From Escherichia phage PECP14: a stretch of DNA of 64,000 nt. The stretch lies in the sequence record OQ870555.1; one strand, given 5' to 3'. How positions within the stretch are numbered: position 1 is the stretch's first letter; the number at the start of each line of letters is the position of its first letter. Made by a program: the position numbers and the translations under genes. Positions 1 to 64,000 of the stretch are shown piece by piece. The notes beneath the pieces were generated by a model, which saw only the letters and a program-made list of their open reading frames with translations, made no database searches and was not told the DNA's origin.

Positions 1-1565
1 TTAAATTTGGTGGAGTTCCTATCGGAGATTATAAGATCAGAATATCTGGTCAAGTAACTATGCCTGATGGTGTTACAGTTGATTCTTCTGGTTACTATGA
101 GTTCCCTAGTATTCTAACTGTAGCTTATAATTTTGTTCCTCCTACTGCACCTATCGATATTGTTTTTAAAGCTGCACGAATTGCTGATGGTAAAGAACGA
201 TATGATGTTAGAATTGAGTGGGATTGGGAACGCGGTGCTGGTGCTAATGTTCGTGAGTTCTTGGTTACTTATATAAACTCCGAAGAATACGCTAAGACTG
301 GCTGGGCTAAAGCTCAAAAGATAAACGTGGGGGCTGCTAGAGCTGCAACGATTATATCATTCCCATGGAAAGTTGAACATACCTTTAAGGTTTCATCAAT
401 TGCCTGGGGACCAAATAAGCAAGATATAACAGAATCAGCTCCTGTAACATTTATTCTGAATGAGGATACTCCTCTAGATAACAGTTTTGTCAATGAGACG
501 GGTATTGATGTTAACTATGCCTTTATTAAGGGTAGTATGAAAGATGGGGAAATCTGGAGACAGACATTCTTAATTGATGCAGCTACTGGTGCTATTAACA
601 TTGGTCTGCTCGATGAAGAAGGAAAAGCACCTATTTCTTTCGACCCTATAAATCGTGTTGTTAACGTTGATGGTAAAGTAATTACTAGAGATATTAATGC
701 TGCGAACTTTATCATGACTAACTTGTCTGGTAAAGATAATCCAGCAATTTACACTCAAGGTAAATCTTGGGGAGATAATAACTCTGGTATTTGGATGGGT
801 ATGGATAATACCTCTGCCAAAGCGAAACTAGACATTGGTAATGCTACACAATGGATACGTTATGATGGTACTACTCTGCGCATCTCTAGTGGTGTAGTAA
901 TTGGAACGCCAAATGGTGACGTAGATATTGGAACTGGTTTACAAGGTAAGCAAACAGTATTTGTTTATAAGTTAGCAACATCTTTACCGGCCAAACCGCT
1001 AGAACAAGATTATCCGCCTCCTGGTTGGTCAAAAACTCCACCTAACCGTACAGATATGACACAAAATATCTATGCGACTACAGGTACACTTGATCCAGTT
1101 ACTAACAAACTTCTTGAAGGTACTAGCTGGTCTGATGTAGTTCAGTGGAGTGGTACTGAAGGTACTATAGGACATGATGGACAGCGTGGTCCTGGGATGT
1201 ACTCCATGGGTATTCCTGGACTAGGTGGTTGGGATGATGGACAAGCTAACGCATTCTTCCAAAATAACTTTGGAAAACCTCCGGTTAAGTATGATGTTCT
1301 AACACAATTTAACAGTAATGCTCCGCAAACAGCATTTACCCGTCAATGGAACGGAGCTGGATGGATTAACCCTGCAATGGTTCTTCATGGCAATATGATT
1401 GTTAATGGGACTGTTACTGCGGATAAGATTGTGGCAGGAAATGCCTTCTTATCGCAAATCGGTGTTAATATAATCTACGATAGAAATGCTGCATTATCAG
1501 GGAACCCTGAAGCATACTACAAGATGAAGATAGACCTAAATAGTGGGTATATCCATATAAGGTAA
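1..1565 (+). CDS. tail/baseplate structural protein, 5'-partial (pb4-like by position)
   Basis: Frame of ORF 60..1565 is open to the window edge (no in-frame stop in 3..59), so the gene probably starts upstream; beta-rich FN3-like segments; sits just upstream of the fibre genes. Confidence 0.55.
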
Positions 1566-1570
1566 TTATA

Positions 1571-1993
1571 ATGAGTACAGAAAACCGAGTTATTGATATT
1601 GTTGTTGATGAAAAAGTACCTTATGGTCTTATCATGCAATTTATGGATGTTGATGATAGTGTATATCCACCAACAGAAGTTCCTGTTAACTTGACGGGGT
1701 ATTCTCTCCGAGGGACTATTAAGTCTAGTTTAGATGAGAACGCCGAGGTTCTAGCTAATTTTAAAGCTCGTGTTATTGATGCTGCTCAAGGTGCTGCTGC
1801 AATTAGTCTTTCTGTTGCAGACGTTACAAATATTGGTGAAAAAGCATCTAAAGAACGTGATAAGTACAACCCAAGACAACGTTTTGCAGGTTATTATGAT
1901 ATCCTAATGACTCGTGATGTGATTGGCTCTGAAGTCAGTTCTTTCCGTATTATGGAAGGTAAAGTATACATCAGCGATGGAGTAACTCAATAA
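1571..1993 (+). CDS. small tail protein (140 aa), p132/collar-like by size and position
   Basis: ATG at 1571 five nt after the upstream stop; ORF abuts the fibre gene (TAATG overlap at 1993). Confidence 0.45.
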
Positions 1994-4900
1994 TGGCACT
2001 TAAAACTAAAATTATTGTACAGCAGATTCTGAACATAGATGACACTACAACTACTGCTAGTAAGTATCCTAAATATACAGTAGTTTTAGGTAATTCTATT
2101 AGTTCTATTACTGCTGGTGAATTAACTGCTGCTGTAGAAGCCTCTGCTGCTTCTGCTGCGGCAGCAAAAGATTCTGAAATAGCAGCTAAGGAATCTGAAA
2201 CAAATGCTAAGGACTCGGAGAACCTAGCTGCAATTTATGCTACTTCTTCTGAAACATCTGCAACTCAATCTGCGGCATCTGCCGCGGAAGCTGAGAGACA
2301 AGCTGGTCTGTCACAAAAGAGTGCTGAAGCATCCGCTACATCGGCGGAAGAATCTAAAGGATTCAGGAATTCTGCTGAATTAGCTGCTCAAAATGCGGAG
2401 ACCAGTCGTAGACTTGCCGAACAAGCTAAAACTGCGGCTCAACAAGCTCAGACAGCTGCAGAAACTGCTAAGACTGGTGCTGAAACAGCAAAAGCAGGTG
2501 CAGAAGCTGCTGCTACAACTGCTGGAGAACATGCTGCTTCCGCTAAACAATCAGAATTAAATGCTAAAGAATCAGAAACTAATGCGGCTGGTTCTGCTGT
2601 AGAAGCAGGAGATAAGGCTGTAGATGCTACTACTGAGGCAAATCGTGCTAAGGCTGAAGCCGATCGCGCAGCTCAGATTGTAGATAGCAAGCTGGATAAA
2701 GAAGATATATCTGGTTTCATCAAAGTTTATAAGACAAAAGCAGAAGCTGATGCAGATGTTGCAAATCGTGTTCTGGGTGAAAAGATTCTAGTCTGGAACC
2801 AAACTGATTCAAAATATGGTTGGTATAAGGTTGCTGGTACTGCTGAGGCTCCTGTCCTAGAATTAGTAGAAATTGAACAGAAACTCGTATCAATCAATAA
2901 CGTTCATGCAGATGATGCTGGTAACGTACAGATCACTCTTCCAGGAGGTAACCCTTCTTTATGGTTAGGTGAAGTTACTTGGTTCCCTTACGATAAAGAT
3001 TCGGGTGTTGGATACCCTGGTGTTCTGCCAGCTGATGGTCGTGAAGTACTTCGTGTTGACTATCCTGATACTTGGGAAGCCATCGAAGCTGGTCTAATTC
3101 CTTCTGTTTCAGAAGCTGAATGGCAGGCCGGTGCAACTCTCTACTTCTCCACTGGTGATGGTTCCACAACCTTCCGTTTACCAGATATGATGCAAGGGCA
3201 GGCTTTTCGTGCACCTACTAAGGGAGAAGAAGACGGCGGTGCTATTAAGGAACAGATTCCTTATATCACTACTGTGAATGGAATTGGTCCTGCTGATGAT
3301 ACTGGAGCTATTAAGCTTCCTTACGTGGCAATGGTCAATGGAACTATTCGTCCAGATGAGAACGGAAATCTAGCACTAGGTAACGTAGTAACCAAAAACG
3401 TTTGGAACGGTACTGATGGAGAAGTCTTACTAAGGGGTGCATTTGGTTTAGGTGGTGCTGGTATAATTCTTAATGAACCAGATCTAGTATCCTTCTTTAA
3501 AGCAATGCGTGCTTTCGGTTCAGGGTATTATAGAAATGATAACGAGAGTAACTTAGTAATCCCTAAGTATTCTGCTGGATTCTACTCTAAAGTTGGAGAT
3601 ACCCATACCTTTATTTGTTCTGCCTATAGCAATGGTGTTGCTTTTGTAGCTTCTGCTTCTGATAGAGATTTAGATGAAGAATCTACAGTACATACTAATA
3701 TTCTTTATGGTACTGCAAATAAGCCTGATTTAAATAATGATACTCAAGGTGTCTTAGGTCTCGATAAAGGAGGAACAGGAGCTTCTACAGTTAGTTCTGC
3801 CAAAACTAACCTAGAAGTGGATAGAATAAAGCAGCTAGTAGGAGGAACACATATAACCTCTCAGGATCAAAATATAGTGTTTATGGTTCAGGACACTAAA
3901 ACCTGGGGGGTATACGACCATTCTGAAAACAAGTGGATATCTTTACCTGTTGAACATGGGGGTACTGGAGCTACTGAGCCAGTTCAAGCTAGAAAAAATT
4001 TAGGGGCTGCAAGTGCCGGTATTAACTCCGATATTACTCAGCTACGTAATATGGAGGGTTGGCCTCTTAGCATTAAGAACGGTGGTATTATTACTCGTAA
4101 ATACCACGCAGTTCCTTCGGATGGGTTTTACTTAGGATCGGAAGTTTTTTCTGCTCAGGTCCAACTGGATAATTCAGAGGATCCAGATACCCCTCGTTTA
4201 GAGGCATTATTTTACGCTGAAGGTAACTATGCCCAATCTCGTACTGAAAGGGCTACAGTAGCTGCTTATAGGCGTACTGCAGATGGTTCGTTAACTGCTA
4301 CTAAATATGCTAACCTGTACATGGATTCAGGGGCTTGGAATGCAGAACGTATGCAAGCTCTAGGGTATTCTAAAGGTTGGGACGATGATTCCTTTGGTTT
4401 CCTCGCTCCTTTTCAAGCTTCTGATGTAACGGGCAATGATCATGGATTCGTACCTATTATTAGTGCTATGACTCAATCCACAGGTGGCTACCCAATGAGG
4501 GCTACTACTGGATTAATATCTCGAGGTACTAGTACTTGGCCTGCCTATGCATTTAGACTTCGTGGAGATTCTAATTGGGGATGTACCTATCAGTTCCACA
4601 TGACAGGGGATATTGACGGATGGGGGTCAGACTATAATAACGTTGTCTTTAACTTTACTTACACAAAAAATGCGGTGTCGGATATCAATCTAAAAGATAA
4701 TATTCAAGACGTATCGGGTGAAGAATCTCTTGAAAACATTGAAAAAATGGAGTTCAAGAAATTCACCTATAAGTTTGATAAGAAAAAGAGTATTAGACGT
4801 GGTGTTATTGCACAACAAATAGAGTTGATTGATCCTCAATATGTTAAAGCTATTGGCAATCCTGAAACCGACGATATTACTTTAACCCTAGATACCAATC

Positions 4901-5076
4901 CATTGTTAATGGATGCTTTAGCTGCTATTAAGGTATTATCTGAAAGAAATAAGTCTCTTGAGACTAAACTACAAGAGATGTCTACTGTTATTGAAAACAT
5001 TAACGAAAAGCTTAATTTGATGACTAGATTATCAAATATAGAAGCAGAGTTAGATAAAATGAAAGGTACTAGTTAA
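1993..5076 (+). CDS. L-shaped tail fibre protein A with C-terminal intramolecular chaperone (S74-type) domain
   Basis: 1027 aa; N-terminal Ala/Ser/Glu-rich helical repeats; C-terminus ...SDINLKDNIQDVSGEESLENIEKMEFKKFTYKF...GVIAQQIELIDPQYV... matches the self-cleaving chaperone module of T5 pb1-type fibres. Confidence 0.8.
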   Translation: MALKTKIIVQQILNIDDTTTTASKYPKYTVVLGNSISSITAGELTAAVEASAASAAAAKDSEIAAKESETNAKDSENLAAIYATSSETSATQSAASAAEAERQAGLSQKSAEASATSAEESKGFRNSAELAAQNAETSRRLAEQAKTAAQQAQTAAETAKTGAETAKAGAEAAATTAGEHAASAKQSELNAKESETNAAGSAVEAGDKAVDATTEANRAKAEADRAAQIVDSKLDKEDISGFIKVYKTKAEADADVANRVLGEKILVWNQTDSKYGWYKVAGTAEAPVLELVEIEQKLVSINNVHADDAGNVQITLPGGNPSLWLGEVTWFPYDKDSGVGYPGVLPADGREVLRVDYPDTWEAIEAGLIPSVSEAEWQAGATLYFSTGDGSTTFRLPDMMQGQAFRAPTKGEEDGGAIKEQIPYITTVNGIGPADDTGAIKLPYVAMVNGTIRPDENGNLALGNVVTKNVWNGTDGEVLLRGAFGLGGAGIILNEPDLVSFFKAMRAFGSGYYRNDNESNLVIPKYSAGFYSKVGDTHTFICSAYSNGVAFVASASDRDLDEESTVHTNILYGTANKPDLNNDTQGVLGLDKGGTGASTVSSAKTNLEVDRIKQLVGGTHITSQDQNIVFMVQDTKTWGVYDHSENKWISLPVEHGGTGATEPVQARKNLGAASAGINSDITQLRNMEGWPLSIKNGGIITRKYHAVPSDGFYLGSEVFSAQVQLDNSEDPDTPRLEALFYAEGNYAQSRTERATVAAYRRTADGSLTATKYANLYMDSGAWNAERMQALGYSKGWDDDSFGFLAPFQASDVTGNDHGFVPIISAMTQSTGGYPMRATTGLISRGTSTWPAYAFRLRGDSNWGCTYQFHMTGDIDGWGSDYNNVVFNFTYTKNAVSDINLKDNIQDVSGEESLENIEKMEFKKFTYKFDKKKSIRRGVIAQQIELIDPQYVKAIGNPETDDITLTLDTNPLLMDALAAIKVLSERNKSLETKLQEMSTVIENINEKLNLMTRLSNIEAELDKMKGTS

Positions 5077-7061
5077 TGTCACGTAATTTAATGCCAAAAA
5101 GTGGGGCTATGGCCCCATATGTTGTAGTTAATAGAGACGCCGCAGTTGCCGGCGTTTTCTCTGTTGATGGAGAAGCTGGTGCTGTTGTGCTAACTTCCAA
5201 ATACCTGCAAATCTCTAAGTATACTACTGATAAAGCTGCTACTGATGCAGCTATCAATAATATTAACGAGTCGATTGGTAATATTAATACTGCATTAGGA
5301 GGTGTTAATACTACTTTAGATACTAAAGCTGCTAAAGGTGCCAATAACGATATTACAGAATTAAATGCACTTACTAAAGCTATTAAAATTTCTCAAGGTG
5401 GTACTGGGGCAGTAACGCTAGAAAATGCTAGAGCAAATCTACAAGTAGAACGCCTACGTCAGCAAGATAACGGAACTTTTATTACCTCTCCTGACGGTAA
5501 ATATTCTTTATTTATCTATAATAGTGGAGATTTTGGTTTAATTAATAGTGCTAGTACAGCAGTTAGTGCTATGAAAGTTGCTTTCGGTGGTACGGGTGGA
5601 ACTACTCCTAAAACTGCAAGAAAAGGCCTTAATGTCCCTGTTGGTGCCTTGGCTGAGATAGTACCTGATGGAGATAACGTATTGAACTATGTAGCTGTTG
5701 CTGGCCAGAGTGGGTATTATTCCTCTGGTGACGCAATAGTTAACGGGCCTCCCAAGCAAGAGGGTTGGTGGACGTATAACTTCCACTGTCATGGAGTAGA
5801 CATAAATGGTGTGGCACAATACGGTATACTTCGTGCAGTTGGATTGTCTGGTAGTTCCTGGGTTAACGTTCTTGATGGTACTGATAACTGGAGAGGATGG
5901 CAGGAACAATTTAATGTTCAAACTACTGTTCAAATCTCTAATGGGGGTACTGGTGCTCAGAGTGTAGGACAAGCAAGAAGTAATCTTGGAATTGGTGAAA
6001 CTGATATTCCTGTTTTTAGGGGTGTGAATCTTATTGAAAAGAATGGTGCTAATTCCGGCATTCTTTACCTAATAAACAAGAACGCAGAAGGTGTGCAACT
6101 TTCATATTCCAGGATCTACAATGAAATTCAAGGAGCGACCGCTAAAGCAACAATACAAGTAACAAGAGAAGGTGGTGATAATAACTATTATCAATTTGAC
6201 GAGCATGGTAATGCACTAAACTATAACTCTATAACAGTAGGTCGTGGTATTGGTAACGCTCTTGGTGATAATTCATTGGTTATTGGTGATACTGACACTG
6301 GCTTTAAATGGGGTGGTGATGGTATTATTCAAATTCATTGCAATGGTAGTAATATTGCATCTTATGAAGCGCACAATATGCATATTAATGGATTACTTAC
6401 AATATGGCCTACTGAGAATAACGCAAATGGGGTTAGAGTTTCAGGCGCTAGAACTGGTGGCGGTAATGCGTTAATTGGGGGTCAAATTGCTGGCGGCGGC
6501 TGGGATGGTTGGCGAGATCGCGCATCTGGTCTACTTGTTGAACTACCAGGTGATGATGCCGCATCAAACATATTCAAGGCTGTTAGGTGGGGCGGTGATT
6601 GGGCTGCTGGTCTTGATGTTGTAAGATATGGTGCTGGAGGTTGTGAGGCGCACCTTAATATAAGAGGTGCAACTTACACATTTAATGATGCTGGGTATGC
6701 GTCTGCTGTTCAGTGGGTTAACACATCCGATATTCGCCTGAAAGCAAATCTAAAAGAGATTGAAAGCGCTAAAGAAAAAGTGAAATCGATTAAGGGTTAT
6801 ACTTATTTTAAGCGTAATAATCTTGATGAAGATGAACACTCTATTTATTCTGAGGAAGCGGGTGTAATAGCTCAGGATGTGCAGGCTGTTTTGCCGGAGG
6901 CTGTTTATAAAATCTCTAACAGTGAGTATTTAGGTGTAAGTTATAGTGGTATTACCGCTCTCCTAGTTAACGCTTTTAATGAACTTAATGAAGTTGTTGA
7001 AAAGCAGCAGCAAGAAATTGATGAACTTAAGAAATTGGTAAAACAATTACTTGATAAGTAA
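5076..7061 (+). CDS. second L-shaped tail fibre protein (LtfB-like) with C-terminal intramolecular chaperone domain
   Basis: 661 aa; Gly-rich beta-helix-like body; C-terminus ...SDIRLKANLKEIESAKEKVKSIKGYTYFKRNN...AGVIAQDVQAVLPEAVYK... is a second copy of the chaperone module. Confidence 0.75.
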   Translation: MSRNLMPKSGAMAPYVVVNRDAAVAGVFSVDGEAGAVVLTSKYLQISKYTTDKAATDAAINNINESIGNINTALGGVNTTLDTKAAKGANNDITELNALTKAIKISQGGTGAVTLENARANLQVERLRQQDNGTFITSPDGKYSLFIYNSGDFGLINSASTAVSAMKVAFGGTGGTTPKTARKGLNVPVGALAEIVPDGDNVLNYVAVAGQSGYYSSGDAIVNGPPKQEGWWTYNFHCHGVDINGVAQYGILRAVGLSGSSWVNVLDGTDNWRGWQEQFNVQTTVQISNGGTGAQSVGQARSNLGIGETDIPVFRGVNLIEKNGANSGILYLINKNAEGVQLSYSRIYNEIQGATAKATIQVTREGGDNNYYQFDEHGNALNYNSITVGRGIGNALGDNSLVIGDTDTGFKWGGDGIIQIHCNGSNIASYEAHNMHINGLLTIWPTENNANGVRVSGARTGGGNALIGGQIAGGGWDGWRDRASGLLVELPGDDAASNIFKAVRWGGDWAAGLDVVRYGAGGCEAHLNIRGATYTFNDAGYASAVQWVNTSDIRLKANLKEIESAKEKVKSIKGYTYFKRNNLDEDEHSIYSEEAGVIAQDVQAVLPEAVYKISNSEYLGVSYSGITALLVNAFNELNEVVEKQQQEIDELKKLVKQLLDK

Positions 7062-7064
7062 AAG

Positions 7065-7096
7065 AAAACCCCAGTGGATTTCCACTGGGGTTTATT
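7065..7096. terminator. bidirectional rho-independent terminator between convergent tail and replication modules
   Basis: AAAA-CCCCAGTGG-ATTT-CCACTGGGG-TTTATT: perfect 9-bp stem, A-run before and T-run after, between the stop at 7061 and the minus-strand stop at 7098. Confidence 0.8.
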
Positions 7097-7097
7097 A

Positions 7098-7364
7098 TTA
7101 TCTGCTGCCAGCAATAACACCTAAGTTAAACACTGCTAACATAGCTCTAAGAGTAGGATCTTCTGAATTGCTACATAGTTCGACAAAAGCCTCTTCATCC
7201 CACTGGATTACATTGCCTTCACGATCTACCTTAAGAACTACGTTATTCACATCCGGTTCTGCTACCATAACATGATGATACGTAGCGGGATGTTCAAATG
7301 ATCCTATCATATTAGGATCAGCAAAATTATTTACTTCCTGAGCTTCCAAAGCCGCCTTCTCCAC
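7098..7364 (-). CDS. hypothetical protein (88 aa, GTG start)
   Basis: ORF track; overlaps the dUTPase 3' end; no recognisable domain. Confidence 0.4.
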   Translation of the reverse strand: MEKAALEAQEVNNFADPNMIGSFEHPATYHHVMVAEPDVNNVVLKVDREGNVIQWDEEAFVELCSNSEDPTLRAMLAVFNLGVIAGSR

Positions 7365-7773
7365 GATCAGTCTCCTCTAGTTCGTCAACGATTTCAAAAT
7401 GATGAGTTGAGTAGTGTGGTAGTACTACTAGCTGACAAAGTCTCTCGAAATTCTCCAGAGTTTGCATTTCAGAACCGTAGTTAAACAGGTTCATCTTAAT
7501 AGTACCACGGTAGTCTGAGTCGATCACTCCTGCGGTATTTGCGATCATTAGTTTACGCTTACCTAAAGAGCTGCGAGGAACTACCAAACCAAACCAACCT
7601 CGCGGAATTTCCACCGCGACACCGGTGTCAATCATAAGGGATTTGCCTGGTGCAATAGCACGTAAATCTGCCGCAAGGTTAGTACCAAAGAATGCACGCA
7701 GATCCATACCTGCGGCATCATCAGAACCAATCCTCGGCATGCAATCTGGATGAGTTAGTTTAATTTTAATCAT
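7327..7773 (-). CDS. dut: dUTP diphosphatase
   Basis: 148 aa; dUTPase motifs (..AGMDLRA.., ..IANTAGVIDSDYRG..); ATG at 7773 overlaps the upstream stop. Confidence 0.85.
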   Translation of the reverse strand: MIKIKLTHPDCMPRIGSDDAAGMDLRAFFGTNLAADLRAIAPGKSLMIDTGVAVEIPRGWFGLVVPRSSLGKRKLMIANTAGVIDSDYRGTIKMNLFNYGSEMQTLENFERLCQLVVLPHYSTHHFEIVDELEETDRGEGGFGSSGSK

Positions 7774-8645
7774 TGTCCTGCGATCTCCAAAATATCTTTC
7801 GTAAACTTATCTAATACGTCTTGACCCACAGCAGCAATAGCATCTACACAATAGGTCGGTAAATCAACCAGAATCAGATTTCGGAAAAGCAACTCCTCCG
7901 ATGCGTTCAGATTCTGTATATATTTCTGTTTCCCAGGCAGAGGGAGTTGATCAATAATATCCAGAACATTACCAAATTCACGGATAATATTATAACCACG
8001 TTTTGCACCGATGCCTTCAACACCACGGATGTTATCACCAAGATCTCCCATAATTGCTTTCAGAGAGATAAACTGATCTACATCGTCAACGTTATGATGT
8101 TCATACATATCACGAAGATGGTACTCACGACGTGTGGTGAAGGAGAAGCGAGAAACTCGATCAGTTAATAGAGTATCCCAGTCACCATCAGTAGAGATCA
8201 GCCAAACGTGATCATATAAATGACCAATGAGCTTAACAATATAAGCTGCCATATCGTCTGCTTCTACACCACGAATAGTGAAAGTTGGGAATGTGGTTTC
8301 ACACAACTCGAAAGCATCACGAAGATACTCGAAGAACTGTTCATCTAGTGCTTTCTCTTCTTCTGTACGTTGAGCATACTTTTCATCACGGTTGCCCTTA
8401 TAATCAGGAAGGTGCTCTAAACGGAATACAGACTTTCCTTTATCACCGAGAACGATTGTAGTTCTAGCTGAGTAGGATTTTGCGAGAGATTGAATTGTAG
8501 AAACATAACTTGAAGCGAAGGGTTTCTTACTATTATTATGTTTGAAGCGGAAGCCTAAGTTAGTTCCATCAACAATCATTAGGTTGCGACGAGAAGCCAG
8601 CTCAGCTTCTTCCTCTTCAATAAATTTTCCCCAGGATTTACTCAT
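7770..8645 (-). CDS. flap endonuclease / 5'-3' exonuclease (T5 D15-like)
   Basis: 291 aa; PIN-like N-terminus (MIVDGTNLGFR...), helix-3-turn-helix (...GDLGDNIRGVEGIGAKRG...). Confidence 0.8.
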   Translation of the reverse strand: MSKSWGKFIEEEEAELASRRNLMIVDGTNLGFRFKHNNSKKPFASSYVSTIQSLAKSYSARTTIVLGDKGKSVFRLEHLPDYKGNRDEKYAQRTEEEKALDEQFFEYLRDAFELCETTFPTFTIRGVEADDMAAYIVKLIGHLYDHVWLISTDGDWDTLLTDRVSRFSFTTRREYHLRDMYEHHNVDDVDQFISLKAIMGDLGDNIRGVEGIGAKRGYNIIREFGNVLDIIDQLPLPGKQKYIQNLNASEELLFRNLILVDLPTYCVDAIAAVGQDVLDKFTKDILEIAGQ

Positions 8646-9127
8646 TATTTAATTAAGTCCTCAACAGATGCGTGATGTAACCACGGTTCGAATAACCCGA
8701 TTACGATTTCCATGTCTTTCTTATTTAACACCATATGGGTACGACTCATTAAGTTGTCGACCATAGGGTCTGAGCTATCCAAAGCAATTAACCACTGTCC
8801 TCTGTCTTTCTTGAATATTAAGGCTGGTTTGGAGTTCATCTGTTCACCTTCACGGGAACACTGCTGCCACCACTTCTCTAGAGTGGATTCACCAACGTTA
8901 AATAAATTACTTGATATGTTATCATCTTTATACCACTTAACTTCGAAGCAGTATTTACTAATGTGTCCGCTTTGTGGTGGAAGGTAGATGTCACCCTTCA
9001 GTCCATGGCTCTGGCCAAAAGCACCAGAACCTGGAACACGTTCCCACTCAAGACCTGTACGTTCACGTAGTATATCTCTTACCTGATATTCACCACGTTT
9101 ACCTTTCTCTCTACTATCTACGGCCAT
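8645..9127 (-). CDS. hypothetical protein (D14-like position)
   Basis: 160 aa ORF coupled between the flap endonuclease and SbcC-like genes. Confidence 0.5.
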   Translation of the reverse strand: MAVDSREKGKRGEYQVRDILRERTGLEWERVPGSGAFGQSHGLKGDIYLPPQSGHISKYCFEVKWYKDDNISSNLFNVGESTLEKWWQQCSREGEQMNSKPALIFKKDRGQWLIALDSSDPMVDNLMSRTHMVLNKKDMEIVIGLFEPWLHHASVEDLIK

Positions 9128-9130
9128 GTT

Positions 9131-10969
9131 TTATTCTAAGTAGGAAAATCCTTCTGCATCTTTTTTGACAGTAATCTTATGGGCTACTGGATGCGTATGC
9201 CCATGAGAAACAATGATAGAATTCAGACTATCTTCCTCATTTAATAATTCAACGAGAGTATCAAGTCCTTTCGTATCAATAAAGCTAATAACTTCGTCAA
9301 GGAACAGAAGATTAATATTAACTTTACTAATAGATGTTAACAGCATTCGAATAGCTAACAGAGTTGCTAGGTTAATTCTACTCTGCTGACCAGTAGAGCA
9401 GTTCTCCATACTGGTGCGGTTTCCATCATTGAAGATTACTACTTGTAATTTAGTTTCATCAAGTTCAAATCCAAGTGCGAACTTACCACCAGTCATAATA
9501 GAAAGATATTTATTAATCAATTCCTCAAATACTTTCACACTATGCTCTAATTTATATCCTACCAGATTTTTCAATGCAGTGATCAGAATATCAAGATCAG
9601 CAACAGCTTCTGATACTCCATCCAGTTTGGACGTTATCTCAGACATTTCTGCCTCAGCTTTCTCAATCTGTTCTAGTTTCGCTTTATATTTTGCATTGGC
9701 TAACTCGACATTTGCATTATGCTCTTTGGCAATTGCAACTTTAGAACGTCCATCTGCGATTTCCTGTTCTAATTGTCGGATTTGCACCTGTAGGATTTGC
9801 ACATTGAGTTCTTCAAAAGAAGCATCACTCATTGAATTTTTGAACTCGTCCCTAGCTGCTATTGCCTTATCCAAAGCATCCTTAGCTCTAGTATATGCAG
9901 TGTACTCGACTTGTTCTTTCTTCAACTGCTCCAATGTAGCTTCAAGAGATTGTTTCTCTTTAAACAGAGGATCATATTCTGTTCTAGCCATATCCATTGC
10001 TTTTTGAGCAGCAGTTGTATCAAGATGCGTACCACAAGTAGGACATTCAGTATTTGAAGCCTCTTGCTTAAACTTCTGATAACGTTTCTTGACTTCTCCC
10101 GCACGTGAGGTAACAATCGTTAAGTCACGCGTAACACTTGAGATCTCTTCAGATTGGTCAGTGGGCGCAGGGAAATTTTTGAAAGGCTCGAAAGATTGTT
10201 CGGCAACTTGTACAGCTTTGTCCAAATTACGGAGTTTAGTAATATTAGCCTCTTGTGACTTGGCTAATGCCGCCTTAATTTTCGATTCAGTAAGTTCTTG
10301 TGCTAATGGTTCTTCATCAAACTCTGGAACTTCAACTGGCTCTTGTAAACTTCCGAGATTGCCTTTTCCGTTGAGGATCTTCGTAATTACGGCCATCTGG
10401 CCTTGCAAGTTACTTAACGTACTTGCCACTTCTTTACGATCAGCCTTAATAGTTTCTGACATCTCTTTATACTGTTCCTGATTGAACAGATTAACAAGAA
10501 AAGCTTTACGTGTCGCATCAGTTGCTTTGAGGAAGTCTAGATTGGAACCTACAGATTGATAGATCAGTTTAGTGAATGTTTGGAAGTCACCACCCATAAT
10601 CTCTTCAATCATCTTATACGTTTGAGTTGCTGTGTGTCCACTGATATCTTCTCCATTCTTAATCAGTGTAACCTTAGCAGTTGATTTAACTACTTTATGC
10701 AATTCATACTCATCTTCATCTTTCGAGAAGTAAGCATGCATATCATACTCTTTCTTCGGAGAACCCCAAGAGAATAGGGCGTCCTTCTTGATACCACGTG
10801 AGTTCTTGTTATAAAACAATTCCTCAATAACAGTAGCAATAGTGGACTTCCCTAGACCGTTTCCTCCGATTAACTGAGTAACTGGATTCTTATCGAAATG
10901 AATTACGATATCCTTACCGTAAGACATAACGTTGCTGAATTTTAGTGTCTTAATTATAATCTTTGACAT
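9131..10969 (-). CDS. SbcC/Rad50-like ATPase (D13-like)
   Basis: Walker A GGNGLGKST, long coiled coil, ABC signature CSTGQQSRINLA, Walker B LFLDEV; track ORF starts at a TTG at 11044, ATG at 10969 (MSKIIIKTL) preferred. Confidence 0.8.
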   Translation of the reverse strand: MSKIIIKTLKFSNVMSYGKDIVIHFDKNPVTQLIGGNGLGKSTIATVIEELFYNKNSRGIKKDALFSWGSPKKEYDMHAYFSKDEDEYELHKVVKSTAKVTLIKNGEDISGHTATQTYKMIEEIMGGDFQTFTKLIYQSVGSNLDFLKATDATRKAFLVNLFNQEQYKEMSETIKADRKEVASTLSNLQGQMAVITKILNGKGNLGSLQEPVEVPEFDEEPLAQELTESKIKAALAKSQEANITKLRNLDKAVQVAEQSFEPFKNFPAPTDQSEEISSVTRDLTIVTSRAGEVKKRYQKFKQEASNTECPTCGTHLDTTAAQKAMDMARTEYDPLFKEKQSLEATLEQLKKEQVEYTAYTRAKDALDKAIAARDEFKNSMSDASFEELNVQILQVQIRQLEQEIADGRSKVAIAKEHNANVELANAKYKAKLEQIEKAEAEMSEITSKLDGVSEAVADLDILITALKNLVGYKLEHSVKVFEELINKYLSIMTGGKFALGFELDETKLQVVIFNDGNRTSMENCSTGQQSRINLATLLAIRMLLTSISKVNINLLFLDEVISFIDTKGLDTLVELLNEEDSLNSIIVSHGHTHPVAHKITVKKDAEGFSYLE

Positions 10970-11927
10970 ATTTAGCAGCTCTAGCCAAGATTCTATCAAT
11001 GTCGTCTTGAGACAGCTTTTCAACTTCACGGAAGTAAAGCTCAAGCTCGCCTAACATATCAAGATCAACAAGATTTAACTTAGCATCTTTAGTAACTCGA
11101 TGGTTAATCTTTTTATCTAAGAGATCGGAATCTTTAATAGACTTTAACTGAACGACGTCACCAGTGACTTCATAAATTACACGGTCATAGTCACTAGGCT
11201 CCATTTCCTCACCAACTCCGATTGTTTTACGAATCAGTTGTGGTAAGTCACCAAGTTCAATCCATTCTACTTTTAATGTGTCGGTATCAATGATAAAACA
11301 ACCATTTGTACCTTTTGTTCGTTCTCTATGGAACGATGTAGTTAATGGAGATCCTGGATAAAGAAGTCTAGTAGAACCAACAGTTTGACTATTAGTATAA
11401 GAATGTAAATCGCCAGCAATTACAGTGTCATAACAGTTATACCTCGTTAGATCAATCTCTGGTTTTACATGTGGAGGGATTTCACCACGAACATGCGTGA
11501 AACATAGTTTTGATTCAGATGGTTTCCACTTTGGTTTGTGGATTTCATCATAAGGGATAATATCAAATTCAGGAGAACGATATGGTTTAGTAATGACTTC
11601 CCAATTTCCGTTTGTTACTTTATTAATAACTCCTGCATAATGATACAGACATGAAATAGTTTTAGTTAACATTTCATGGTTCCCAGTGAAGATCTTGCCT
11701 GAATGGTCAAGTCTTGACATGAACTGTTCAAGAAGTTCTATTTCTTCCGACGATGGGTCGGCAACATCAAGAATATCACCACCAGCAATATGCAGATCAC
11801 AGTTATGATTATGGAATATGTCATTTAACCGTTCTCCTAGCATCAGGAAGCGACGCTTCTGCCATTCCTTTGGAACTTTATCTTGTCCTAATTTGATATG
11901 ATGATCAGCACTAAATAGTATTCTCAT
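10950..11927 (-). CDS. SbcD/Mre11-like nuclease (D12-like)
   Basis: 325 aa; calcineurin-like phosphoesterase motifs (FSADHHI, GDILD, GNHE); directly upstream of the SbcC-like gene. Confidence 0.8.
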   Translation of the reverse strand: MRILFSADHHIKLGQDKVPKEWQKRRFLMLGERLNDIFHNHNCDLHIAGGDILDVADPSSEEIELLEQFMSRLDHSGKIFTGNHEMLTKTISCLYHYAGVINKVTNGNWEVITKPYRSPEFDIIPYDEIHKPKWKPSESKLCFTHVRGEIPPHVKPEIDLTRYNCYDTVIAGDLHSYTNSQTVGSTRLLYPGSPLTTSFHRERTKGTNGCFIIDTDTLKVEWIELGDLPQLIRKTIGVGEEMEPSDYDRVIYEVTGDVVQLKSIKDSDLLDKKINHRVTKDAKLNLVDLDMLGELELYFREVEKLSQDDIDRILARAAKYVKDYN

Positions 11928-11966
11928 AAGTTAAAAAGAAAGGGAGCCGTAGCTCCCCTTGGTTTA

Positions 11967-12740
11967 TTAGTCGTCCAGATCGCTAGCAGCTTCAGCGTCG
12001 ATGCCTTTCTGAGAACCAGCATCACCACCAGACTTAGTGTCACCGCCGTCTTGCTTCTCACGACCTTCCATGAAGGCGAGAATAGCTTCTTTCTGCTCTT
12101 CGTAGGACGGAACCGGGTAGGTTTCTTCCAGAGAAGGAACTTTTTCAAACTTGATGAACTCACCAGTATCATCACACATAGCTTCACCGAGAATATCGGC
12201 ATCTGCGGCGTGCAGTTTAGCTTCTGCGCTAGTAGGATCTTTCAGAGCCATCTGGAACTGCATTGCTGCGATCTGCTGTACATCGTACTCAGTATCGAAG
12301 CCTTTACCTTTCTTCTCGATAGAAATATCGATATCGAACGGGTCGGACAGTTTCAGCTGCTTCATGATAGACTGGATGCCTTTCAGGATAGTAGCTTTAA
12401 CTTCCATAACTTTCAGTTTGTTATCAGAACGGTCGATAACGAAAGCGATGTAGTTTTTCTTCGGTTTCAGCGGAACACGATTACCATCTTTGTCCAGCTC
12501 TTTCTCGAAGAAGCCCATTTCGTGAATCGGGTCAGCTTTACCGCGAACGAAGCTCTCTTTAGTACGGTTGAAACGCAGGCACTCAAACGGAGCTGCATTA
12601 CCATCTTTGTTAGTCAGCCAGTAGACATAACGTGGAAGAACACCAGAAACGATACGAACACGAGTTACACCGTTGTTGAATTTCAGGAAGTCGATTTTAT
12701 CGTTAGAACCGCCAGTAGTTTCGCCCCAAGACTTAGCCAT
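11967..12740 (-). CDS. putative ssDNA-binding protein (acidic C-terminal tail)
   Basis: 257 aa; strong RBS AGAGGAAA; acidic tail ending ...DAEAASDLDD; G+C-richer codon usage suggests high expression. Function is inference. Confidence 0.5.
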   Translation of the reverse strand: MAKSWGETTGGSNDKIDFLKFNNGVTRVRIVSGVLPRYVYWLTNKDGNAAPFECLRFNRTKESFVRGKADPIHEMGFFEKELDKDGNRVPLKPKKNYIAFVIDRSDNKLKVMEVKATILKGIQSIMKQLKLSDPFDIDISIEKKGKGFDTEYDVQQIAAMQFQMALKDPTSAEAKLHAADADILGEAMCDDTGEFIKFEKVPSLEETYPVPSYEEQKEAILAFMEGREKQDGGDTKSGGDAGSQKGIDAEAASDLDD

Positions 12741-13095
12741 ATTTTATTTCCTCTTTAAAGATTATCTTCGATTTATTGATTGCAATTAGTGGGTTAGTGT
12801 CGATTACAGAACGTGGTATCCATATGGGAACATATTGCATGTCCAAACTCGGATCGTTTGTAAACTTATATTCGGCATAATTTCGTAGACTTAGAATTCC
12901 TAGATATTCTGCCAGTTGTCTATTAGACAATTTGTAAGGGTTATCAACAATAGTTGATTCATTCAAGATGAATGAAGAACCGACCAGTAACTGGTGAGCA
13001 TCAGGCTCTGCAAGCATTCTATTAAATAGCTTGACAATCAGGTCGGAGTTTCCTCTAGCTAAGAGGTAAATTCTCTCGTAATCAAAGAATTTCAT
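12733..13095 (-). CDS. hypothetical protein
   Basis: 120 aa; preceded on the minus strand by a promoter module and RBS (..TTGATGAGAGACAAAAATG). Confidence 0.5.
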   Translation of the reverse strand: MKFFDYERIYLLARGNSDLIVKLFNRMLAEPDAHQLLVGSSFILNESTIVDNPYKLSNRQLAEYLGILSLRNYAEYKFTNDPSLDMQYVPIWIPRSVIDTNPLIAINKSKIIFKEEIKYG

Positions 13096-13235
13096 TTTTG
13101 TCTCTCATCAATTTATGTATATATTATACATTAAATCGGGAGGATTTGACAAGTACAATTTTTATTTTTCTGCTTCGGACTTTCTTATCAATCCGAAACT
13201 TTCTCTCTCAAATTTATGAGTATATTATACAATAA

Positions 13236-14588
13236 TTATGAGCAGTTGCCAAATGCAATTTTAGCTAATTGTACTGCTTTCTCCGGAGTCATAGTAATAG
13301 TTTTCCATGCATTATTGCGATACACGGCCATACGTCCAGAAGCCTGTCTTAAACCAGTACCTCCTTTCATAATTAAATCTACAACAATCGGATCTAGCTT
13401 TCCGTCAACAATACGTTGAACGCGGCCTGCTAACTGTTCTATGAGAGATTCATTATTAATGAGACTTCCCATTATTAAACAAGACAGCTCGTTAAGAGAA
13501 ATACCTTCTGAGAAGATACTCTGAGCTGCTGCAAGCACACAGGGTCCGCCCTCCGCTACATCTTTCTGGATTCTCAATCGGTCATCCAAAGGAGTTGCAC
13601 CTATAATCTCATAGGTTGTAACACCACGTTGTGCGAGAGCTTCTAATATTGTTTGGATTAGTTCCGTCCTATCACTTACAAAGAGAACCTTATGCCCCAT
13701 AGACACATATAAATGTGCTAGGTTTATAATAGTTTCCCGATATTCAGGATGATTATATACATCATTAGCACGTAGTGCCCACGGTACGTTCTGGTTTCCT
13801 GATAACTCGACAGGTACGGAGTACCTATGGATTGTGGGTGGAACAGTGTTATTAACAGGGGGACTAAAGATCTTATATCCAAAGAAATCTTTGAACATAA
13901 CTTGTAGCCCATCTTTACGTTTTAATGTACCTGATAGACCGATCTTGTAGCGAGCACATGAGATCTCTAGGAAATTAGTGAAAGTTGTAGCTACACAGTG
14001 GTGAACTTCATCAACTATAACAGTACCGAATACCTTAGAAAGATTATTCGCATGTTTGTTCACTGTTTGTATATTACTGACCACGATTGGTGGATCAATG
14101 TTATACTTTCCAGAACCTATAATACCCGGCTCGAATCCAAACCATTTACGAACTTCTGCAGCCCACATTTCACGAATGGATGTGTTAGTGCAGATTACCA
14201 GAGTTTTCTGGCCAAACTTATATGCAAGAGCTAGAGCTAGGATAGTTTTACCAAATCCAGGCTTACCATTAATAATACAGGTATCATCGCACTCTTCATA
14301 TATAGGAAGCTGATCTTCTTCACGTAGCTTGAACTGAGGTTCTGGTATTTCTACCGGAGCTAATGTGCGTTTATCAACTAATTCGTATTTTACTCCCTTA
14401 GCATCTAGTAAATCCAGACGCGTAATGGGAATCCACTTAATCTCTTTAGCAACAACACCACTATTCTTATACATAATAGGGTATTTACTAGTCATTGTCT
14501 CGATGTGATAAGTGGTTTGCTTACTACAATAATCCCAGAGTTCATCATCGGGCTTGAAATAGGCTTTATTAGATATAACAACCTTCAT
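13236..14588 (-). CDS. SF2 DNA helicase (D10-like)
   Basis: 450 aa; Walker A GKPGFGKT, DEVHH box, C-terminal helicase domain. Confidence 0.75.
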   Translation of the reverse strand: MKVVISNKAYFKPDDELWDYCSKQTTYHIETMTSKYPIMYKNSGVVAKEIKWIPITRLDLLDAKGVKYELVDKRTLAPVEIPEPQFKLREEDQLPIYEECDDTCIINGKPGFGKTILALALAYKFGQKTLVICTNTSIREMWAAEVRKWFGFEPGIIGSGKYNIDPPIVVSNIQTVNKHANNLSKVFGTVIVDEVHHCVATTFTNFLEISCARYKIGLSGTLKRKDGLQVMFKDFFGYKIFSPPVNNTVPPTIHRYSVPVELSGNQNVPWALRANDVYNHPEYRETIINLAHLYVSMGHKVLFVSDRTELIQTILEALAQRGVTTYEIIGATPLDDRLRIQKDVAEGGPCVLAAAQSIFSEGISLNELSCLIMGSLINNESLIEQLAGRVQRIVDGKLDPIVVDLIMKGGTGLRQASGRMAVYRNNAWKTITMTPEKAVQLAKIAFGNCS

Positions 14589-15082
14589 AATTTTATTCTA
14601 AGTCTAGGAATTTCAGGCTCCTCTTGATGGACTTGATAAATAACAGGGCTATTATTTACCAGAATATAGCTTATATAAGCTGGAACATAGGATAGCACGA
14701 ATGGATACGGGACTTTAGCCACATAGCATTGATACTTTCCATTATAAATTCTTGCAGAATGCAGAACTTTAGATGTGATAACATCATAGAACGTAGTTTT
14801 CTTCCAGTTAATGAGATTTCCATCAGAATCTATGAACTGGCTACGCTTTGACCCAACTAATTGGGACAACATTGATATTCTACCACGAATAGGATAGAGC
14901 TTATAAGGTAATTCTTTCCGCTTCTCAAATAAGGCTAACCTACGTTGAGAGAATGTGCCAGGCAACTCCCTGTTATCCAGCACATATTTATTATATCTTG
15001 TTGTAATTACGGAATAATCACCTTCCTGCTCAATTGATACAAACGCCCGTAAAGCATATACGGGCAATTTGAAATCAAGCAC
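14585..15082 (-). CDS. hypothetical protein (GTG start)
   Basis: 165 aa ORF starting 5 nt after the polymerase stop. Confidence 0.45.
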   Translation of the reverse strand: MLDFKLPVYALRAFVSIEQEGDYSVITTRYNKYVLDNRELPGTFSQRRLALFEKRKELPYKLYPIRGRISMLSQLVGSKRSQFIDSDGNLINWKKTTFYDVITSKVLHSARIYNGKYQCYVAKVPYPFVLSYVPAYISYILVNNSPVIYQVHQEEPEIPRLRIKL

Positions 15083-17642
15083 CTAAAATCCTTTTCACAT
15101 TATCCAGATCTTTACATACAGCAATAAACTTATCATCCTTGTACTTGCTGTGGTCTGGATGCTCTTTATCCATTGCAGCTAACTTCTTATACTCGAAATC
15201 TGCATCGAGTAATACACCCTTAACATAACGAGTATACTCATCATCATCAATACAAGCGATTGATGGGTGCTGTTTCTTCATCTTACCACAAGAGTAGTCA
15301 CGAGAACCACCTTTCTCAGAATCAGAATCAATACCGATTGGGCAGCCAGGGATACTAATACCACGATCCTTCTGGATGTTACGAATCAGAATCTCGTTAT
15401 ATTGATCAATCAGATCTTCACGTACAATAGCAACCACGGAGTCGTGAACCAACATGACGATCTTCATCTCTTTTCCTAGACCCAGGGACAGGATTTCCTC
15501 ATCCGCATCAATAGCACCTAACAACAGGCTATCAGAAGATGCAGACTGAATGATTGCGTTAAATCCAGAACGGATTTCTTCACCCTGAACACCGCGATCT
15601 TCGGAGTGGATATTGTGCAGACGACGCTTACGACCAAAGTGACTATAGATGAATCCAAAGTTCTTGATCTGATCGTGGCACTTATCAATCCAACGCTTAA
15701 GCTGAGGGAACTGACCGAAGTAAGTTTCGATATAGTCCTTCGCATCTGCAACGGTACATTCAACAAACGGTTCGCCTGTCTTAGCAGCCTGTTCCAGAAG
15801 AGCTTCGTTAACAGAATGAGCTACTTTAGCTGGGCCAGAACCATACAGAATACCGAAGGTAATTGCCTTAGCAGCCTGACGCAGAGCTGGGAACAGCTTC
15901 TTAACATCACGTGGTTCACAGGTCAGTTTAAATACCATGTGTGCGATGTTTGAGTGGAAGTCAGGGTATTTATCAGGCTCATTCTTCATGTTGATAAATA
16001 CTTGTTGCATGTTTCTGTCACCAGACAGTACAGCAGCGTAATAAACTTCCGCAGTTGTTAAGTCCCATGCGATTACACGATATCCAGGGGGAGCTACTAC
16101 ACAACCCTTAATAATAGATTCATCACGTGGTAACTGTTGCAGGTTTAGCTTACCAGAAGAACTCAGACGACCAGAAGTAGTCATGTGTTCGTGGAAACCG
16201 GTACGAATGCAACCATCTGCATCGATGCTCAGAAGAATCTTCTCAACATAAGTAGAGATCAGCTTAGTCAGCTTACGAATCTCTAGCAGAGTTTTCGCAA
16301 TCGGGTGCTGAGTAGCCAATTCATTCAGAGCTTCTGCGTTTGTAGAATCTGCACCTGTATCTGTCAGTTTACCAGTTGGAGTCAGACCAACATAATCAAA
16401 CAGAAGAACACGAAGTTGCTTAACAGAGTTCGGGTTAAATGCTTCGTTCTGATCTTTCTCTAGCTGAACGACTTCTGGATAAGTATACAGCTTTTCACGA
16501 GCCTTGTTCAGGTTGTGAGTTAACTGATACTGAGCTTCTTTCAAGCGATCAACAGAAATTGGTACACCACGATCTTCAACACGTTGCAGGAATACGCAAC
16601 CAGGCATCAGAACATCATAGTATAGACTGCGAAGTTTTTCATTCTTCTCAATTTTCGGTAAGAAGAAGTTATGCAGACGCAGAGTAGCATCGGTATCTTT
16701 TGCAGCATATGGCCACATAATATCAAATGGAATCAGATCATAGCTGAAATCCTCTTTTTTGATCTTATGTGCCTTGCAATAATCATCCTTGAACTTATCC
16801 AGTTCAAAGTCGTAATCGCCCATGTCAGTATACTTCATAGCCAGAGATTTCAGGCCGTGGGTACCACGACGTTCATCGAGAACATAGTGTTGTAACATGG
16901 TATCATGAAGTCTACGCTCTTTATGTGCTTTCTCAAAGGAAAGTCCTAAATGATAGGAATAAAAGTGCATATCGAACTTCAAGTTATGAAAAACGATCTG
17001 ATGATTCTTGCTATCCAGAATTTTCTGGAGATAATGTACAGCTACTTCGGTGATGCTGTCAGAGTCAATATAAACACCCTGATACTCTTGGTGAGACATA
17101 GAAACACCAAGCAGATAACCATCACGAGCGTACAAAGCTGAGGTTTCGGAGTCGAATGCGACAGGTCCGATAACCATGTTATACACCATCTTAATGTATT
17201 CTTCAGCTTCGTCTGGATCAGTAATAGGACGATAATCACCAGCTTTTGCAATCTTCTCACGACCATTAATAATGTCATGAATACTTTCTACAGTTGCATC
17301 GAAAACTGGTTTCATTTCAGGTTTAAAGTGTAGCTGAGCTGGACTAATACTTGCAATCCAGTTGGCATAGCCGCCATGCTCTACACGTTTACCAGTATAA
17401 TCACCGATACCTTTCTTACCTGCGAAATACAGGAAAGGTTCAGCACCAACTAGTACAACAAAATCGTAATCGTTCGGATCGAACGGGTTAACTGGAGTTC
17501 CGATTGTAATATGCTTTTTCAGCAAACGGCCAGATAACTTCTCGTTACACATATGGAATACATCAACTTCCTCACCGTAAAGCTGGAAGTGTTTATCATA
17601 ACGAGTGTTATTTAGAGCTTTATCAACTACTGCAATTTTCAA
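15075..17642 (-). CDS. DNA polymerase, family A (T5-type, with 3'-5' exonuclease domain)
   Basis: 855 aa; exo motif FDSETS, Pol A motifs (...RQAAKAITFGILYG..., ...LVHDS...); TTG start with strong RBS AAGGAG 7 nt upstream. Confidence 0.9.
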   Translation of the reverse strand: MKIAVVDKALNNTRYDKHFQLYGEEVDVFHMCNEKLSGRLLKKHITIGTPVNPFDPNDYDFVVLVGAEPFLYFAGKKGIGDYTGKRVEHGGYANWIASISPAQLHFKPEMKPVFDATVESIHDIINGREKIAKAGDYRPITDPDEAEEYIKMVYNMVIGPVAFDSETSALYARDGYLLGVSMSHQEYQGVYIDSDSITEVAVHYLQKILDSKNHQIVFHNLKFDMHFYSYHLGLSFEKAHKERRLHDTMLQHYVLDERRGTHGLKSLAMKYTDMGDYDFELDKFKDDYCKAHKIKKEDFSYDLIPFDIMWPYAAKDTDATLRLHNFFLPKIEKNEKLRSLYYDVLMPGCVFLQRVEDRGVPISVDRLKEAQYQLTHNLNKAREKLYTYPEVVQLEKDQNEAFNPNSVKQLRVLLFDYVGLTPTGKLTDTGADSTNAEALNELATQHPIAKTLLEIRKLTKLISTYVEKILLSIDADGCIRTGFHEHMTTSGRLSSSGKLNLQQLPRDESIIKGCVVAPPGYRVIAWDLTTAEVYYAAVLSGDRNMQQVFINMKNEPDKYPDFHSNIAHMVFKLTCEPRDVKKLFPALRQAAKAITFGILYGSGPAKVAHSVNEALLEQAAKTGEPFVECTVADAKDYIETYFGQFPQLKRWIDKCHDQIKNFGFIYSHFGRKRRLHNIHSEDRGVQGEEIRSGFNAIIQSASSDSLLLGAIDADEEILSLGLGKEMKIVMLVHDSVVAIVREDLIDQYNEILIRNIQKDRGISIPGCPIGIDSDSEKGGSRDYSCGKMKKQHPSIACIDDDEYTRYVKGVLLDADFEYKKLAAMDKEHPDHSKYKDDKFIAVCKDLDNVKRILGA

Positions 17643-17704
17643 ATTTAGTCTCCTTTTGGTAAGTAAGTATAACTTCAGTGTTTCTTCTCTAACTTACCAA
17701 TATA

Positions 17705-18595
17705 TTATACCAAATCTTTGAGCGATTCGGCAACTAAAATTTCAATACGTTGAGCCAACATATCGATCTCTTCTTTATTTAAATCACCTGGGTCTTTGCC
17801 TTCTGGAAGAAGGAAGTTACCAACTACAGGTGTTAAACGTGTTTTTGTACGAATTAGCTTCGCTAGTGCTTGAGCAGCTTTATTACCAGAGGCATCATTA
17901 TCTAATAGGATAACTACTACTCTTACTCCAGCAATAATGTAAGGACTGAACTTATCAGCAATGTTATCAGATGTAAACTGATGTGTACCAAAGCAGCAAG
18001 AAGCATAATCCACACCGTTATCTTCTAGATTTAACATATCAAAGATACCTTCAACTAGAACAAGAACTGGTGTATTATATCGTACAGGGAAAATCGGTGG
18101 TGAAACTTGTTTTGGTTTTACTAAGTATTTAGGAGGGGCAGAACCGTTTATAGAACGTCCCAGAAATAGGATATTGCGTCCAACAGCATCTGTTATTGGG
18201 AATACAATTCTGCCTTCCCAGTCTGCTTGATGTTGGAAAGCAAAATATTTCTTCAAGGTCTTAGAACTGATACCTCGGAAATCACCTTCGAAAAGGTAAG
18301 CAGATTCAGGAATTGCAAGATTCGTAGATCCATTCCTAATCTCTGAAATCTTTTTACGTACTTGTGACAATCTTGGTGACTGTCTGTACTGAGTCTCATT
18401 AAAATAATGGTAAATGCTCGGTATTCCTCTACCGAAGCCACAACTCAAGCAGTGCATAATACCTGATTCAGGATCAATACGCAAACTTGGGTGTTTATCA
18501 TCATGATCTGGATTGAGACAACAGATGAGGATGTCCCCACCTGTGTCTTTGTATTCAATGCCTTTCAGATCAAGTAGTTCTGTTATTCTACTCAT
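17705..18595 (-). CDS. DNA primase (DnaG-like, zinc finger + TOPRIM)
   Basis: 296 aa; Cys cluster CLNPDH...CLSCGFG, TOPRIM-like VLVEGIFD and LLDNDASG. Confidence 0.8.
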   Translation of the reverse strand: MSRITELLDLKGIEYKDTGGDILICCLNPDHDDKHPSLRIDPESGIMHCLSCGFGRGIPSIYHYFNETQYRQSPRLSQVRKKISEIRNGSTNLAIPESAYLFEGDFRGISSKTLKKYFAFQHQADWEGRIVFPITDAVGRNILFLGRSINGSAPPKYLVKPKQVSPPIFPVRYNTPVLVLVEGIFDMLNLEDNGVDYASCCFGTHQFTSDNIADKFSPYIIAGVRVVVILLDNDASGNKAAQALAKLIRTKTRLTPVVGNFLLPEGKDPGDLNKEEIDMLAQRIEILVAESLKDLV

Positions 18596-20064
18596 ATATC
18601 GCTGGCCTGTTCACCTGTTGAATTTTCAGCTTTGTCTTTCTTAGCACGTTTAGGTTGAGCTGGTTTATCCTTTTCAATAGGAATAACGAACTCAGCTTCC
18701 ATTTGCGCAATATCTTCCATTGCTAGGTTGGTAGTATTATCCATTCGCAGAGTTTCCCAGTTCATCTTAGGCATAAACTTCACACTATCAGAGGAACGAG
18801 TCTTAACGAAGTCAAACATAATAGCACCTTGACCGTTATCAGCTTTTGCAGCATTAAGATTAGCAGCCATATCTGCGGAATCAAGAATCCCTTTAGACAT
18901 ACGCGTTCTACCATCTTGGTCAATCTGGTAAGGGGCAACACCAGCCACGTTATGTTTCTGGCAGATAGATTTGAAAGATGAACTAACAACCATCTGTTCT
19001 TTCCAGTCATACATATCAATGGTCTTTGAATCTGGAAGTCTTGTTTGGTTAATATAGTCTAGAAGAGCTACAGTAACCTTATCACCATACTTAGCAACTA
19101 GTTTATTTAATTCTACGTCAACCGTCGTAATAGACAGTTCAGGATCGTAAACGATGATCATAGGAGTGTGAAGCTCATAGCCTTCAAGGAGTTTACTTTC
19201 CATATCATAGAAGTCACTCATTTTAGCCATAGTGTATTGCTTAACGAAGTTATCGAAAAGCTCTTCACCACCATTAAACATCCTAGCCCTAGTTCTGGCT
19301 AATCTCAACAGAGCAGCACCTTCAAGAGTGTTATTACGCATTGCTAATGCAGATACTCCAGCTAACATAGCCAGATTACGTCTAAACACTTCGTGCTCTT
19401 TCATCTCAATTGAGAAGTATGGAGCAATGTCTCCATTCAAATATTGCTGAACCTGTATGTTTGAACAGATAATGGATTTACCAGTACCACGCCAACCACC
19501 AAGCAGTAACGTTTCTGTGCGAGCTAAACCAATTTGAGCGTCGAACTCATTACAAATACCAAGAGCGATCAAGTTCAGTTTGGTATCTTCTTCTCTCTGG
19601 AAAATACGCATTGTGTCTGCGTTGAATACCTTTCCAGTATTCGTTACTTTCTCTTCTAATTTTAAGTGAAGGGAGGCAACTCGGTTGAGAATTTCTCCCT
19701 GATCCAGCATTGTTAAATCTTGAAGCACGTCTGTTTCTAGAAGTTTCAGGAATAGATCCTGTGTATATTCGGCTTCTAGGACTTCAAGCGCCTGTTCCAT
19801 GCTCACTTCTGGAATTTGAGTGTTAGCTAAGACGACAAGAGCTTGAGAAAGGCGGGCGTTCCTATTGGCCTCAAGCATCAGTGCGTCAATGGACGGCATT
19901 GCGTTATATTTCTTATAATAATTCTGGACGGCTTGGTAAATTGAGGAGAAAGCGTCATTAAAATGATCTTTATGCAGTTTTGAGAATGTTTCCAATGCTA
20001 TTTGCTTCTGTTCAGAAGCGAGAAGCATCTTCAACACTACAGCTTGCACGTTAAACAAGGTCAT
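18592..20064 (-). CDS. replicative DNA helicase (DnaB-like)
   Basis: Walker A GGWRGTGKS; track ORF starts at 20115 inside a terminator-like hairpin, so ATG at 20064 is preferred (start uncertain). Confidence 0.75.
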   Translation of the reverse strand: MTLFNVQAVVLKMLLASEQKQIALETFSKLHKDHFNDAFSSIYQAVQNYYKKYNAMPSIDALMLEANRNARLSQALVVLANTQIPEVSMEQALEVLEAEYTQDLFLKLLETDVLQDLTMLDQGEILNRVASLHLKLEEKVTNTGKVFNADTMRIFQREEDTKLNLIALGICNEFDAQIGLARTETLLLGGWRGTGKSIICSNIQVQQYLNGDIAPYFSIEMKEHEVFRRNLAMLAGVSALAMRNNTLEGAALLRLARTRARMFNGGEELFDNFVKQYTMAKMSDFYDMESKLLEGYELHTPMIIVYDPELSITTVDVELNKLVAKYGDKVTVALLDYINQTRLPDSKTIDMYDWKEQMVVSSSFKSICQKHNVAGVAPYQIDQDGRTRMSKGILDSADMAANLNAAKADNGQGAIMFDFVKTRSSDSVKFMPKMNWETLRMDNTTNLAMEDIAQMEAEFVIPIEKDKPAQPKRAKKDKAENSTGEQASDI

Positions 20065-20146
20065 TCTCCTTTGCACGCTTTCGTGCCTTCTAAATGCAAA
20101 AAGGGGAAGGAGCATAGCCCCCTCCCCTTAGGTTTAATTTACCAGA

Positions 20147-20914
20147 TTATTCAGCAGCCGCAGCTTTTGCATCCAGTTTAGCACGCTTAGCGGCACCATC
20201 ATAGTCCTTAGCAACCAGACCACGACGAGACAGCATAGATTTAACACCGCGCTCAGACTTACCAGTTTTCTCAGCGATCTCAGCAACAGTCATGTTAGCC
20301 AGATCCAGACCTTCTAACAGATCTTCACGAGTTTTAGCACTTGAAGTTTCCTGTACCGGCATAGCAGCGATACGACCTTCACGAAGCAGACTCAGAGCTT
20401 TACCACGGATCTGCTTAATATTGCGACCGAAGTGAGCAGCGATAGCTTCAATAGTAGCACCAGCAACAACCTGATTAACGAAATCAGTTTCTTCGTCAGG
20501 AGTGAAGGAACGAACAGCAGCAGCTTTTTCGGTTGGCTTAACAGAAGCAGTCATTTCCAGACTCAGGATCTTACCCTGTACCTGCTTAGCACCGAACTGA
20601 CCACCAGCTACAGCAGCAGCGATTTCAGCGTAAGTATACTGACCAGCATGAGCGTTCAGGAAATCAACCAGTTCAGCTTCCTGCTCAGGAGTCCACGGGG
20701 ATTTCTGTACTTCGTTTGCTTTCTGTACTTCGAAACCTTCTTTACGCAGCTTAGAGCCAACAGAGCGAGCGGTAACGTCTTTGCCAGTCTCGGTAGCCAA
20801 TTCAGCAGCGATAGCAGCTACTTGTTCTTGAGAGATTACAGCAACACCCAGAGCAGTGGCTTTTGCTTTCAGAGACTCGGTTACACCTTCTACGTTCCAG
20901 TTCAGTTTAGACAT
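20147..20914 (-). CDS. DNA-binding protein with four tandem helix-turn-helix-like repeats
   Basis: 255 aa; about 60-aa units each containing ..(T/Y)..AEIA..G.......G...S..G... ; strong RBS GGAGAAAAATAATAATG. Confidence 0.55.
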   Translation of the reverse strand: MSKLNWNVEGVTESLKAKATALGVAVISQEQVAAIAAELATETGKDVTARSVGSKLRKEGFEVQKANEVQKSPWTPEQEAELVDFLNAHAGQYTYAEIAAAVAGGQFGAKQVQGKILSLEMTASVKPTEKAAAVRSFTPDEETDFVNQVVAGATIEAIAAHFGRNIKQIRGKALSLLREGRIAAMPVQETSSAKTREDLLEGLDLANMTVAEIAEKTGKSERGVKSMLSRRGLVAKDYDGAAKRAKLDAKAAAAE

Positions 20915-21686
20915 TATTATTTTTCTCCAATAGTTCTTTAATCGACAGGATTTCTATCCCATTCGTTTCGGCTTTCTTATAAGATGAGGAAGAACGTTTT
21001 GATTCATCCTCACAGATTAGGTATTTGACGTCTTTGGTAACGGACTTCTTAACCGTATATCCTAGACTTTCTAAATAGTTTGTTGCATCCGTTCGATTTG
21101 CAAAATCTTGCAAAGATCCGGTAATACAGACCGTGATTCCATTTGGCTGGGTAACTAAATCATCTGTAATGATGATATCCGCTTTAGCACCTCGAATACC
21201 TGTTGAGAATTTCCACGGTAATTCAATAACATCCTTGCCTTGTGGGGAATTTAGCCAGGTTTTGTAATTTTCTCCAGCCTTGCCGTCAGCCTTCACATCG
21301 TGGAAGCTAGTGCAATTTTGGGACAGTTTCTTTGCTGCAACCTCTCCAATAAGAGGAATTCCTAAAGAACCGAGAACTGAACCAAAGTCAGTGTCTCCGC
21401 GAACCTTAGTATTTAACTCGCTAATCAATTTAGCGGCAACCTTGCTACCCACAGCTCCGACCAAATCTTCTTCGGTCAGGTAAAACAGTTCTGAGATCTT
21501 AGTCAGCTCCAGCTTCTCAATAGTTTTCGGGCCAAAGCCCTTTAACTTCATTTTTGTGCAGAAGTTCTCGATTAACTTACTTGATTGCGCTGGACAGTTG
21601 GACTTATTCCTACAGAATAATTGCCCGTTGACAAGATCTAGCTTAGAACCACAAGAGGGACATTGTGTTGGAATTTCGATTTTCAT
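20907..21686 (-). CDS. NAD-dependent DNA ligase, C-terminal subunit (Zn finger, HhH, BRCT-like)
   Basis: 259 aa from ATG at 21686; C4 zinc motif CPSCGSKL...C..C; complements the adenylation subunit upstream. Confidence 0.8.
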   Translation of the reverse strand: MKIEIPTQCPSCGSKLDLVNGQLFCRNKSNCPAQSSKLIENFCTKMKLKGFGPKTIEKLELTKISELFYLTEEDLVGAVGSKVAAKLISELNTKVRGDTDFGSVLGSLGIPLIGEVAAKKLSQNCTSFHDVKADGKAGENYKTWLNSPQGKDVIELPWKFSTGIRGAKADIIITDDLVTQPNGITVCITGSLQDFANRTDATNYLESLGYTVKKSVTKDVKYLICEDESKRSSSSYKKAETNGIEILSIKELLEKNNNV

Positions 21687-21716
21687 CAAATTTCTTCCTT
21701 ATCAATTTATATAAAT

Positions 21717-21745
21717 ATTATAACAAGTATTTAAGCATTTAGCAA
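21717..21745 (-). promoter_or_regulatory. early promoter module (minus strand) upstream of ligase C-terminal subunit
   Basis: Minus strand reads TTGCTA-17 nt-TATAAT followed by ATAAATTGATAAGGAAG RBS leader. Confidence 0.6.
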
Positions 21746-21809
21746 CTACAATTTTAACTAACTTTGCTTACCCTCGCCATAACTTTCTATCCCTCAACTG
21801 AATGATAAT

Positions 21810-21838
21810 AGTATATACCTAAGCGGCGAAAATGTCAA
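21810..21838 (-). promoter_or_regulatory. near-consensus sigma70 promoter (TTGACA-17-TATACT), minus strand, in the ligase inter-subunit spacer
   Basis: Minus strand reads TATTGACATTTTCGCCGCTTAGGTATATACT. Confidence 0.55.
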
Positions 21839-21888
21839 TAACCACTTTATAATTCCGACATGGTAAACGGGTAGCAAAGGGTTACGAA

Positions 21889-22860
21889 TTAGTCGTATAC
21901 TCGCTCTACTATACAAGGGATTACACCACCAGCACGAATCACTCGAATCTGGCAACCGATCTCTAAATCGAGAGCGTTAATATAATCAACGTTATTAAGA
22001 GTTGCTTTAACGATTGTGGCATCATCAATAATCACCGGCTCGAAATAACCAACTGGAGTTACTTTACCAGAAGCCCCTACTTGCCATTCAACTTTAACAA
22101 GTGTGGTAATTTCGCCTTCTTCATCCTCTTTAATAGCAAATGCGCCACGAGGAAATTTATTAGTCCAACCTTCACGGAAGAATTTGTTGTTATCATTAAT
22201 ACGAACAACTTTACCATCTGTCGGAATCCATTTAAAGAAGGAACGAACATTAACAACTGTCAAGAAGTTCTCATTCTCTAGCCAAAGCATATCTTTTAAA
22301 TAGGCTTCTGTAATACCGACTGTTTCCGCTGAACACTGGATACCATATGCAACGAAGATTAAACCACCTTCACCAATACGTTGGATGAAATCATCGCTGT
22401 CTTTCAGGTTAATAGCACCTGAAGCGTAGTTACGTTTGTTCTCTACTTCTTTAGTAATGAGAACTTCACCAGTGATTTGAGTTGGAACTTTTTGGGAAAT
22501 AGTTTTAGGGATGTTCAGCATTTTAACATTATGCGTTACATCATTCCCTAGAATACCGTTACCACGAGTTAACGCTTGAACAAATTCACCATTAATATAT
22601 AATAGAGAAATCGCACAACCATCTAACTTATCAGTTTCAACCTGACCTAATGGATTGAATGGAGCTTTATCACCGCGACCGTAATAGACTTTCTGCAAAG
22701 AATACATACGATACAAATGAGGAATATCACCTTTCGGTCCGATTTCTTCCTCCAGTGGGAATCTTTTAATCAGACGATCATATTCTTCATCGGAAATAAG
22801 ACTCATTCCCTGGTAGTACGCTTCTTGACAACGTTTGATAAAGTCTTTTACATTATTCAT
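21889..22860 (-). CDS. NAD-dependent DNA ligase, N-terminal adenylation subunit
   Basis: 323 aa; adenylation lysine motif KLDG (VETDKLDGCAISLLY); OB-fold region. Confidence 0.8.
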   Translation of the reverse strand: MNNVKDFIKRCQEAYYQGMSLISDEEYDRLIKRFPLEEEIGPKGDIPHLYRMYSLQKVYYGRGDKAPFNPLGQVETDKLDGCAISLLYINGEFVQALTRGNGILGNDVTHNVKMLNIPKTISQKVPTQITGEVLITKEVENKRNYASGAINLKDSDDFIQRIGEGGLIFVAYGIQCSAETVGITEAYLKDMLWLENENFLTVVNVRSFFKWIPTDGKVVRINDNNKFFREGWTNKFPRGAFAIKEDEEGEITTLVKVEWQVGASGKVTPVGYFEPVIIDDATIVKATLNNVDYINALDLEIGCQIRVIRAGGVIPCIVERVYD

Positions 22861-23053
22861 CGTCTGCGATTTCCATTTTGAGTTCTTTGTTATACTGAGC
22901 AGCCATACCAGCTAAATCAGCAGCTTCTTTCAACCACGCATCTTTGTACGCTTTCTGGTTTGGAGTGCCGATACTATCCTGGTAATTGATTCTTGCTATG
23001 GAGAGCAAATTAAGTTTTGCTTGAATCTTTGGAAGTGTTATTGTCATTGCCAT
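22853..23053 (-). CDS. hypothetical small protein
   Basis: Start moved to ATG at 23053 (MAMTITLPK) behind a promoter module and GAGAGGAT RBS. Confidence 0.45.
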   Translation of the reverse strand: MAMTITLPKIQAKLNLLSIARINYQDSIGTPNQKAYKDAWLKEAADLAGMAAQYNKELKMEIADDE

Positions 23054-23138
23054 AATTGATCCTCTCATCAATTTATATAAATATTATATATGAAAACTGA
23101 GTCGAAAGCAAGTACATTTATAAAGAAAAAGCCAAGAA

Positions 23139-23447
23139 CTAGGCATTCTTGGCTTTGAGTTCTTCAGCTCGTTTCTGTACTTCATGCAAGACCTCGGATT
23201 CACTGAGGATTTGCGTAAAAGCGTAGAATAGCTGTGATGTAGTTTCTAGGGTATAAGGAAAAGAGAAGCCGGATTTCGTTGGAAACCACTCTCCAGTAAT
23301 ATCTTGGAGCCAGTAACGAATTCCCATGTATAGATTCCCACGAAATTCAGATACGGTTAGTCTTACTTGTTCCCCCTCCTTCTCCCAAAGCATGATGGAC
23401 TGGTCGTCAACGTGTCCTTCATAGTTTTGATTTACCTGATCGCTCAT
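23139..23447 (-). CDS. hypothetical protein
   Basis: 102 aa ORF with ATG start. Confidence 0.5.
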   Translation of the reverse strand: MSDQVNQNYEGHVDDQSIMLWEKEGEQVRLTVSEFRGNLYMGIRYWLQDITGEWFPTKSGFSFPYTLETTSQLFYAFTQILSESEVLHEVQKRAEELKAKNA

Positions 23448-23497
23448 TTACATATCCCAAATACACAAAAAGCCCCATATAGGGGCTAATTGGTTTC

Positions 23498-23794
23498 TTA
23501 TCGGCCTACTGGAGAAGCACGATCTAACTCTGACTGGAGGCTCGTCACACGGCGAACTTTCGCAACAGGAATGAAACGGAAGCTATCGTTAGTACGAGAG
23601 AAAACGAGGATTTCATCTTCTTTCGGCTTACGGATGCGCTCACGTTTAATACGCTCAGCCAGGTATTTATCCTGAGCTGGATCAAATTCCATTGTACCCT
23701 GAAGGTACGTGGTTCCTTTCTGACGAAGTTTTTCGTAATGAAGATAAAACTCACCAAATTTTTCGCATTGAGCAATAATTTCAGCTTTATTCAT
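23498..23794 (-). CDS. hypothetical protein
   Basis: 98 aa ORF with RBS AAGGAAT. Confidence 0.5.
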   Translation of the reverse strand: MNKAEIIAQCEKFGEFYLHYEKLRQKGTTYLQGTMEFDPAQDKYLAERIKRERIRKPKEDEILVFSRTNDSFRFIPVAKVRRVTSLQSELDRASPVGR

Positions 23795-23830
23795 AACTGT
23801 ATTCCTTGTGTTGGTGGATTTATCTAAGAA

Positions 23831-24241
23831 TTACTTAGTGATAGCTCGGATAGCTTCTGCCAGATGAGCAGCTGCTTTACCGGTCAGCTTGTCGATGATT
23901 GCGTCGTCCAGGAAGTCCGGTGCTAAGCCAGCATCAGAGAATGCAGAGCGAAGATCGGAGTGAGCCTGAGCTTTGGAAGTACGAGAACCACCAGAAGCTT
24001 TTTCTCCAGTAGATGCGCTTGATTTAGAAGTAGAGCCAGCAGCTTTCTTGATATACAGACCTGCTTTGGTCAGCTTCATACGGAAACCGTTCGGAGTTAC
24101 ACCATTTTCCTGAGCAATTTCGCTAACAATTTCCATGCTAACGCCCGGACGCTCATCTTCTGGGAATTGCTCCATACGAGCAACGTAGTCGGAAGACATT
24201 TTTTCGAACAGTTCATCAGTCCACTGAGTTGGAGTAGTCAT
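23831..24241 (-). CDS. hypothetical protein
   Basis: 136 aa ORF with ATG start. Confidence 0.5.
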   Translation of the reverse strand: MTTPTQWTDELFEKMSSDYVARMEQFPEDERPGVSMEIVSEIAQENGVTPNGFRMKLTKAGLYIKKAAGSTSKSSASTGEKASGGSRTSKAQAHSDLRSAFSDAGLAPDFLDDAIIDKLTGKAAAHLAEAIRAITK

Positions 24242-24348
24242 ATTTTTCGATTTCCTTAATTAAGAATTAAACAGAATAGTTCTTTCAAACTATGAGAATA
24301 TTATATCAAGAATTACAGGATTAAGCAACTGAAATTTTTCAGTAACTG

Positions 24349-24603
24349 CTACACATCTAGTTCAACGATCTCCCAATCGTTGGCCAGAGCTTCGTCTAGA
24401 GTTAGCTCAGTGGTTTTCCACGATGCATCGTCTAGCGTGAGTTTAGTGCGTCCATCTTTAGACCACCACCATGTAAATTCTACGATGTCATTATTATCAA
24501 CATCTACTTTGATAATAGTAGTAGAATAAGTATTGTTTTCCCAGCTATCTCGCTGGAGATATTTTACATCTCCAGCTTTTAACAGATCAGTTAGTTTACT
24601 CAC
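24349..24603 (-). CDS. hypothetical protein (GTG start)
   Basis: 84 aa ORF coupled to the upstream gene. Confidence 0.45.
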   Translation of the reverse strand: MSKLTDLLKAGDVKYLQRDSWENNTYSTTIIKVDVDNNDIVEFTWWWSKDGRTKLTLDDASWKTTELTLDEALANDWEIVELDV

Positions 24604-25300
24604 GGCGTTTTCCTTTCTCTTTATCGAGTTTCAGGGCAGCTTTAACAGCTTCATTAACCAACGTGATAACTTCTTCACGACTCCACTTAAAGCCTAGAGC
24701 TTTAACGTCAACACCCAGCTTTTCCAGATGTTTAACAGAAGCTAATTCGTAGTGCATATAGTGCACGTTCTGTTGTTTACCTTCTGATAACAACCAAACA
24801 CGATAACAACCAACTGGATTAGTCATTGCTTTCTTGATCTCACCAATACACTGATAGCCAGGAACCCAAACAAGTTCACCAACTTCAAACTCTTCTGCCA
24901 TTGCATCATCAGGAATCAGCGGAGGATTCAATGGATCAACAATATCGTTTAAACGAAGCAGAGCACCATAACGTTCCAGAACAGATTTAATCATCGCTAC
25001 AGAACGATAGTTACGATCAGCAATTTCTTCAAAAGAATCACCAGAAAGATACTGTTCAATTACGTTTGCAAGCTCAACACCCTCAATCAGTGTTCCGCGC
25101 TTCTTCTTTTTCATTTCCGCAACTTGAACCTGACGATCTCTCCATTCTTCGATCATTCGTTCCATAGTTGGGTTAGAAGAAACACCGAGCATTTCACATG
25201 CTGCTTTCTTAGTACCACCATTCTCCAGATGTTCAATAACCTTTTTAAAGGTTTCATCAGGGATTTCATGGATAAGTTTCTTTCTACGAGAACCAGCCAT
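24596..25300 (-). CDS. hypothetical protein (234 aa)
   Basis: ATG start; N-terminal HTH-like segment (..GGTKKAACEMLGVSSNPTM..). Confidence 0.55.
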   Translation of the reverse strand: MAGSRRKKLIHEIPDETFKKVIEHLENGGTKKAACEMLGVSSNPTMERMIEEWRDRQVQVAEMKKKKRGTLIEGVELANVIEQYLSGDSFEEIADRNYRSVAMIKSVLERYGALLRLNDIVDPLNPPLIPDDAMAEEFEVGELVWVPGYQCIGEIKKAMTNPVGCYRVWLLSEGKQQNVHYMHYELASVKHLEKLGVDVKALGFKWSREEVITLVNEAVKAALKLDKEKGKRRE

Positions 25301-25369
25301 ATTTAAACTCCTCTCTCAAATTTATGAATCTATTATACAGAAAATTTTTCCTGAAAGCAAATAAAATTT

Positions 25370-25603
25370 TTATGATTCTTTGAGCAAAGAAGCAAGTTCA
25401 GCATAGACTTTATCTAACTCAAAGCCAATGCGAAGAGACACACGAGTCTTCCGTTGTTTAAGTAACCATATGGAGACATTAGGGATGCCAGCGAGACGAG
25501 GTGGTACAACCCTACATAGTTTCTCCGCAGTATCGTAAACAGAAGTTTTACGTTCTTTTATGGGAAACTTCCTTGTTTCCCACTTTTTATTCTTCACTGT
25601 CAT
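25370..25603 (-). CDS. hypothetical small basic protein
   Basis: Start moved to ATG at 25603 with RBS GGGAG; overlaps upstream gene end by 17 nt. Confidence 0.4.
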   Translation of the reverse strand: MTVKNKKWETRKFPIKERKTSVYDTAEKLCRVVPPRLAGIPNVSIWLLKQRKTRVSLRIGFELDKVYAELASLLKES

Positions 25604-28376
25604 TTCTAGCTCCCAATTCAGCAAGAGCTTCCTCATGCATCTGACGTTCTTCATCTGTCATAAACTTAACTGGAATCGGCATACATTCGATCTTACAGTA
25701 AGTTCTGTACCAGTCCACAATCTTTTCCGTATCCAGATCTTTACCGATACCCATCATGCCAAGATACATACGAGCATATTTTGGGTTAGCGCTCTGACCT
25801 GTCTTAAGGAAGAAATCCTTCTTCTTATTCTTAAGAGCTTCGATAAACGGTTTGATTGTTACGTTTGAACACTTTTTAATATCTTCCCAGAACATCTCGT
25901 GCATCTTATGGAAAAATGCAGCTCGATCATTCGGTTTATCCTTGATATACTGTTCAACGTGTTCCACTGTTACATCTTTAATAGAATCCAGATGATAATA
26001 GCGAACCAGAAGTAACTTGGCTTCATAGGCATCTGCATGACGTGGTGCGCAATATTCAGGAGTTGAGTGCAGAATAGCTTTGATTCGCTCTTCTGTATAC
26101 TCTTTGCCTGCACCTTCGATAGTCCCCCAGCTTTCACTGAAGATATCAATAGTTGCACCTTGATCGAGAAGATAATAACGCAAAGTACTGGTATAGTTTC
26201 TAGATTCCAGCTCACGACGGCGTGCGTACAGTTGCTGAGCTAACTCAATCCAACCCTCGTCAATATTATATTGCTCGGAACCCGCAGAGAATCCACTCGT
26301 AGATTTATCAATAAAATAATAAATGTTCTGAGCACCACGGTCGCGCCTGATTGCTTGAAAACGCATGTTTGGCGCTTGGTTTGAGGTTCTAGTGATTACG
26401 AATACGTTATCAAAATAGTTAAAGTCAACACCACTCGTTACAGATGGACTACATAATAAACAATCAATCTGTTGATCAATTAGCTCATTAGTTGTATAAT
26501 CCAGAATACGTCGGATATCTACATCAGACGTAGAGTTTGAGTGAATTTCTTTAACTAACGCACCAGTATTACGACGTAATGCCATTCCCTTCTCATTCAG
26601 TTCATCCGGGCCACAGTCAGATACTAGGATTGATTTCTCCCCCATCTCTAAAGATGTTTGAAGTGCAACCCAAATACTGGATTCATCAGGGAATTCATAA
26701 GCATGAGCTTTCGCCAGCATTTTACGGTGGTGATTATAAAATGCGACTGGTTTATCAAAATCAATCAAAGAACCATAGGCTTCAATCGTTTCTGCACTGA
26801 TATCACCATCGGATAAGATAACAGTTTTAGCAGTAATAAGGATATCACGAAGAACCTGAATACATTCACGACGGTTTTTAACAACCGGAGCGAATAACAG
26901 ATCATTCATTACTGCGTCACATTCATCAATAAAGATCGTATCAATCTGACCCACAAAGCTCTTGAACTTATGGATAGAGTGAATAGTTGAAGACATACGA
27001 TCAATGGCACCACGTTTGAAGTTCAGCATATCAACTGACTTATCATACTGACCAGCACCGAATTTCTTCGCGTTAGAAGATACAAGTGCCCTAGTATTTG
27101 TGATTGCAATAAAGTTTCCTGGAAGAACACCTGCATCTAGCCACTTAGTTACTGCTGTAGTTTTACCCGTACCAAGACTTGCCTTAACAAATGTTAAATG
27201 TCCTTTTGGGGGTACAATGTTAATTTTCAGGTACGGAACTTCTGGTGGAGAATCTGTGTCTAGACGTTTTAATGGTACACCTTTTAAGTTTGGTGGAATC
27301 TCACGTTTGGAGTTATTTACAAAGGCTTTGAGAGCCTGCTTACGACCGTTATTAAAGTAATCTTGAATATTACGACTATTATCTTTAGTCGCAATATACT
27401 CAGATAAAGCTGGTTTAATCTCACGTTCTAACCACGTAAAGTCAACACCATCTTCTAACGCTCTGTGATAAAGTTTTGGGATAATACGCAGGTACACTCC
27501 ATCCTCAGCTTCTTCTAGTTCGCTGATGGTTTCTTCCACTTTATCAGATGCAGCCTTCTTGCCTTTAATTTGATCAAGTAAGGAGTAGAACTCTTCTTTA
27601 AACTCACCTCTAGTTGTTTCAAAGTCAACTAGGTTATTAGGTAGATTCACCTTCGAACCCTTAACATATACAAGACGTGGTTTATTCTCCGCTTTAAACG
27701 GATCGACTATACCATCATCAAATAAGGGATCTGCAAAATAGTGAAGCTGAACAGAAGAATAATAAGCTAAGTCAGCAATATCAAAGCCATACTTTTGCTT
27801 ACTACTGTCATTGATAGATGTAAATAAGAACTTTAACTGTCCCTGCGTTACCTTGACATTAGATTCTAGCATTAAGTGCATTCGGATACCTGGTTTTAAT
27901 CCAGCCGAAGACGATGCATGGGCAATAAACCCTGCATCAAGAGGAAACATATCCTCACTAATACTATTCAACATCTTAATAATATGACGTGCCATGCCAA
28001 CAAGATTAAACTTGTCATAGCCACCAGTATCTACAATACCATCCACGTCCATAGCAATAATATGACTAGGATTGGATACGTTAAAGTTTCCCCTGGTACG
28101 ACGCACATTATCTTTTGGAGCTAAACATTTACCACGAATAGCTACAATATGCGGGTCTTTGGTAAGACGACGCATGATAGGTAACATTTCAGCAAGGTTT
28201 TGCGGGTCAAGTTCTTCAAGTACATCAAATTTGAAGGGCATGGAAGCTGGTTTACCTTCTGGATGCTCTTTAGAGAATCGCTTTGCAAAGGTGTAATCTT
28301 CCACTTTGATCTCTTTCCAGATGCCAGTGGCTTTATCTCTGGAAAATCCTGCGTGACCTTGTAGGATTGAGAACAC
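25587..28376 (-). CDS. large Walker-A/B ATPase, putative replication-initiation or helicase-like protein
   Basis: Walker A SLGTGKTT, Walker B IFIDECD; first 41 codons of the track ORF are low-complexity, GTG at 28376 with RBS AGGAG is the likelier start. Confidence 0.65.
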   Translation of the reverse strand: MFSILQGHAGFSRDKATGIWKEIKVEDYTFAKRFSKEHPEGKPASMPFKFDVLEELDPQNLAEMLPIMRRLTKDPHIVAIRGKCLAPKDNVRRTRGNFNVSNPSHIIAMDVDGIVDTGGYDKFNLVGMARHIIKMLNSISEDMFPLDAGFIAHASSSAGLKPGIRMHLMLESNVKVTQGQLKFLFTSINDSSKQKYGFDIADLAYYSSVQLHYFADPLFDDGIVDPFKAENKPRLVYVKGSKVNLPNNLVDFETTRGEFKEEFYSLLDQIKGKKAASDKVEETISELEEAEDGVYLRIIPKLYHRALEDGVDFTWLEREIKPALSEYIATKDNSRNIQDYFNNGRKQALKAFVNNSKREIPPNLKGVPLKRLDTDSPPEVPYLKINIVPPKGHLTFVKASLGTGKTTAVTKWLDAGVLPGNFIAITNTRALVSSNAKKFGAGQYDKSVDMLNFKRGAIDRMSSTIHSIHKFKSFVGQIDTIFIDECDAVMNDLLFAPVVKNRRECIQVLRDILITAKTVILSDGDISAETIEAYGSLIDFDKPVAFYNHHRKMLAKAHAYEFPDESSIWVALQTSLEMGEKSILVSDCGPDELNEKGMALRRNTGALVKEIHSNSTSDVDIRRILDYTTNELIDQQIDCLLCSPSVTSGVDFNYFDNVFVITRTSNQAPNMRFQAIRRDRGAQNIYYFIDKSTSGFSAGSEQYNIDEGWIELAQQLYARRRELESRNYTSTLRYYLLDQGATIDIFSESWGTIEGAGKEYTEERIKAILHSTPEYCAPRHADAYEAKLLLVRYYHLDSIKDVTVEHVEQYIKDKPNDRAAFFHKMHEMFWEDIKKCSNVTIKPFIEALKNKKKDFFLKTGQSANPKYARMYLGMMGIGKDLDTEKIVDWYRTYCKIECMPIPVKFMTDEERQMHEEALAELGARNDSEE

Positions 28377-28992
28377 AACAATACTCCTATGTTGGTTATT
28401 CGGATATCTTTCTTTAGGACTATTCAAAAGAATAGAACAACTATTACTACCATTTACACAAACATTAATCATCATCAAGCAGTATGAATAAGTTATCATA
28501 CCTCAGTGCTGCGCTCTCTTAACTCTTATCCAGATCAGAACCTAGGTCATTGGCCGCTAAGCCGATTCTGATTGCCCTCACTATCCTATTGGTAGGTGGC
28601 TACTGGACGTGTCACCATTCGCTGCTCTTTTCGTTCGCACCCCCATATAAAGCTCTGCCTATATAACGAGCTAAATATGCACGGTTTGGATTTACCTTTC
28701 CGAATTCAGGGTACGCAGATCACTTAATTGATAATTAACTAATGCAGTATAAACACTAGTAATAGTTAAAACAACCCTTAATGGGGCAGCCTAACTGTTC
28801 CGTATTGCGGATTGTAAACAAGAAAAATTAGCAAAATCAATTTTTACTAATGTCTCTCAATTCAATATAAATATTATATCAAGATTTTGAGCATCCTGCA
28901 AGTAAAATTTTTCCGAAGGTGCTATCAGTGTCTTTGAGCACAGAGAAAACCGAGTCAAAACGACTCGGTAATCAGGATTGAGCTAATGAAAA

Positions 28993-29388
28993 TCAATCAT
29001 CATTTAGGCCTGGGACATAGATTCCAATGCGATTTAATCGACCTTTAGCTTCTTCGAGAATATCTTCGGTGTACTCCCAAATATCATCTTCTACTTGCAA
29101 AAGATAAGGGGATTCACCAGTTTCGGGGTCACGTGTAATGGCTAAACCACGTGGATGGAATATAGAGAAGTTGAGGGCAACAATCAAGCCCATGCTGGAC
29201 AATTCATTCCAGTCAGCTTCCCAACCATCATCTTCATCTTCGTCCACAAAGACACCTACACTAGGGTCTGTTACAGAAGTAAACGGAAATGTTACACTAA
29301 CCTTGTCAACCCCCAACCAACGTGCAAGGAGCCCCTCAGCACGCTCTACCAAACTAGGATCTATCTGACGCCAAAATACTTGTTCCAT
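28993..29388 (-). CDS. hypothetical protein, tandem paralogue A
   Basis: 131 aa; RBS AGGAGG; shares ...G(L/M)(I/V)(V/F)ALN...R.G..(V/I)PGL... with the next gene. Confidence 0.55.
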   Translation of the reverse strand: MEQVFWRQIDPSLVERAEGLLARWLGVDKVSVTFPFTSVTDPSVGVFVDEDEDDGWEADWNELSSMGLIVALNFSIFHPRGLAITRDPETGESPYLLQVEDDIWEYTEDILEEAKGRLNRIGIYVPGLNDD

Positions 29389-29397
29389 TCTGCCTCC

Positions 29398-29826
29398 TTA
29401 AGCAGTTAAACCTGGGATCATATACCCGAAACGACGAAGTTTCTGAATCCCCTCATTTACTTCTTCGGGCGAGTATGACCAGCCCTCACGTTCATTTACC
29501 TGGAAAGCAGGAGCTTCACCAGTGCGATAATTTACAATAAGACGGTGATTTGCAGGCATAAACAGCTTATGGTTCAAGGCAAAAACCAGACCCATTTCAT
29601 CAAGTTCTTTCCAGTCTACAATCTCTTCTACTCCCTCGCCTAAATCCACACTAACTCCAATACACGGAGCTTCCTCTAGCGGGCCTTTAAAGGATAAGAA
29701 GATATCGTTATTCTCACACCAAATCTTGAGCAGATTGATGGTTTCATTATACATACCATTAGGGAGAGAGCGCCAGAAGTTGAGAAGCATAGGATTTACC
29801 TCTTTCATGAAAATATTATTGAACAT
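29398..29826 (-). CDS. hypothetical protein, tandem paralogue B
   Basis: 142 aa; same conserved blocks as the 131-aa neighbour. Confidence 0.55.
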   Translation of the reverse strand: MFNNIFMKEVNPMLLNFWRSLPNGMYNETINLLKIWCENNDIFLSFKGPLEEAPCIGVSVDLGEGVEEIVDWKELDEMGLVFALNHKLFMPANHRLIVNYRTGEAPAFQVNEREGWSYSPEEVNEGIQKLRRFGYMIPGLTA

Positions 29827-29828
29827 GC

Positions 29829-30344
29829 TTATACCTTAAGTTTCTGAAGAGCCTTACACATTTCAAGATCTGGACTAAATTCCAGCATATAGCTGATAGC
29901 ATTTAAATCTTGAAGGTTTATTCCAGTCCTGCCATTTACAATAACAGTAGGAAATTGGTACATCATAGCACCAGCATCATCTAGGACGCACCAATGCTTG
30001 AGCTTATGTTTTTCTACGAAACGTAAGACAGAATTACCCCGAGATAAACCACCTCCAGTAAAATCTGTTGTACCAAGAAAACGATCGATCAAACCGAGTC
30101 CGGTCATAATCTGAACGTTCTCCATTTCATTTCGTACAGAAAACCATGAAGATACCCCAACAATCATTATTGGGGATGGCTTAAGAAAGTTCTGAAAAGC
30201 CTGGAGTAATGGCTTGTAAACCCAATCACCACCAAAGAATAGCTTCTCACTATCTGGAGCATGATGGTGAGAGATGCTCGAATTGAGCACCCCATCAATA
30301 TCCAGGAAAATCACAGGAGTATTACTTATTTCCACCAGTAGCAT
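29829..30344 (-). CDS. HAD-superfamily phosphatase-like protein
   Basis: Motif VIFLDIDGVLN near the N-terminus; start uncertain (30368 or 30344). Confidence 0.55.
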   Translation of the reverse strand: MLLVEISNTPVIFLDIDGVLNSSISHHHAPDSEKLFFGGDWVYKPLLQAFQNFLKPSPIMIVGVSSWFSVRNEMENVQIMTGLGLIDRFLGTTDFTGGGLSRGNSVLRFVEKHKLKHWCVLDDAGAMMYQFPTVIVNGRTGINLQDLNAISYMLEFSPDLEMCKALQKLKV

Positions 30345-30507
30345 CCCACGTCCAGACTTTAACTTCATCAGTAAAAGGAACTGGAACCTTCAATTCACCT
30401 TTACCCCACATAACAGATAGGAACAGAGAATAAATGGTAATCATACCGATTAGGTTGACAAACCATACTAGACCTTTCCAGATACCCTTAAAAATCTTCT
30501 TCACCAT
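30322..30507 (-). CDS. small membrane protein
   Basis: Start moved to ATG at 30507 with RBS AAGGAGGGAG; one hydrophobic helix. Confidence 0.4.
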   Translation of the reverse strand: MVKKIFKGIWKGLVWFVNLIGMITIYSLFLSVMWGKGELKVPVPFTDEVKVWTWDATGGNK

Positions 30508-30670
30508 ATTCTCCCTCCTTAATAAGGAACTCTTTCCATTCTGCTGTATCCTCATAGATAACGCAGAAATCATCACTCTTCCATGAGAAGTCATCAGTAG
30601 CAAATTCGAAACGGTAGCACCAACTACCGTCTGGCCATACTAAAAGATCACACATGCTTTTCTGGGACAT
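30488..30670 (-). CDS. hypothetical small acidic protein
   Basis: Start moved to ATG at 30670 with RBS GGAGGG inside the end of the Sir2-like gene. Confidence 0.4.
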   Translation of the reverse strand: MSQKSMCDLLVWPDGSWCYRFEFATDDFSWKSDDFCVIYEDTAEWKEFLIKEGEYGEEDF

Positions 30671-31499
30671 AAATATTTCCCTCCATAAAAGCTTCAACTT
30701 GATCAATAAAGTGTTTATTACCAAAAACTTCGGCAGCTCCAGCACGCCATACAGTAACACCACGTTTCTCATACTCAAGCTGTTCGTCATAACGAACTTG
30801 TGGGTTAACAACCATCATCTTAGTTCCACGACATACAGCAGGAAATAGCTCCCAGTTGAAGTCGATTACTTGGTTGCTACAACCTACTACAATAACCATA
30901 TCATTGCTAGTAAGTGTATCAAACAGGTTAATCTGACCCATATACCACGGAGCCGTCTCACCAAAGAATGTTACGTTTGGTTTTACCCATTCGTAATCCT
31001 CAGGGGCAATCGCAGTATACCCAACATCTTCGATGATTTGGTTGCGACCCTGACGATAGATCACCTCTTTCAAGTACCCGTGAGCGTGAATGATTTCATC
31101 ACGAGGGATACCAGCACGTTCCAGAAGGTCATCAACGTTAGTAGTGAAGTTCTTCACGCTATCCTCACCATAACGCTGGAACCATTCTGCAATTCGCAGA
31201 TGGGCAATGTTAGGCTCAACAGTCTGTAATTCCTGACGACGCATGTTGTAGAACTCATGAGTCTTGAGATACAGATCGTTACCATCTTTATCAATGCCAG
31301 GGAAACGAGCACTGAAGTAGTTAGGATCATCTTCACCACAGAAGCGACGGAAGCCAGCTTCAAAGTTAGGCAAGCTACATACTTCCTCTAGATCGTACTC
31401 ATCCCACAAGGATTTCCCACTAGCAGTATCAGTACGGAAAGCACGAACACCACTATCTACACTCAAACCTGCACCACTAACAACGATTAGTCTACGCAT
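30648..31499 (-). CDS. Sir2-family (sirtuin-like) NAD-binding protein
   Basis: 283 aa; N-terminus VVSGAGLSVDSGVRAFR matches the sirtuin GAG(I/L)S..SGI..FR motif; later TTNVDDL...HG resembles the NID/HG block; no Zn-Cys cluster seen. Confidence 0.7.
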   Translation of the reverse strand: MRRLIVVSGAGLSVDSGVRAFRTDTASGKSLWDEYDLEEVCSLPNFEAGFRRFCGEDDPNYFSARFPGIDKDGNDLYLKTHEFYNMRRQELQTVEPNIAHLRIAEWFQRYGEDSVKNFTTNVDDLLERAGIPRDEIIHAHGYLKEVIYRQGRNQIIEDVGYTAIAPEDYEWVKPNVTFFGETAPWYMGQINLFDTLTSNDMVIVVGCSNQVIDFNWELFPAVCRGTKMMVVNPQVRYDEQLEYEKRGVTVWRAGAAEVFGNKHFIDQVEAFMEGNIYVPEKHV

Positions 31500-31693
31500 T
31501 ATACGATTCCTTGCTTGAATCCTTCGATGATATTTTGGAGCAGAATTGCTTCTTCTGGGCGAACCTTCTCTTGCTTAATAAGCATATCCAAACCAGCAAT
31601 ACAGGTAGCTACTCCAGCATTATACCCAGCATTCCACTGCTCCATGAGCATATTTTCTAAATTACTTTTTAGATTCTGATTCAAGAAGTCCAT
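31499..31693 (-). CDS. hypothetical small protein
   Basis: Start moved to ATG at 31693 with RBS GGAGG; stop overlaps the Sir2-like start (TAATG). Confidence 0.4.
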   Translation of the reverse strand: MDFLNQNLKSNLENMLMEQWNAGYNAGVATCIAGLDMLIKQEKVRPEEAILLQNIIEGFKQGIV

Positions 31694-31865
31694 AAAGTTT
31701 TTCCTCCAATTCCATAATACGATTTTCGTAAGAAGCACGCAGCTTCTCGATGGACAAAGCACGAACTGTAACTTCATCTGAATTGATCGCTAGCTGAGCT
31801 AGATCTTCTGTTTCCATACGTCCGTTGTAAATTAAGCGATATTTAAGATGTTTTACGTTTTTCAT
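31662..31865 (-). CDS. hypothetical small protein
   Basis: 67 aa ORF with ATG start. Confidence 0.4.
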   Translation of the reverse strand: MKNVKHLKYRLIYNGRMETEDLAQLAINSDEVTVRALSIEKLRASYENRIMELEEKLYGLLESESKK

Positions 31866-31874
31866 TCTTGTTCC

Positions 31875-32156
31875 TTAGTTCTGTACTGTAAATTCATTCT
31901 TATCACAGTGAGCATAATAATACCCATACATACGATAAATTTTCACAGCCTTAGTAGACCCCTTCGATTCTTCATAATCAATCCAGAGCCACTTGTCTTT
32001 ACCTACATAATGTACCCGAAACTTCTTAACTTTCTTATCATTCCATGTTGCAACAACACGACGATAATCAAATCCGCCCAACCAATCTAGAGCCTTACGT
32101 TCTTCACTAGGCTCTCCAAGATGGGAAACATCTACTTTTGGAAGCAATTCGCTCAT
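31875..32156 (-). CDS. hypothetical protein
   Basis: 93 aa ORF just downstream of nrdD on the minus strand; no radical-SAM CxxxCxxC motif, so not an NrdG activase. Confidence 0.5.
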   Translation of the reverse strand: MSELLPKVDVSHLGEPSEERKALDWLGGFDYRRVVATWNDKKVKKFRVHYVGKDKWLWIDYEESKGSTKAVKIYRMYGYYYAHCDKNEFTVQN

Positions 32157-32254
32157 AGCTTTCTCCTCTCAAATTTATAAATCAATTATACATAAGTTTT
32201 AGCTCGAAAGCAAATAAAATAAAAGCCAGGTCGACTAGCAACCTGGCTGATTCA

Positions 32255-34129
32255 TTATTTAGCGCGAATGTCTTGATGTTTCACTCGACCCATAACCTCA
32301 TGTTGTTTACCTGGGTTAAACGGACGAGCACCTGGATTTCCAAGATATCCACAAACTCGACGAGTTACCTCAAGAGTCTCAGGATCATGATTGCCACAAA
32401 TTGGGCATTTGAAACCATCCTCAGAAGCTATAGTTTCACCCAAGAACCCACATTCCCCACAAGAGTCTACTGGAGTATTAATACCGAAGTAATGAACTTT
32501 ACTTGCAGCATAGTTAATAACCCATTCCAGTGCATCAGGGAATCGTTTCATATCCGGTAATTCCACATAGGAAATGCACCCACCAGAAGCAATAGGAGTA
32601 AAGTTAGACTCATAATCAAACTTCACATTTGGAGCAACCTTACGTTCTACATCAAGGTGATGGGAATTAGTGTAATATCCTTTAGCCAGAATATCTTCAT
32701 GCTCTGGGAAATACTCACGGTCTAGGCGACAGAAGCGATCACATAGAGATTCAGATGGTGTAGCATACAGACTATACCCTAATTGAGTCTCTTCCTTCTT
32801 CTGATCAGCACGATCACGCATGTATTGTAGCACACGTTGAACGAACTTGATACAAGACTCAGACATTGTATCTACATCTTTACCAAACATGAGCTGCAAC
32901 ATTTCGTGGCAACCAATATATCCTAGAGATACAGAAGCACGCTTGTAGAAATGATCAAATACATATTCATCTGGCCCCAGACGTAATCCAAAGGCTCCTG
33001 ACATATAGAGGATGGGCGCAGCTTTAGCTTGAATGTATTTTAAGCGATCAACCCTCCACTCCAATGCTTTTAACGCGGTATCCACACGCAGCTCAAGCAG
33101 ATCGAAGAATAGATCAATATTTCCTTCCGCTTCGATAGCGATTCGAGGAAGGTTTACGGAAACAACGCCTAAGTTGTTACGACCAGAAGTTTCACCATCT
33201 TCCGCAGCAGCCAGGAACGAACGACAGCCCATAGAGACTTTGTAGTCCCCCGTAACTTCTACAACCTTATCATAACTGATGTAGTCAGGATACATACGTT
33301 CAGCAGTACATTTCATAGCTAACTTCTTGATATCATAGTTAACATCACCAGGTTTCATGTTTACGCCCTCACGCAAAACAAATACCAGTTTAGGGAAGAT
33401 AGCTGTACGTTTATTGATACCCAAACCATCCATACGTACTTCTAGTATTGCTTTCTGTACAAGACGTGCTTCCCAAGAAGTTCCTAGACCAAAACCAAAG
33501 GTAATAAACGGACTTTGACCATTAGAGTTGAACATCGTATTGATTTCATACTCCAGGCCCTGACAGGCATCGTAAACTTCTTTCTCAGTCATTTCCGTAG
33601 CCATTACAGATGCTTTGGCTTCATCCTTAGTCCAACGCTTTGCAAACGCATGATTCTTATCATAAGACTTACGAACATAAGGAGCCAATACTTCATCTAA
33701 TCGGTCTACAGAAGTACCCCCATATTGATGTGAACTAACCTGAGTGATAATCTGAGCTGTGATAGCAGCCGCAGTAGTAATAGAGTTTGGTGTACTGATT
33801 TCAGCATTACCAACCTTCATACCATTCTTCAACATATCTTCCAAAGCAACCAGGCAACAGTTAGTCATACCTAATGCAGCGTAATCAGCATCATGGAAGT
33901 GAATATCACCAATCATGTGAGCATTTCGAATCTGGATTGGCATTTCTTCCAGAATCAGATATTTACTCAATTCCCCTGCAAGCATATCCCTTTGTGTAGG
34001 GAAACGTTCTGAGGGCTTATTGGCATTATTAAACAGCAGCTCTTCATCTGCTGAACCTTCGATAATTTCTTTGCAGTTTCGAATCAAGGACTGCATTCCT
34101 TTATACTTTAGTTCTTCATTGCGATTCAT
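32255..34129 (-). CDS. nrdD: anaerobic ribonucleoside-triphosphate reductase
   Basis: 624 aa; C-terminal glycyl-radical motif RVCGYLG and Zn-ribbon cysteines (CGECG...CPICG); RBS GAAGGAGGG. Confidence 0.9.
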   Translation of the reverse strand: MNRNEELKYKGMQSLIRNCKEIIEGSADEELLFNNANKPSERFPTQRDMLAGELSKYLILEEMPIQIRNAHMIGDIHFHDADYAALGMTNCCLVALEDMLKNGMKVGNAEISTPNSITTAAAITAQIITQVSSHQYGGTSVDRLDEVLAPYVRKSYDKNHAFAKRWTKDEAKASVMATEMTEKEVYDACQGLEYEINTMFNSNGQSPFITFGFGLGTSWEARLVQKAILEVRMDGLGINKRTAIFPKLVFVLREGVNMKPGDVNYDIKKLAMKCTAERMYPDYISYDKVVEVTGDYKVSMGCRSFLAAAEDGETSGRNNLGVVSVNLPRIAIEAEGNIDLFFDLLELRVDTALKALEWRVDRLKYIQAKAAPILYMSGAFGLRLGPDEYVFDHFYKRASVSLGYIGCHEMLQLMFGKDVDTMSESCIKFVQRVLQYMRDRADQKKEETQLGYSLYATPSESLCDRFCRLDREYFPEHEDILAKGYYTNSHHLDVERKVAPNVKFDYESNFTPIASGGCISYVELPDMKRFPDALEWVINYAASKVHYFGINTPVDSCGECGFLGETIASEDGFKCPICGNHDPETLEVTRRVCGYLGNPGARPFNPGKQHEVMGRVKHQDIRAK

Positions 34130-34481
34130 TATACCCTCCTTCTCTAACTAAGACTACTATTATAACTCATTCGAAGGCGGATGTCAACAATATTTTACTA
34201 TAAAGTTCTGTAACATGATCTGAGTCAAAAAATTTTATTTGCCAACCTCTACTAAAAATAGTATAATCACGCACCCGTGTACGCGATATAAAATGATTAT
34301 CTAGTACCATACATCTCCCAGTAAAAGCAAGTAAATTTTTTATTTAAATGCAATATCATAGGCTTATTTAAAATTGTAGTTGCCTTTTACTGTATATAAT
34401 GGTATAATATATTTGTAAGTTGATAAACAAGATCTTTTTGTTGATCCTCTGTTAGCGAAGTACACTATAGGAGTGTTATTT

Positions 34482-35234
34482 ATGGGAAAACCGCGTCAGA
34501 AAAGAGAGAACCGTAATGGTTCAAGAAAGCGTAGCAACAAGTACGAGAGTAACGTAATTCAGGCTGACTTTTCGAATGATTACGCCAATCCAGTTGCTAA
34601 ATCCCTAGTTGGTAAAAACCGTGAGCAAAAATCATATATCAATATGATCAAGAATAACACAGTGACTGTGGGTATTGGTGAACCAGGTACTGGTAAAACC
34701 TTCATCCCGTCAGTTCTTGCAGCTCAGGAACTCGTAGACATTCACTCAGATATTGAGCAAGTGATCCTCGTGCGTCCGAACGAACCTCTAGGTAAATCTC
34801 TTGGTATGCTCCCAGGTGATCTGGCAGAAAAGCTAGAGCCTTGGTTGGAACCAATAGCCGATGGCATGAAATGGGCAATCGGTGATCACGCCTACAAAGG
34901 ATATGTCGAACGCCAGAAAATTAAATTCCTGGCTATCGAACATGCCCGTGGCCGAACTTTCAACAACTCCTATGTAATTGTCGATGAAGCTCAGAATATC
35001 TCCGTTGAAGCAATGATCTGTCTCCTGACTCGTGTCGGACAGGATTGCCGTTTAATCATCTGTGGAGATATCGCTCAGAAAGACATTAAGGGTGACTCCG
35101 GTCTAGCACTTCTTATGGAAGTCTATGAGAAGTACGAGAACGCCCCTTTCTCAATGATCGAACTAATTGATAACGTTCGTTCTGTTGAGTCTAAAGCATT
35201 CTACGATATCTTTAAGGATATGGGGAAGGTATAA
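34482..35234 (+). CDS. phoH: PhoH-like ATPase
   Basis: Walker A GEPGTGKTF, Walker B VIVDEAQN; ATG at 34482 with RBS AGGAG. Confidence 0.85.
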   Translation: MGKPRQKRENRNGSRKRSNKYESNVIQADFSNDYANPVAKSLVGKNREQKSYINMIKNNTVTVGIGEPGTGKTFIPSVLAAQELVDIHSDIEQVILVRPNEPLGKSLGMLPGDLAEKLEPWLEPIADGMKWAIGDHAYKGYVERQKIKFLAIEHARGRTFNNSYVIVDEAQNISVEAMICLLTRVGQDCRLIICGDIAQKDIKGDSGLALLMEVYEKYENAPFSMIELIDNVRSVESKAFYDIFKDMGKV

Positions 35235-35235
35235 T

Positions 35236-35478
35236 ATGGGAAACGTCGTACATCTGCACCGCAAAACTAAGATCCACCGTACTTCACTGAGTGCTGCTAA
35301 TATGATTACACGCAAAGAAGGGGAAGAAAGTCCAAAGACTTCCCTAGCGTGGAAAATTGTAGCCTCTAACCCAAACCGGCCATTCAATTATAACGAACTT
35401 TCAACATCAGTAGATATTCTTCTGAGGGCGAATGCGAAAGCAAAAGTAATTAATCAAGCCGAAAAACTAGACTGGTAA
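35236..35478 (+). CDS. hypothetical small basic protein
   Basis: ATG at 35236 (MGNVVHLHRK) with RBS GGGGAAGG. Confidence 0.5.
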   Translation: MGNVVHLHRKTKIHRTSLSAANMITRKEGEESPKTSLAWKIVASNPNRPFNYNELSTSVDILLRANAKAKVINQAEKLDW

Positions 35479-35599
35479 TATAGAAGGCCTGGGTATGAAA
35501 ATACTCGGGCCTTTTCTATCAGAAAATTTTATTTGCCAAATGACTGAGAATAAAGTAAACTATTTCCTTAATCCTGATAATTACAAAAAGGAAAGCCAA

Positions 35600-37930
35600 A
35601 TGAGCCATCGCATCGAAAAAGTAATTAAACGTGACGGTACTGTTCAGGACTTTGCTCCTGAAAAACTCAATGATTGGGCCGCATGGGCATGTAAAGATAC
35701 TGACGTAAGTTGGTCTGCCGTAGTTATGGCTGCCCTGAAAAATCTACCCAAAGGTGTTGTAGACTCCGATACACTCCAAGATGTGTTAATTAAAGCCGCT
35801 GAAGGTCTTATCAAAGACAATCCAGCATATGATACTGTAGCAAAGGAATTACGTCTTGCGCAGATGCGTAAACGCCTATATGATTCCTTCGAACCACCTT
35901 CTCTGCGTTTCTTCCACGATCATATGGTTCGTGTTGGCGCTTGGGAAGACATGAGTGCATGGATTAGCGATGATCAGTTTGACGCTCTGAATCAAGTTAT
36001 TGACCATGATCGCGATCGTTTATTCACCAGTGGTGGACTGAAACAGTTCTTCGACAAGTATTCCCGTCGTAATATTGCAACTGGTGAAATTTATGAAACC
36101 CCGCAGTTTGCCTACATGGGTATGGCAATGGCGATGTTATCTCAACCTAACTGGACAATTCTAGATGCAATCGACCTCTACAATGCAATGTCGCTCCACA
36201 AAATCAACGTTCCTACGCCGCCACTGGTTGGCCTGCGCTCTAGTGACCGTGGATTTGCTAGTTGCTGCCTCGTGGATTCCACTGACACTCTGGATTCAAT
36301 CGACACAGCCGAGCACATCGTCTTCAAAATGGTCGCAGCCAGAGCGGGAATCGGGTATCATCTTGAAAGCCGATCAATTGCTGATCCGGTGCGAAATGGG
36401 GCATTCCCGCATTCCGGAAAACTGCCATATTATCGACACATTGACCGTTCAGTAAAAGCTAACACTCAGCAAACCCGTGGCGGTTCTGCTACTGTGTCTT
36501 ATCCATACTTCGATCCTGAAATCATTCAGTTGATGCAGGTTAAACAGCAACGTGCTACAGACGAGAATAAAATCGATAAAATGGATTACTCTCTGAGCTT
36601 TAACAACCTTCTGTTAAAACGTTACCTGAAAAACGAAGATATTACGCTAATGTCCTACTTCTACGCACCAGAAGTTCATGAAGCGTTTTATGGCGAAGAT
36701 GAGGCTAAGTTTGAAGAAATCTACATGGCAGCGGAGAAACGTGTGGCATCTCTTACAAAGATCGACCACGAAGGGAAAACAATTCCAGCAGCTCCTAGAA
36801 TCTCTGCAAAAGAAATCCTAGATACTTGGTTACGCATCCGTATGGAAACAGGGCGTATGTACGCTCATCATATTGGTGAATCTAACCGTCATGGTAACTT
36901 CCTTGACCCGATTCGTATGACCAACCTTTGTGTAGAGATTACTCAGCCTACTCGTCCATTCCAGCACATTACGGAACTGTACAAAACTGCGGATCAATTA
37001 GATGATATGCGTCCAGAAGATATTGGTGAAGTATCTCTGTGTAACTTAGGTGGTGTTGTACTTGGACGCATGGAATCTCTGGCTGAGTGGGAAAAAACTT
37101 GCTACATCCTACTGAAATTCGTTGATACAATTATTGAAATTCAGGATTATCCGTTCCCAACTATGGAATATACAGCTAAGAAACGTCGTAATGTTGGTAT
37201 TGGCCTGATGAACGCAGCAGGTGCAATGGCAGCAGAAGGTCTGGCTTATGAAGGTATTGAAGCCCGTAACTGGATTCACCGTGAGGCTGAAAAACTGTCT
37301 TACTTCCTGCATAAAGCCTCTGTACGCCTAGCTAAAGAACAGGGTGCATGTGAGTGGTTTGATCGTACTAAACCATCTAAAGGAATTCTGGTAATCGACA
37401 CGTACAAGAAAACTGTTGATGAACTGGTATCCGTAGGTCTAGAAATGGATTGGGAGTCTCTGCGTGCAGATATTCTGAAATATGGTATGCGTAATTCTGT
37501 TCTGACTGCTCAGATGCCAGGAGAAAGTTCTTCTGTTCTGCTAGGAGTTACTAACTCTATCGAACCGCCTCGTAAGATTGTATCTATCAAGGGTAGTGCA
37601 GTGAATAAAGTAATTGCAATTGCTCCAGGTGCAACCGATTGGGAAACGTTAATGAGCTATAAACTGGCTTATGATGTAGATCGTATCGAGTGGATCAAAT
37701 GGGTAGCAACTATGCAGAAATTCTTCAGTCAGTCTATCAGTACGAATATGTACTATGACTACACCAAGTTTGATAATGAAATCATTCCTGGCCCAGTAGT
37801 AGTTCGTGATTTCATGACTGCTGTTAAGTATGGGTGGAAAACTTTCTACTATGCAAACTTCAATACCGCAAATGGTGGAGGTGCTGGAGAAGAAGCAGCC
37901 GGTTGTGCATCCGGCGGTTGTACTATTTAA
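35600..37930 (+). CDS. nrdA: ribonucleoside-diphosphate reductase alpha subunit
   Basis: ATP-cone N-terminus (MSHRIEKVIKRDGTVQDF), catalytic region with NLCVEI; ATG at 35600 with RBS AAAGGAAAG. Confidence 0.9.
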   Translation: MSHRIEKVIKRDGTVQDFAPEKLNDWAAWACKDTDVSWSAVVMAALKNLPKGVVDSDTLQDVLIKAAEGLIKDNPAYDTVAKELRLAQMRKRLYDSFEPPSLRFFHDHMVRVGAWEDMSAWISDDQFDALNQVIDHDRDRLFTSGGLKQFFDKYSRRNIATGEIYETPQFAYMGMAMAMLSQPNWTILDAIDLYNAMSLHKINVPTPPLVGLRSSDRGFASCCLVDSTDTLDSIDTAEHIVFKMVAARAGIGYHLESRSIADPVRNGAFPHSGKLPYYRHIDRSVKANTQQTRGGSATVSYPYFDPEIIQLMQVKQQRATDENKIDKMDYSLSFNNLLLKRYLKNEDITLMSYFYAPEVHEAFYGEDEAKFEEIYMAAEKRVASLTKIDHEGKTIPAAPRISAKEILDTWLRIRMETGRMYAHHIGESNRHGNFLDPIRMTNLCVEITQPTRPFQHITELYKTADQLDDMRPEDIGEVSLCNLGGVVLGRMESLAEWEKTCYILLKFVDTIIEIQDYPFPTMEYTAKKRRNVGIGLMNAAGAMAAEGLAYEGIEARNWIHREAEKLSYFLHKASVRLAKEQGACEWFDRTKPSKGILVIDTYKKTVDELVSVGLEMDWESLRADILKYGMRNSVLTAQMPGESSSVLLGVTNSIEPPRKIVSIKGSAVNKVIAIAPGATDWETLMSYKLAYDVDRIEWIKWVATMQKFFSQSISTNMYYDYTKFDNEIIPGPVVVRDFMTAVKYGWKTFYYANFNTANGGGAGEEAAGCASGGCTI

Positions 37931-37938
37931 TAAAAACA

Positions 37939-37964
37939 AGGAGATCTTCGGGTCTCCTTTTTCT
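37939..37964 (+). terminator. rho-independent terminator after nrdA (UUCG tetraloop)
   Basis: AGGAGATC-TTCG-GGTCTCCT followed by TTTTTC. Confidence 0.7.
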
Positions 37965-37976
37965 TTGAAATTTTAC

Positions 37977-38005
37977 TTGCTAATCGCTACCAGATTTGCT
38001 ATAAT
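37977..38005 (+). promoter_or_regulatory. early promoter module ending 6 nt before the HNH endonuclease ATG
   Basis: TTGCTA-17 nt-TATAAT, then ATCTAT-ATG; implies a leaderless or very short-leader transcript. Confidence 0.6.
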
Positions 38006-38011
38006 ATCTAT

Positions 38012-38509
38012 ATGAAATTAACACAGAGTAGATTAAAAGAGCTAATCTCCTATGACCCTGAAACTGGCGAATTTACCTGGCTCCCAAGAAAAACTTTAGC
38101 AAAGCATTTATGGAACGCTAAAGCAGGAACCTATGATAAATTAGGGTATCTTCGTATAAAAGTTGAAGGAGTTCAATATTTAGCTCATCGCCTAGCCTTC
38201 TTGTATATGACTGGAGAAATACCAGAAGGAAAAATTGACCATAAAGATACTAATCCGTCTAATTGCGCCTGGGATAATCTCCGTGAAGCCACGAGTTCTC
38301 AAAATTCTATGAACTCGTGTGCAAGATCGGATAACCAGCTTGGAATGAAAAATATTCGTGTAAAAGGCACTTCATTTCAGGTTAGGATAGGCAAAGACGG
38401 CAAATCTTATACAAAAACTTTTAAAACCCTAGAAGAAGCTATAGAATGGAGAGACACCAAACTACTAGAACTTCATGGGGACTTTGCAAACAACGGAGAA
38501 GCTAAATGA
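38012..38509 (+). CDS. free-standing HNH homing endonuclease with AP2-type DNA-binding domain
   Basis: 165 aa; HNH core (...LAHRLAF...KIDHKDTNPSNCAWDNL...), AP2-like C-terminus (NIRVKGTSFQVRIGKDGKSYTKTFKTLEEAIEWRD); between nrdA and nrdB, 4-nt overlap with nrdB. Confidence 0.8.
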   Translation: MKLTQSRLKELISYDPETGEFTWLPRKTLAKHLWNAKAGTYDKLGYLRIKVEGVQYLAHRLAFLYMTGEIPEGKIDHKDTNPSNCAWDNLREATSSQNSMNSCARSDNQLGMKNIRVKGTSFQVRIGKDGKSYTKTFKTLEEAIEWRDTKLLELHGDFANNGEAK

Positions 38510-39651
38510 CTACTTTACTTAACTTAGAATGGGATCATACTAACGCTGATCTTTTCCTCGGTGATTCTTTGGGTATCGCAGATTATGTGCGTGTGGCACA
38601 CCCCGAACTAGAGCGATTAGCTCTGTTGCAGCGTTCCCAGTTCTGGACTGAAACTGAAATTAGTCTTGAAGCTGATAAAAAGCAGTGGGGTAATCTCCCA
38701 CGTGATATTCAGGAAATTACTCTCCTGAACTTAGCATGGCAGACCCAAACAGATTCTTTCATTAGCCGTGCTCCTGAAGCAGCTATTATGCCGCTTGTAA
38801 GCCGTCCTGAATTGGAGGGTATGCTCAAGCAGTGGAGCTACTTCGAAGATCTGCACAGCCGTGCGTATAGTAATATTATTCGTAACGTTCTGACTGATCC
38901 AGCAGAATTTATTGATTCTGTAACTAAAAACCAAGAAGCATTTGCACGTATCGCAGATTCTGTTGAACTGTTTGATGAATTGTATCTGTTAGGTCAGTAT
39001 TTCCTTGCAGTACGTGATCATCGTGGTGATAATACTTATCCAGAAACTGAGTTCCCTGAAGTTAAACGTGAAACTCAGGCTAAGCTGTTAGATGCTTACT
39101 TTGCAATCTACGGTCTGGAAGCAATGCAGTTCTACGCATCCTTTGCATGTACCTTTGCTCTAGCAGAGAACGATATTCTGCAAGGTATTGCTAAGAACCT
39201 GCAATTAATCGCTAAAGATGAAGCTCTACATACTCAAATGTCTAAAGCTATCATCCAGATTATGTTCCAGCAGTTTGATAAAGATCTGGTAGACGAAGCA
39301 TTAGCTAAAGCACCAGCACAACTCCTAAAAACTCTGAAAACTGAGATTGAATGGGGTCACTTTATCTTTAAAGGCCGTAGTCTGATTGGTTTGAACGCAG
39401 AACTGCTTGAAGAATACCTTTACTTTGTAGGACGTAACGCATTTATGCACATTGGTGTAGAATGGCCAAGCCACTTACCTGTAATTACTAAGAATCCGAT
39501 TCCGTGGATCATGAACTGGTTGGATACTACTTCTCTACAACCTGCTCCGCAAGAGATTCAGATTGGTGCAGCCTACCGCGTAGGTCAAGTCACAGAAACC
39601 TCTGCTGATACTCTGAAAGATCTTGGCAACGAATTTGAGGGTATGTTCTAA
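38506..39651 (+). CDS. nrdB: ribonucleoside-diphosphate reductase beta subunit
   Basis: 381 aa; diiron/tyrosyl-radical ferritin-like fold (..EDLHSRAYS.., ..KDEALHT..). Confidence 0.9.
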   Translation: MTTLLNLEWDHTNADLFLGDSLGIADYVRVAHPELERLALLQRSQFWTETEISLEADKKQWGNLPRDIQEITLLNLAWQTQTDSFISRAPEAAIMPLVSRPELEGMLKQWSYFEDLHSRAYSNIIRNVLTDPAEFIDSVTKNQEAFARIADSVELFDELYLLGQYFLAVRDHRGDNTYPETEFPEVKRETQAKLLDAYFAIYGLEAMQFYASFACTFALAENDILQGIAKNLQLIAKDEALHTQMSKAIIQIMFQQFDKDLVDEALAKAPAQLLKTLKTEIEWGHFIFKGRSLIGLNAELLEEYLYFVGRNAFMHIGVEWPSHLPVITKNPIPWIMNWLDTTSLQPAPQEIQIGAAYRVGQVTETSADTLKDLGNEFEGMF

Positions 39652-40181
39652 TGATAGCAGCAATCTATGCAACTGGGCCGAATGGGGAGTTCGGCCTCAA
39701 TGGTAAGCTCCCCTGGGGTTCTTTCAAAGAAGAACTAGATATCTTCTATGCTACATTGGATTCTCTAGCACCTGATAATATTATTGTAGGAGCAGGAACT
39801 TGGTTAGCCTTCCCTGAGACTCTGCAAAAAAGAATACTAGGAGATTCTGACCTATTTATTTATGCAAATAGACCACTACCTAACTCTGTAGGATCAGCTA
39901 CACGCATAAGCAACATTGGATACCGTCTGCCTGATTTTCTCAAGGAAGAGGTAACTGTAGTATTAGGGGGAGCAACTCTGCTTCTTGAAATGTATGTCAA
40001 AAATCATCTAGATATGGCGTATATCTCTACTATTACTTCAGCCACACCATTATCCGCTGATGTACATCTGCATCATCATATTACTTTAACTAATTCAATG
40101 GCAACTAGAATGGACTATGTGGCAGGACAGAATGCAGATAAAACGCTTTCATTCTTACAAGAATTGGTGATATTTAAATGA
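39651..40181 (+). CDS. frd: dihydrofolate reductase
   Basis: 176 aa; N-terminal DHFR pattern ([22 protein letters not shown]); lies beside thyA. Confidence 0.75.
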
Positions 40182-41032
40182 AGCAATATATTGAAACTGG
40201 AAAACGTATTCTTGAAGAGGGTGTATGGGTAACGAATCCTAGAACAGGGGTTCGTTGCCTAACCATTATTGATGCAGACTTTACCTTTAACGTAGGGGCG
40301 GGAGAACTGCCGCTAGTAACTACTCGTAAAGCATTTGCTAAACAAGCAATAATGGAAATGATCGGATATCTCCGTGGGTACGACTCAGCAGCACAATTCC
40401 GCGCTATTGGTGTTAATACATGGAATGCTAATGCAAATGAAAATATTGCCTGGCTAGGTAATCCATTCCGTAAAGGCGAGGATGATATGGGACGAGTCTA
40501 TGGTGTTCAAGGACGTCATTGGACTAATTCTGATGGTATGGTATTTGATCAGTTAGCCAAAGTCTATCATAATTTGAAGAAAGGGATTGACGATCGTGGA
40601 GAAATTTTAACTTTTTGGAACCCTGGGGAATTTCGTAAAGGATGCTTACGTCCATGTATGCATACCCATCAATTCTCTATTTTAGGTGATACACTATACC
40701 TAAACTCTTTCCAGAGGTCTAATGATTTCTTGCTGGGCCAAGTATTTAATATGGTGCAATGTTATGCACTTCTAGCTATTATGGCACAGATTACAGGTCT
40801 TAAGCCAGGTATTGCTCGTCAAAAGATTATCAATCTTCATATCTATGAAGATCAGTATAATGTTCTGATGGAGCACAAGCAATTCGATCGTAAACCTTTT
40901 GCATCTCCTACTTTAGAAATCAATCCAAATATCCAAACTTTGGATGATGTATTAACGTGGGTAAATAAGGATGATTTTACTGTTCGTGGCTATGAACACC
41001 ATCCTGCTATTGCATACCCATTCACAGTCTAA
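40178..41032 (+). CDS. thyA: thymidylate synthase
   Basis: 284 aa; ThyA blocks (...[10 protein letters not shown]..., ...SNDFLLG...). Confidence 0.9.
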
Positions 41033-41037
41033 TTCAA

Positions 41038-41062
41038 ATAGCCCTTCGGGGCTATTATATTT
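41038..41062 (+). terminator. rho-independent terminator after thyA (UUCG tetraloop)
   Basis: TAGCCC-TTCG-GGGCTA followed by TTATATTT. Confidence 0.7.
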
Positions 41063-41071
41063 AAATTTCAT

Positions 41072-41100
41072 TTGCTTACTGAGTGAAATTCAAATATAAT
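41072..41100 (+). promoter_or_regulatory. early promoter module
   Basis: TTGCTT-17 nt-TATAAT, then ..ATAAATTGGAGACACTT-ATG. Confidence 0.65.
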
Positions 41101-41124
41101 ATATTTTATAAATTGGAGACACTT

Positions 41125-41379
41125 ATGGGACTCTTTAAAAAGAAAGTTTATTTAACACAAAGTCAAGAACGCAGGTTCTTAGCTCTGTCTCAGTATTACC
41201 ATTTACCTTTCGATCATTTCATAGAACGGGCGTTAGAACAATTCCTAGAAAAGGAATTAAGGGCAATTAGACCTGAACCGCCAAGAGCACCAAATGATGC
41301 ACAGAGAGGTCATCCACGTATCCCACCTATGCCGCCAGTTCCACCAGCGACTAGGGTCATTATAGAAGGTGATAAATAA
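41125..41379 (+). CDS. hypothetical protein, possible ribbon-helix-helix DNA-binding protein with Pro-rich tail
   Basis: ATG at 41125 (MGLFKKKVYLTQSQERRF...) downstream of the promoter; C-terminal PEPPRAPND...PPMPPVPP. Confidence 0.5.
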   Translation: MGLFKKKVYLTQSQERRFLALSQYYHLPFDHFIERALEQFLEKELRAIRPEPPRAPNDAQRGHPRIPPMPPVPPATRVIIEGDK

Positions 41380-41648
41380 TGTCTATTCTTTTATCTGCTT
41401 TAGAAGCAAAGCAAAATACTATTGCTAGTATTAAAAAGGAAGTAATTGATCTGGAATCACTTATCGCCGTAGAAATCGATAAAGCCATTAAAGATAAAGA
41501 ATTTAACTGCCACATCCAGGGACTGACTGAATACTCAGAAAACGCTAGAAATAGCGTTATGCAAAAACTTAGCAAACTAGGTTATGTTGTAGAAGCTAAG
41601 TATGAACAGCGTGAAGGTTTTTGGCTTGAAATTGATTGGAGCAAATAA
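41379..41648 (+). CDS. hypothetical protein
   Basis: 89 aa ORF coupled by TAATG to the upstream gene. Confidence 0.5.
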   Translation: MSILLSALEAKQNTIASIKKEVIDLESLIAVEIDKAIKDKEFNCHIQGLTEYSENARNSVMQKLSKLGYVVEAKYEQREGFWLEIDWSK

Positions 41649-42124
41649 TGTCGGTTTTCCACATATATACAGATGGTGCATGTAAAGGCAATCCTGGTTT
41701 AGGTGCGTGGGGATTTGTTGTCTATAATGATAATGATGATCGTATTGGCTCTAAATCTGGCTTTAGCCCTAAAACTACTAATAACGAAATGGAACTTACT
41801 GCAATTGTAGAAGTTCTTCGTTGGTCTACTAAGAAAGATAATCGTCCAGTAATTATCTACACTGATTCTGCTTACTGCAAAAATGGTATGGAAAGCTGGA
41901 TGTGGTCTTGGCAGAAGAAAGGCTGGAAGAAGGGAGATGGTGAAACTCCTCTCAATTTAGAACTCTGGCAAGAAGCGTTTAAACTAACTCAACAGTATAT
42001 TAATTTCCATGATACTAACCCAACCTTTGTTAAGGTTAAAGGTCACTCAGGTATTCGTGGTAATGAAGAAGTTGATGCTCTATGCAATACTGTAATTACT
42101 GAGCAAGAACTTGATGAGATGTAA
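41648..42124 (+). CDS. rnhA: ribonuclease H (RnhA-like)
   Basis: N-terminus HIYTDGACKGNPG, then ELTAI..., ...YTDS..., ...GHSG...NEEVD; ATG at 41648 with RBS GGAG. Confidence 0.8.
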   Translation: MSVFHIYTDGACKGNPGLGAWGFVVYNDNDDRIGSKSGFSPKTTNNEMELTAIVEVLRWSTKKDNRPVIIYTDSAYCKNGMESWMWSWQKKGWKKGDGETPLNLELWQEAFKLTQQYINFHDTNPTFVKVKGHSGIRGNEEVDALCNTVITEQELDEM

Positions 42125-42144
42125 TAAATAAATTAAAAATTCAC

Positions 42145-42173
42145 TTGCTTAAAGCCCTCGAATTTAGTATAAT
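42145..42173 (+). promoter_or_regulatory. early promoter module
   Basis: TTGCTT-17 nt-TATAAT upstream of the 92-aa gene. Confidence 0.65.
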
Positions 42174-42200
42174 ATTCGTATTGAAAGTGAGGAGGGCTTT

Positions 42201-42479
42201 ATGCGAATTTACAACTCAAATTCATTAGGATTTAAACCTTTGAGAAAACGCGCACAATCTCCGCGTCAGATCAGAAAGGCAAATATTGGTGAGCCAGAAA
42301 CTAGGCTTCCACCACCTCCGGAGCAACGTCTAGTTTACCTAGACGAAGAATTAGCCGAAAGGGAACGCAAAGCTCAAGAAGAAATTGAGCGTAAGAAACT
42401 ATGTACTGCTCCTGCATATAATAAGGGTGGTTATCAGTACGTTTCCAGTGAGGAACAAGCTAAGATGATCGGCAGATAA
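42201..42479 (+). CDS. hypothetical protein
   Basis: 92 aa ORF with RBS GGAGGG. Confidence 0.5.
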   Translation: MRIYNSNSLGFKPLRKRAQSPRQIRKANIGEPETRLPPPPEQRLVYLDEELAERERKAQEEIERKKLCTAPAYNKGGYQYVSSEEQAKMIGR

Positions 42480-42495
42480 TTTTTAAAAAATTCAT

Positions 42496-42524
42496 TTGCT
42501 AAACGCTTCAAAATTTCGTATAAT
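42496..42524 (+). promoter_or_regulatory. early promoter module
   Basis: AAAAATTCATTTGCTAAACGCTTCAAAATTTCGTATAAT. Confidence 0.65.
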
Positions 42525-42563
42525 ATATCTCATAAATTGATTAACAAAAAAGGAAAACAAATA

Positions 42564-43079
42564 ATGGCTAAGCAGAAAAACGCAAAAACTCAGGCAGCTC
42601 CGGCAGTTAAAACTTTCGCTCAGACCGAAGCCAATCGTAAGGCTCGTCTGGAACGTCATCTGCGTAAGCATCCTACTGATGCTCAGGCTCAGACTGCCCT
42701 GAAGTCTGCGGCTCCGGTTCGCCAGAAGCCGAAGGCCAAGAACTCTACTCGCGCAACTGCTAAGCAGGTTGTGTTCATCAAGGGTGAAGGTCATAAGTCT
42801 GTACCGGTAACTCTGAGCTTTAACGGCGGTGCTGAGATGTTCGCCCGCAACGGTATGGCTCTGAAAGACTACGAAAAAGCAGTCAATCAGAAGCGTAAGC
42901 CAATGGCTGACGTAATACGTGAATCCCGTGGACAGTTTGGCTCCGTTAAACCGAATATTTTCGGTGTAGAGTATAGCCGTGACAACGTTCGCGCTCTGTG
43001 CTACGGTATCGGTATTAAGTTTACTGGTGCTTCTGATCGTAAATCCGCTAAACCTACTCGTAAGCGTAAAGCGAAGTAA
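42564..43079 (+). CDS. hypothetical basic protein (171 aa)
   Basis: ATG at 42564 (MAKQKNAKTQ...) with RBS AAAAGGAAAAC; Lys/Arg-rich ends. Confidence 0.55.
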   Translation: MAKQKNAKTQAAPAVKTFAQTEANRKARLERHLRKHPTDAQAQTALKSAAPVRQKPKAKNSTRATAKQVVFIKGEGHKSVPVTLSFNGGAEMFARNGMALKDYEKAVNQKRKPMADVIRESRGQFGSVKPNIFGVEYSRDNVRALCYGIGIKFTGASDRKSAKPTRKRKAK

Positions 43080-43140
43080 TGATTGATGGGGCGAAAGCCC
43101 CATATACTAACTCTTTCTCTGACTAATTAAGGATATTTTT

Positions 43141-43356
43141 ATGTTCTCTAAGAAACCACGTTCCGTTACTGAAATCGTTGCTTCCTTTACCACTATTACT
43201 GATGAACTTCAAGCTCGTATTGAAGCTGACCAGAAAACTGCTGCTGATATTCAGAAACAGCAGGAAGAACTCGCTCTGAAACTGGCTGAAACCAATAAGA
43301 GTGAAAAATCTGCTCAAACTATTAAGGAAAATATCCTTAAACTGCTGGACAAGTAA
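43141..43356 (+). CDS. hypothetical coiled-coil protein
   Basis: 71 aa ORF, ATG start. Confidence 0.5.
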   Translation: MFSKKPRSVTEIVASFTTITDELQARIEADQKTAADIQKQQEELALKLAETNKSEKSAQTIKENILKLLDK

Positions 43357-43364
43357 TTTAAATC

Positions 43365-43390
43365 AGGGGGCGAAAGCCCCTCTTATTTGG
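43365..43390 (+). terminator. rho-independent terminator (GNRA-type GAAA loop)
   Basis: AGGGGGC-GAAA-GCCCCT followed by CTTATTT; a sister hairpin GGGGCGAAAGCCCC sits near 43087-43103. Confidence 0.6.
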
Positions 43391-43397
43391 AGAAACT

Positions 43398-43610
43398 ATG
43401 CGTAACTTCGTTGCAAAGAATGATTTTAACCGTGCTAGCACTCACAAGTCTGCTAGAGACTACACTCGTCTTTCTAAACATGAGCTTCTAGAAGAAATCA
43501 TGGAAGAAAACTGGGATGTTAGTGAAAATGGAACAGACCTGTTTGAAGAAGAGGAACTTCCTCTGAAAGACCCCAAACAGTGGGAGTCTATTAAAGAGAC
43601 AGCTCTTTAA
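43398..43610 (+). CDS. hypothetical acidic protein
   Basis: 70 aa ORF with RBS GGAGAAA. Confidence 0.5.
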   Translation: MRNFVAKNDFNRASTHKSARDYTRLSKHELLEEIMEENWDVSENGTDLFEEEELPLKDPKQWESIKETAL

Positions 43611-43640
43611 TAGTTTTCTACAACAATAAAGGACATAATT

Positions 43641-44342
43641 ATGAAATTCAAGCCCTTTGGTATGCTGGACATTGAATCTCTAGGTACTCCAGGAAATTGC
43701 GGTACTACTCATATTGCAATGCCTTCTTTCGCTTTTGTAGCGATGCACGGAATTGATAAAGATCCTGATCTGGTATTCGTTACTCTAGACGTTCAAGATC
43801 AGCTTAATGCGGGTGCTAAGGTAACTGCCTCTACTATTGCATTCTGGATGGATCAAGCTAAAAACAGTCCATCTGCGCTCCATATTATGGAGGCTCTAAA
43901 TGGTCGTAATCCTAAACTGATTGCCTTCCGTGATGGTAAGCATCACTGCACTAATGACGTAGGCTCTAATTATGCTGCCTTCTCTATGGCTCAGAACATT
44001 ATGGAATTGTCTCTAGGAGATAATGCTCTGTATTACGGCAATGGCCCAGAGTTTGATATGACAATCTACTCTGCAAATACGTTCCATGCCGGAACCCATG
44101 AAGAAATAGTTCCGTGGAAATTCTGGAACTTAGGTAACGTTCGATCTTTCCGTAATCAGTGGATGCAAGCTGGTTATAGCTATAAAGATCTAGAAGCCGA
44201 AGGTGCTAGCTGGGCAAAAGCTAAAATGGAAAAGATGGACACCATTCGTTATGGAATCTATCCTGTGAAGCATGATCCAGCATTCGATGCTTTAGTTGAA
44301 AGTTATTGTGTAGCCGTCATGATCGAAAAAATCAAAATTTGA
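43641..44342 (+). CDS. DEDDh-family 3'-5' exonuclease-like protein
   Basis: 233 aa; Exo I MLDIESLG, Exo II YYGNGPEFDMTIY, Exo III KHDPAFDALVESY (H-x4-D). Confidence 0.65.
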   Translation: MKFKPFGMLDIESLGTPGNCGTTHIAMPSFAFVAMHGIDKDPDLVFVTLDVQDQLNAGAKVTASTIAFWMDQAKNSPSALHIMEALNGRNPKLIAFRDGKHHCTNDVGSNYAAFSMAQNIMELSLGDNALYYGNGPEFDMTIYSANTFHAGTHEEIVPWKFWNLGNVRSFRNQWMQAGYSYKDLEAEGASWAKAKMEKMDTIRYGIYPVKHDPAFDALVESYCVAVMIEKIKI

Positions 44343-44343
44343 T

Positions 44344-44372
44344 TTGCTTTCAGCTCCAAAATTCTGTATAAT
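44344..44372 (+). promoter_or_regulatory. early promoter module
   Basis: TTGCTT-17 nt-TATAAT, then ..ATAAATTTGAGAGAACAACAAAAGGAAAACAATT-ATG. Confidence 0.65.
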
Positions 44373-44412
44373 ATATTCATAAATTTGAGAGAACAACAAA
44401 AGGAAAACAATT

Positions 44413-44595
44413 ATGCCAGTATCTAAAAACGTCCGTAAAAATGGTAAAGTAGCAAAACGTAACCTGGGTCTGCGTCGTATGGCTGAACGTCAGTCCGGCA
44501 TCCAGAAAATCTTTAACGTACTGAATCGCGCCAATCCGAATATTGATAACAGTTCTGATACTGTTCTGCGCACTCTGCTGGCAATCGGTCTGTAA
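44413..44595 (+). CDS. hypothetical small basic protein
   Basis: 60 aa ORF downstream of a promoter module. Confidence 0.45.
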   Translation: MPVSKNVRKNGKVAKRNLGLRRMAERQSGIQKIFNVLNRANPNIDNSSDTVLRTLLAIGL

Positions 44596-44649
44596 TAGAC
44601 CGTTTTTAAAACAAATTCAAATCTCAAACTTCATATAAGGAAGCAAATA

Positions 44650-45288
44650 ATGACTACTCGTATCTCTAAAACTCGTGCTCTGGCAACTATCAAGTCTCTG
44701 GAAGCTAAAATCCGTAAAGCTACTGAACAACAGCTTTTGATTGCTGTTGGTGAAGGTAAAGACAAGAATCAAGTTGTCGTTGGTGCTGCAATCGAAGTAG
44801 ATGCTCTGTCTACTCGTATTAAAACTGATTTCCAGTCTCTGCTGGATATGATGACCCAGCGTGATCATCTGAAAGCAGCGCTGATCAAGAGCAATGCTGA
44901 AACTGTTGTAGAGATCGGTTCCCGCTCTATGACTGTTGCGGAAGCAATCGAAGCTAAGCGTTCTATGGAACTCAAAGCTCAGTTGCTGGCTAACATGCGT
45001 AAGCAGTTCCATGCTGCTACTGTTAAGTTTAACACTCAGAAGGCTCAGTTTGATGCCAAGTATGAGCGTTTGCAGGATACCATGGCTACCCGCGACAAGA
45101 AGACTTCCGAGGATGAAGTTAAGATGCAGCTTAACCTGCTGGAACTCAAGAACACTCCGTTCCTGATCGATCCGCTGGAGCTGGAAAAGCTGATCAAGCA
45201 ACACGACGAAGAATACCAGGACTTTGCAACCAACGTTGACTTTGTTCTGTCTGAGTCCAACGCCTCTACTTTTATCGAAGTAGAGTAA
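44650..45288 (+). CDS. hypothetical alpha-helical protein
   Basis: 212 aa ORF with RBS AAGGAAG. Confidence 0.55.
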   Translation: MTTRISKTRALATIKSLEAKIRKATEQQLLIAVGEGKDKNQVVVGAAIEVDALSTRIKTDFQSLLDMMTQRDHLKAALIKSNAETVVEIGSRSMTVAEAIEAKRSMELKAQLLANMRKQFHAATVKFNTQKAQFDAKYERLQDTMATRDKKTSEDEVKMQLNLLELKNTPFLIDPLELEKLIKQHDEEYQDFATNVDFVLSESNASTFIEVE

Positions 45289-45672
45289 TAATTTAAAAGA
45301 CTAGTAAATCGGTAGACGAAAGCCCAAGCATCTTACCTCGCAGCAGCGGTTGAAATACGAGGTTAAATAAGACCGCTGACCATACTATAAAGTATAATCT
45401 ATTGGAGATTATGTTTATTACATCAGACATTTAATCTGACACGTAAAAACAAAAGGTCGTTGGTAGTACCAACACAACTTCAAAGATCAACGCTCAAGTA
45501 TGAAAGCTGAAAAGTTAAAAGCACTCAAACTTCTAACCTTCTAAAGCTAAAAGATGCAAAGTATTCGTTGATGATTCAAACCCTAGATCAAAGGTACATG
45601 GCTCATAAGATATGGCCTGTGGCGCCTCTAGGCTGTTTATCGGTTTACTAGTCTCTCAATTTAAAAATGTAT

Positions 45673-45701
45673 TTGCTAATTAGTTTAGTTTTCTGTATAA
45701 T
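45673..45701 (+). promoter_or_regulatory. early promoter module
   Basis: TTGCTA-17 nt-TATAAT, then ..TTTAAATTGATGAGACGAGG..ATG. Confidence 0.65.
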
Positions 45702-45731
45702 ATATTTTTAAATTGATGAGACGAGGCTATT

Positions 45732-46049
45732 ATGATTTTTCATATTCTGATTGATGATGTGCGTAACCTTCATGGAATGGACATTATCATTCGAACCCCC
45801 GAAGCCGCTGTTGAGTTTCTGAATAAAACCGATACCACAGGTCATTTCGTTTATATGGATAACGATCTGGCTGTAGATGGTATGGAAGGTTATCAAATTC
45901 TTCGTTTACTCCTAGAATTTGGTCAGAGACCCAAGAAAGTGGTACTAGTAACCTCGAACCCAGTAGCTAAAGAGACCATGCGTAATGATCTCTTAGACGA
46001 AGGGTATCAAGAAAGCCCTAATCGTATTGAGTACGATTGGCCGGAGTAA
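45732..46049 (+). CDS. hypothetical protein, possible receiver (CheY-like) fold
   Basis: 105 aa; alternating hydrophobic/acidic pattern (IFHILIDDV...YMDNDLAVDGMEGYQILRLL...VVLVTSNP) resembles a stand-alone receiver domain. Inference only. Confidence 0.5.
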   Translation: MIFHILIDDVRNLHGMDIIIRTPEAAVEFLNKTDTTGHFVYMDNDLAVDGMEGYQILRLLLEFGQRPKKVVLVTSNPVAKETMRNDLLDEGYQESPNRIEYDWPE

Positions 46050-46054
46050 ATAAA

Positions 46055-46504
46055 ATGAAGGCAGCTTTGCTTTTAATAGCTGCCCTAACCTATAGCTTCA
46101 ATAGTCATGCGACCTACGACTCAAAGCAGATTGATTGCATTGCAAAAAATATCTACTTCGAAGCACGAGGTGAGGGCACTAAAGGAATGATCGCAGTTGC
46201 ACAGGTTACTAAAAACCGTGTTAACTCTGGTACTTTTCCTGATTCTTACTGTAAAGTAGTATATCAGTCTAACCAGTTCTCTTGGGTGGCCAAGAGACCA
46301 AAAGTTGATAAAACCGATGAGGCTTGGCAAGTTGCTAAGAATTTAGCTAGAGTGATATACTACGTTGATTTACCACAAGATCCAACACATGGAGCGTTAT
46401 ACTTCCATAGTGGTAAAGATAAACCGTACTGGACAAAGAAGTTTAAGAAAACAACGAAGATTCAAGGCCATACGTTTTACAAGCCTGTGGTTAAGAAAAC
46501 TTAA
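46055..46504 (+). CDS. secreted cell-wall hydrolase, SleB/Hydrolase_2-like
   Basis: ATG at 46055; signal peptide MKAALLLIAALTYSFNSHA; domain ...CIAKNIYFEARGEGTKGMIAVAQVTKNR...SYCKVVYQSNQFSW.... Confidence 0.65.
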   Translation: MKAALLLIAALTYSFNSHATYDSKQIDCIAKNIYFEARGEGTKGMIAVAQVTKNRVNSGTFPDSYCKVVYQSNQFSWVAKRPKVDKTDEAWQVAKNLARVIYYVDLPQDPTHGALYFHSGKDKPYWTKKFKKTTKIQGHTFYKPVVKKT

Positions 46505-46513
46505 AAAATTCGA

Positions 46514-46542
46514 TTGCTTAAAGCCTTAAATTTCTGTATAAT
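46514..46542 (+). promoter_or_regulatory. early promoter module
   Basis: TTGCTT-17 nt-TATAAT, then ..ATAAATTAATGAGAGGAAGCG..ATG. Confidence 0.65.
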
Positions 46543-46573
46543 ACTTTCATAAATTAATGAGAGGAAGCGAAAT

Positions 46574-46744
46574 ATGAAATCAGTTGTAATTATTGGTGTT
46601 AATACTCGTGGTATCCGTACTACGAAAACAGTTAAAACTACTAACGTTGCTGAAATTACTACAAACCCTAAGAAGTTTGATTTCGCCAAAGTCTCGGCAG
46701 TTATGACAGAACAATCTTTTAACCAAGCACTGGGAATTAAATAA
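46574..46744 (+). CDS. hypothetical small protein (56 aa)
   Basis: Not in the supplied track (under 60 aa); ATG with RBS GAGAGGAAG; coupled by TAATG to the next gene. Confidence 0.4.
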   Translation: MKSVVIIGVNTRGIRTTKTVKTTNVAEITTNPKKFDFAKVSAVMTEQSFNQALGIK

Positions 46745-47193
46745 TGGAAGAGAATATTCTAGATGTTTTGCGTAGGGCTTTGCAGGAATCTAAGGTTGAT
46801 GGTTCTGATAAAGAAGTAGCTAAAAGCTACCAGACCATAATCGGAGATCTTCAGCGTGTTGATAAAGACTTCATTACTTCTGAACAGTTTGTATCTTATC
46901 TAAAAGCTCAACTGAAAAGCATTAATCAGACGAAAGCTAAACTTCACGGTCAAGACCTTGATAATTATAGCTTGCAGTCTGCTCAGTATGAATATATACT
47001 GAACAAATGGTTACAACAGTATCTGCCGCCTCAGCTTTCTGATTCTGAGATTCGCAAATACTTTGCAGAATTAGTTAAGTTGAACCCTGGGATTACGAAG
47101 GGTATGCTGATGAAAGCGATTAAGGAAGAATTCCCTGGTCGTTATGATGGTGGTATTGCTGCTCAAGTTGCTGGCGAATTCAATAAAAATTGA
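46744..47193 (+). CDS. GatB/YqeY-domain protein
   Basis: 149 aa; ...NKWLQQYLPPQLSDSEIRKYFAELVKLNPGITKGMLMKAIKEEFPGRYDGGIAAQVAGE... matches the YqeY pattern (yLPqqLs.eE...GRaDG). Confidence 0.6.
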   Translation: MEENILDVLRRALQESKVDGSDKEVAKSYQTIIGDLQRVDKDFITSEQFVSYLKAQLKSINQTKAKLHGQDLDNYSLQSAQYEYILNKWLQQYLPPQLSDSEIRKYFAELVKLNPGITKGMLMKAIKEEFPGRYDGGIAAQVAGEFNKN

Positions 47194-47194
47194 T

Positions 47195-47223
47195 TTGCTA
47201 AACGCTTCAAAATTCTGTATAAT
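47195..47223 (+). promoter_or_regulatory. early promoter module directing transcription into the ORF-free segment
   Basis: TTGCTA-17 nt-TATAAT; the -35 overlaps the YqeY-like stop codon. Confidence 0.65.
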
Positions 47224-48057
47224 AGATTCATAAATTAGAGAACAGCGAGCCGATTACGCTGAGTGAGTTTAGTGATTCCTAATAGGATAGCTATTCCACT
47301 GAATAGAGTCGGTGAGTTGGAGACTAGTAAGTACTCTGAGAGAGGCTACGAGCTAACGCTTATTGCTATTGATAGGGAACTGAAAATCTGCGGAAAACTC
47401 GGGAGCTGTCCCGAAATCTCGTAAACTCTTCTCTAGTTTATGTTAGTGGGGTGTCGAACTGACTTATGTGATAACACTGCCAGATGCTCACAGGCTGACA
47501 TTGAGCTTTACTGCTCCTTCTGGAAAGAATCGGATAACTCGGGCTTATACCGGATAAGCATTCGCTGCTGGAGTACATACTATGACGGTTCAGGAGGTAC
47601 GCCACCTGATCAGTATTAGGTTAGAATCGAAACAGCTAAACCACGAGGAAACCTGACGGCCTCAACCAAACTCGGAACTCGGGATCACTGCCTAGTGTGT
47701 ACCCCGTTTAACCTGAGACTAGGCATCCAGCTTCGCATCGAAAATCGGAGGTGCGATTCTAACAGACCGCGTAACTATGAGAGTGGGAAACGCTGACATG
47801 AGAGATGTCACTAATGGTGCCCAATAGTACAGGTAATTCGCGATAATTCCTGTTGAGCGGCAGCAGTAGGCTGGGAGTCATGACCTAAGCCTAACCGAGT
47901 TCTTCACATACGGAGAACATAACCACAAAGTCACCCTGACTTAAACTGGAAGATATTGTCTGACGGAAGGGCTGCAGAGCTTAATCTGAGGGGGCTGACC
48001 CTACCTACCGTCGGGTATCTTTAAGAGCTTTTATAAGAGTTCTTAAAAATACCTAAA
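47224..48057 (+). ncRNA. candidate large structured non-coding RNA (ORF-free, promoter-driven, ends at tRNA-Arg)
   Basis: No ORF of 60 aa or more in any frame between 47194 and 48158; visibly more G+C-rich than flanking DNA; recurring AACTCGG(G) motif and several short hairpins. Identity unknown. Confidence 0.4.
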
Positions 48058-48132
48058 CGGGGTGTAGTCTAAGGGATAGGCAGGAGTCTTCTAAATTCCT
48101 TTATGCAGGTTCGAATCCTGTCACCTCGGCCA
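48058..48132 (+). tRNA. tRNA-Arg (anticodon UCU)
   Basis: Hand-folded: acceptor CGGGGTG/CACCTCG, anticodon arm GGAGT-CTTCTAA-ATTCC, T-arm GCAGG-TTCGAAT-CCTGT, encoded CCA. Confidence 0.75.
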
Positions 48133-48158
48133 ATTTTATTAACTGCTAGGAAAATAAA

Positions 48159-48359
48159 GTGAAAACACGATATATAGTAAAAGTAGTAGGTGAACATTCA
48201 CAAGTAAATACCACCGATGTTACAGCGCTAGCATTTGAAGTAGTCTCCGGTATAGTCATATTTCATAACGGAGATATCAAAGCTCCTGAATTTGCTGTGG
48301 ATGCTAGCCTGTTTATTTCTGCAACTAAAGTAACTGTAGTAGCTAACTCTTCTAAATAA
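48159..48359 (+). CDS. hypothetical small beta-rich protein upstream of the SPFH gene (GTG start)
   Basis: 66 aa ORF ending 11 nt before the SPFH gene. Confidence 0.45.
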   Translation: MKTRYIVKVVGEHSQVNTTDVTALAFEVVSGIVIFHNGDIKAPEFAVDASLFISATKVTVVANSSK

Positions 48360-48370
48360 TAAGGAAATAT

Positions 48371-49315
48371 ATGTTTACTAAAAACACTAAAGAACTGACT
48401 TCCGATCAAAAAGTAATTCGTACTATTAAACGTTGGGGTGTTGGTGCTGTAGTTGGTCTTGGCGCTCTTATTCTGGCTCTCAATTCCTATACAGTTGTTC
48501 AGGACGGTACGGTTAAAACTCAGACTTTCCTGGGTAAAGTTAGTCCTAATCCTGTATTGCCGGGGTTCCATATTGTCAACCCATTCGCCTCTTTTGATAC
48601 TTTTAGTACGAAAGATATTTCTATGAAACTGGATAAACTTCAGGTTCCTAGCCAGGATAAGTTTAAGTCTACAGTTGACATTACCGTTATGTTGCAGTTT
48701 GATGGTGCTAAAGCTCCTATGAACCGTGTTAACGCAGGTACTCAGGATCAAGCTCTGAACAAGTACGTTGAAGAGAAGATGCTGTCTACGATTCGTGAGT
48801 TTGGTAAGTCTGTACCAAAAGCACAAGATCTGTTCGACGCTAAGATTCAGGCTCAACTGCAAACCGCTATTCAGCAAGAAGTAGAAGAGTATGCGCGTCC
48901 TTATGGTTACACCGTTAAGCAAGTATTCCTTCAGGATATTACTCTGCCACCGGTAATCATGGAACAGGTACAGAACACCAAAGTTCGTGAAGAACAAGTT
49001 AACGCTGCAAAAGCTGAACTGGCTCGTGTTGAACAAGAAGCACAGCAGAAAGTTAAGCAAGCTGAGGCAGATCGTTCCGCTCGTGAAAACATGGCAGTAG
49101 CTAACGAACGTGACGCAGATGCTAAACTGTACGCAGCTAAGAAAGAAGCTGAAGCTAACGCCGCTCTGCAACGTACCATTACTCCTGAAATGATTCGTTG
49201 GAAGCAGCTGGAAGTTGAAATGCTTCGTGCTGAAAAATACCAAGGGGGTGTACCACAGACTGTTGTCGGTACTGGCTACGATGGTCAAATGATCATGGAT
49301 ATGCGTAACAAGTAA
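48371..49315 (+). CDS. SPFH/band-7 (stomatin/prohibitin-like) membrane protein
   Basis: 314 aa; N-terminal TM helix (WGVGAVVGLGALILAL), SPFH body, C-terminal Ala/Glu/Gln-rich coiled coil; RBS AAGGAAAT. Confidence 0.75.
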   Translation: MFTKNTKELTSDQKVIRTIKRWGVGAVVGLGALILALNSYTVVQDGTVKTQTFLGKVSPNPVLPGFHIVNPFASFDTFSTKDISMKLDKLQVPSQDKFKSTVDITVMLQFDGAKAPMNRVNAGTQDQALNKYVEEKMLSTIREFGKSVPKAQDLFDAKIQAQLQTAIQQEVEEYARPYGYTVKQVFLQDITLPPVIMEQVQNTKVREEQVNAAKAELARVEQEAQQKVKQAEADRSARENMAVANERDADAKLYAAKKEAEANAALQRTITPEMIRWKQLEVEMLRAEKYQGGVPQTVVGTGYDGQMIMDMRNK

Positions 49316-49338
49316 TAGTTACACGTAATCTTCGAACC

Positions 49339-49375
49339 AAGCCCGCGTTTCCTTCGAGAGCGCGGGCTTTTCTGT
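49339..49375 (+). terminator. rho-independent terminator after the SPFH gene
   Basis: AAGCCCGCG-(13-nt loop)-CGCGGGCTT followed by TTCTGTATTT. Confidence 0.7.
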
Positions 49376-49385
49376 ATTTAAGGCA

Positions 49386-49430
49386 AAAGAAAAAGCCCCT
49401 TACCTTTCGGCAGGGGCTTTTGTTTTTTGG
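49386..49430. terminator. bidirectional terminator between convergent plus- and minus-strand genes
   Basis: AAAAAGCCCCT-(loop)-AGGGGCTTTTGTTTTTT, A-run upstream and T-run downstream. Confidence 0.7.
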
Positions 49431-49635
49431 TTTAGAACCATACTCTCTTGTTACAACAACCACTCATACGGGAGACCAATCTTGACTGAAAATCTACTCT
49501 AGGGGGCAGGATAAGAGTAGGCTTAAAGGCAAACGGATTGAACACCGGTATTTGTGTAAACATTGCTGGAGAGCAACAACGTGCTACAGGTATTGGGCAG
49601 CACGAAACAGATTTTCTGCAACACATAATTCCTCC

Positions 49636-50052
49636 TTAGGAGTTATTACCGCCATTTTGAGCTTTTGCAACTTGGCTTTGGCAGAAGCTATTAAACTTAC
49701 CCATAAGTGCTACAAGCTGTTTCCCATCCTCTGTCTTTGCGAAGTCTTCGAAAAGGGCTAGTACTGCCTGTCCTTCCGCAGAAACCTGCGGTTGTTGGGT
49801 TTGTTGCTGAACTTGCTGCTGAGGCACCTGTTGCTGCATTTGTTGAGGCATTTGCGACTGCCCGCTCATTTGCTGCATCATTTGCATAGGACTCACACTT
49901 CCAGGGTTTTGCTGGAGTTGCTGCTGCATCTGTTGCGCTTCTGCTAAACGCTGTTGCAACTGTTGTAGGTAAGGGTTATCCAGACCCGGAATGGGCTGCT
50001 GAGAGCCCATTGGTTGATTAAATCCGTTGTTCACAAAACCATATTTACTCAT
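49636..50052 (-). CDS. Gln-rich low-complexity protein
   Basis: 138 aa, about 35 percent Gln; RBS GGGGAGGAG before the ATG. Confidence 0.5.
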   Translation of the reverse strand: MSKYGFVNNGFNQPMGSQQPIPGLDNPYLQQLQQRLAEAQQMQQQLQQNPGSVSPMQMMQQMSGQSQMPQQMQQQVPQQQVQQQTQQPQVSAEGQAVLALFEDFAKTEDGKQLVALMGKFNSFCQSQVAKAQNGGNNS

Positions 50053-50074
50053 AATGGGCTCCTCCCCTTAAAGA

Positions 50075-51076
50075 TTAGGCTGGTACTTTAGCCTGTAGAG
50101 CTGCTAGAGTCTGAGTAATTGCACCCAGGCTTACAGCGATTTGATTGATTACCTGACCGTTTGCACCGCTACCTGCAGCGATTGCTTCACGCAGACGGCA
50201 TTCATTCAGTTCGTCTTGGATACGCGCAGTAGTTACACCAGCAATCGCAGTCTGAAGTTCGCAGCAGCACTCAGCAAGCTGACGTTCGATAGCGTTCTGG
50301 TTAGCACACATCTGAGCCTGAACAGCGGCAAACTGGTTGTTAGTCTGAAGAGACTGCTGGAAAGCAATCTGGGCAGAGTCAAACTTGTCTTGTGCACGAG
50401 CGATCTGGTTAGCAGCGAAAGCTTGATCCATCTGGCGAGAAAGATCGAACTGACCCTGAATAACGTTACGAGTTTCCTGACAGATCTGGTTGGACAGGTT
50501 AGCACCAGTACCATACACAGTAGTCAGAATCTGTTGAGTGCTAGAAGCTTGAGCAGCACCTACACCATTAACAGCGCTCAGAACAGCACCAGTACCTTGA
50601 TTCGCTTCGGTACGAGCAGTGTTGATTGCAGCTAGAATACTTGCAGTATCCTGGTTAGATAGGATAGCATCCACAGCAGTTCCCTCAGCGGCAACACCAG
50701 CACCACGTCCGAAACCACCGAAACCACCGAATCCGCCTGTTAATAGAGCACCAATCAGGATAGCTCCGAATAGACCCATACCTTCACCGCCGAAAGCACC
50801 ATTTGCTACTGCTGGGTAACCACCCATCAGACCTGGGAAGCCGCTAGTGAATACGTTTACTGGTTCTTGCATTTTATGTTTCCTATGTTTATGACAGCCC
50901 TCATGGTCGTCATCTTCATCATCTTCATCGTCATCATCGTGATCACGATGTTTCTTTTCGTAGGCCTTGACCTTCTCCCACTTATGTTTGTCTGATTCCT
51001 CATGACGTCTCAGTTCTGCTGCGACTTCACTGACGGTCTCAGGTTTCTTAGTTGCTTCTTCTGTCATTTTTGACAC
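50075..51076 (-). CDS. acidic His/Asp-rich protein with glycine-zipper membrane segment and Gln/Ala-rich C-terminal region
   Basis: 333 aa; HRDHDDDDEDDEDDDHEGCHKHRKHK; LFGAILIGALLTGGFGGFGGFG; C-terminal ECCCELQ and CRLRE; RBS AGGAGGTG. Confidence 0.55.
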   Translation of the reverse strand: MSKMTEEATKKPETVSEVAAELRRHEESDKHKWEKVKAYEKKHRDHDDDDEDDEDDDHEGCHKHRKHKMQEPVNVFTSGFPGLMGGYPAVANGAFGGEGMGLFGAILIGALLTGGFGGFGGFGRGAGVAAEGTAVDAILSNQDTASILAAINTARTEANQGTGAVLSAVNGVGAAQASSTQQILTTVYGTGANLSNQICQETRNVIQGQFDLSRQMDQAFAANQIARAQDKFDSAQIAFQQSLQTNNQFAAVQAQMCANQNAIERQLAECCCELQTAIAGVTTARIQDELNECRLREAIAAGSGANGQVINQIAVSLGAITQTLAALQAKVPA

Positions 51077-51273
51077 CTCCTAGTATATAGAAAATGTGTG
51101 TCTCTTTGATCACTCATCTATAACATATACTTTACACTACCCCAGCGAAAATGTCAAGGGGTCTTTAAAAATTGCCCCCGGATTTTTAGTGGGATAACAA
51201 TTTCTGGACCTCACCACTCACCTGCTACCCTTAAGTGCCCTGCGATTTTCCACTAAAAAGTTTAAAAATTCGA

Positions 51274-51302
51274 TTGCTTGAATGCTAAATTCTCTGTATA
51301 AT
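51274..51302 (+). promoter_or_regulatory. early promoter module upstream of the NadR-like gene
   Basis: TTGCTT-17 nt-TATAAT, then ..ATAAATTTGAGAGAGGAATCAAAT-ATG. Confidence 0.65.
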
Positions 51303-51332
51303 ATATTTATAAATTTGAGAGAGGAATCAAAT

Positions 51333-52388
51333 ATGATTAAGACTGGTCTAGTAATTGGTAAGTTCGCACCATTAACGCGTGGTCATATTAACCTAATAAA
51401 CACAGCAGCAACTATGTGTGAACGAGTTATTGTTGTAGTTAGTCATGATAATCGTTGGCTGGATAAGCAGAACACACGTGATCAGGAAGTATTACAGTTA
51501 AAGAATCGACTTCGTTGGTTAGAACAAACTTACGCGGATATTGAGCACGTTTCGGTAGAGTACATTATTGAAGATGATATTCCTGAATATCCGAATGGTT
51601 GGCCGGAATATGCTAGAATCCTTAATGAAAATTATGGACATTTGCCTGAGATCACCATTTTCTCTAGCGAACTAGACTATGATGCAGAATATAAGAAATA
51701 TCTGCCGAAGTTTGGTCATTATATTGTAGATTCTGATCGGACTCGTGTTCCAATCTCAGCTACAATGATTCGTAATGATCTTATGAAGTATTGGGAGTTT
51801 CTTCCTAGCGTAGTTCGTAAAGATTACGTGCGTAAGGTTGTAATCATTGGGACTGAAAGCTCAGGCAAAACAACTTTAACAAAGTACCTTGCGAAATTAT
51901 ATAATACTTCGTGGGTAGAAGAATATGGTCGTACTTACTGCGAAGTTGATCTAGTTGGTAATGAAGAACTCCTGACTAGCGAGGACTATAATAAAATTGC
52001 ATTCAGGCACAAAGAGCTAGAGTTTGAGGCAGAACGTACTGCAAATAAGATCATGTTTGTAGACACAAATGCTTTCATTACAGAGTTTTATCACAGACTT
52101 TACGAGCATCGTAAAAATCCGGTTGTAACAGCTATTGCTAAAGAAGAGCATTATGATTTAGTTATAGTTTTAGCACCTACTGTTAAGTGGGTAGATGATG
52201 GTTTACGTATTAACTCCGATCGTTCAATTACTTCTGAACTGTTCGAGCAGATGAAGAAAGAATTTCCTAATCAGTTTCCAGAAGGGCGTACTGTATATAT
52301 TGACTCCCCGGACTATAAGGTTCGTATGGACGAAGCAGTAAACGCAGTAGACTGGCTGATTCATCACTTTAACGTTGGAGAGTTTTAA
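51333..52388 (+). CDS. nadR: bifunctional NMN adenylyltransferase / ribosylnicotinamide kinase (NadR-type)
   Basis: N-terminus GLVIGKFAPLTRGHINLI (nucleotidyltransferase H-x-G-H); central P-loop VVIIGTESSGKTTL (kinase); ATG at 51333. Confidence 0.8.
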   Translation: MIKTGLVIGKFAPLTRGHINLINTAATMCERVIVVVSHDNRWLDKQNTRDQEVLQLKNRLRWLEQTYADIEHVSVEYIIEDDIPEYPNGWPEYARILNENYGHLPEITIFSSELDYDAEYKKYLPKFGHYIVDSDRTRVPISATMIRNDLMKYWEFLPSVVRKDYVRKVVIIGTESSGKTTLTKYLAKLYNTSWVEEYGRTYCEVDLVGNEELLTSEDYNKIAFRHKELEFEAERTANKIMFVDTNAFITEFYHRLYEHRKNPVVTAIAKEEHYDLVIVLAPTVKWVDDGLRINSDRSITSELFEQMKKEFPNQFPEGRTVYIDSPDYKVRMDEAVNAVDWLIHHFNVGEF

Positions 52389-52389
52389 T

Positions 52390-53067
52390 ATGACTAACTA
52401 TCTTGTAAATGACTTTAAAAACTGGAAACCTTTGGAATATCTGTGGCTGTTTATAGCAGTCGCCTTTATTAGTTTAGCTAACTATAATGGTACAGCTCTA
52501 GATTGGGCTACTGCAATAACCAACGTGGTTTGTGTTATTCTGGTTGCAAAAGGACGTGTTTCCAACTATATTTGGGGCTTAGTTGGTGTTCTTACCTATG
52601 GTATTACAGCTTTAAACGCAGATCTTTATGGTAACGCTGCACTAAACCTGCTATACTACGTTCCTATGCAGTTTTATGGAATGTACTTATGGCATAAAAA
52701 TAAGCCAAGTAATCTGCCAGATGTTCCAACTAAGGTTCTGACTAAAGCCCAAGCTCTGCTGACTCTAGGGATTCTAGCAGTAGCCACGTTAGGGTATGGT
52801 AGTTTCTTAGCTACTACGGCTGATCCATTCCCAATGTTGGATGCATTTACTGCGGTAGGTAGTGTGATCGCTATGTGGCTTATGGTTAAGCAGTATGCCG
52901 AGCAGTGGCTGATCTGGATTGCTATTAACATTGGTACTGTATATATTTGGCTTGTAACTGCCCAGTCTACGGGTGCTTCTTATGCAATCCTAGCAATGTG
53001 GCTGGTGTTCTTAGGTAACTCTATTATGGGAGCCTATAAAGGCTACTTTGTAAGAGTTAACAAATAA
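52390..53067 (+). CDS. pnuC: nicotinamide riboside transporter (PnuC-like)
   Basis: About 225 aa with multiple TM helices and a WxxxxP-type region; start overlaps the nadR stop (TAATATG). Confidence 0.7.
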   Translation: MTNYLVNDFKNWKPLEYLWLFIAVAFISLANYNGTALDWATAITNVVCVILVAKGRVSNYIWGLVGVLTYGITALNADLYGNAALNLLYYVPMQFYGMYLWHKNKPSNLPDVPTKVLTKAQALLTLGILAVATLGYGSFLATTADPFPMLDAFTAVGSVIAMWLMVKQYAEQWLIWIAINIGTVYIWLVTAQSTGASYAILAMWLVFLGNSIMGAYKGYFVRVNK

Positions 53068-53074
53068 AGTAGTT

Positions 53075-53100
53075 ATAGCCCTCTAAGCGAGGGCTATTAT
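53075..53100 (+). terminator. rho-independent terminator after pnuC
   Basis: ATAGCCCTC-TAAGC-GAGGGCTAT followed by TATAC. Confidence 0.65.
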
Positions 53101-53114
53101 ACAGAAATTTTCAC

Positions 53115-53143
53115 TTGCTTTATATAGAAAATTTCTGTATAAT
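53115..53143 (+). promoter_or_regulatory. early promoter module
   Basis: TTGCTT-17 nt-TATAAT, then ..ATAAATTTGAGAGAGGAATCAAAC-ATG. Confidence 0.65.
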
Positions 53144-53173
53144 ATATTTATAAATTTGAGAGAGGAATCAAAC

Positions 53174-53470
53174 ATGAAACACATTGTACTTGCATTGACT
53201 CTAGTATCTACTTCTGTATTTGCTGCTCCACAACAGGAACTTTGTCAAGTTCAAGTTTGTAATAAGCTAGAACGATTTACTCTAGACATTTGGTCGCACA
53301 TTAAAGATAATATGGGTGAACAGTGTTTTGATATTGTTCTGCCAAAAGAACAAGCTGTTCCTGGGGCTGTTCTCAGCTCAGAATCACGTTGGTGGCAGGG
53401 TTCTTCTATCAACCCAACTAAGAAGTCAGTGACACGTATCAAACAAGTATATCAGTGCAATGTTCAGTAA
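53174..53470 (+). CDS. secreted small protein with signal peptide
   Basis: ATG at 53174; MKHIVLALTLVSTSVFAAPQQ signal peptide, several Cys. Confidence 0.5.
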   Translation: MKHIVLALTLVSTSVFAAPQQELCQVQVCNKLERFTLDIWSHIKDNMGEQCFDIVLPKEQAVPGAVLSSESRWWQGSSINPTKKSVTRIKQVYQCNVQ

Positions 53471-53478
53471 AATTTCAC

Positions 53479-53507
53479 TTGCTTAATGCCGAAATTTTCT
53501 GTATAAT
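53479..53507 (+). promoter_or_regulatory. early promoter module upstream of the tRNA-Ser/tRNA-Met pair
   Basis: TTGCTT (53479-53484), 17-nt spacer, TATAAT (53502-53507). Confidence 0.65.
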
Positions 53508-53521
53508 ATATTCATAAATTC

Positions 53522-53615
53522 GGAAGATTAACCCTAAAGGTAAGGGAGCTGTTTGCTAAACAGCCAGTAGCTGTGGAGACACGGTGTGCCAGTTCGAATC
53601 TGGCATCTTCCTCCA
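53522..53615 (+). tRNA. tRNA-Ser (anticodon GCU), class II
   Basis: Acceptor GGAAGAT/ATCTTCC, anticodon arm GCTGT-TTGCTAA-ACAGC, long variable arm, T-arm GCCAG-TTCGAAT-CTGGC, CCA. Confidence 0.75.
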
Positions 53616-53620
53616 AATTT

Positions 53621-53698
53621 GGTTCTCAAGCTCATTTGGTATGAGCCGTCGCCTCATAAGCGAAAGGTAGGTAGGTTCGAATCCTCCGGGAGCCACCA
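53621..53698 (+). tRNA. tRNA with CAU anticodon (Met, fMet or Ile-lysidine), copy 1
   Basis: Acceptor GGTTCTC/GGGAGCC with G-U pairs, loop CTCATAA, T-arm GTAGG-TTCGAAT-CCTCC (one mismatch). Confidence 0.7.
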
Positions 53699-53715
53699 AT
53701 TAACTAGGAGACTAT

Positions 53716-53901
53716 ATGTCTAGATTCTATGAAATGAAGAAAGCATTAGAAGAATGTCGGTGTAAGGATTGTCATGGTGGTGGTAGGCAGGATGATGCAG
53801 AACCTGGGGATATTTTCTGTAGAGAATGGGAATGTCCTACATGTAAAGGTACTGGTATCAACCCTGAATATGCAATTTGTCTAGACATTGAGCGAGGCTA
53901 A
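53716..53901 (+). CDS. hypothetical small Cys-rich protein (possible zinc ribbon)
   Basis: 61 aa; CRCKDCHGG...CPTCKG. Confidence 0.5.
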   Translation: MSRFYEMKKALEECRCKDCHGGGRQDDAEPGDIFCREWECPTCKGTGINPEYAICLDIERG

Positions 53902-54241
53902 GATGGATATTTTTACTACTCCGGCAATAAACCTTTTAGGTGTTGGCTTGTTCCAAGCTACGGTGTATCGTACTGATGATTCTACTGATGTGGTAACGTT
54001 CATCGTACCTGAGTTCTTCCTAGAAAAGTTCTTTGAAGAGTTTGAGCAGTTCCGTGAAGAACACAATGCTCATTCCGATATGGAAGATCTAGCAGCTATG
54101 TTCCCTGTGGTTTACGGCTATATCTTTGAAGGTAATGGCCTAGATCTTAATAAATCTGAACTCGTTGAACTTAATTGGGGCATCAATTTTGAAGTTGGCT
54201 CTCCATTCCCTCGATATTTCCAGGGTTTAGAGATTCGCTAA
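53888..54241 (+). CDS. hypothetical protein
   Basis: 117 aa ORF overlapping the upstream gene by 14 nt. Confidence 0.5.
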   Translation: MSEAKMDIFTTPAINLLGVGLFQATVYRTDDSTDVVTFIVPEFFLEKFFEEFEQFREEHNAHSDMEDLAAMFPVVYGYIFEGNGLDLNKSELVELNWGINFEVGSPFPRYFQGLEIR

Positions 54242-54249
54242 GATTACAT

Positions 54250-54326
54250 GGGGGTGTAATCGAATTGGCATAGGTACTGGACTTAAAATTCAGGTTTTGT
54301 GGGTTCGAATCCCACCACCCCTACCA
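54250..54326 (+). tRNA. tRNA, anticodon loop CUUAAAA (UAA, Leu-type) with short variable arm; isotype uncertain
   Basis: Acceptor GGGGGTG/CACCCCT, anticodon stem CTGGA/TTCAG, T-arm GTGGG-TTCGAAT-CCCAC, CCA; D-arm folds poorly by hand. Confidence 0.5.
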
Positions 54327-54477
54327 AATTAAGGAAATAAAATGAAAGCTATTAAGAAAGCACTACGTAAATTTATGTACTGTCGTTTTCATAGCATCAA
54401 GACTTCAACTAATGGTACGACTTATGATCGCTATGATCCTAAGTTTGGCTTACATTCTAAATAACTGGAGATAATAA

Positions 54478-54684
54478 ATGGCTAATCCTGAAATTACTGC
54501 ACAGCGCTTTATGCTGAAAGGTATTATTGCTGAAGCAGGCATGACAGAAGAAGTTGCAGATTTTCAAAAGCAGTTCCTAAATATTCTCACTCAAGCCAAA
54601 GAGCTAGGAGAGAAAGAACATGGCGCGGCTATTATGGCAATCACATTGGTTGGGCTTGATCTGGCAGAAGAATCAGGAGTTTAA
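54478..54684 (+). CDS. hypothetical protein
   Basis: 68 aa ORF with RBS GGAGATAATAA. Confidence 0.45.
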   Translation: MANPEITAQRFMLKGIIAEAGMTEEVADFQKQFLNILTQAKELGEKEHGAAIMAITLVGLDLAEESGV

Positions 54685-54714
54685 CTCCTCCAAGCAGAAA
54701 TTTTAAAAATGTAC

Positions 54715-54744
54715 TTGCTTTTTACTTAAGATTTCTGCTATAAT
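54715..54744 (+). promoter_or_regulatory. early promoter module
   Basis: TTGCTT-18 nt-TATAAT, then ..ATAAATTGATGAAGGAGTTAACGA-ATG. Confidence 0.6.
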
Positions 54745-54774
54745 AGTTATATAAATTGATGAAGGAGTTAACGA

Positions 54775-55050
54775 ATGTCAAAACGTGTTACTGCAACTGG
54801 TGTTGAAAGTGCTGTTTGTAAATCCTGGGGTGGCTGGGAAGGTGAGATTGAATGGCTTTATTTCTACGATGTAGAACTTCTGCCGGAAGTCAAAGCTAAA
54901 TGTGTGGAAGCTGGTATGGCTCCTGATGCAAAGGCTGATATCGAAATCACCATGACTAAGCTAGAAGGTCGTGTAATTACGCTCAATGATGATTATGAAG
55001 AAGTGTTCGAGCTTCCATTCAAACTGAGTGTCACCCCTAGCTTCGAGTAA
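54775..55050 (+). CDS. hypothetical protein
   Basis: 91 aa ORF with RBS GAAGGAG. Confidence 0.5.
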   Translation: MSKRVTATGVESAVCKSWGGWEGEIEWLYFYDVELLPEVKAKCVEAGMAPDAKADIEITMTKLEGRVITLNDDYEEVFELPFKLSVTPSFE

Positions 55051-55086
55051 CTGATATAGCACTGAGCAAGTTCTTTAAAATTTGAC

Positions 55087-55115
55087 TTGCTCAGTCCTTC
55101 AAAACTTGATATAAT
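55087..55115 (+). promoter_or_regulatory. early promoter upstream of a four-tRNA cluster
   Basis: TTGACTTGCTC...TGATATAAT; -35 read as TTGCTC, 17-nt spacer. Confidence 0.6.
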
Positions 55116-55179
55116 AGTTATCTAATTTGGAAAACATATTTAAAAGTGTTTAAACTAGTATTTGAATATTTCTAAATAT

Positions 55180-55270
55180 GTTGGATTAGTATCGTAGAGG
55201 TAGCGAAGCAGACTGTAAATCTGCCGACTCGGAAGGGTCTCGGGTGGTTCGACTCCATCATCCAACACCA
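55180..55270 (+). tRNA. tRNA-Tyr (anticodon GUA), class II
   Basis: Acceptor GTTGGAT/ATCCAAC, anticodon arm GCAGA-CTGTAAA-TCTGC, long variable arm, T-loop TTCGACT, CCA. Confidence 0.75.
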
Positions 55271-55277
55271 AATTTAA

Positions 55278-55354
55278 GTCCTGTTAGACAAACTGGTAAA
55301 GTCACTACCCTTTCAAGGTAGGATTTGCGGGTTCGATCCCCGCACAGGACGCCA
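55278..55354 (+). tRNA. tRNA-Glu (anticodon UUC)
   Basis: Acceptor GTCCTGT/ACAGGAC, anticodon arm CTACC-CTTTCAA-GGTAG, T-arm GCGGG-TTCGATC-CCCGC, CCA. Confidence 0.8.
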
Positions 55355-55362
55355 AATTCTGC

Positions 55363-55439
55363 ATTCCTAGAGTGTTACTGGACAGCATGTCGGTCTCCAA
55401 AACCGTACGGTCTAGGTTCGAGTCCTAGTAGGTTTGCCA
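55363..55439 (+). tRNA. tRNA-Trp-like (anticodon CCA) with imperfect acceptor stem; possible pseudo-tRNA
   Basis: Loop CTCCAAA, T-arm CTAGG-TTCGAGT-CCTAG, encoded CCA, but the best acceptor pairing carries two U-U mismatches. Confidence 0.4.
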
Positions 55440-55445
55440 ATATTT

Positions 55446-55520
55446 GCACCTTTAGCTGAGATGGATTAGCGCTTGCCTGAAGAGCTTGAGAGGTTGGATC
55501 GTTACCAACGGGGTGCACCA
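55446..55520 (+). tRNA. tRNA-Phe-like (anticodon GAA) with atypical stems
   Basis: Acceptor GCACCTT/GGGGTGC, D-stem GCTG/TAGC, loop CTGAAGA, unusual T-loop ATCGTTA, CCA; anticodon stem has two mismatches. Confidence 0.45.
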
Positions 55521-55537
55521 ATTTGAAGGAGATGCTG

Positions 55538-55810
55538 ATGCATCCTGAAAACTTCTTTATTTACTGTGCGGATAAGTCACTGAAACGCAGAATTAACAAA
55601 GTCTATCATTATCGTGCTAGTCAACAGCCTTATGTTTATGCTTTTGATGGAGAAACCATTCCACTAGAGCAGTTGGCTTGTGATTACATGGTATTGAAGA
55701 ACTTTGATGAGACAAAGATCTCAAGCGTTCATAATCGACAGAACCCATTAACGTGGAAGTATAAGAAGAAAAAGAAAGGCATCATATTTCTGAAAAATGT
55801 AGTTGCTTAA
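55538..55810 (+). CDS. hypothetical protein
   Basis: Track ORF starts at a TTG at 55523; ATG at 55538 follows RBS GAAGGAG. Confidence 0.5.
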   Translation: MHPENFFIYCADKSLKRRINKVYHYRASQQPYVYAFDGETIPLEQLACDYMVLKNFDETKISSVHNRQNPLTWKYKKKKKGIIFLKNVVA

Positions 55811-55831
55811 CCGCTTAAAGTTCTGTATAAT
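55803..55831 (+). promoter_or_regulatory. early promoter module
   Basis: TTGCTT-17 nt-TATAAT; overlaps the stop of the upstream gene. Confidence 0.65.
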
Positions 55832-55860
55832 TATTACATAAATTGAACTGGAGAAGCAAC

Positions 55861-56085
55861 ATGACAGAACAAGAATTGAAAGAACGTAAGCTGGTAATGC
55901 TTCGCTTACTAAACATTTTCTCTGGTATGGATGGTGGTATTGACTTCGTTAATCTACGTTGCTTTGTAGAAGAAGCAGAAGGTGAGGCTATCACTAGGAT
56001 TCTTAAACATATGGGTTTGTTATTAGATGTTGCTAATGTGGCTACTCAATATAAGCTCGAAGATTTACCGGAGCGTGTTAAATGA
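55861..56085 (+). CDS. hypothetical protein
   Basis: ATG at 55861 (MTEQELKERK) with RBS GGAGAAGC. Confidence 0.5.
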   Translation: MTEQELKERKLVMLRLLNIFSGMDGGIDFVNLRCFVEEAEGEAITRILKHMGLLLDVANVATQYKLEDLPERVK

Positions 56086-56273
56086 AAATGTTAGTTAAAT
56101 TTAAGTGTTGTGGTTCTGAACATATTTTCACTCGTTATAGAGAGTTTAAGATGTGTGAGTGTGGTAAGTCAGGCTATGATGCTGGAGATGGCTATTATGC
56201 TAGATCTATAGGACATTATAAAGATCTAGAGTTTACTAATCTCGAAAAGCAAGATAAATCGACCGTTGGCTGA
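56082..56273 (+). CDS. hypothetical small protein, possible zinc ribbon
   Basis: 63 aa; CCGSEH...CECG; 3' end overlaps the tRNA-Cys 5' end. Confidence 0.45.
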   Translation: MKMLVKFKCCGSEHIFTRYREFKMCECGKSGYDAGDGYYARSIGHYKDLEFTNLEKQDKSTVG

Positions 56274-56335
56274 ATGGCTTAGGCGGAGGCCTGCAAAACC
56301 TCCTTATGTGAGTTCGAATCTCATGCGGTCGTCCA
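56260..56335 (+). tRNA. tRNA-Cys (anticodon GCA)
   Basis: Acceptor CGACCGT/GCGGTCG, loop CTGCAAA, T-arm GTGAG-TTCGAAT-CTCAT, CCA. Confidence 0.65.
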
Positions 56336-56342
56336 AATTTTA

Positions 56343-56425
56343 GGGTCGTTAGCCAAGCGGTTTGGCGGTGGACTGTTAATCCATGTCGAAAGACAACGTA
56401 GGTTCGAATCCTACACGGCCCGCCA
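56343..56425 (+). tRNA. tRNA-Asn (anticodon GUU) with an unusually long (about 13 nt) variable region
   Basis: Acceptor GGGTCGT/ACGGCCC, D-stem GCCA/TGGC, anticodon arm GTGGA-CTGTTAA-TCCAT, variable GTCGAAAGACAAC (mini-hairpin), T-arm GTAGG-TTCGAAT-CCTAC, CCA. Confidence 0.65.
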
Positions 56426-56528
56426 TATTCTGTGTAGAGTTAAGTAAACCGGTAGCCAACCAGCTATCATTACTGATATCGAATTCAGTCACAGATACCA
56501 TTTTTCATTAACAACTGAGGAAATAGAT

Positions 56529-56714
56529 ATGACAACTCGTGCAATTGCTCGACTAGAAGCTGATCGTGATAATCTGATTAATAATATTAAGGTTCGTGGT
56601 AATATTATTAAGGCTCTGAAAGCTGAACTTCTTGAAGAACTTCAAGGTCAAGTAGAGCGTCGTGAAGCTCTAAAAGAGGTTGAGGAAGCTATCGAAAAAC
56701 TCAAAACTGAGTAA
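56529..56714 (+). CDS. hypothetical coiled-coil protein
   Basis: 61 aa ORF with RBS GAGGAAATAG. Confidence 0.45.
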   Translation: MTTRAIARLEADRDNLINNIKVRGNIIKALKAELLEELQGQVERREALKEVEEAIEKLKTE

Positions 56715-56723
56715 ATAAATTAT

Positions 56724-56800
56724 GCGATCGGGGCTGGCTTGGTAATGGTACTCCCCTGTCACGGGAGAGAATGTGGGTTCGAATCCCATCGGTCGCGCCA
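56724..56800 (+). tRNA. tRNA-Asp (anticodon GUC)
   Basis: Acceptor GCGATCG/CGGTCGC, anticodon arm CTCCC-CTGTCAC-GGGAG, T-arm GTGGG-TTCGAAT-CCCAT, CCA. Confidence 0.8.
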
Positions 56801-56814
56801 ATTTAGGCTATAGT

Positions 56815-57006
56815 ATGACACGCAAATATTTAGTTATTAAAGGTGAACATGCAGGACAAACTGTATACTCATTGAAATTTCATGATTATGGTTTAGCCTC
56901 AGATGATACTCGATATACTGGAATAGAGCATACAAGTGTAACATTAGACGAAACAGGTGATTATCCTAGTTTTACTATTCCTAAAGATTTCTTAAAAGAG
57001 ATTTAA
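56815..57006 (+). CDS. hypothetical protein
   Basis: Track ORF (from 56773) begins inside tRNA-Asp; ATG at 56815 (MTRKYLVIKG) preferred. Confidence 0.45.
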   Translation: MTRKYLVIKGEHAGQTVYSLKFHDYGLASDDTRYTGIEHTSVTLDETGDYPSFTIPKDFLKEI

Positions 57007-57007
57007 T

Positions 57008-57084
57008 GCTTCCATAGCTCAACTGGTTAGAGCTACCGCCTCTTAAGCGGAGGGTTGAAGGTTCAAGTCCTTCTGGGAGTACCA
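57008..57084 (+). tRNA. tRNA-Lys (anticodon CUU)
   Basis: Acceptor GCTTCCA/TGGGAGT (two G-U), D-stem GCTC/GAGC, loop CTCTTAA, T-arm GAAGG-TTCAAGT-CCTTC, CCA. Confidence 0.7.
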
Positions 57085-57287
57085 AACAAATAGAGTAAAG
57101 GCTACAGTAGGTGCACCCTTACGGACTGCTACACCGGACTCTATTCATTAACAAACATTCTAGCGTGGTGGAGAGGGGACACCAGCTTGCCGAGGGTAGA
57201 AGCTCGTTCGATTCGAGTGAAAGAATGGTTCTCGTAAATCCGCACAAGTGATAGCAGGTTCAAGTCCTGCCTAGATTGACTTATTAT
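57085..57287 (+). other. tRNA-like remnants / unassigned structured segment
   Basis: Two T-arm-like hairpins (GCTCG-TTCGATT-CGAGT near 57202-57218; GCAGG-TTCAAGT-CCTGC at 57254-57270) and an acceptor-like pairing ATAGAGT/ACTCTAT (57090-57146), but no complete cloverleaf or CCA in my folds. Confidence 0.35.
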
Positions 57288-57361
57288 GCGTTCGTAGTTA
57301 AAAGGTATAATTTTTGGTTGCCAACCAGAAGTTGAGGGTTCGATTCCCTCCGACCGCACCA
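57288..57361 (+). tRNA. tRNA-Gly (anticodon GCC)
   Basis: Acceptor GCGTTCG/CGACCGC, loop TTGCCAA, T-arm GAGGG-TTCGATT-CCCTC, CCA. Confidence 0.7.
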
Positions 57362-57609
57362 AATTTAGGTTTCTGCTTCCTAGAGAACGAACTCCTAGAT
57401 AAACAAGGTGATGAGTTTCCGGCCGGTTCTAGTCGCTGAAAATCCTCCCGACCAGGTAGGTGTAAGTAAACGAAAGTTTACTTATTAAGTAAGTCCGACA
57501 CATCGGCGGGTGTGTTCTAGTACTTAAAGAAGGTCTAGCAAACTTTCTCGCTAGCATGAGTTGATAGCTCGGTGACTTACCTAATAAGTAAATTTATTAA
57601 AAAATGTAG

Positions 57610-57638
57610 TTGCTATTTAGCTTAATTCTCTGTATAAT
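57610..57638 (+). promoter_or_regulatory. early promoter module upstream of tRNA-Pro / tRNA-CAU
   Basis: TTGCTA-17 nt-TATAAT. Confidence 0.65.
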
Positions 57639-57670
57639 ATATTTTATAAAGTGAGTTAACAAAGAATATT

Positions 57671-57748
57671 CTCCGTGTAGCTCAGTTTGGCCAGAGCGTT
57701 TCGTTTGGGGCGATAGGGTCGGGGGTTCAAATCCTCCCACGGAGACCA
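57671..57748 (+). tRNA. tRNA-Pro (anticodon UGG)
   Basis: Acceptor CTCCGTG/CACGGAG, D-stem GCTC/GAGC, loop TTTGGGG, T-arm GGGGG-TTCAAAT-CCTCC, CCA. Confidence 0.75.
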
Positions 57749-57754
57749 AACAAT

Positions 57755-57832
57755 TGCGGGTTAGATCTCTGGTAGAGATCGCTAGTCTCATAAGCTAGAA
57801 AGAGGTAGGTTCGATTCCTGCACCCGCTTCCA
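57755..57832 (+). tRNA. tRNA with CAU anticodon (Met, fMet or Ile-lysidine), copy 2
   Basis: D-stem GATC/GATC, anticodon arm CTAGT-CTCATAA-GCTAG, T-arm GTAGG-TTCGATT-CCTGC, CCA; first acceptor pair is a mismatch. Confidence 0.7.
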
Positions 57833-57853
57833 ATTCAATAGAAGGATTTCGAA

Positions 57854-58018
57854 ATGAAATTATTTCGCTTAAAAGTAAGTGATCTACGTTCTAGTAAAGA
57901 TCGTAAGAAGTATCTATTAGCCCATTACGGTAAAGATAAAAATGAAGTAATGGCGGAATTTGGTATTAATCATCCTTACTTGAAAGTCTACTCTATTAAA
58001 GAAGTATACATGTACTAA
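57854..58018 (+). CDS. hypothetical small protein (54 aa, not in supplied track)
   Basis: ATG at 57854 after GAAGGATTTCGAA; reads MKLFRLKVSDLRSSKDRKKY.... Confidence 0.35.
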   Translation: MKLFRLKVSDLRSSKDRKKYLLAHYGKDKNEVMAEFGINHPYLKVYSIKEVYMY

Positions 58019-58020
58019 AT

Positions 58021-58099
58021 AGATCGCTAGCTCAATTGGTTTAGCAGCACCCGGCTTTTAACCGGAAGGTTCTGGGTTCGAGTCCCAGGCGGTCTACCA
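58021..58099 (+). tRNA. tRNA-Lys (anticodon UUU)
   Basis: Acceptor AGATCGC/GCGGTCT, loop CTTTTAA, T-arm CTGGG-TTCGAGT-CCCAG, CCA. Confidence 0.7.
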
Positions 58100-58116
58100 A
58101 TTTAAAGGAATTTGTT

Positions 58117-58434
58117 ATGAATATTAACAAAGTTCTAGAAACAATATCAGAAATGTCTGGTAGAGCTGGAAAACGCTTTACTGAACTATGTATTAAAAAT
58201 CAAAAAGTACCAGAACATCAATGTCATTATTGTCGAGATTGTGAACAATACCATGAAATGTGTATGGTTGAAGATTGGGTCTGGAATCAGATAAGAAAAG
58301 AACAACCCAAAGATATTGTTCTATGTTTTACTTGTATGGAACGACGTTTAGGACGTAAAATTACTCTTAAAGATCTTAAACATGTTCCCTGTAACGCTCC
58401 TTACTTCATTGGCTTTAGAATGGAGAGATTTTAA
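58117..58434 (+). CDS. hypothetical Cys-rich protein (possible zinc-binding)
   Basis: 105 aa; CHYCRDCEQYHEMC...CFTCMERR; RBS AAAGGAA. Confidence 0.5.
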   Translation: MNINKVLETISEMSGRAGKRFTELCIKNQKVPEHQCHYCRDCEQYHEMCMVEDWVWNQIRKEQPKDIVLCFTCMERRLGRKITLKDLKHVPCNAPYFIGFRMERF

Positions 58435-58567
58435 TGACTATCTGGTTTTACTTAATGAAGCAGAAAATAAAAGATCCCTATGTATTCTCTGCCGATTTTA
58501 CAATAGGTATGTTTATAGCAGGTTTCTGTGAATTTGTAGTTGAAGCCTACATTATAGGAAGTCTTTT

Positions 58568-58641
58568 GCTCGGTTAGTTTAATGGGAGAACCCCGTCTTT
58601 ACACGGCGGTTGCGATAGTTCGATTCTATCACCGAGTACCA
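58568..58641 (+). tRNA. tRNA-Val (anticodon UAC)
   Basis: Acceptor GCTCGGT/ACCGAGT, anticodon arm CCGTC-TTTACAC-GGCGG, T-arm GATAG-TTCGATT-CTATC, CCA. Confidence 0.7.
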
Positions 58642-58660
58642 ATTAACTCAAAATAAGGAA

Positions 58661-59020
58661 TTGCAAATGCAATTATCAAGCAAGGTTCAAGGCTATTTCG
58701 GACATGTAACAATGGAGTTCGCTATCTCTAAAGGTTGGGACTTCGAACAAGATTTAGCTGAGTTCTACAAAGATATTGATCTGAACGTACCGTACATGGG
58801 ACTCTCAACTGGTCAAGAGATCACAGAAGCCGACGTGTTCAAGGCAAGTCAAGGTGAGGTAACACCTAGTTTTGCCGAGTTCTGGTTAGGTATCACACTG
58901 AAAGAAGATGCACCGGATAGTGGAGTACTAATGACTAGTATGCACTCTGGAAGCTCTGATTACCTTTTCGTTAGTGACGTTAAGGAAATACAAGAAATCT
59001 GCAAAAATGTACTTGCTTGA
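58661..59020 (+). CDS. hypothetical protein (TTG start per track; ATG 6 nt downstream)
   Basis: 119 aa ORF with RBS AAGGAATTG. Confidence 0.5.
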   Translation: MQMQLSSKVQGYFGHVTMEFAISKGWDFEQDLAEFYKDIDLNVPYMGLSTGQEITEADVFKASQGEVTPSFAEFWLGITLKEDAPDSGVLMTSMHSGSSDYLFVSDVKEIQEICKNVLA

Positions 59021-59041
59021 TGCTTAATTTCTTGTTATAAT
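59013..59041 (+). promoter_or_regulatory. early promoter module directing transcription into an ORF-free 0.36-kb segment
   Basis: TTGCTT-17 nt-TATAAT; overlaps the stop codon of the upstream gene. Confidence 0.6.
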
Positions 59042-59401
59042 ATTTATATAAATTGATGTGAAAATAGCTGCCTAGATATTAGGTGTATGACGTCTACACT
59101 AGCAGAGCTACCGAAAAAAGAGATCCTCAGGATAAACGCCGTAGCAAAATTAGTCTGATATCCATCAATTTAGTTCACTAAGGTATTAGCTCGACCTAGG
59201 ACTGGCTGCCAAAAAGCACGGTTGCAATTAGACCCATAATGGCGGGGGATACTTTGCAAGAAGTTCTAGATTAGTCCACTAGATTCAGCGGCAACTGAAT
59301 AGTGTATCGGGTTTGTGGAGAGCGGTTATCCTCTACTGGCTAATGTCTGAGGGTAATACGCACACCGAGCTAATAGCCTTAGTAAACTAGAAGGAATATC
59401 T

Positions 59402-59665
59402 ATGTTTGATCTTAAAGATATGGCTAAGAAACTAATGTCGCAACGTTATCAACAAAGAACCCTCCATAAACGAGTTTCCGATATGAAGAAACGTTGCAAT
59501 AATGCTAAGTATTATAATAGTCTTAATAAACTATCTGATATAGATCTTGCTAAAACTGAAGCAATATATAATCACTTAGTAGTAGAATCTGATATAGTGA
59601 ATAAAGATATTGCTAGGCTAGAAGCTCAGATTGTAGCAACTGTTCTCGATATGTATAGAGAATAA
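59402..59665 (+). CDS. hypothetical coiled-coil protein
   Basis: 87 aa ORF with RBS GAAGGAATATCT. Confidence 0.5.
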   Translation: MFDLKDMAKKLMSQRYQQRTLHKRVSDMKKRCNNAKYYNSLNKLSDIDLAKTEAIYNHLVVESDIVNKDIARLEAQIVATVLDMYRE

Positions 59666-59674
59666 ATAAATTTT

Positions 59675-59753
59675 GGGGAATGGGTCTGCATGGAGTGGAC
59701 ACCTCGCTTGCACCGAGGACATCAGAACGGTTCGATTCCGTTATTCTCCACCA
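59675..59753 (+). tRNA. tRNA-Ala (anticodon UGC)
   Basis: Acceptor GGGGAAT/ATTCTCC with G3-U70, anticodon arm CCTCG-CTTGCAC-CGAGG, T-arm AACGG-TTCGATT-CCGTT, A73, CCA. Confidence 0.75.
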
Positions 59754-59759
59754 AAATTC

Positions 59760-59835
59760 GGGGTCATAGGTTATTTGGTTAAACTTACTGCCTTGCAAGC
59801 AGTGGAACTCAGTTCAATTCTGAGTGACTCCACCA
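59760..59835 (+). tRNA. second tRNA-Ala-like (anticodon UGC), divergent sequence
   Basis: Acceptor GGGGTCA/TGACTCC also with G3-U70, anticodon arm ACTGC-CTTGCAA-GCAGT, T-arm CTCAG-TTCAATT-CTGAG, A73, CCA. Confidence 0.65.
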
Positions 59836-59854
59836 AACAAATTAAGGAAATAAT

Positions 59855-60073
59855 ATGGTATTCTTAGCAGCCTCTGTAGTTCTTGCAGCTTTAGCACTAG
59901 CTATCTATTTTAGAACTATTAAAGATTTAGCTAAAGAAAAGAAAACTTTCTTTACTGATTATTCTTGGGGCGCTCCATATACCGTCCGCTTTATCAGCTT
60001 AGAAGCTATGCTGATAATGGTATTCAGTGGTATAGGTTCCGTTGTTACAGGGTTACTATTTATTTCTAACTAA
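59855..60073 (+). CDS. hypothetical small membrane protein
   Basis: 72 aa; two hydrophobic segments; RBS AAGGAAATAAT. Confidence 0.5.
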   Translation: MVFLAASVVLAALALAIYFRTIKDLAKEKKTFFTDYSWGAPYTVRFISLEAMLIMVFSGIGSVVTGLLFISN

Positions 60074-60080
60074 ATAAAAT

Positions 60081-60161
60081 GGGGATGTGGCGAAATTGGC
60101 AGACGCGCTAGATTTAGGTTCTAGTCTTCGGGTGTGGGTTCGAGTCCCTCCATCCCTACCA
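60081..60161 (+). tRNA. tRNA-Leu (anticodon UAG)
   Basis: Acceptor GGGGATG/CATCCCT, anticodon arm CTAGA-TTTAGGT-TCTAG, about 9-nt variable region, T-loop TTCGAGT, CCA. Confidence 0.65.
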
Positions 60162-60335
60162 AACATTGGATTAACTCATGATGAAAACTCCTATAACTGA
60201 TATCTGGTTAGCTGTTAATACATTAACTAAAGAGTATGTGTTTATAGAGTATGGTCAGAGGTATGACCAAAAGATGTATAATCTCATACTTCCAGTATCC
60301 GCTAATGAAGTTTATGATTTAATCCTGAGATCTAC

Positions 60336-60426
60336 GGAAGAGCAAATCGATTAGGTGACGAAAACCACTTGGAAAGTGGCTGACTGGTAAAACGGCTTGA
60401 GAGTTCGAATCTCTCTTCTTCCGCCA
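60336..60426 (+). tRNA. tRNA-Ser (anticodon GGA), class II
   Basis: Acceptor GGAAGAG/TTCTTCC, loop TTGGAAA, long variable arm, T-arm GAGAG-TTCGAAT-CTCTC, CCA; 5' end overlaps a sub-60-aa ORF. Confidence 0.6.
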
Positions 60427-60433
60427 AACAACT

Positions 60434-60523
60434 GGAAGGTAGGACATAGTGGTATGTAACAGGTCTTGAAAACCTGCCCGCTGTAGCGATATGGTGATGG
60501 TTCGACTCCATTACCTTCCTCCA
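60434..60523 (+). tRNA. tRNA-Ser (anticodon UGA), class II
   Basis: Acceptor GGAAGGT/ACCTTCC, anticodon arm CAGGT-CTTGAAA-ACCTG, long variable arm, T-arm GATGG-TTCGACT-CCATT, CCA. Confidence 0.75.
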
Positions 60524-60541
60524 ACTAATAAGGAAAACCTT

Positions 60542-60745
60542 ATGAAACACATTGTTAAGTATACCGAAAGCGAACGTGGCTGGGGTGGTGAAATCTGGTA
60601 TCGTCCATTTGACACCGAGGCCGAAGCCTTGATGGAAGTTAATGATGTAAATAAAGATCTACCTAAAGATCATGTGCCAACATACTACATCCAAGCTGAG
60701 TATATTGGTGTTAAGGATAAGGTTCCCGAAGGTTACAAGTTTTAA
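60542..60745 (+). CDS. hypothetical protein
   Basis: Track ORF (from 60491) begins inside tRNA-Ser; ATG at 60542 (MKHIVKYTES) follows RBS AAGGAAAACC. Confidence 0.5.
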   Translation: MKHIVKYTESERGWGGEIWYRPFDTEAEALMEVNDVNKDLPKDHVPTYYIQAEYIGVKDKVPEGYKF

Positions 60746-60749
60746 ATAA

Positions 60750-61064
60750 TTCTTGAAGTATGCCGGAATCGGTAGACGGGGCTTCCTAAAGGGCGTAAGG
60801 GGAACATCCACTCCTCATAAGATACCCGAAAACGAGGCTGAGATAAATGGTCTATCTCGTGAAGGTTCAAGTCCTTCTGCTTCTTGATACATCAATGGCT
60901 CAAAGAGTAACGGTGCACCTTTCTAGAGAATTTCCTGGGCGAGAATCCAGGTGTAATCAACTAGTTGTTAGTGTGATGAGTTTCGGAGAGCCGCCACAAT
61001 TGAAGTCTTTAGAATGGGTATCGCCCTTTAGCCCCTCCGAAAGGGATAACTAGAGATTTCAATT
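60750..61064 (+). other. ORF-poor structured segment with an orphan T-arm-like hairpin and a 12-bp inverted repeat abutting tRNA-His
   Basis: GAAGG-TTCAAGT-CCTTC at 60861-60877 with no matching acceptor or CCA; arms GCCACAATTGAA (60993-61004) and TTCAATTGTGGC (61058-61069) separated by 53 nt; the 3' arm overlaps tRNA-His. Confidence 0.35.
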
Positions 61065-61141
61065 GTGGCTATATCATAATTGGTTAATGATCCTGATTGT
61101 GAATCAGGCCTATGTGGATTCGAATTCCACTAGCCACCCCA
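61065..61141 (+). tRNA. tRNA-His (anticodon GUG)
   Basis: Acceptor GTGGCTA/TAGCCAC, anticodon arm CCTGA-TTGTGAA-TCAGG, T-arm GTGGA-TTCGAAT-TCCAC, CCA. Confidence 0.8.
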
Positions 61142-61148
61142 AATATTG

Positions 61149-61222
61149 CGTCCTTATTTCAATGGAAAGAATGTAAAGCTACGAACTTTACGATCGGGGT
61201 TCGATTCCCTGAGGATGCACCA
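61149..61222 (+). tRNA. tRNA-Arg (anticodon ACG)
   Basis: Acceptor GCGTCCT/AGGATGC, anticodon arm TAAAG-CTACGAA-CTTTA, T-arm CGGGG-TTCGATT-CCCTG, CCA. Confidence 0.75.
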
Positions 61223-61246
61223 ATTAACTTATATAGGAACTAAAAT

Positions 61247-61447
61247 ATGGCTGATTTCTGCAAAGAATGCTCTATCGATATGTGGGGCAAAGATACTGGT
61301 GATCTTTCTGGTCTGATTACAGAAGCCGAAGTTAAAGAAGGCTATGGTGCTGTTGTAATCTGTGAAGGTTGTGGTATTATTCGTGTTGATCATAATGGTA
61401 AACGTCTAGAAGAACCAGATCCAATTGCCACGGTTCCTGTAGAATAA
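61247..61447 (+). CDS. hypothetical small Cys-containing protein
   Basis: 66 aa; CKEC...CEGCG; RBS ATAGGAAC. Confidence 0.5.
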   Translation: MADFCKECSIDMWGKDTGDLSGLITEAEVKEGYGAVVICEGCGIIRVDHNGKRLEEPDPIATVPVE

Positions 61448-61454
61448 AAATTAT

Positions 61455-61530
61455 TGGGATGTAGATCAATTGGCAGATCGTCGGCCTCTGACTCCGAAGG
61501 TTCCACGTTCGATCCGTGGCATCCCAGCCA
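61455..61530 (+). tRNA. tRNA-Gln (anticodon CUG)
   Basis: Acceptor TGGGATG/CATCCCA with U1-A72, loop CTCTGAC, T-arm CCACG-TTCGATC-CGTGG, CCA. Confidence 0.7.
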
Positions 61531-61536
61531 AATACT

Positions 61537-61612
61537 TGGAGAGTAGTGTAACGGTTAGCACAACGGCCTTTGACTCCGTTAATGGTAGGTTCGATTCCTC
61601 CTTCTCCAGCCA
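61537..61612 (+). tRNA. tRNA-Gln (anticodon UUG)
   Basis: Acceptor TGGAGAG/TTCTCCA with U1-A72, loop CTTTGAC, T-loop TTCGATT, CCA. Confidence 0.7.
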
Positions 61613-61618
61613 ATTTAT

Positions 61619-61693
61619 GCGTGATTAGTTCAGTGGCTAGAATAACTGGCTTCCAACCAGTAGACACGAGTTCGACTCTCGTATCCCGCACCA
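61619..61693 (+). tRNA. tRNA-Gly (anticodon UCC)
   Basis: Acceptor GCGTGAT/ATCCCGC, anticodon arm ACTGG-CTTCCAA-CCAGT, T-arm ACGAG-TTCGACT-CTCGT, CCA. Confidence 0.75.
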
Positions 61694-61709
61694 AATATAA
61701 GGAAACGTT

Positions 61710-61931
61710 ATGCACGTTTTTGAGTTTCGTAATAAAAACCCTAATAGACGAGTTTTAATTATTGGTGAAACATATCGAGCTTATGAGCAAGAAGATGGTT
61801 CGGTTTTATTAAATGATGAAAAGCAAGGCTATAGTTTTCATCCAGAAGAAACATATGAGGAATTTCGTACTAAGTTTCTTTTACCAGACTGGCTAGCAAT
61901 AGCTGAGCAAAGAGAACCCGAAGATGGCTGA
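61710..61931 (+). CDS. hypothetical protein
   Basis: 73 aa ORF with RBS AAGGAAACGTT. Confidence 0.5.
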   Translation: MHVFEFRNKNPNRRVLIIGETYRAYEQEDGSVLLNDEKQGYSFHPEETYEEFRTKFLLPDWLAIAEQREPEDG

Positions 61932-62098
61932 TAATCTAAAGCTAAAGGTAGATAAACAAATGAAGTGCGTTGAGGTTGAGTTGGGTGAAGAACGTTTAAA
62001 ACTCTCCTTCGAATTCTTACAACAGTTGGCTATGACAGTAATGTCTGATAAGTCTCCTGTATTTGAAAAAGAAATTCCGTTGAAATAACGGGTTTATT

Positions 62099-62173
62099 GC
62101 TCCTAAAGCATTGCTGGCAATGCAGTTGCCTTGTAAGCATCTGAACCGGGTTCGATTCCTGGTGGGAGCACCA
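62099..62173 (+). tRNA. tRNA-Thr (anticodon UGU)
   Basis: Acceptor GCTCCTA/TGGGAGC, loop CTTGTAA, T-arm CCGGG-TTCGATT-CCTGG, CCA; one mismatch in the anticodon stem. Confidence 0.65.
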
Positions 62174-62188
62174 AATTTAAAAATTCAT

Positions 62189-62217
62189 TTGCCTTCTCTC
62201 TTATTTCTTGTTATAAT
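62189..62217 (+). promoter_or_regulatory. early promoter module
   Basis: TTGCCT-17 nt-TATAAT, then ..TATAAATTAATGAGAGGGAAGGCAA-ATG. Confidence 0.6.
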
Positions 62218-62247
62218 ATTTATATAAATTAATGAGAGGGAAGGCAA

Positions 62248-62541
62248 ATGAAACGTTATCTTTCTGTCGTATTCCAAACGGGTGGTCAACGCTACACTTA
62301 CGAATTTCCTGAGTCTTGGAAAATCAAAGAGGGTGATCAAGTTGTTGTGCTAACACCTCGTGAAGGCTTCAAAGTAGTAACGGTTAAACAAGTATTTCCA
62401 AAAGATCACGAACCATCTAAGTCTATTAACTATAAGATGATTCATGGTCTGGTACGAAAAGTACCTAGAACAGAAGTCGAAGTAGATAAAACTGGAGAAG
62501 CTAAATACCAGTATACCTCTTACTTAGACGAAATGATGTAA
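62248..62541 (+). CDS. hypothetical protein
   Basis: 97 aa ORF downstream of a promoter module. Confidence 0.5.
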   Translation: MKRYLSVVFQTGGQRYTYEFPESWKIKEGDQVVVLTPREGFKVVTVKQVFPKDHEPSKSINYKMIHGLVRKVPRTEVEVDKTGEAKYQYTSYLDEMM

Positions 62542-62542
62542 T

Positions 62543-62618
62543 GCTCCGATAGTTCAAACGGTTAGAACAGGCGACCGATAATCATCAAATCTTGGTTCGA
62601 TCCCAAGTCGGAGTACCA
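62543..62618 (+). tRNA. tRNA-Ile-like (anticodon GAU), C at position 33 in my fold
   Basis: Acceptor GCTCCGA/TCGGAGT, loop CCGATAA, T-arm CTTGG-TTCGATC-CCAAG, CCA; anticodon stem has one mismatch. Confidence 0.55.
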
Positions 62619-62624
62619 AATTAT

Positions 62625-62700
62625 AGTTAGTTGGCAGAGTGGTTATGCACCTCCTTCATACGGAGTGACTACAGTGGTTCAAATCCACTACTAACTACTA
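62625..62700 (+). tRNA. tRNA with CAU anticodon, copy 3; 3'-CCA not encoded
   Basis: Acceptor AGTTAGT/ACTAACT, loop TTCATAC, T-arm AGTGG-TTCAAAT-CCACT; sequence after the discriminator is CTA. Confidence 0.6.
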
Positions 62701-63069
62701 AACAGAGGATCAGGTCATTGTACCAGATCCTGCTGAGAAGAGAGTCCACATTCTATAAATGCCCGGGCGTGACAGCAGGAAGTAGACTGCAACTCCATGC
62801 TATCCAGGAGTATAAATGTAGAAGCTAGGACTTTAGATAGACATTGTCTTAGCGTGAGCAATCACGTAGTTGCAACAGACCTGGAAGATCGCAACGTTAA
62901 AATCAAAGTTCCAGTGCTTATTTATCTAATCGAGACCATCAATCTCACCGGAATGCTAGCACCCCAACAGTAGCTAGTGATTAGATAATAAGCAAGCCTG
63001 CCTTCCAGTTTTTATCTTGCTTCTGGGTTAACAAAAAGCTGAGCCAAATTCTAACATCAGGGAGATCTA

Positions 63070-63438
63070 ATGAAAGCATATCAAAGTCTTAAGTCTGGCG
63101 TAATTAACATTGTTCATAACAATCAGATCATTCAACTATATTCTAAAGATGGTGAACTTAAACAGAAAGTTCTAGTCGAAGATCTAGAAGGTATCACACC
63201 TCACTTTGACCCTGAGGCCTTTCGCATTGTAGATGTGGAAGTGGTTCCTCAAGTCGAGGGTGGTCAGCACCTAAATGTCAATGTGTTAAGCCGTGATCAG
63301 CTTTTGGATGCACAGAAACATCCTGAAAAATATCCTCAGTTGACCATCCGTGTCTCTGGCTATGCTGTTCGATTTAACGCATTGACGCGTGAACAACAGA
63401 ACGACGTTATTAGTCGTACATTTACTCAGGCGATATAA
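63070..63438 (+). CDS. hypothetical protein
   Basis: 122 aa ORF with RBS AGGGAGATCTA. Confidence 0.5.
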
Positions 63439-63519
63439 TGGGGTTTGGATACGATTTCTCCCAGCTACGCAAGGTAGTCGAGCAAACTCCATTTATCTCC
63501 CAAGTTTTAGGAGAAATGT

Positions 63520-63813
63520 GTGGATCGAGCATTAAGACGCCATCACCGGCAACGTGTGAAAAACAATCGCAAGAAGTATTGGACAGTCTTCCCACATGAA
63601 GAAAGCCCTAAGCGGTTAGGCATTATCACTACCACTCCTTGCATCTGTTCTTGTTGGATGTGTGGGAATCCTCGCAAATACCATAAGAATAGTAAAGCAG
63701 GCATGAAAATCTCGGAGATTAAAAAGATGGATGCAATGATCTTAGGTATCGGATACGGCGAAGGTATTTCAAATGATGAATTTGATGGCTTCGTAGGTTT
63801 CGGTGAAGGTTAA
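63520..63813 (+). CDS. hypothetical basic, Cys-containing protein
   Basis: 97 aa; basic N-terminus RRHHRQRVKNNRKKY; CICSCWMCGNPRKYHK. Confidence 0.5.
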   Translation: MDRALRRHHRQRVKNNRKKYWTVFPHEESPKRLGIITTTPCICSCWMCGNPRKYHKNSKAGMKISEIKKMDAMILGIGYGEGISNDEFDGFVGFGEG

Positions 63814-63822
63814 TTAATAACA

Positions 63823-63858
63823 AACCCCAGCTATTGAATAAGTAGTCTGGGGTTTTCT
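63823..63858 (+). terminator. rho-independent terminator
   Basis: AACCCCAG-(16-nt loop)-CTGGGGTT followed by TTCTTG. Confidence 0.6.
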
Positions 63859-63877
63859 TGTATATAGGATTTTCGAA

Positions 63878-64000
63878 ATGAAAATTTTTAAAGTGAACTA
63901 TAGCGGCCTGTGGTTAGGTGGTACAGCTATTGTTGTTGCGGAAACTGCGGAAGAAGCAATCGAACTGGCTAGAAACCATAGAAGTTCTATAGAATTCGAG
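63878..64000 (+). CDS. hypothetical protein, 3'-partial (runs off the window end)
   Basis: ATG at 63878 after TTTCGAA; open to position 64000. Confidence 0.4.
   Translation, partial: MKIFKVNYSGLWLGGTAIVVAETAEEAIELARNHRSSIEFE

What the first reader, a model, noticed from the sequence alone, without database searches (positions are those of the whole stretch)
45673..46504. Early-expressed secreted SleB-like cell-wall hydrolase following a receiver-domain-like protein
The 46055-46504 product has a signal peptide and a SleB/Hydrolase_2-type domain, yet sits in the early region far from any lysis cassette. It is translationally coupled to a 105-aa protein whose pattern resembles a stand-alone receiver fold. 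An early periplasmic peptidoglycan hydrolase could act in DNA entry, superinfection exclusion or envelope remodelling rather than lysis.
Basis: partly seen in the sequence, partly recalled or inferred. Interest (0 to 1): 0.5.

Follow-up and report, generated by a model that had tools for sequence, protein, structure and literature searches.

The report
T5 phage's second, exported wall hydrolase
The two genes are real and are the known, annotated but functionally untested T5.084/T5.083 pair of T5-like phages: a small predicted cyclic-phosphate esterase with a receiver-like fold, followed by an exported SleB-type cell-wall hydrolase, so the finding is ordinary, though a conserved structured RNA just upstream of it deserves its own look.

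Summary
The window comes from a T5-like Salmonella phage (99.5% identical to phage JNwz02). Both ORFs are real. ORF 45732-46049 matches Pfam cREC_REC (E 1e-14). ORF 46055-46504 matches Hydrolase_2 (E 4e-26). It has a signal peptide, the catalytic E-A-R-G-E motif and a predicted SleB catalytic-domain fold. A T5-type early promoter (45673-45701) precedes the pair.

These are the orthologues of T5.084 and T5.083. They occur in more than 400 sequenced phages, are already annotated this way, and are already noted in papers as a second "endolysin" far from the holin.

The upstream protein is not a signalling receiver. It belongs to a family predicted to be cyclic-phosphate esterases in RNA-repair and NAD conflict systems.

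The adjacency is lineage-specific and often broken, so the two genes are unlikely to form a functional module.

Best reading: a Sec-exported accessory lytic transglycosylase that helps degrade the cell wall alongside the canonical holin and EndoT5 cassette about 24 kb away. It is probably dispensable in the laboratory. Its function is untested.

Side finding: a 357-nt non-coding element (45298-45654) is more conserved than the flanking genes. Its secondary structure is supported by strong covariation, and it lies upstream of the hydrolase gene in two Demerecviridae subfamilies. It has no Rfam match.

The parts
45673..45701 (+). Sigma-70 early-class promoter (TTGCTA, 17 nt, TATAAT) that drives the gene pair
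   Evidence: Found by the promoter scan. It is one of 21 TTGCT-N18-TATAAT sites in the window, against 0.09 expected. T5 RefSeq annotates a promoter at the equivalent place, upstream of T5.084.
45732..46049 (+). cREC protein, 105 aa, orthologue of T5.084. It is a stand-alone divergent receiver-fold domain and a predicted cyclic-phosphate phosphoesterase.
   Evidence: Pfam PF20274 at E 1.1e-14; phrog_1479 at E 9e-30. The AlphaFold2 model has pLDDT 90.7, and its best PDB matches are receiver domains with TM about 0.55-0.60. D8, D9, R21, D43, D45 and G53 are invariant in 60 diverse homologues. It is 92% identical to T5.084, with dN/dS 0.09.
46043..46046 (+). Shine-Dalgarno GGAG of the hydrolase gene. 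It lies inside the 3' end of the cREC gene, 8 nt before the ATG.
   Evidence: Read directly from the sequence.
46055..46504 (+). Exported SleB/CwlJ-type (Hydrolase_2) peptidoglycan hydrolase, 149 aa, orthologue of T5.083. Most likely a lytic transglycosylase.
   Evidence: Pfam PF07486 at E 4e-26; phrog_938 'endolysin' at E 2e-30. phmmer against B. cereus and B. anthracis SleB catalytic domains (4F55, 4FET) gives E 7e-9. The AlphaFold2 model has pLDDT 93, and the only significant PDB fold matches are 4F55 and 4FET, with target-normalised TM 0.76-0.81 and rmsd 2.3-2.4 A. dN/dS against T5 is 0.10.
46055..46111 (+). Signal peptide (residues 1-19, MKAALLLIAALTYSFNSHA) with a predicted signal-peptidase I site after SHA
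   Evidence: The hydrophobic core scores Kyte-Doolittle 2.6 over 10 residues. 106 of 120 homologues have a comparable N-terminus. Close relatives keep small residues at -3 and -1 (SHA, SQA, AYA, VQA, SYA, TFA, AIA). No signal-peptide predictor was available, so this is a heuristic result.
46160..46174 (+). Codons for E36-A-R-G-E40, the motif that holds the catalytic glutamate
   Evidence: It aligns with E-S-R-G-E of SleB 4F55. E36 is invariant and E40 is kept in 94% of 86 homologues that are under 50% identical. That the first Glu is the catalytic one rests on my recollection of the SleB structure papers.
46136..46252 (+). Cys28 (46136-46138) and Cys66 (46250-46252), a candidate periplasmic disulfide pair
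   Evidence: Both are invariant in 86 distant exported homologues. Bacillus SleB has Leu and Ser at these positions. The disulfide itself is inferred; no model coordinates were available to measure the distance.
46514..46542 (+). Next early-class promoter. It starts the downstream DUF7616 and YqeY-like unit and marks the end of the two-gene unit.
   Evidence: The pattern TTGCTT-N17-TATAAT was found. T5 annotates promoter P-D/E 33 at the equivalent site. No terminator-like site lies between 46504 and 46514.
45298..45654 (+). Conserved structured non-coding element directly upstream of the promoter. It is a candidate stable RNA or leader, and its relation to the gene pair is unproven.
   Evidence: Against T5 it is 93-100% identical per 100-nt bin, versus 76-90% in the two genes. 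In 439 of the 440 phage records that hold it, identity is at least 90%, while 230 records have the hydrolase gene at only 80-90%. Folding z-score is -6.0. The structure has 85 pairs: 92.9% of cells are paired against 34-41% with slid partners, and 34 pairs show compensatory changes against 1-10 with slid partners. Invariant G-U pairs point to a + strand RNA. A homologue in Pectobacterium phage My1 ends about 20 nt before the hydrolase ATG. There is no Rfam match.

Best explanation
The window is from a T5-like (Epseptimavirus) phage, and the pair is the orthologue of T5 genes T5.084 and T5.083. They form a short transcription unit behind a strong sigma-70 early promoter.

The second gene encodes a small peptidoglycan-cleaving enzyme made of a cleavable Sec signal peptide and a SleB/CwlJ-type catalytic domain, most likely a lytic transglycosylase. 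It is exported to the periplasm without a holin and probably folds there with one disulfide. It acts as an accessory wall-degrading enzyme that supplements the phage's canonical holin, L-alanyl-D-glutamate peptidase (EndoT5 type) and spanin cassette about 24 kb away. It is not the main lysis enzyme and is probably dispensable in laboratory conditions.

The first gene encodes an unrelated cytoplasmic protein of the cREC family. This is a stripped-down receiver fold that keeps the acidic pocket and is predicted to hydrolyse cyclic phosphates (2',3'-cyclic RNA ends or cyclic ADP-ribose-type molecules). It fits the tRNA and NAD-salvage neighbourhood rather than the hydrolase.

The two genes share a promoter in this lineage through local synteny, not because they work together.

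Shown: the domains, the fold, the motifs, the signal sequence, the promoter, the conservation and the distribution. Inferred: export, the disulfide, the bond cleaved, the timing, the contribution to lysis, and the activity of cREC.
For: Identity of the locus:
- 99.5% DNA identity to Salmonella phage JNwz02; 441 phage records share the region.
- T5 has the same layout: promoter, T5.084, T5.083, promoter P-D/E 33.

Hydrolase:
- Pfam Hydrolase_2 at E 4e-26.
- Sequence and fold match to SleB catalytic domains.
- The E-A-R-G-E motif and two invariant cysteines are conserved.
- 106 of 120 homologues have a signal-like N-terminus, and some carry a lipobox-like VGC.
- Members of the same family do serve as endolysins. 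In Erwinia phage Calisson the homologue directly follows the holin. In Vequintavirinae the signal-peptide-bearing homologue is toxic on expression, and CR3_087 is implicated in lysis (PMC7344957).

The canonical cassette is elsewhere:
- Holin, endolysin and spanins lie at 17.6-23.6 kb of the relative PP925828, against 44.8 kb for the SleB-like gene.
- The M15C enzymes EndoT5 and LysSTG2 are the characterised endolysins (PMC13461873).

cREC:
- Pfam E 1e-14, receiver-like fold, invariant D8, D9, D43, D45.
- Family description in PMC7824862.
- Vibrio T4-like phages have cREC beside tRNA genes and a DUF2828/DUF7788 protein, with no hydrolase.
- NadR and PnuC-like genes lie about 5 kb downstream in close relatives.

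Not a module: the adjacency is broken or absent in many lineages.

Both genes are under purifying selection.
Against: - There is no experimental evidence for activity, export or timing of this protein in any T5-like phage.
- The only genome-wide screen found (CRISPRi-ART on T5) scores T5.083 and T5.084 'Not Fit'. It also scores the known endolysin 'Not Fit', so it cannot tell dispensable from missed.
- An active exported muralytic enzyme made early should endanger the cell before the phage is ready. That argues for low or restrained activity, or for a role other than lysis.
- In unrelated large phages the homologue sits among replication and nucleotide-metabolism genes rather than lysis genes. 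This fits an early, non-lytic role at least as well.
- The cREC activity is a published prediction that has never been tested.
Confidence: 0.5

Rival explanations
1. Early periplasmic remodelling enzyme with a non-lytic role; this is the first reader's idea. The exported hydrolase is made early on purpose, to loosen or edit the sacculus. Possible aims are cell enlargement, a block to septation, or exclusion of superinfecting phages or of other envelope-crossing machines. It would contribute little to final lysis.
For: - The pair has its own early-class promoter.
- Signal-peptide-bearing homologues in unrelated large virulent phages sit among replication and nucleotide-metabolism genes. One is next to the DNA polymerase in a T4-like contig. 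One is beside ThyX and a metallophosphatase. One is beside DNA ligase and dCMP deaminase in Pseudomonas phage LSL4.
- Export is holin-independent.
Against: - In T5 the true lysis genes are also in the early region, so position does not discriminate.
- Family members are bona fide or implicated lysis enzymes elsewhere.
- No phenotype is known.
- From established knowledge, T5 already has a dedicated exclusion lipoprotein, Llp.
Confidence: 0.2
2. cREC and the hydrolase form a functional two-gene module. For example, the receiver-like protein would sense or process a nucleotide signal and control the hydrolase.
For: - In this genome the gap is 5 nt and the Shine-Dalgarno sequence lies inside the upstream gene.
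- The adjacency is kept in Markadamsvirinae and in one divergent T5-like metagenomic contig.
Against: - In My1 the two genes are 2.8 kb apart.
- The hydrolase occurs without cREC in Klebsiella vB_Kpn9-P3 and Providencia PSTCR5.
- PMBT31, KKP_3711 and L036 carry 0.26-0.5 kb between the two genes, annotated as an extra gene in the first two.
- Homing-endonuclease sequence is fused or inserted at the locus in SHSML-45 and JLBYU43.
- Seven distant cREC contexts have no Hydrolase_2 within 3-4 kb.
- One protein is cytoplasmic and the other exported.
Confidence: 0.05
3. The hydrolase helps phage DNA cross the cell wall at infection. It would do so either as a virion component or by aiding second-step DNA transfer.
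For: - Hydrolase_2 domains occur at the N-terminus of giant DarB-like or polyvalent proteins that are thought to travel with DNA. The phrog_938 profile is 2185 positions long, and the Sinorhizobium phage PBC5 hit is annotated DarB-like.
Against: - A Sec signal peptide directs the protein out of the cytoplasm, where virions are assembled.
- The limited AKFV33 analysis, which excised four gel bands, identified only the capsid protein, the major tail protein, the tail fibre and pb2.
- The gene lies at about 35% of the T5 map, in DNA that enters only in the second step.
- From established knowledge, the T5 tail protein pb2 already carries the muralytic activity used at entry.
Confidence: 0.03
4. 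The conserved structured RNA upstream (45298-45654) is a cis-acting leader that controls expression of the hydrolase operon. If so, the real unit is RNA element + (cREC) + hydrolase.
For: - The order element, then (cREC), then hydrolase holds in the window, T5, SHSML-45, PMBT31, KKP_3711, My1 and all 20 IMG/VR loci that carry the element.
- In My1 and KKP_3711 only a Shine-Dalgarno sequence separates the element from the next start codon.
- Covariation support for the structure is strong.
Against: - In the window and in T5 a strong promoter lies between the element and cREC. Transcripts from that promoter lack the element.
- The element was not detected in the Klebsiella, Providencia and L012 T5-like loci that do have the hydrolase.
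- It could equally be an independent stable RNA, or a 3' structure of the upstream gene's transcript.
Confidence: 0.15

Closest known systems
T5.083 (annotated 'cell wall hydrolase SleB' or 'endolysin') and T5.084 of Escherichia phage T5, and their orthologues across Markadamsvirinae
   Same: Same genes, same order, same flanking promoters. Protein identity is 89% (hydrolase) and 92% (cREC). Proteins 99-100% identical to those in the window are already in databases.
   Different: Nothing of substance. The window phage is an Epseptimavirus rather than T5 itself.
Bacillus spore cortex-lytic enzyme SleB (PDB 4F55, 4FET), a lytic transglycosylase
   Same: The catalytic domain has the same fold (TM 0.76-0.81, 31% identity) and the same E-x-R-G-E motif.
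   Different: - It lacks the N-terminal peptidoglycan-binding domain.
- It scores 54 bits against the 236.5-bit cut-off of the SleB equivalog model.
- It has two invariant cysteines that SleB lacks.
- It acts, if at all, on Gram-negative vegetative wall rather than on muramic-lactam-containing spore cortex.
Signal-peptide-bearing SleB-like hydrolases of Vequintavirinae (CB7_83, CR3_087) and the holin-adjacent homologue of Erwinia phage Y2 and Calisson
   Same: Small size, N-terminal export signal and the same Hydrolase_2 domain. They have been discussed as secreted endolysins.
   Different: In T5-like phages the gene is not next to any holin candidate, and a separate, characterised endolysin exists.
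Secreted or signal-anchored endolysins (Lys44 of Oenococcus phage fOg44; SAR endolysins such as P1 Lyz); comparison from my own knowledge
   Same: Holin-independent export through Sec, so the enzyme waits in the envelope before lysis.
   Different: The catalytic fold is different. Here the signal looks cleavable rather than a releasable anchor. Nothing is known about how activity would be held back.
cREC (cyclic-phosphate processing receiver) domain family, Pfam PF20274, defined by Iyer et al. 2021 (PMC7824862)
   Same: A stand-alone domain of about 100 aa with conserved aspartates, carried by a phage and lying near tRNA and NAD-salvage genes.
   Different: No RNA ligase, 2H phosphoesterase, Macro or WYL partner lies next to it in this window. 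The predicted activity has not been tested for any member.

Membership tests
Pfam Hydrolase_2 (SleB/CwlJ catalytic domain superfamily) | Profile match above the curated gathering score over the whole domain | tested here: met
   92 bits against a cut-off of 27; E 4e-26; profile positions 1-100 of 100.
Pfam Hydrolase_2 (SleB/CwlJ catalytic domain superfamily) | Fold of the solved SleB catalytic domain | tested here: met
   AlphaFold2 model with pLDDT 93. Foldseek against the PDB gives only 4F55 and 4FET as significant matches, with target-normalised TM 0.76-0.81 and rmsd 2.3-2.4 A over 120 columns.
Pfam Hydrolase_2 (SleB/CwlJ catalytic domain superfamily) | Catalytic glutamate in the E-[AS]-R-G-E motif | tested here: met
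   E36-A-R-G-E40 aligns with E-S-R-G-E of 4F55. E36 is invariant in 86 distant homologues.
Pfam Hydrolase_2 (SleB/CwlJ catalytic domain superfamily) | Cleavage of the glycan strand with formation of 1,6-anhydro-MurNAc | not testable with these tools
   Needs purified enzyme and muropeptide analysis.
Spore cortex-lytic enzyme SleB proper (NCBIfam TIGR02869, equivalog) | Full-length match above the equivalog cut-off | tested here: not met
   54 bits against a cut-off of 236.5. Only profile positions 78-201 are matched.
Spore cortex-lytic enzyme SleB proper (NCBIfam TIGR02869, equivalog) | N-terminal peptidoglycan-binding domain ahead of the catalytic domain | tested here: not met
   The protein consists of a 19-residue signal peptide followed directly by the catalytic domain.
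Canonical holin-dependent phage endolysin | Encoded in a lysis cassette with holin and/or spanins | tested here: not met
   In the close relative PP925828 the annotated lysis genes (holin, endolysin, spanins) lie at 17.6-23.6 kb, and the SleB-like gene at 44.8 kb. The neighbours in the window are cREC, DUF7616 and a YqeY-like protein.
Canonical holin-dependent phage endolysin | Soluble cytoplasmic protein without an export signal | tested here: not met
   It has a hydrophobic N-terminal signal with an S-H-A cleavage motif, conserved as a feature across homologues.
Sec-exported (signal-peptide) endolysins | N-terminal Sec signal sequence | tested here: met
   Heuristic hydrophobicity plus the -3/-1 rule; 106 of 120 homologues are alike. 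No dedicated predictor was available.
Sec-exported (signal-peptide) endolysins | Demonstrated contribution to host lysis | not testable with these tools
   The only indirect data are the CRISPRi-ART T5 'Not Fit' score, which is uninformative because lys is also 'Not Fit'.
cREC_REC (Pfam PF20274) | Profile match above the gathering score | tested here: met
   55.3 bits against a cut-off of 27; E 1.1e-14; profile positions 2-86 of 88.
cREC_REC (Pfam PF20274) | Receiver-like alpha/beta fold with conserved acidic residues at the ends of strands 1 and 3 | tested here: met
   The model has pLDDT 90.7, and its best PDB matches are receiver domains (DesR, GacS D1, LiaR, NarL) with TM 0.55-0.60. D8, D9, D43 and D45 are invariant in 60 homologues. 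By the model's secondary structure, the helices after strands 1 and 5 are missing.
cREC_REC (Pfam PF20274) | Genomic association with RNA-repair or NAD-processing genes and not with histidine kinases | tested here: inconclusive
   A tRNA gene lies 2 kb downstream and the main tRNA block starts about 7.5 kb downstream; NadR and PnuC lie about 5 kb away. Vibrio phage homologues lie beside tRNAs and a DUF2828/DUF7788 protein. No RNA ligase, Macro or 2H gene lies next to it here. Histidine kinases were not searched for systematically.
cREC_REC (Pfam PF20274) | Hydrolysis of cyclic phosphate linkages | not testable with these tools
   This is a prediction from PMC7824862 only.
Two-component response-regulator receiver (Pfam Response_reg) | Profile match to Response_reg | tested here: not met
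   No Response_reg hit at E up to 1. The best sequence match to CheY in the PDB has E 1.4.
Two-component response-regulator receiver (Pfam Response_reg) | Conserved lysine after strand 5, and an output domain or a partner kinase | tested here: not met
   No conserved lysine appears in the C-terminal part of the 60-sequence alignment. The protein is a single domain of 105 aa.

The most novel reading that the evidence does not exclude
The hydrolase gene is the downstream end of a previously unrecognised unit, whose upstream part is a 357-nt conserved, structured RNA (45298-45654). This RNA would act as a leader or riboregulator that sets when, or how much of, a potentially lethal exported wall hydrolase is made. 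The enzyme's real job would then be an early, controlled edit of the host wall rather than final lysis. If so, T5-like phages would carry an RNA-controlled envelope-remodelling module that has gone unnoticed in a classic model phage.
Probability: 0.12. Interest if true: 0.65.

Novelty: already known. Interest (0 to 1): 0.3.

Why it matters
As it stands, the finding re-describes two annotated genes of a classic model phage, so it adds little. It still points at a real gap. Exported SleB-type hydrolases are widespread: 1363 phage records hold a homologue. They often sit among early or replication genes of large virulent phages, and none from a T5-like phage has been characterised. It is also unknown how a phage tolerates a wall-cleaving enzyme in the periplasm before lysis. 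The cREC family is an untested predicted enzyme of RNA and NAD conflict systems, and T5 would be a tractable place to test it. It is absent from Rfam and from genome annotations.

Tried and rejected
The genome-collection scan for bacterial relatives was therefore never run.
- A covariance model of the RNA element was not built. The element exceeds the size and time limits; nhmmer was used instead.
- A motif scan of IMG/VR for the invariant loop of the RNA returned 20 T5-like loci and 6 chance matches. It gave no new divergent homologues.
- Literature searches for expression timing or phenotypes gave little:
  - The Bas33 RNA-seq and proteomics supplement has no matching terms.
  - HIDEN-SEQ does not cover a T5-like phage.
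  - The T5 pre-early deletion study does not touch these genes.
  - LysSTG2 turned out to be the M15C enzyme, not the SleB-like one.
- The CRISPRi-ART data are ambiguous. The tables say 'Not Fit' for both genes, one sentence of the supplement lists T5.084 as Fit, and the known endolysin is also 'Not Fit'.
- Considered and rejected:
  - A canonical response regulator: no profile hit.
  - The main endolysin: a characterised M15C enzyme sits beside the holin.
  - A DNA-entry enzyme: it has a signal peptide and arrives with second-step DNA.
  - The minus-strand ORFs inside the two genes (45708-45896 and 46121-46330) as real genes: they overlap well-supported, conserved genes on the + strand.
- The disulfide could not be checked geometrically, because model coordinates are not exposed.
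Full report
**1. What is at the coordinates**

The window is part of a T5-like phage genome.
- The 1.9 kb around the finding is 99.5% identical to Salmonella phage JNwz02. It is shared by 441 phage records, nearly all Salmonella or Escherichia T5-like phages.
- 28 tRNA genes follow from 48058 onward.

Two + strand ORFs occupy the finding:
- 45732-46049 (105 aa).
- 46055-46504 (149 aa, ATG start). A TTG at 46037 is a possible alternative start. It is less likely, because the ATG has a GGAG 8 nt upstream and is the start annotated in relatives.

The finding's start coordinate, 45673, is the first base of a TTGCTA-17-TATAAT promoter-like site.
- The pattern TTGCT-N18-TATAAT occurs 21 times in the window, against 0.09 expected.
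- Another copy lies at 46514-46542, just after the second ORF.
- In the T5 reference record the same layout is annotated: promoter, T5.084, T5.083, promoter P-D/E 33, T5.082, T5.081.

The pair is therefore a short unit bracketed by two early-class promoters. No terminator-like site separates it from the next unit.

**2. The hydrolase**

Domain and fold:
- The protein matches Pfam Hydrolase_2 over the full profile (E 4e-26) and PHROG 938 'endolysin'.
- It aligns with the catalytic domains of Bacillus SleB (4F55, 4FET; E 7e-9), and the E-x-R-G-E motif is in register.
- An AlphaFold2 model (pLDDT 93) has those two structures as its only significant PDB matches, with TM 0.76-0.81 normalised to the target.

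It is not SleB proper. It scores 54 bits against the 236.5-bit cut-off of the SleB equivalog model, and it lacks the N-terminal wall-binding domain.

Evidence for export:
- The N-terminus (MKAALLLIAALTYSFNSHA) looks like a cleavable Sec signal.
- 106 of 120 homologues from the large protein collection have a comparable hydrophobic N-terminus. Close relatives keep small residues at -3 and -1 while the core varies. A few homologues carry a lipobox-like VGC instead.
- Cys28 and Cys66 are invariant in 86 homologues below 50% identity. Bacillus SleB has Leu and Ser at those positions. I read this as a disulfide formed in the periplasm. That is an inference, because I could not measure the distance in the model.

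**3. The upstream protein**

- It matches Pfam cREC_REC (E 1e-14) and gives no hit to the ordinary Response_reg profile.
- Its model (pLDDT 90.7) resembles receiver domains at TM 0.55-0.60. By its secondary structure it lacks the helices after strands 1 and 5.
- An exhaustive profile search found 425 cluster representatives, mostly stand-alone proteins of about 100 aa.
- In 60 of them D8, D9, R21, D43, D45 and G53 are invariant.
- The family was defined by Iyer and co-workers. They state that it never occurs in two-component systems, and they predict that it processes cyclic ADP-ribose or 2',3'-cyclic phosphate ends (PMC7824862).

So "receiver-like fold" is right, and "receiver" in the signalling sense is not.

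**4. Are the two genes a unit of function?**

In this genome they are 5 nt apart. The adjacency does not hold across lineages:

| Situation | Where |
|---|---|
| Adjacent | Markadamsvirinae; one divergent T5-like metagenomic contig |
| cREC 2.8 kb upstream of the hydrolase | Pectobacterium phage My1 |
| Hydrolase without cREC | Klebsiella vB_Kpn9-P3; Providencia PSTCR5 |
| 0.26-0.5 kb between the two (annotated as an extra gene in the first two) | PMBT31; KKP_3711; locus L036 |
| Homing-endonuclease sequence fused or inserted at the locus | SHSML-45; JLBYU43 |
| cREC without a hydrolase (beside tRNAs and a DUF2828/DUF7788 protein) | Vibrio T4-like phages |
| cREC without a hydrolase within 3-4 kb | four other metagenomic contexts |

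Counted over all phage records, 493 hold a cREC homologue and 1363 hold a hydrolase homologue. I conclude that the pairing is local synteny.

**5. Relation to lysis**

- The canonical lysis genes of a close relative (holin, M15C endolysin, spanins) lie at 17.6-23.6 kb of its map. The SleB-like gene lies at 44.8 kb. That stretch is outside this window.
- The M15C enzymes EndoT5 and LysSTG2 are the characterised endolysins of this group.
- The existence of a second, SleB-domain "endolysin" far from the holin in T5-like phages has been published. It was noted for AKFV33 in 2012, and again in 2024 for Salmonella phages. The 2024 paper explicitly leaves open which enzyme the phages use.
- The 2012 paper places holin, endolysin and the SleB-like gene all in the early-gene region. 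Position in the early region therefore does not argue against a lysis role.

Elsewhere the family plays both parts:
- In Erwinia phage Calisson the homologue follows the holin.
- In Vequintavirinae a signal-peptide-bearing homologue is toxic on expression and has been linked to lysis.
- In a T4-like contig, in another large-phage contig and in Pseudomonas phage LSL4 it sits among replication and nucleotide-metabolism genes.

The only functional screen I found scores both T5 genes "Not Fit". It scores the known endolysin the same way, and one sentence of its supplement contradicts its own table for T5.084. This is weak evidence of dispensability at best.

**6. Most likely mechanism**

The hydrolase is made from an early sigma-70 promoter and exported by Sec. 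It is processed and oxidised in the periplasm. There it cleaves glycan strands as an accessory to the holin and EndoT5 pathway.

- Shown: fold, motif, signal, promoter, conservation, and purifying selection (dN/dS 0.10 and 0.09).
- Inferred: export, the chemistry of cleavage, timing, and the contribution to lysis.

The main rival is an early, non-lytic wall-editing role. The recurrent placement among early genes keeps that reading alive. A role in DNA entry is unlikely:
- The protein is exported away from where virions assemble.
- It was not among the few virion proteins identified in AKFV33.
- From established knowledge of T5, its gene enters the cell only with second-step DNA.

**7. Side finding: a conserved structured RNA upstream**

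The 384 nt between the upstream gene and the promoter are more conserved than the genes around them.
- Against T5, identity is 93-100% per 100-nt bin, versus 76-90% in the two genes.
- In 439 of the 440 phage records that hold the stretch, identity is at least 90%. In contrast, 230 records have the hydrolase gene at only 80-90%.
- The stretch is unannotated in most records, including T5.
- It folds far better than shuffled controls (z -6.0).

Divergent copies in Enterobacter phage KKP_3711 and Pectobacterium phage My1 keep the same structure with different sequence.
- Over 85 pairs, 92.9% of cells are paired, against 34-41% when partners are slid.
- 34 pairs show changes on both sides, against 1-10 with slid partners and 11.9 in shuffles.
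- The 21-bp closing helix (45298-45318 with 45634-45654) has 15 covarying pairs.
- Invariant G-U pairs assign the structure to the + strand.

Rfam has no match, even with lax filters.

In My1 and KKP_3711 only a Shine-Dalgarno sequence separates the element from the next start codon. That codon belongs to the hydrolase in My1 and to cREC in KKP_3711. In the window and in T5 a promoter lies in between. In all 20 IMG/VR loci that carry the element, the order is element, cREC, hydrolase.

The element may be a leader, a processed stable RNA, or a 3' structure of the upstream transcript. I cannot tell which without transcript data.

**8. Verdict**

- The finding itself is already known and is annotated in public records.
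- Its function remains untested, which leaves modest interest.
- The adjacent RNA element is the more novel item and should be followed up separately.

Noticed in passing
window 45298-45654 (+): A 357-nt non-coding element that is more conserved than the flanking genes. Covariation strongly supports a secondary structure, including a 21-bp closing helix. It has no Rfam match and is unannotated in most records, including T5. It always lies upstream of the hydrolase gene, and in Pectobacterium phage My1 it abuts the hydrolase gene's ribosome-binding site. A 45-aa minus-strand ORF (45293-45430), annotated 'hypothetical' in a few records, lies inside it and is probably not a gene.
   Followed up: partly
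window, 21 sites from 10932 to 59041 (for example 25332-25360 on the - strand; 44344-44372, 45673-45701, 46514-46542 and 47195-47223 on the + strand): A family of near-identical promoter-like sites, TTGCT-N18-TATAAT, often with TTCTG just before the -10 hexamer. There are 21 against 0.09 expected. From 21.7 to 32.2 kb they lie on the - strand. The single site at 10.9 kb and all sites from 38 kb onward lie on the + strand, which shows divergent early transcription. The site at 25332-25360 resembles, from my memory, the classic T5 PN25 promoter.
   Followed up: partly
L010:2985-3806 (Shigella phage SHSML-45), L029:752-992 (JLBYU43), L026:1823-2347 (PMBT31), L027:1818-2075 (KKP_3711), L036 about 5270-5744: The cREC/hydrolase locus is a hot spot for insertions. 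An HNH_3 endonuclease domain is fused in frame to a divergent cREC (about 51% identical). In other phages 0.26-0.5 kb lies between cREC and the hydrolase, annotated as an extra gene in PMBT31 and KKP_3711. In SHSML-45 the RNA element upstream stays very close to T5's in the alignment even though the cREC gene next to it has been replaced.
   Followed up: partly
window 47224-48057 (+), after the promoter-like site at 47195-47223: This stretch corresponds to T5 'RNAX', which the T5 record annotates as a 719-nt stable RNA of unknown function ahead of tRNA-Arg. Unlike the element at 45298-45654, it is poorly conserved between the window and T5 (41-86% per bin, with gaps).
   Followed up: no
window 46574-47193 (+); L009:3441-4314: The hydrolase gene is followed by DUF7616 (56 aa) and a YqeY/GatB-C-like protein (labelled 'tRNA amidotransferase' by PHROGs). 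In Providencia phage PSTCR5, which lacks cREC, the YqeY-like gene directly follows the hydrolase. This adjacency therefore holds in one T5-like phage that lacks cREC.
   Followed up: no
L014, L015 and L018 (cREC contexts); L021 (hydrolase context); L017; window 48371-49315: Calcineurin-like metallophosphatase genes recur within a few kb of distant cREC genes (weak Pfam hits in L014 and L018). One lies next to a distant hydrolase homologue. A faint Band_7 (SPFH) hit lies directly upstream of cREC in L017, and a protein annotated as Band_7-domain in relative PP105779 lies 2.3 kb downstream in the window.
   Followed up: no
Literature: PMC11879866, supplementary files 1 and 16: The CRISPRi-ART supplement is inconsistent. 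One sentence lists T5.084 among Fit genes of unknown function. The list of 17 Fit genes and the fitness table both give T5.084 as Not Fit (fitness -4.2, p 0.88). The known endolysin lys is also Not Fit, so negative calls in that screen carry little weight.
   Followed up: yes
L019 and L020, 4001-4417; L022, 2827-3390: In a T4-like metagenomic phage the signal-peptide-bearing hydrolase homologue lies between an HSP20 gene and the DNA polymerase gene. In Pseudomonas phage LSL4 it lies among the dCMP deaminase, DNA ligase and DprA genes. Placement of this exported hydrolase among replication genes may be a general habit of large virulent phages.
   Followed up: partly

What the first reader, a model, noticed from the sequence alone, without database searches (positions are those of the whole stretch)
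46744..47193. GatB/YqeY-domain protein encoded just upstream of the ORF-free segment and the tRNA island
The C-terminal half matches the YqeY pattern (YLPPQLS.SEI...GR.DGG). This domain is tRNA-associated in cellular organisms (found in Glu-tRNA amidotransferase B), and its position here suggests a role linked to phage tRNA function.
Basis: partly seen in the sequence, partly recalled or inferred. Interest (0 to 1): 0.45.

Follow-up and report, generated by a model that had tools for sequence, protein, structure and literature searches.

The report
Phage stand-alone YqeY protein by tRNAs
This T5-like phage gene encodes a small, non-enzymatic helical protein of the widespread but functionally unsolved YqeY family; it is already annotated in public phage genomes (often wrongly as a "tRNA amidotransferase"), and in many unrelated phages it sits beside transfer-RNA genes, which points to a helper role in tRNA handling.

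Summary

The window is a T5-like Salmonella phage (Epseptimavirus). The gene is conserved in more than 450 phage records and belongs to PHROG_1460. Its public names are inconsistent ("YqeY domain", "tRNA amidotransferase", "recombination exonuclease"). It has no catalytic GatB domain, so it is not an amidotransferase.

The tRNA-linked interpretation gains comparative support. In 24 unrelated viral lineages encoding YqeY, 12 have co-oriented tRNA genes within 4 kb. Recurrent neighbours are RNA ligases, ArfB-type RF-1-domain proteins and PTH2. The link was already speculated for phage pf16.

The gene is dispensable. The viable T5 st0 deletion truncates the T5 homologue, and Sugarlandvirus phages lack it yet keep their tRNAs. 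The mechanism remains inferred. This is a known family and an ordinary finding.

The parts
46514..46542 (+). T5-type early promoter (TTGCTT, 17 nt, TATAAT) upstream of the DUF7616-YqeY gene pair
   Evidence: Read directly from the sequence. The equivalent position in T5 is annotated 'putative early promoter T5P22'. It falls below the threshold of the generic scan (3/6 in the -35 hexamer), so it is not listed.
46574..46744 (+). 56-aa basic protein (pI 10.4) of family DUF7616 / phrog_5077. Its stop codon overlaps the YqeY start codon (TAATG), so the two are probably translationally coupled.
   Evidence: Pfam PF24592 E = 5.6e-34. phrog_5077 E = 1.6e-40. The overlap is seen, and the same arrangement occurs in T5 (ORF077/ORF076). 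It is present or absent together with YqeY across Demerecviridae, but absent next to YqeY in all other lineages.
46744..47193 (+). The finding: a stand-alone YqeY-family protein, 149 aa, all-helical (8 helices)
46744..47022 (+). N-terminal helical domain (aa 1-93, pI 5.3), with the family-conserved motif T31-IIGDLQRxDKD
   Evidence: Helices H5-18, H23-39, H46-66, H70-73 and H77-93 in the model. Conserved columns. Aligned to the YqeY N-domain. pI.
47023..47190 (+). C-terminal three-helix 'tail' domain (aa 94-149, pI 8.3). It is the most conserved part (YLPPQL..., GxLMKxIKxxFPGRYDG) and is the region homologous to YqeY-C and the GatB tail.
   Evidence: Pfam YqeY hit on aa 90-141. Most invariant columns of the phage family lie here. 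Helices H100-113, H119-129 and H136-145. The equivalence of YqeY-C and the GatB tail comes from the literature (PMC2811023).
47195..47223 (+). Second T5-type promoter (TTGCTA, 17 nt, TATAAT), 2 nt after the YqeY stop codon, driving the ORF-free segment
   Evidence: 10 of 12 matches. The T5 record annotates 'promoter P16-17' at the same place.
47232..48057 (+). ORF-free, GC-richer, structured non-coding segment, homologous to the 719-nt 'RNAX' misc_RNA annotated in T5 and DT57C. It abuts the 5' end of tRNA-Arg. The 5' end is inferred from the promoter.
   Evidence: No PHROG or Pfam match for its small ORFs. GC is 46-50% against 36-40% in the flanks. Folding z = -3.3. No Rfam family. RNAX annotation. 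Conserved core and compensatory hairpin.
48058..48132 (+). tRNA-Arg(tct), the first phage tRNA downstream of the YqeY gene
   Evidence: ARAGORN. Rfam tRNA 49.3 bits.
49339..49369 (+). First intrinsic-terminator-like site downstream on the + strand. No terminator-like site was found between the YqeY gene, RNAX, tRNA-Arg and the SPFH gene, so co-transcription by read-through is plausible.
   Evidence: T5 annotates the bidirectional terminator 'ter1' here.

Best explanation
The gene encodes a free-standing YqeY-family protein. It is a small, non-catalytic, two-domain helical protein, homologous over its whole length to bacterial YqeY and, through it, to the non-catalytic helical and tail domains of GatB.

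It is expressed early from a T5-type promoter, as the second gene of a two-gene cassette (DUF7616-YqeY). The cassette lies at the head of the phage's RNAX / tRNA-Arg / tRNA region.

The most likely role is that of an accessory, non-essential tRNA-handling cofactor. By analogy with GatB/GatE and Deinococcus GlnRS, the conserved C-terminal three-helix tail would contact the tRNA elbow (D-loop region). The N-terminal domain would dock a partner protein, such as a host aminoacyl-tRNA synthetase, a repair enzyme or the ribosome. Together they would improve charging, maturation or repair of the roughly 28 phage-encoded tRNAs during infection of hosts (E. coli, Salmonella) that have no YqeY of their own.

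What is shown: family membership, fold, gene order, conservation, dispensability, and recurrent co-location with tRNA arrays and tRNA-repair or peptidyl-tRNA-hydrolase genes.

What is inferred: RNA binding, the identity of any partner, and the step that is assisted. It is not an amidotransferase and not an exonuclease.
For: Identity:
- PHROG_1460 at E = 2.9e-46.
- hhalign 99.9%, E = 2.8e-34, 141 columns.
- 49 of 55 profile hits match Pfam YqeY at E <= 0.001.
- AlphaFold2 pLDDT 89.

Context:
- T5-type promoters, a start/stop overlap with DUF7616, and no terminator-like site before 49339.
- RNAX and tRNA-Arg lie immediately downstream.

tRNA link:
- 12 of 24 unrelated viral lineages have co-oriented tRNAs within 4 kb of YqeY. 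The gene lies inside tRNA arrays in L011, L027, L017/L019 and L029 (= Ralstonia phage RSP15).
- Under a generous null, P is about 0.002 for 10 kb and 3e-4 for 4 kb.
- 11 of the 12 lineages share no other gene with this window.
- Neighbours recur across lineages: RNA ligase with Metallophos (L010, L020, L029), PHA02142-type RNA ligase (L012, L030), RF-1/GGQ proteins (L010, L011, L025), PTH2 and RtcB.
- In this window, a cREC_REC (cyclic-phosphate-processing receiver) protein and an Rv2179c-like 3'-5' exoribonuclease-domain protein lie 0.7-3 kb upstream.

Literature:
- The GatB tail and YqeY-C superpose, and the tail binds the tRNA D-loop region (PMC2811023).
- The YqeY domain enhances tRNA affinity in D. 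radiodurans GlnRS (PMC1865053).
- yqeY is not found in E. coli (PMC13374519).
- pf16 tRNAs are adjacent to a YqeY protein (PMC5587285).
Against: - No experiment shows RNA binding by any free-standing YqeY. The isolated YqeY domain of D. radiodurans GlnRS did not shift tRNA-Gln and did not act in trans (PMC1865053).
- The protein is mildly acidic overall (pI 5.9).
- 11 of 24 viral lineages have no tRNA within 10 kb. In KVP40-like and T4-like vibriophages the gene sits next to uvsY.
- Sugarlandvirus-like phages keep their tRNAs and RNAX without it.
- T5 st0, which truncates the homologue, is viable.
- No conserved protein partner is encoded next to it across lineages.
- The YqeY-family protein AIM41/NUQM works as a pure protein bridge in complex I (PMC12487887).
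- The tRNA-proximity statistic rests on an analytical null. The attempted empirical control failed.
Confidence: 0.5

Rival explanations
1. Ribosome-linked translation factor. Like bacterial YqeY, which is usually co-operonic and co-regulated with rpsU (bS21), the phage protein would act on the 30S subunit or on initiation rather than on tRNA. It would bias translation towards phage mRNAs.
For: - The rpsU-yqeY operon association in bacteria suggests that YqeY is a protein-synthesis cofactor (PMC1865053; PMC13374519).
- The gene upstream here also encodes a small basic protein (56 aa, pI 10.4) translationally coupled to YqeY. This superficially mirrors rpsU-yqeY.
Against: - DUF7616 shows no bS21 similarity (only PF24592).
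- No bS21 homologue lies next to any of the 35 viral YqeY genes (phmmer).
- The recurrent neighbours are tRNAs and tRNA-repair or peptidyl-tRNA-hydrolase genes, not ribosomal proteins.
Confidence: 0.15
2. Protein-protein adaptor unrelated to RNA. The YqeY fold would be used as a bridging or inhibitory module against a host protein, for example as part of the anti-defence or host-takeover early region.
For: - The isolated YqeY domain does not bind tRNA.
- The gene lies next to the T5 region ORF071-075, described as an anti-defence island (PMC10644984).
- The protein is acidic overall.
Against: - The most conserved part is the C-terminal tail, which is the RNA-contacting module in GatB, not the N-domain.
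- The recurrent tRNA and RNA-repair neighbourhood in unrelated phages is not explained.
Confidence: 0.12
3. Dedicated protein partner of the adjacent non-coding RNA (RNAX). The two would form a phage ribonucleoprotein, analogous to the preliminary YqeY-OLE RNA interaction reported in Bacillota.
For: - The gene ends 2 nt before the RNAX promoter, and the order YqeY-RNAX-tRNA-Arg is fixed in all Markadamsvirinae loci.
- RNAX is structured and conserved. In most T5-likes it embeds a tRNA-like module with D- and T-arms, which is the kind of surface a GatB-type tail recognises.
- The Breaker laboratory reports preliminary evidence that YqeY binds OLE RNA (PMC12054373).
Against: - Co-occurrence fails in both directions. 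Sugarlandvirus-like phages keep the RNAX core, with its tRNA-like module, but lack YqeY. This window's phage keeps YqeY, yet its RNAX has lost the tRNA-like module.
- None of the non-Demerecviridae YqeY loci has RNAX homology.
Confidence: 0.07
4. The database labels are literally true: a tRNA-dependent amidotransferase (GatB-like) subunit, a 'carbon-nitrogen ligase', or a 'recombination-related exonuclease'.
For: Only the product names in public records and in PHROG_1460.
Against: - The protein has 149 aa, with no GatB catalytic cradle domain and no nuclease domain.
- There is no Pfam GatB_N or GatB_Yqey hit and no NCBIfam GatB hit.
- The fold is YqeY only.
- According to the literature, the tail and helical domains are non-catalytic.
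- The hosts use GlnRS/AsnRS and lack GatCAB (established knowledge, not tested here).
- 'Recombination related exonuclease' appears to be a propagated annotation error.
Confidence: 0.01

Closest known systems
Free-standing bacterial YqeY (B. subtilis 1NG6; C. jejuni 8XJE; V. parahaemolyticus 8XJG; Pfam PF09424)
   Same: - Colinear profile alignment over 141 columns.
- Shared C-terminal motif YLPxQL ... GxxMK..K....G..DG.
   Different: - Only about 14-20% identical. This sequence scores 25.3 bits, below Pfam's 27-bit cutoff.
- It is encoded by a virus whose hosts lack yqeY.
- It is not next to rpsU, and is instead coupled to DUF7616 and followed by RNAX and tRNA genes.
- The function of the bacterial proteins is itself unknown.
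T5 ORF076 / T5p079 and PHROG_1460 ('tRNA amidotransferase') in Demerecviridae and other large phages (pf16 gp65, RSP15, phi92, PA5oct, CBB, BcepSauron, phiM12, Tsamsa, pVp-1)
   Same: - Orthologous in T5 (48% identity, same gene order).
- 100% identical proteins occur in Salmonella phages 3-29 and SE3.
- Same family by HMM.
- Often near tRNA genes.
   Different: - Nothing essential. This is simply a member of the family.
- Compared with T5, the neighbouring RNAX has lost its embedded tRNA-like module.
C-terminal helical and tail domains of GatB/GatE (tRNA-dependent amidotransferase)
   Same: - Same superfamily.
- The GatB tail superposes on YqeY-C (r.m.s.d. 1.97 A over 51 C-alpha atoms).
- The tail binds the tRNA D-loop region (PMC2811023).
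   Different: - No catalytic cradle domain.
- No match to the GatB_Yqey Pfam profile.
- The GatB-specific extra helix and the Lys-rich KxGKxK motif are absent by inspection (the sequence here is KLNPGITKG).
YqeY-like C-terminal extension of Deinococcus radiodurans GlnRS
   Same: A homologous module that raises tRNA affinity and kcat of an aminoacyl-tRNA synthetase (PMC1865053). This is the best biochemical precedent for a 'tRNA affinity enhancer'.
   Different: There it is covalently fused and works only in cis. The free domain neither bound tRNA nor complemented in trans. The phage protein is free-standing.
AIM41 / NUQM (mitochondrial YqeY-family protein, bridging subunit of Pichia complex I)
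   Different: It acts as a structural protein bridge with no RNA involved (PMC12487887). It is eukaryotic and mitochondrial.

Membership tests
YqeY family (Pfam PF09424; free-standing YqeY) | Significant match to the family profile | tested here: inconclusive
   This sequence alone gives E = 1.7e-5 and 25.3 bits, below the gathering cutoff of 27, over aa 90-141 only. At family level the match is met: 13 of 25 phage homologues hit PF09424 at E <= 0.01. 49 of 55 proteins found with the phage profile match PF09424 at E <= 0.001. hhalign gives 99.9%, E = 2.8e-34.
YqeY family (Pfam PF09424; free-standing YqeY) | Two-domain all-helical fold of about 145 aa (N-terminal helical domain plus C-terminal three-helix bundle) | tested here: met
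   [not shown]
YqeY family (Pfam PF09424; free-standing YqeY) | Conserved C-terminal motifs (YLPxQL...; GxxMKxxK....GxxDG) | tested here: met
   Y93-LPPQLSDSEI and G120-MLMKAIKEEFPGRYDG136. P95, Q97, M123, K127, D135 and G136 are nearly invariant across phage and cellular members.
YqeY family (Pfam PF09424; free-standing YqeY) | Typical bacterial context: an operon with rpsU (bS21). This is typical, not defining. | tested here: not met
   No bS21-like ORF lies in any of the 35 viral YqeY loci. The upstream gene here is DUF7616.
PHROG_1460 (phage 'tRNA amidotransferase' family) | Full-length HMM match | tested here: met
   E = 2.9e-46, aa 3-146 against profile positions 1-139 of 140.
GatB (Asp/Glu-tRNA amidotransferase subunit B) | Catalytic cradle domain (GatB_N) with kinase/transamidase site | tested here: not met
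   The protein is only 149 aa. No GatB_N hit in Pfam at E <= 10 and no NCBIfam GatB model hit.
   [not shown]
GatB (Asp/Glu-tRNA amidotransferase subunit B) | GatB-specific tail insertion with the Lys-rich KxGKxK motif (PMC2811023) | tested here: not met
   By inspection the corresponding loop reads K112-LNPGITKG120. As in B. subtilis YqeY-C, there is no extra helix in the model.
GatB (Asp/Glu-tRNA amidotransferase subunit B) | Partner subunits GatA and GatC encoded in the same genome or host | not tested
   None is annotated in the 15-kb Sepoy context or the T5 context. The whole phage genome and the host were not scanned. That E. coli and Salmonella lack GatCAB is established knowledge, not tested here.
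Recombination-related exonuclease (label in several GenBank records) | Any nuclease domain | tested here: not met
   No nuclease family appears in the Pfam, PHROG or NCBIfam results. The fold is YqeY.

The most novel reading that the evidence does not exclude
The YqeY-like protein is the protein component of a phage tRNA-maintenance ribonucleoprotein. It would bind tRNA-elbow-like surfaces both on the phage's own tRNAs and on the adjacent about 0.8-kb structured RNA (T5 'RNAX', which embeds a tRNA-like module in most T5-likes). The complex would protect, mature or deliver phage tRNAs when host tRNA-targeting defences are active. This would parallel the preliminary YqeY-OLE RNA interaction in Bacillota and would give the YqeY family its first defined function.
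Probability: 0.07. Interest if true: 0.7.

Novelty: already known. Interest (0 to 1): 0.28.

Why it matters
YqeY is a widespread protein family with a crystal structure since 2003 and still no assigned function. Phages may offer the simplest genetic system in which to find one. Three results here bear on that:
- The phage copies are full-length YqeY proteins, and the pipeline label 'tRNA amidotransferase' should not be trusted.
- In about a dozen unrelated phage lineages the gene travels with tRNA arrays and with tRNA-repair or peptidyl-tRNA-hydrolase genes.
- Natural knock-outs exist (T5 st0, Sugarlandvirus), so a phenotype is testable.

For this window itself the finding is ordinary: a known, conserved, non-essential accessory gene of T5-like phages.

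Tried and rejected
1. GatB_Yqey profile (PF02637) and NCBIfam GatB models: no hit. Amidotransferase identity rejected.

2. Single-sequence PDB search: only E = 0.023 to 1NG6. This was too weak alone and was superseded by profile and structure evidence.

3. The search for related loci with the broad alignment A3 failed because it had no conserved stretch. It was replaced by the six-sequence alignment A4.

4. Empirical control for tRNA proximity using the window's thymidylate synthase retrieved only T5-like relatives, so it cannot serve as a control. Only an analytical, deliberately generous null is given. Independence of lineages is approximated by the absence of blastn or tblastn similarity.

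5. DUF7616 as a conserved partner of YqeY: rejected outside Markadamsvirinae.

6. bS21 next to viral YqeY: none found.

7. RNAX as a known RNA family: no Rfam match at the gathering threshold or at E <= 10, apart from a meaningless 17.9-bit RAGATH-14 hit.

8. RNAX as a string of tRNA-like units: there is no ARAGORN call in this window even at 80% thresholds. T5 and the Klebsiella phage do have one embedded tRNA-like unit.

9. Literature on 'RNAX': nothing relevant in the library.

10. Strict YqeY-RNAX co-occurrence: rejected.
Full report
**What the window is.** The 3-kb region around the finding is 99.6% identical to Salmonella phage JNwz02 and 99.4% to phage Sepoy (Demerecviridae, Markadamsvirinae, Epseptimavirus), so this is a T5-like phage. 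ARAGORN finds 28 tRNA genes, all on the + strand: tRNA-Arg(tct) at 48058-48132 and 27 more between 53522 and 62698.

**Checking the observation.** An ATG-initiated ORF of 149 aa occupies exactly 46744-47193 on the + strand. It carries the quoted motifs Y93-LPPQLSDSEI and G132-RYDGG.

- Pfam YqeY (PF09424) matches at E = 1.7e-5 and 25.3 bits, against a gathering cutoff of 27, over residues 90-141.
- The GatB_Yqey profile does not appear at all at E <= 10.
- NCBIfam has no GatB hit.

The PHROG library gives a full-length, highly significant match to phrog_1460, named 'tRNA amidotransferase' (E = 2.9e-46).

I built a 25-sequence alignment of phage homologues and used it in several ways:
- Its profile aligns almost end to end with B. 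subtilis YqeY, PDB 1NG6 (8-138 against 6-141).
- An exhaustive hmmsearch of 1.84 billion representatives finds 804 proteins at E <= 1e-3. Nearly all are 130-155 aa and are matched over their whole length.
- Of 55 of these, 49 match Pfam YqeY at E <= 0.001, best E = 3.5e-27.
- Profile-profile comparison of the phage family with 33 of those proteins gives 99.9% probability, E = 2.8e-34, over 141 aligned columns.

An AlphaFold2 model is confident (mean pLDDT 89) and all-helical with eight helices.
- Foldseek's six best PDB hits are all YqeY crystal structures (1NG6, 8XJE chains, 8XJG). They align over the full length with TM up to 0.70, and scores then fall to noise.

The entire protein is a stand-alone YqeY, not a protein with a YqeY-like C-terminal half.

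Public records give this gene several names: 'YqeY protein domain-containing protein', 'tRNA amidotransferase', 'GatB domain containing protein', 'carbon-nitrogen ligase', 'recombination related exonuclease' and 'hypothetical protein'. The enzymatic names are not supported by any domain evidence.

**Local anatomy.**
- A T5-type promoter (TTGCTT, 17 nt, TATAAT; 46514-46542) precedes a 56-aa basic ORF of family DUF7616 (46574-46744).
- The stop codon of that ORF overlaps the YqeY start codon (TAATG). T5 has the same ORF077/ORF076 pair behind 'early promoter T5P22'.
- Two bases after the YqeY stop codon, a second promoter (47195-47223, 10 of 12 consensus matches) opens an ORF-free segment that runs to the 5' end of tRNA-Arg.
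- In the T5 record AY734508 this segment is annotated as a 719-nt misc_RNA 'RNAX' with 'promoter P16-17'. The DT57C record carries the same label.
- The first terminator-like site on the + strand is at 49339-49369, after the SPFH/Band-7 gene. Read-through from the YqeY promoter into RNAX and tRNA-Arg is therefore plausible but not shown.
- Upstream neighbours are an Rv2179c-like 3'-5' exoribonuclease-domain protein (43641-44342), a cREC_REC (cyclic-phosphate-processing receiver) protein (45732-46049) and a SleB-type cell-wall hydrolase.

**Dispensability.** The same T5 record marks the recombination site of the st0 deletion inside T5p079, the YqeY homologue. The record starts at that site, and its partial CDS matches profile positions 56-144. 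T5 st0 therefore lacks about the last 87 codons of the gene, including the whole conserved tail domain. It also lacks RNAX, tRNA-Arg, the SPFH gene and further tRNA-region sequence. T5 st0 is a viable laboratory strain (established knowledge).

In Sugarlandvirus (Klebsiella T5-like phages) the syntenic site reads exonuclease, endolysin, RNAX-like sequence, tRNAs. It has no YqeY by three HMMs and no DUF7616. Two further Sugarlandvirus-like loci show the same pattern and still carry 12-14 tRNAs. All eight Markadamsvirinae loci keep the order DUF7616-YqeY-RNAX-tRNA-Arg. DUF7616 plus YqeY is thus an accessory two-gene cassette.

**Testing the tRNA interpretation.** Using six intermediate homologues, I retrieved 35 viral-contig loci (+/-10 kb) encoding YqeY relatives. 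Each has a full-length stand-alone YqeY ORF.
- The loci fall into 24 groups without DNA similarity.
- Thirteen groups have tRNA genes within 10 kb and twelve within 4 kb.
- Every one of these tRNAs is on the same strand as YqeY.
- In L011, L027, L017/L019, L029 (identical to Ralstonia phage RSP15) and L039 the gene lies inside or at the edge of a tRNA array.

For the 17 groups on contigs of at least 100 kb, I used a deliberately generous null: every genome has one 10-kb tRNA cluster, and the gene is placed at random. It predicts 19% within 10 kb and 12% within 4 kb. The observed counts are 9 and 8 of 17 (P about 0.002 and 3e-4). Only the L005/L006/L008 group shares other genes with this window, so the remaining eleven tRNA-proximal lineages have not simply inherited T5 synteny.

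A Pfam survey of 150 neighbouring ORFs shows recurrent, cross-lineage neighbours:
- RNA ligase with a metallophosphoesterase (L010, L020, L029)
- PHA02142-type RNA ligase (L012, L030)
- RF-1-domain/GGQ proteins of the ArfB type (L010, L011, L025)
- PTH2 peptidyl-tRNA hydrolase
- RtcB
- HNH endonucleases

tblastn shows the family in many large phages, among them Vibrio T5-likes, phi92, PA5oct, CBB, BcepSauron, phiM12/phiN3, Tsamsa, nt-1 and pf16.

The association is not universal. Eleven lineages have no tRNA nearby, and in KVP40-like phages the gene sits next to uvsY. It is also not a new idea, because the pf16 paper already noted it (PMC5587285).

**Mechanism.** According to the literature, the GatB/GatE tail (which is equivalent to YqeY-C) contacts the tRNA D-loop region (PMC2811023). 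In D. radiodurans GlnRS the appended YqeY domain raises tRNA affinity and kcat, but only in cis. The free domain neither binds tRNA nor complements in trans (PMC1865053).

Bacterial yqeY is typically co-operonic with rpsU, and the gene is absent from E. coli (PMC13374519). The Breaker laboratory reports preliminary YqeY binding to OLE RNA (PMC12054373). A YqeY-family protein is a protein bridge in Pichia complex I, acting through its N-domain (PMC12487887).

In the phage family the C-terminal tail is by far the most conserved part. It is mildly basic (pI 8.3), whereas the N-domain is acidic (pI 5.3).

The best-supported reading is an adaptor. The tail would contact a tRNA-elbow-like RNA surface, and the N-domain would dock a partner. 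Together they would assist use, maturation or repair of phage tRNAs. RNA binding, the partner and the step assisted are all inferred. I put about 0.97 on family identity and about 0.4-0.5 on a tRNA-linked role.

**The adjacent RNA (followed only as far as it bears on the finding).** The segment 47232-48057 has 46-50% GC against 36-40% in the flanks. It folds better than shuffled controls (z = -3.3) and matches no Rfam family.

Homology extends to T5, to Sugarlandvirus and, for a core of about 140 nt, to the distant L005/L006 group. An alignment of 33 distinct sequences shows invariant blocks: GGGGTGTSGAAMT..CTTATGT...AACACTG and AAGAA..GATAACT. It also shows a hairpin with compensatory variants: GCTTAT/ATAAGC, GCTTTT/AAAAGC and GGTTC/GAACC.

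Most T5-likes embed a tRNA-like unit with a GGTTCGAATCC T-arm between the blocks. In this window that unit is deleted or degenerate. YqeY and RNAX, or its tRNA-like unit, do not co-vary in presence, which argues against a dedicated YqeY-RNAX particle. That reading is not excluded.

**Verdict.** More precisely it is a full-length free-standing YqeY of PHROG_1460, already present and annotated in hundreds of public phage genomes. It is non-catalytic and non-essential. Its recurrent company of tRNA arrays and tRNA-repair or rescue genes in unrelated phages supports a tRNA-related accessory role, but no experiment has yet defined that role. Novelty: already known. Interest: modest, about 0.28.

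Noticed in passing
window 47232-48057 (+): The ORF-free segment after the YqeY gene is the homologue of the T5 'RNAX' misc_RNA (719 nt in AY734508). It has its own strong promoter (47195-47223) and is GC-richer and structured (z = -3.3). It matches no Rfam family. It has invariant sequence blocks and a hairpin with compensatory changes across Demerecviridae. In most T5-likes it embeds a tRNA-like unit that is degenerate in this window. Its function is unknown, and I found no literature on it.
   Followed up: partly
window 45732-46049 (+): A 105-aa protein with a cREC_REC domain (cyclic-phosphate-processing receiver, PF20274, E = 1.1e-14). This domain is associated with RNA-repair systems. It has its own T5-type promoter (45673-45701), 0.7 kb upstream of the YqeY gene.
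   Followed up: no
window 43641-44342 (+): A 233-aa protein with an Rv2179c-like 3'-5' exoribonuclease domain (PF16473, 31.9 bits). It is annotated merely as 'exonuclease' in phage records, and may be the source of the 'recombination related exonuclease' label wrongly attached to the YqeY gene in some records.
   Followed up: no
window 46574-46744 (+): DUF7616, a 56-aa basic protein (pI 10.4) translationally coupled to YqeY. It is gained or lost together with YqeY within Demerecviridae but is absent from all other YqeY-encoding phage lineages examined.
   Followed up: partly
window 44650-45288 (+): A 212-aa ORF in the early region matches phrog_1491, labelled 'tail fiber protein' (E = 4e-81), and has no Pfam domain. 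That label looks doubtful for a gene in this position.
   Followed up: no
window 55446-55517 (+); 59675-59753; 60434-60523: The tRNA callers disagree. Rfam reports a weak tRNA (33.4 bits) at 55446-55517 that ARAGORN does not call. ARAGORN calls tRNA-Ala at 59675-59753 and tRNA-Ser at 60434-60523, which are missing from the Rfam gathering list. These may be degenerate or unusual tRNAs.
   Followed up: no
window 49636-50052 (-) and 50075-51076 (-): Two reverse-strand ORFs have strongly biased composition. One is Q-rich and is annotated in Sepoy and T5 as 'cAMP-dependent protein kinase catalytic subunit', which looks unfounded. The other has an acidic/His-rich stretch followed by a Gly/Ala-rich region.
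   Followed up: no
window 51282-52388 (+) and downstream: A NadR-like nicotinamide-nucleotide adenylyltransferase gene, followed in Sepoy by a PnuC-like transporter gene, lies between tRNA-Arg and the main tRNA island. This is an NAD-salvage module embedded in the tRNA region.
   Followed up: no
L010, L011, L020, L025, L029, L031 (viral contigs): In unrelated large phages, YqeY genes lie within about 3.5 kb of RNA ligase with a metallophosphoesterase, ArfB-type RF-1-domain proteins and PTH2, in or beside tRNA arrays. This looks like a recurrent 'tRNA maintenance / translation rescue' gene neighbourhood that may deserve its own study.
   Followed up: partly
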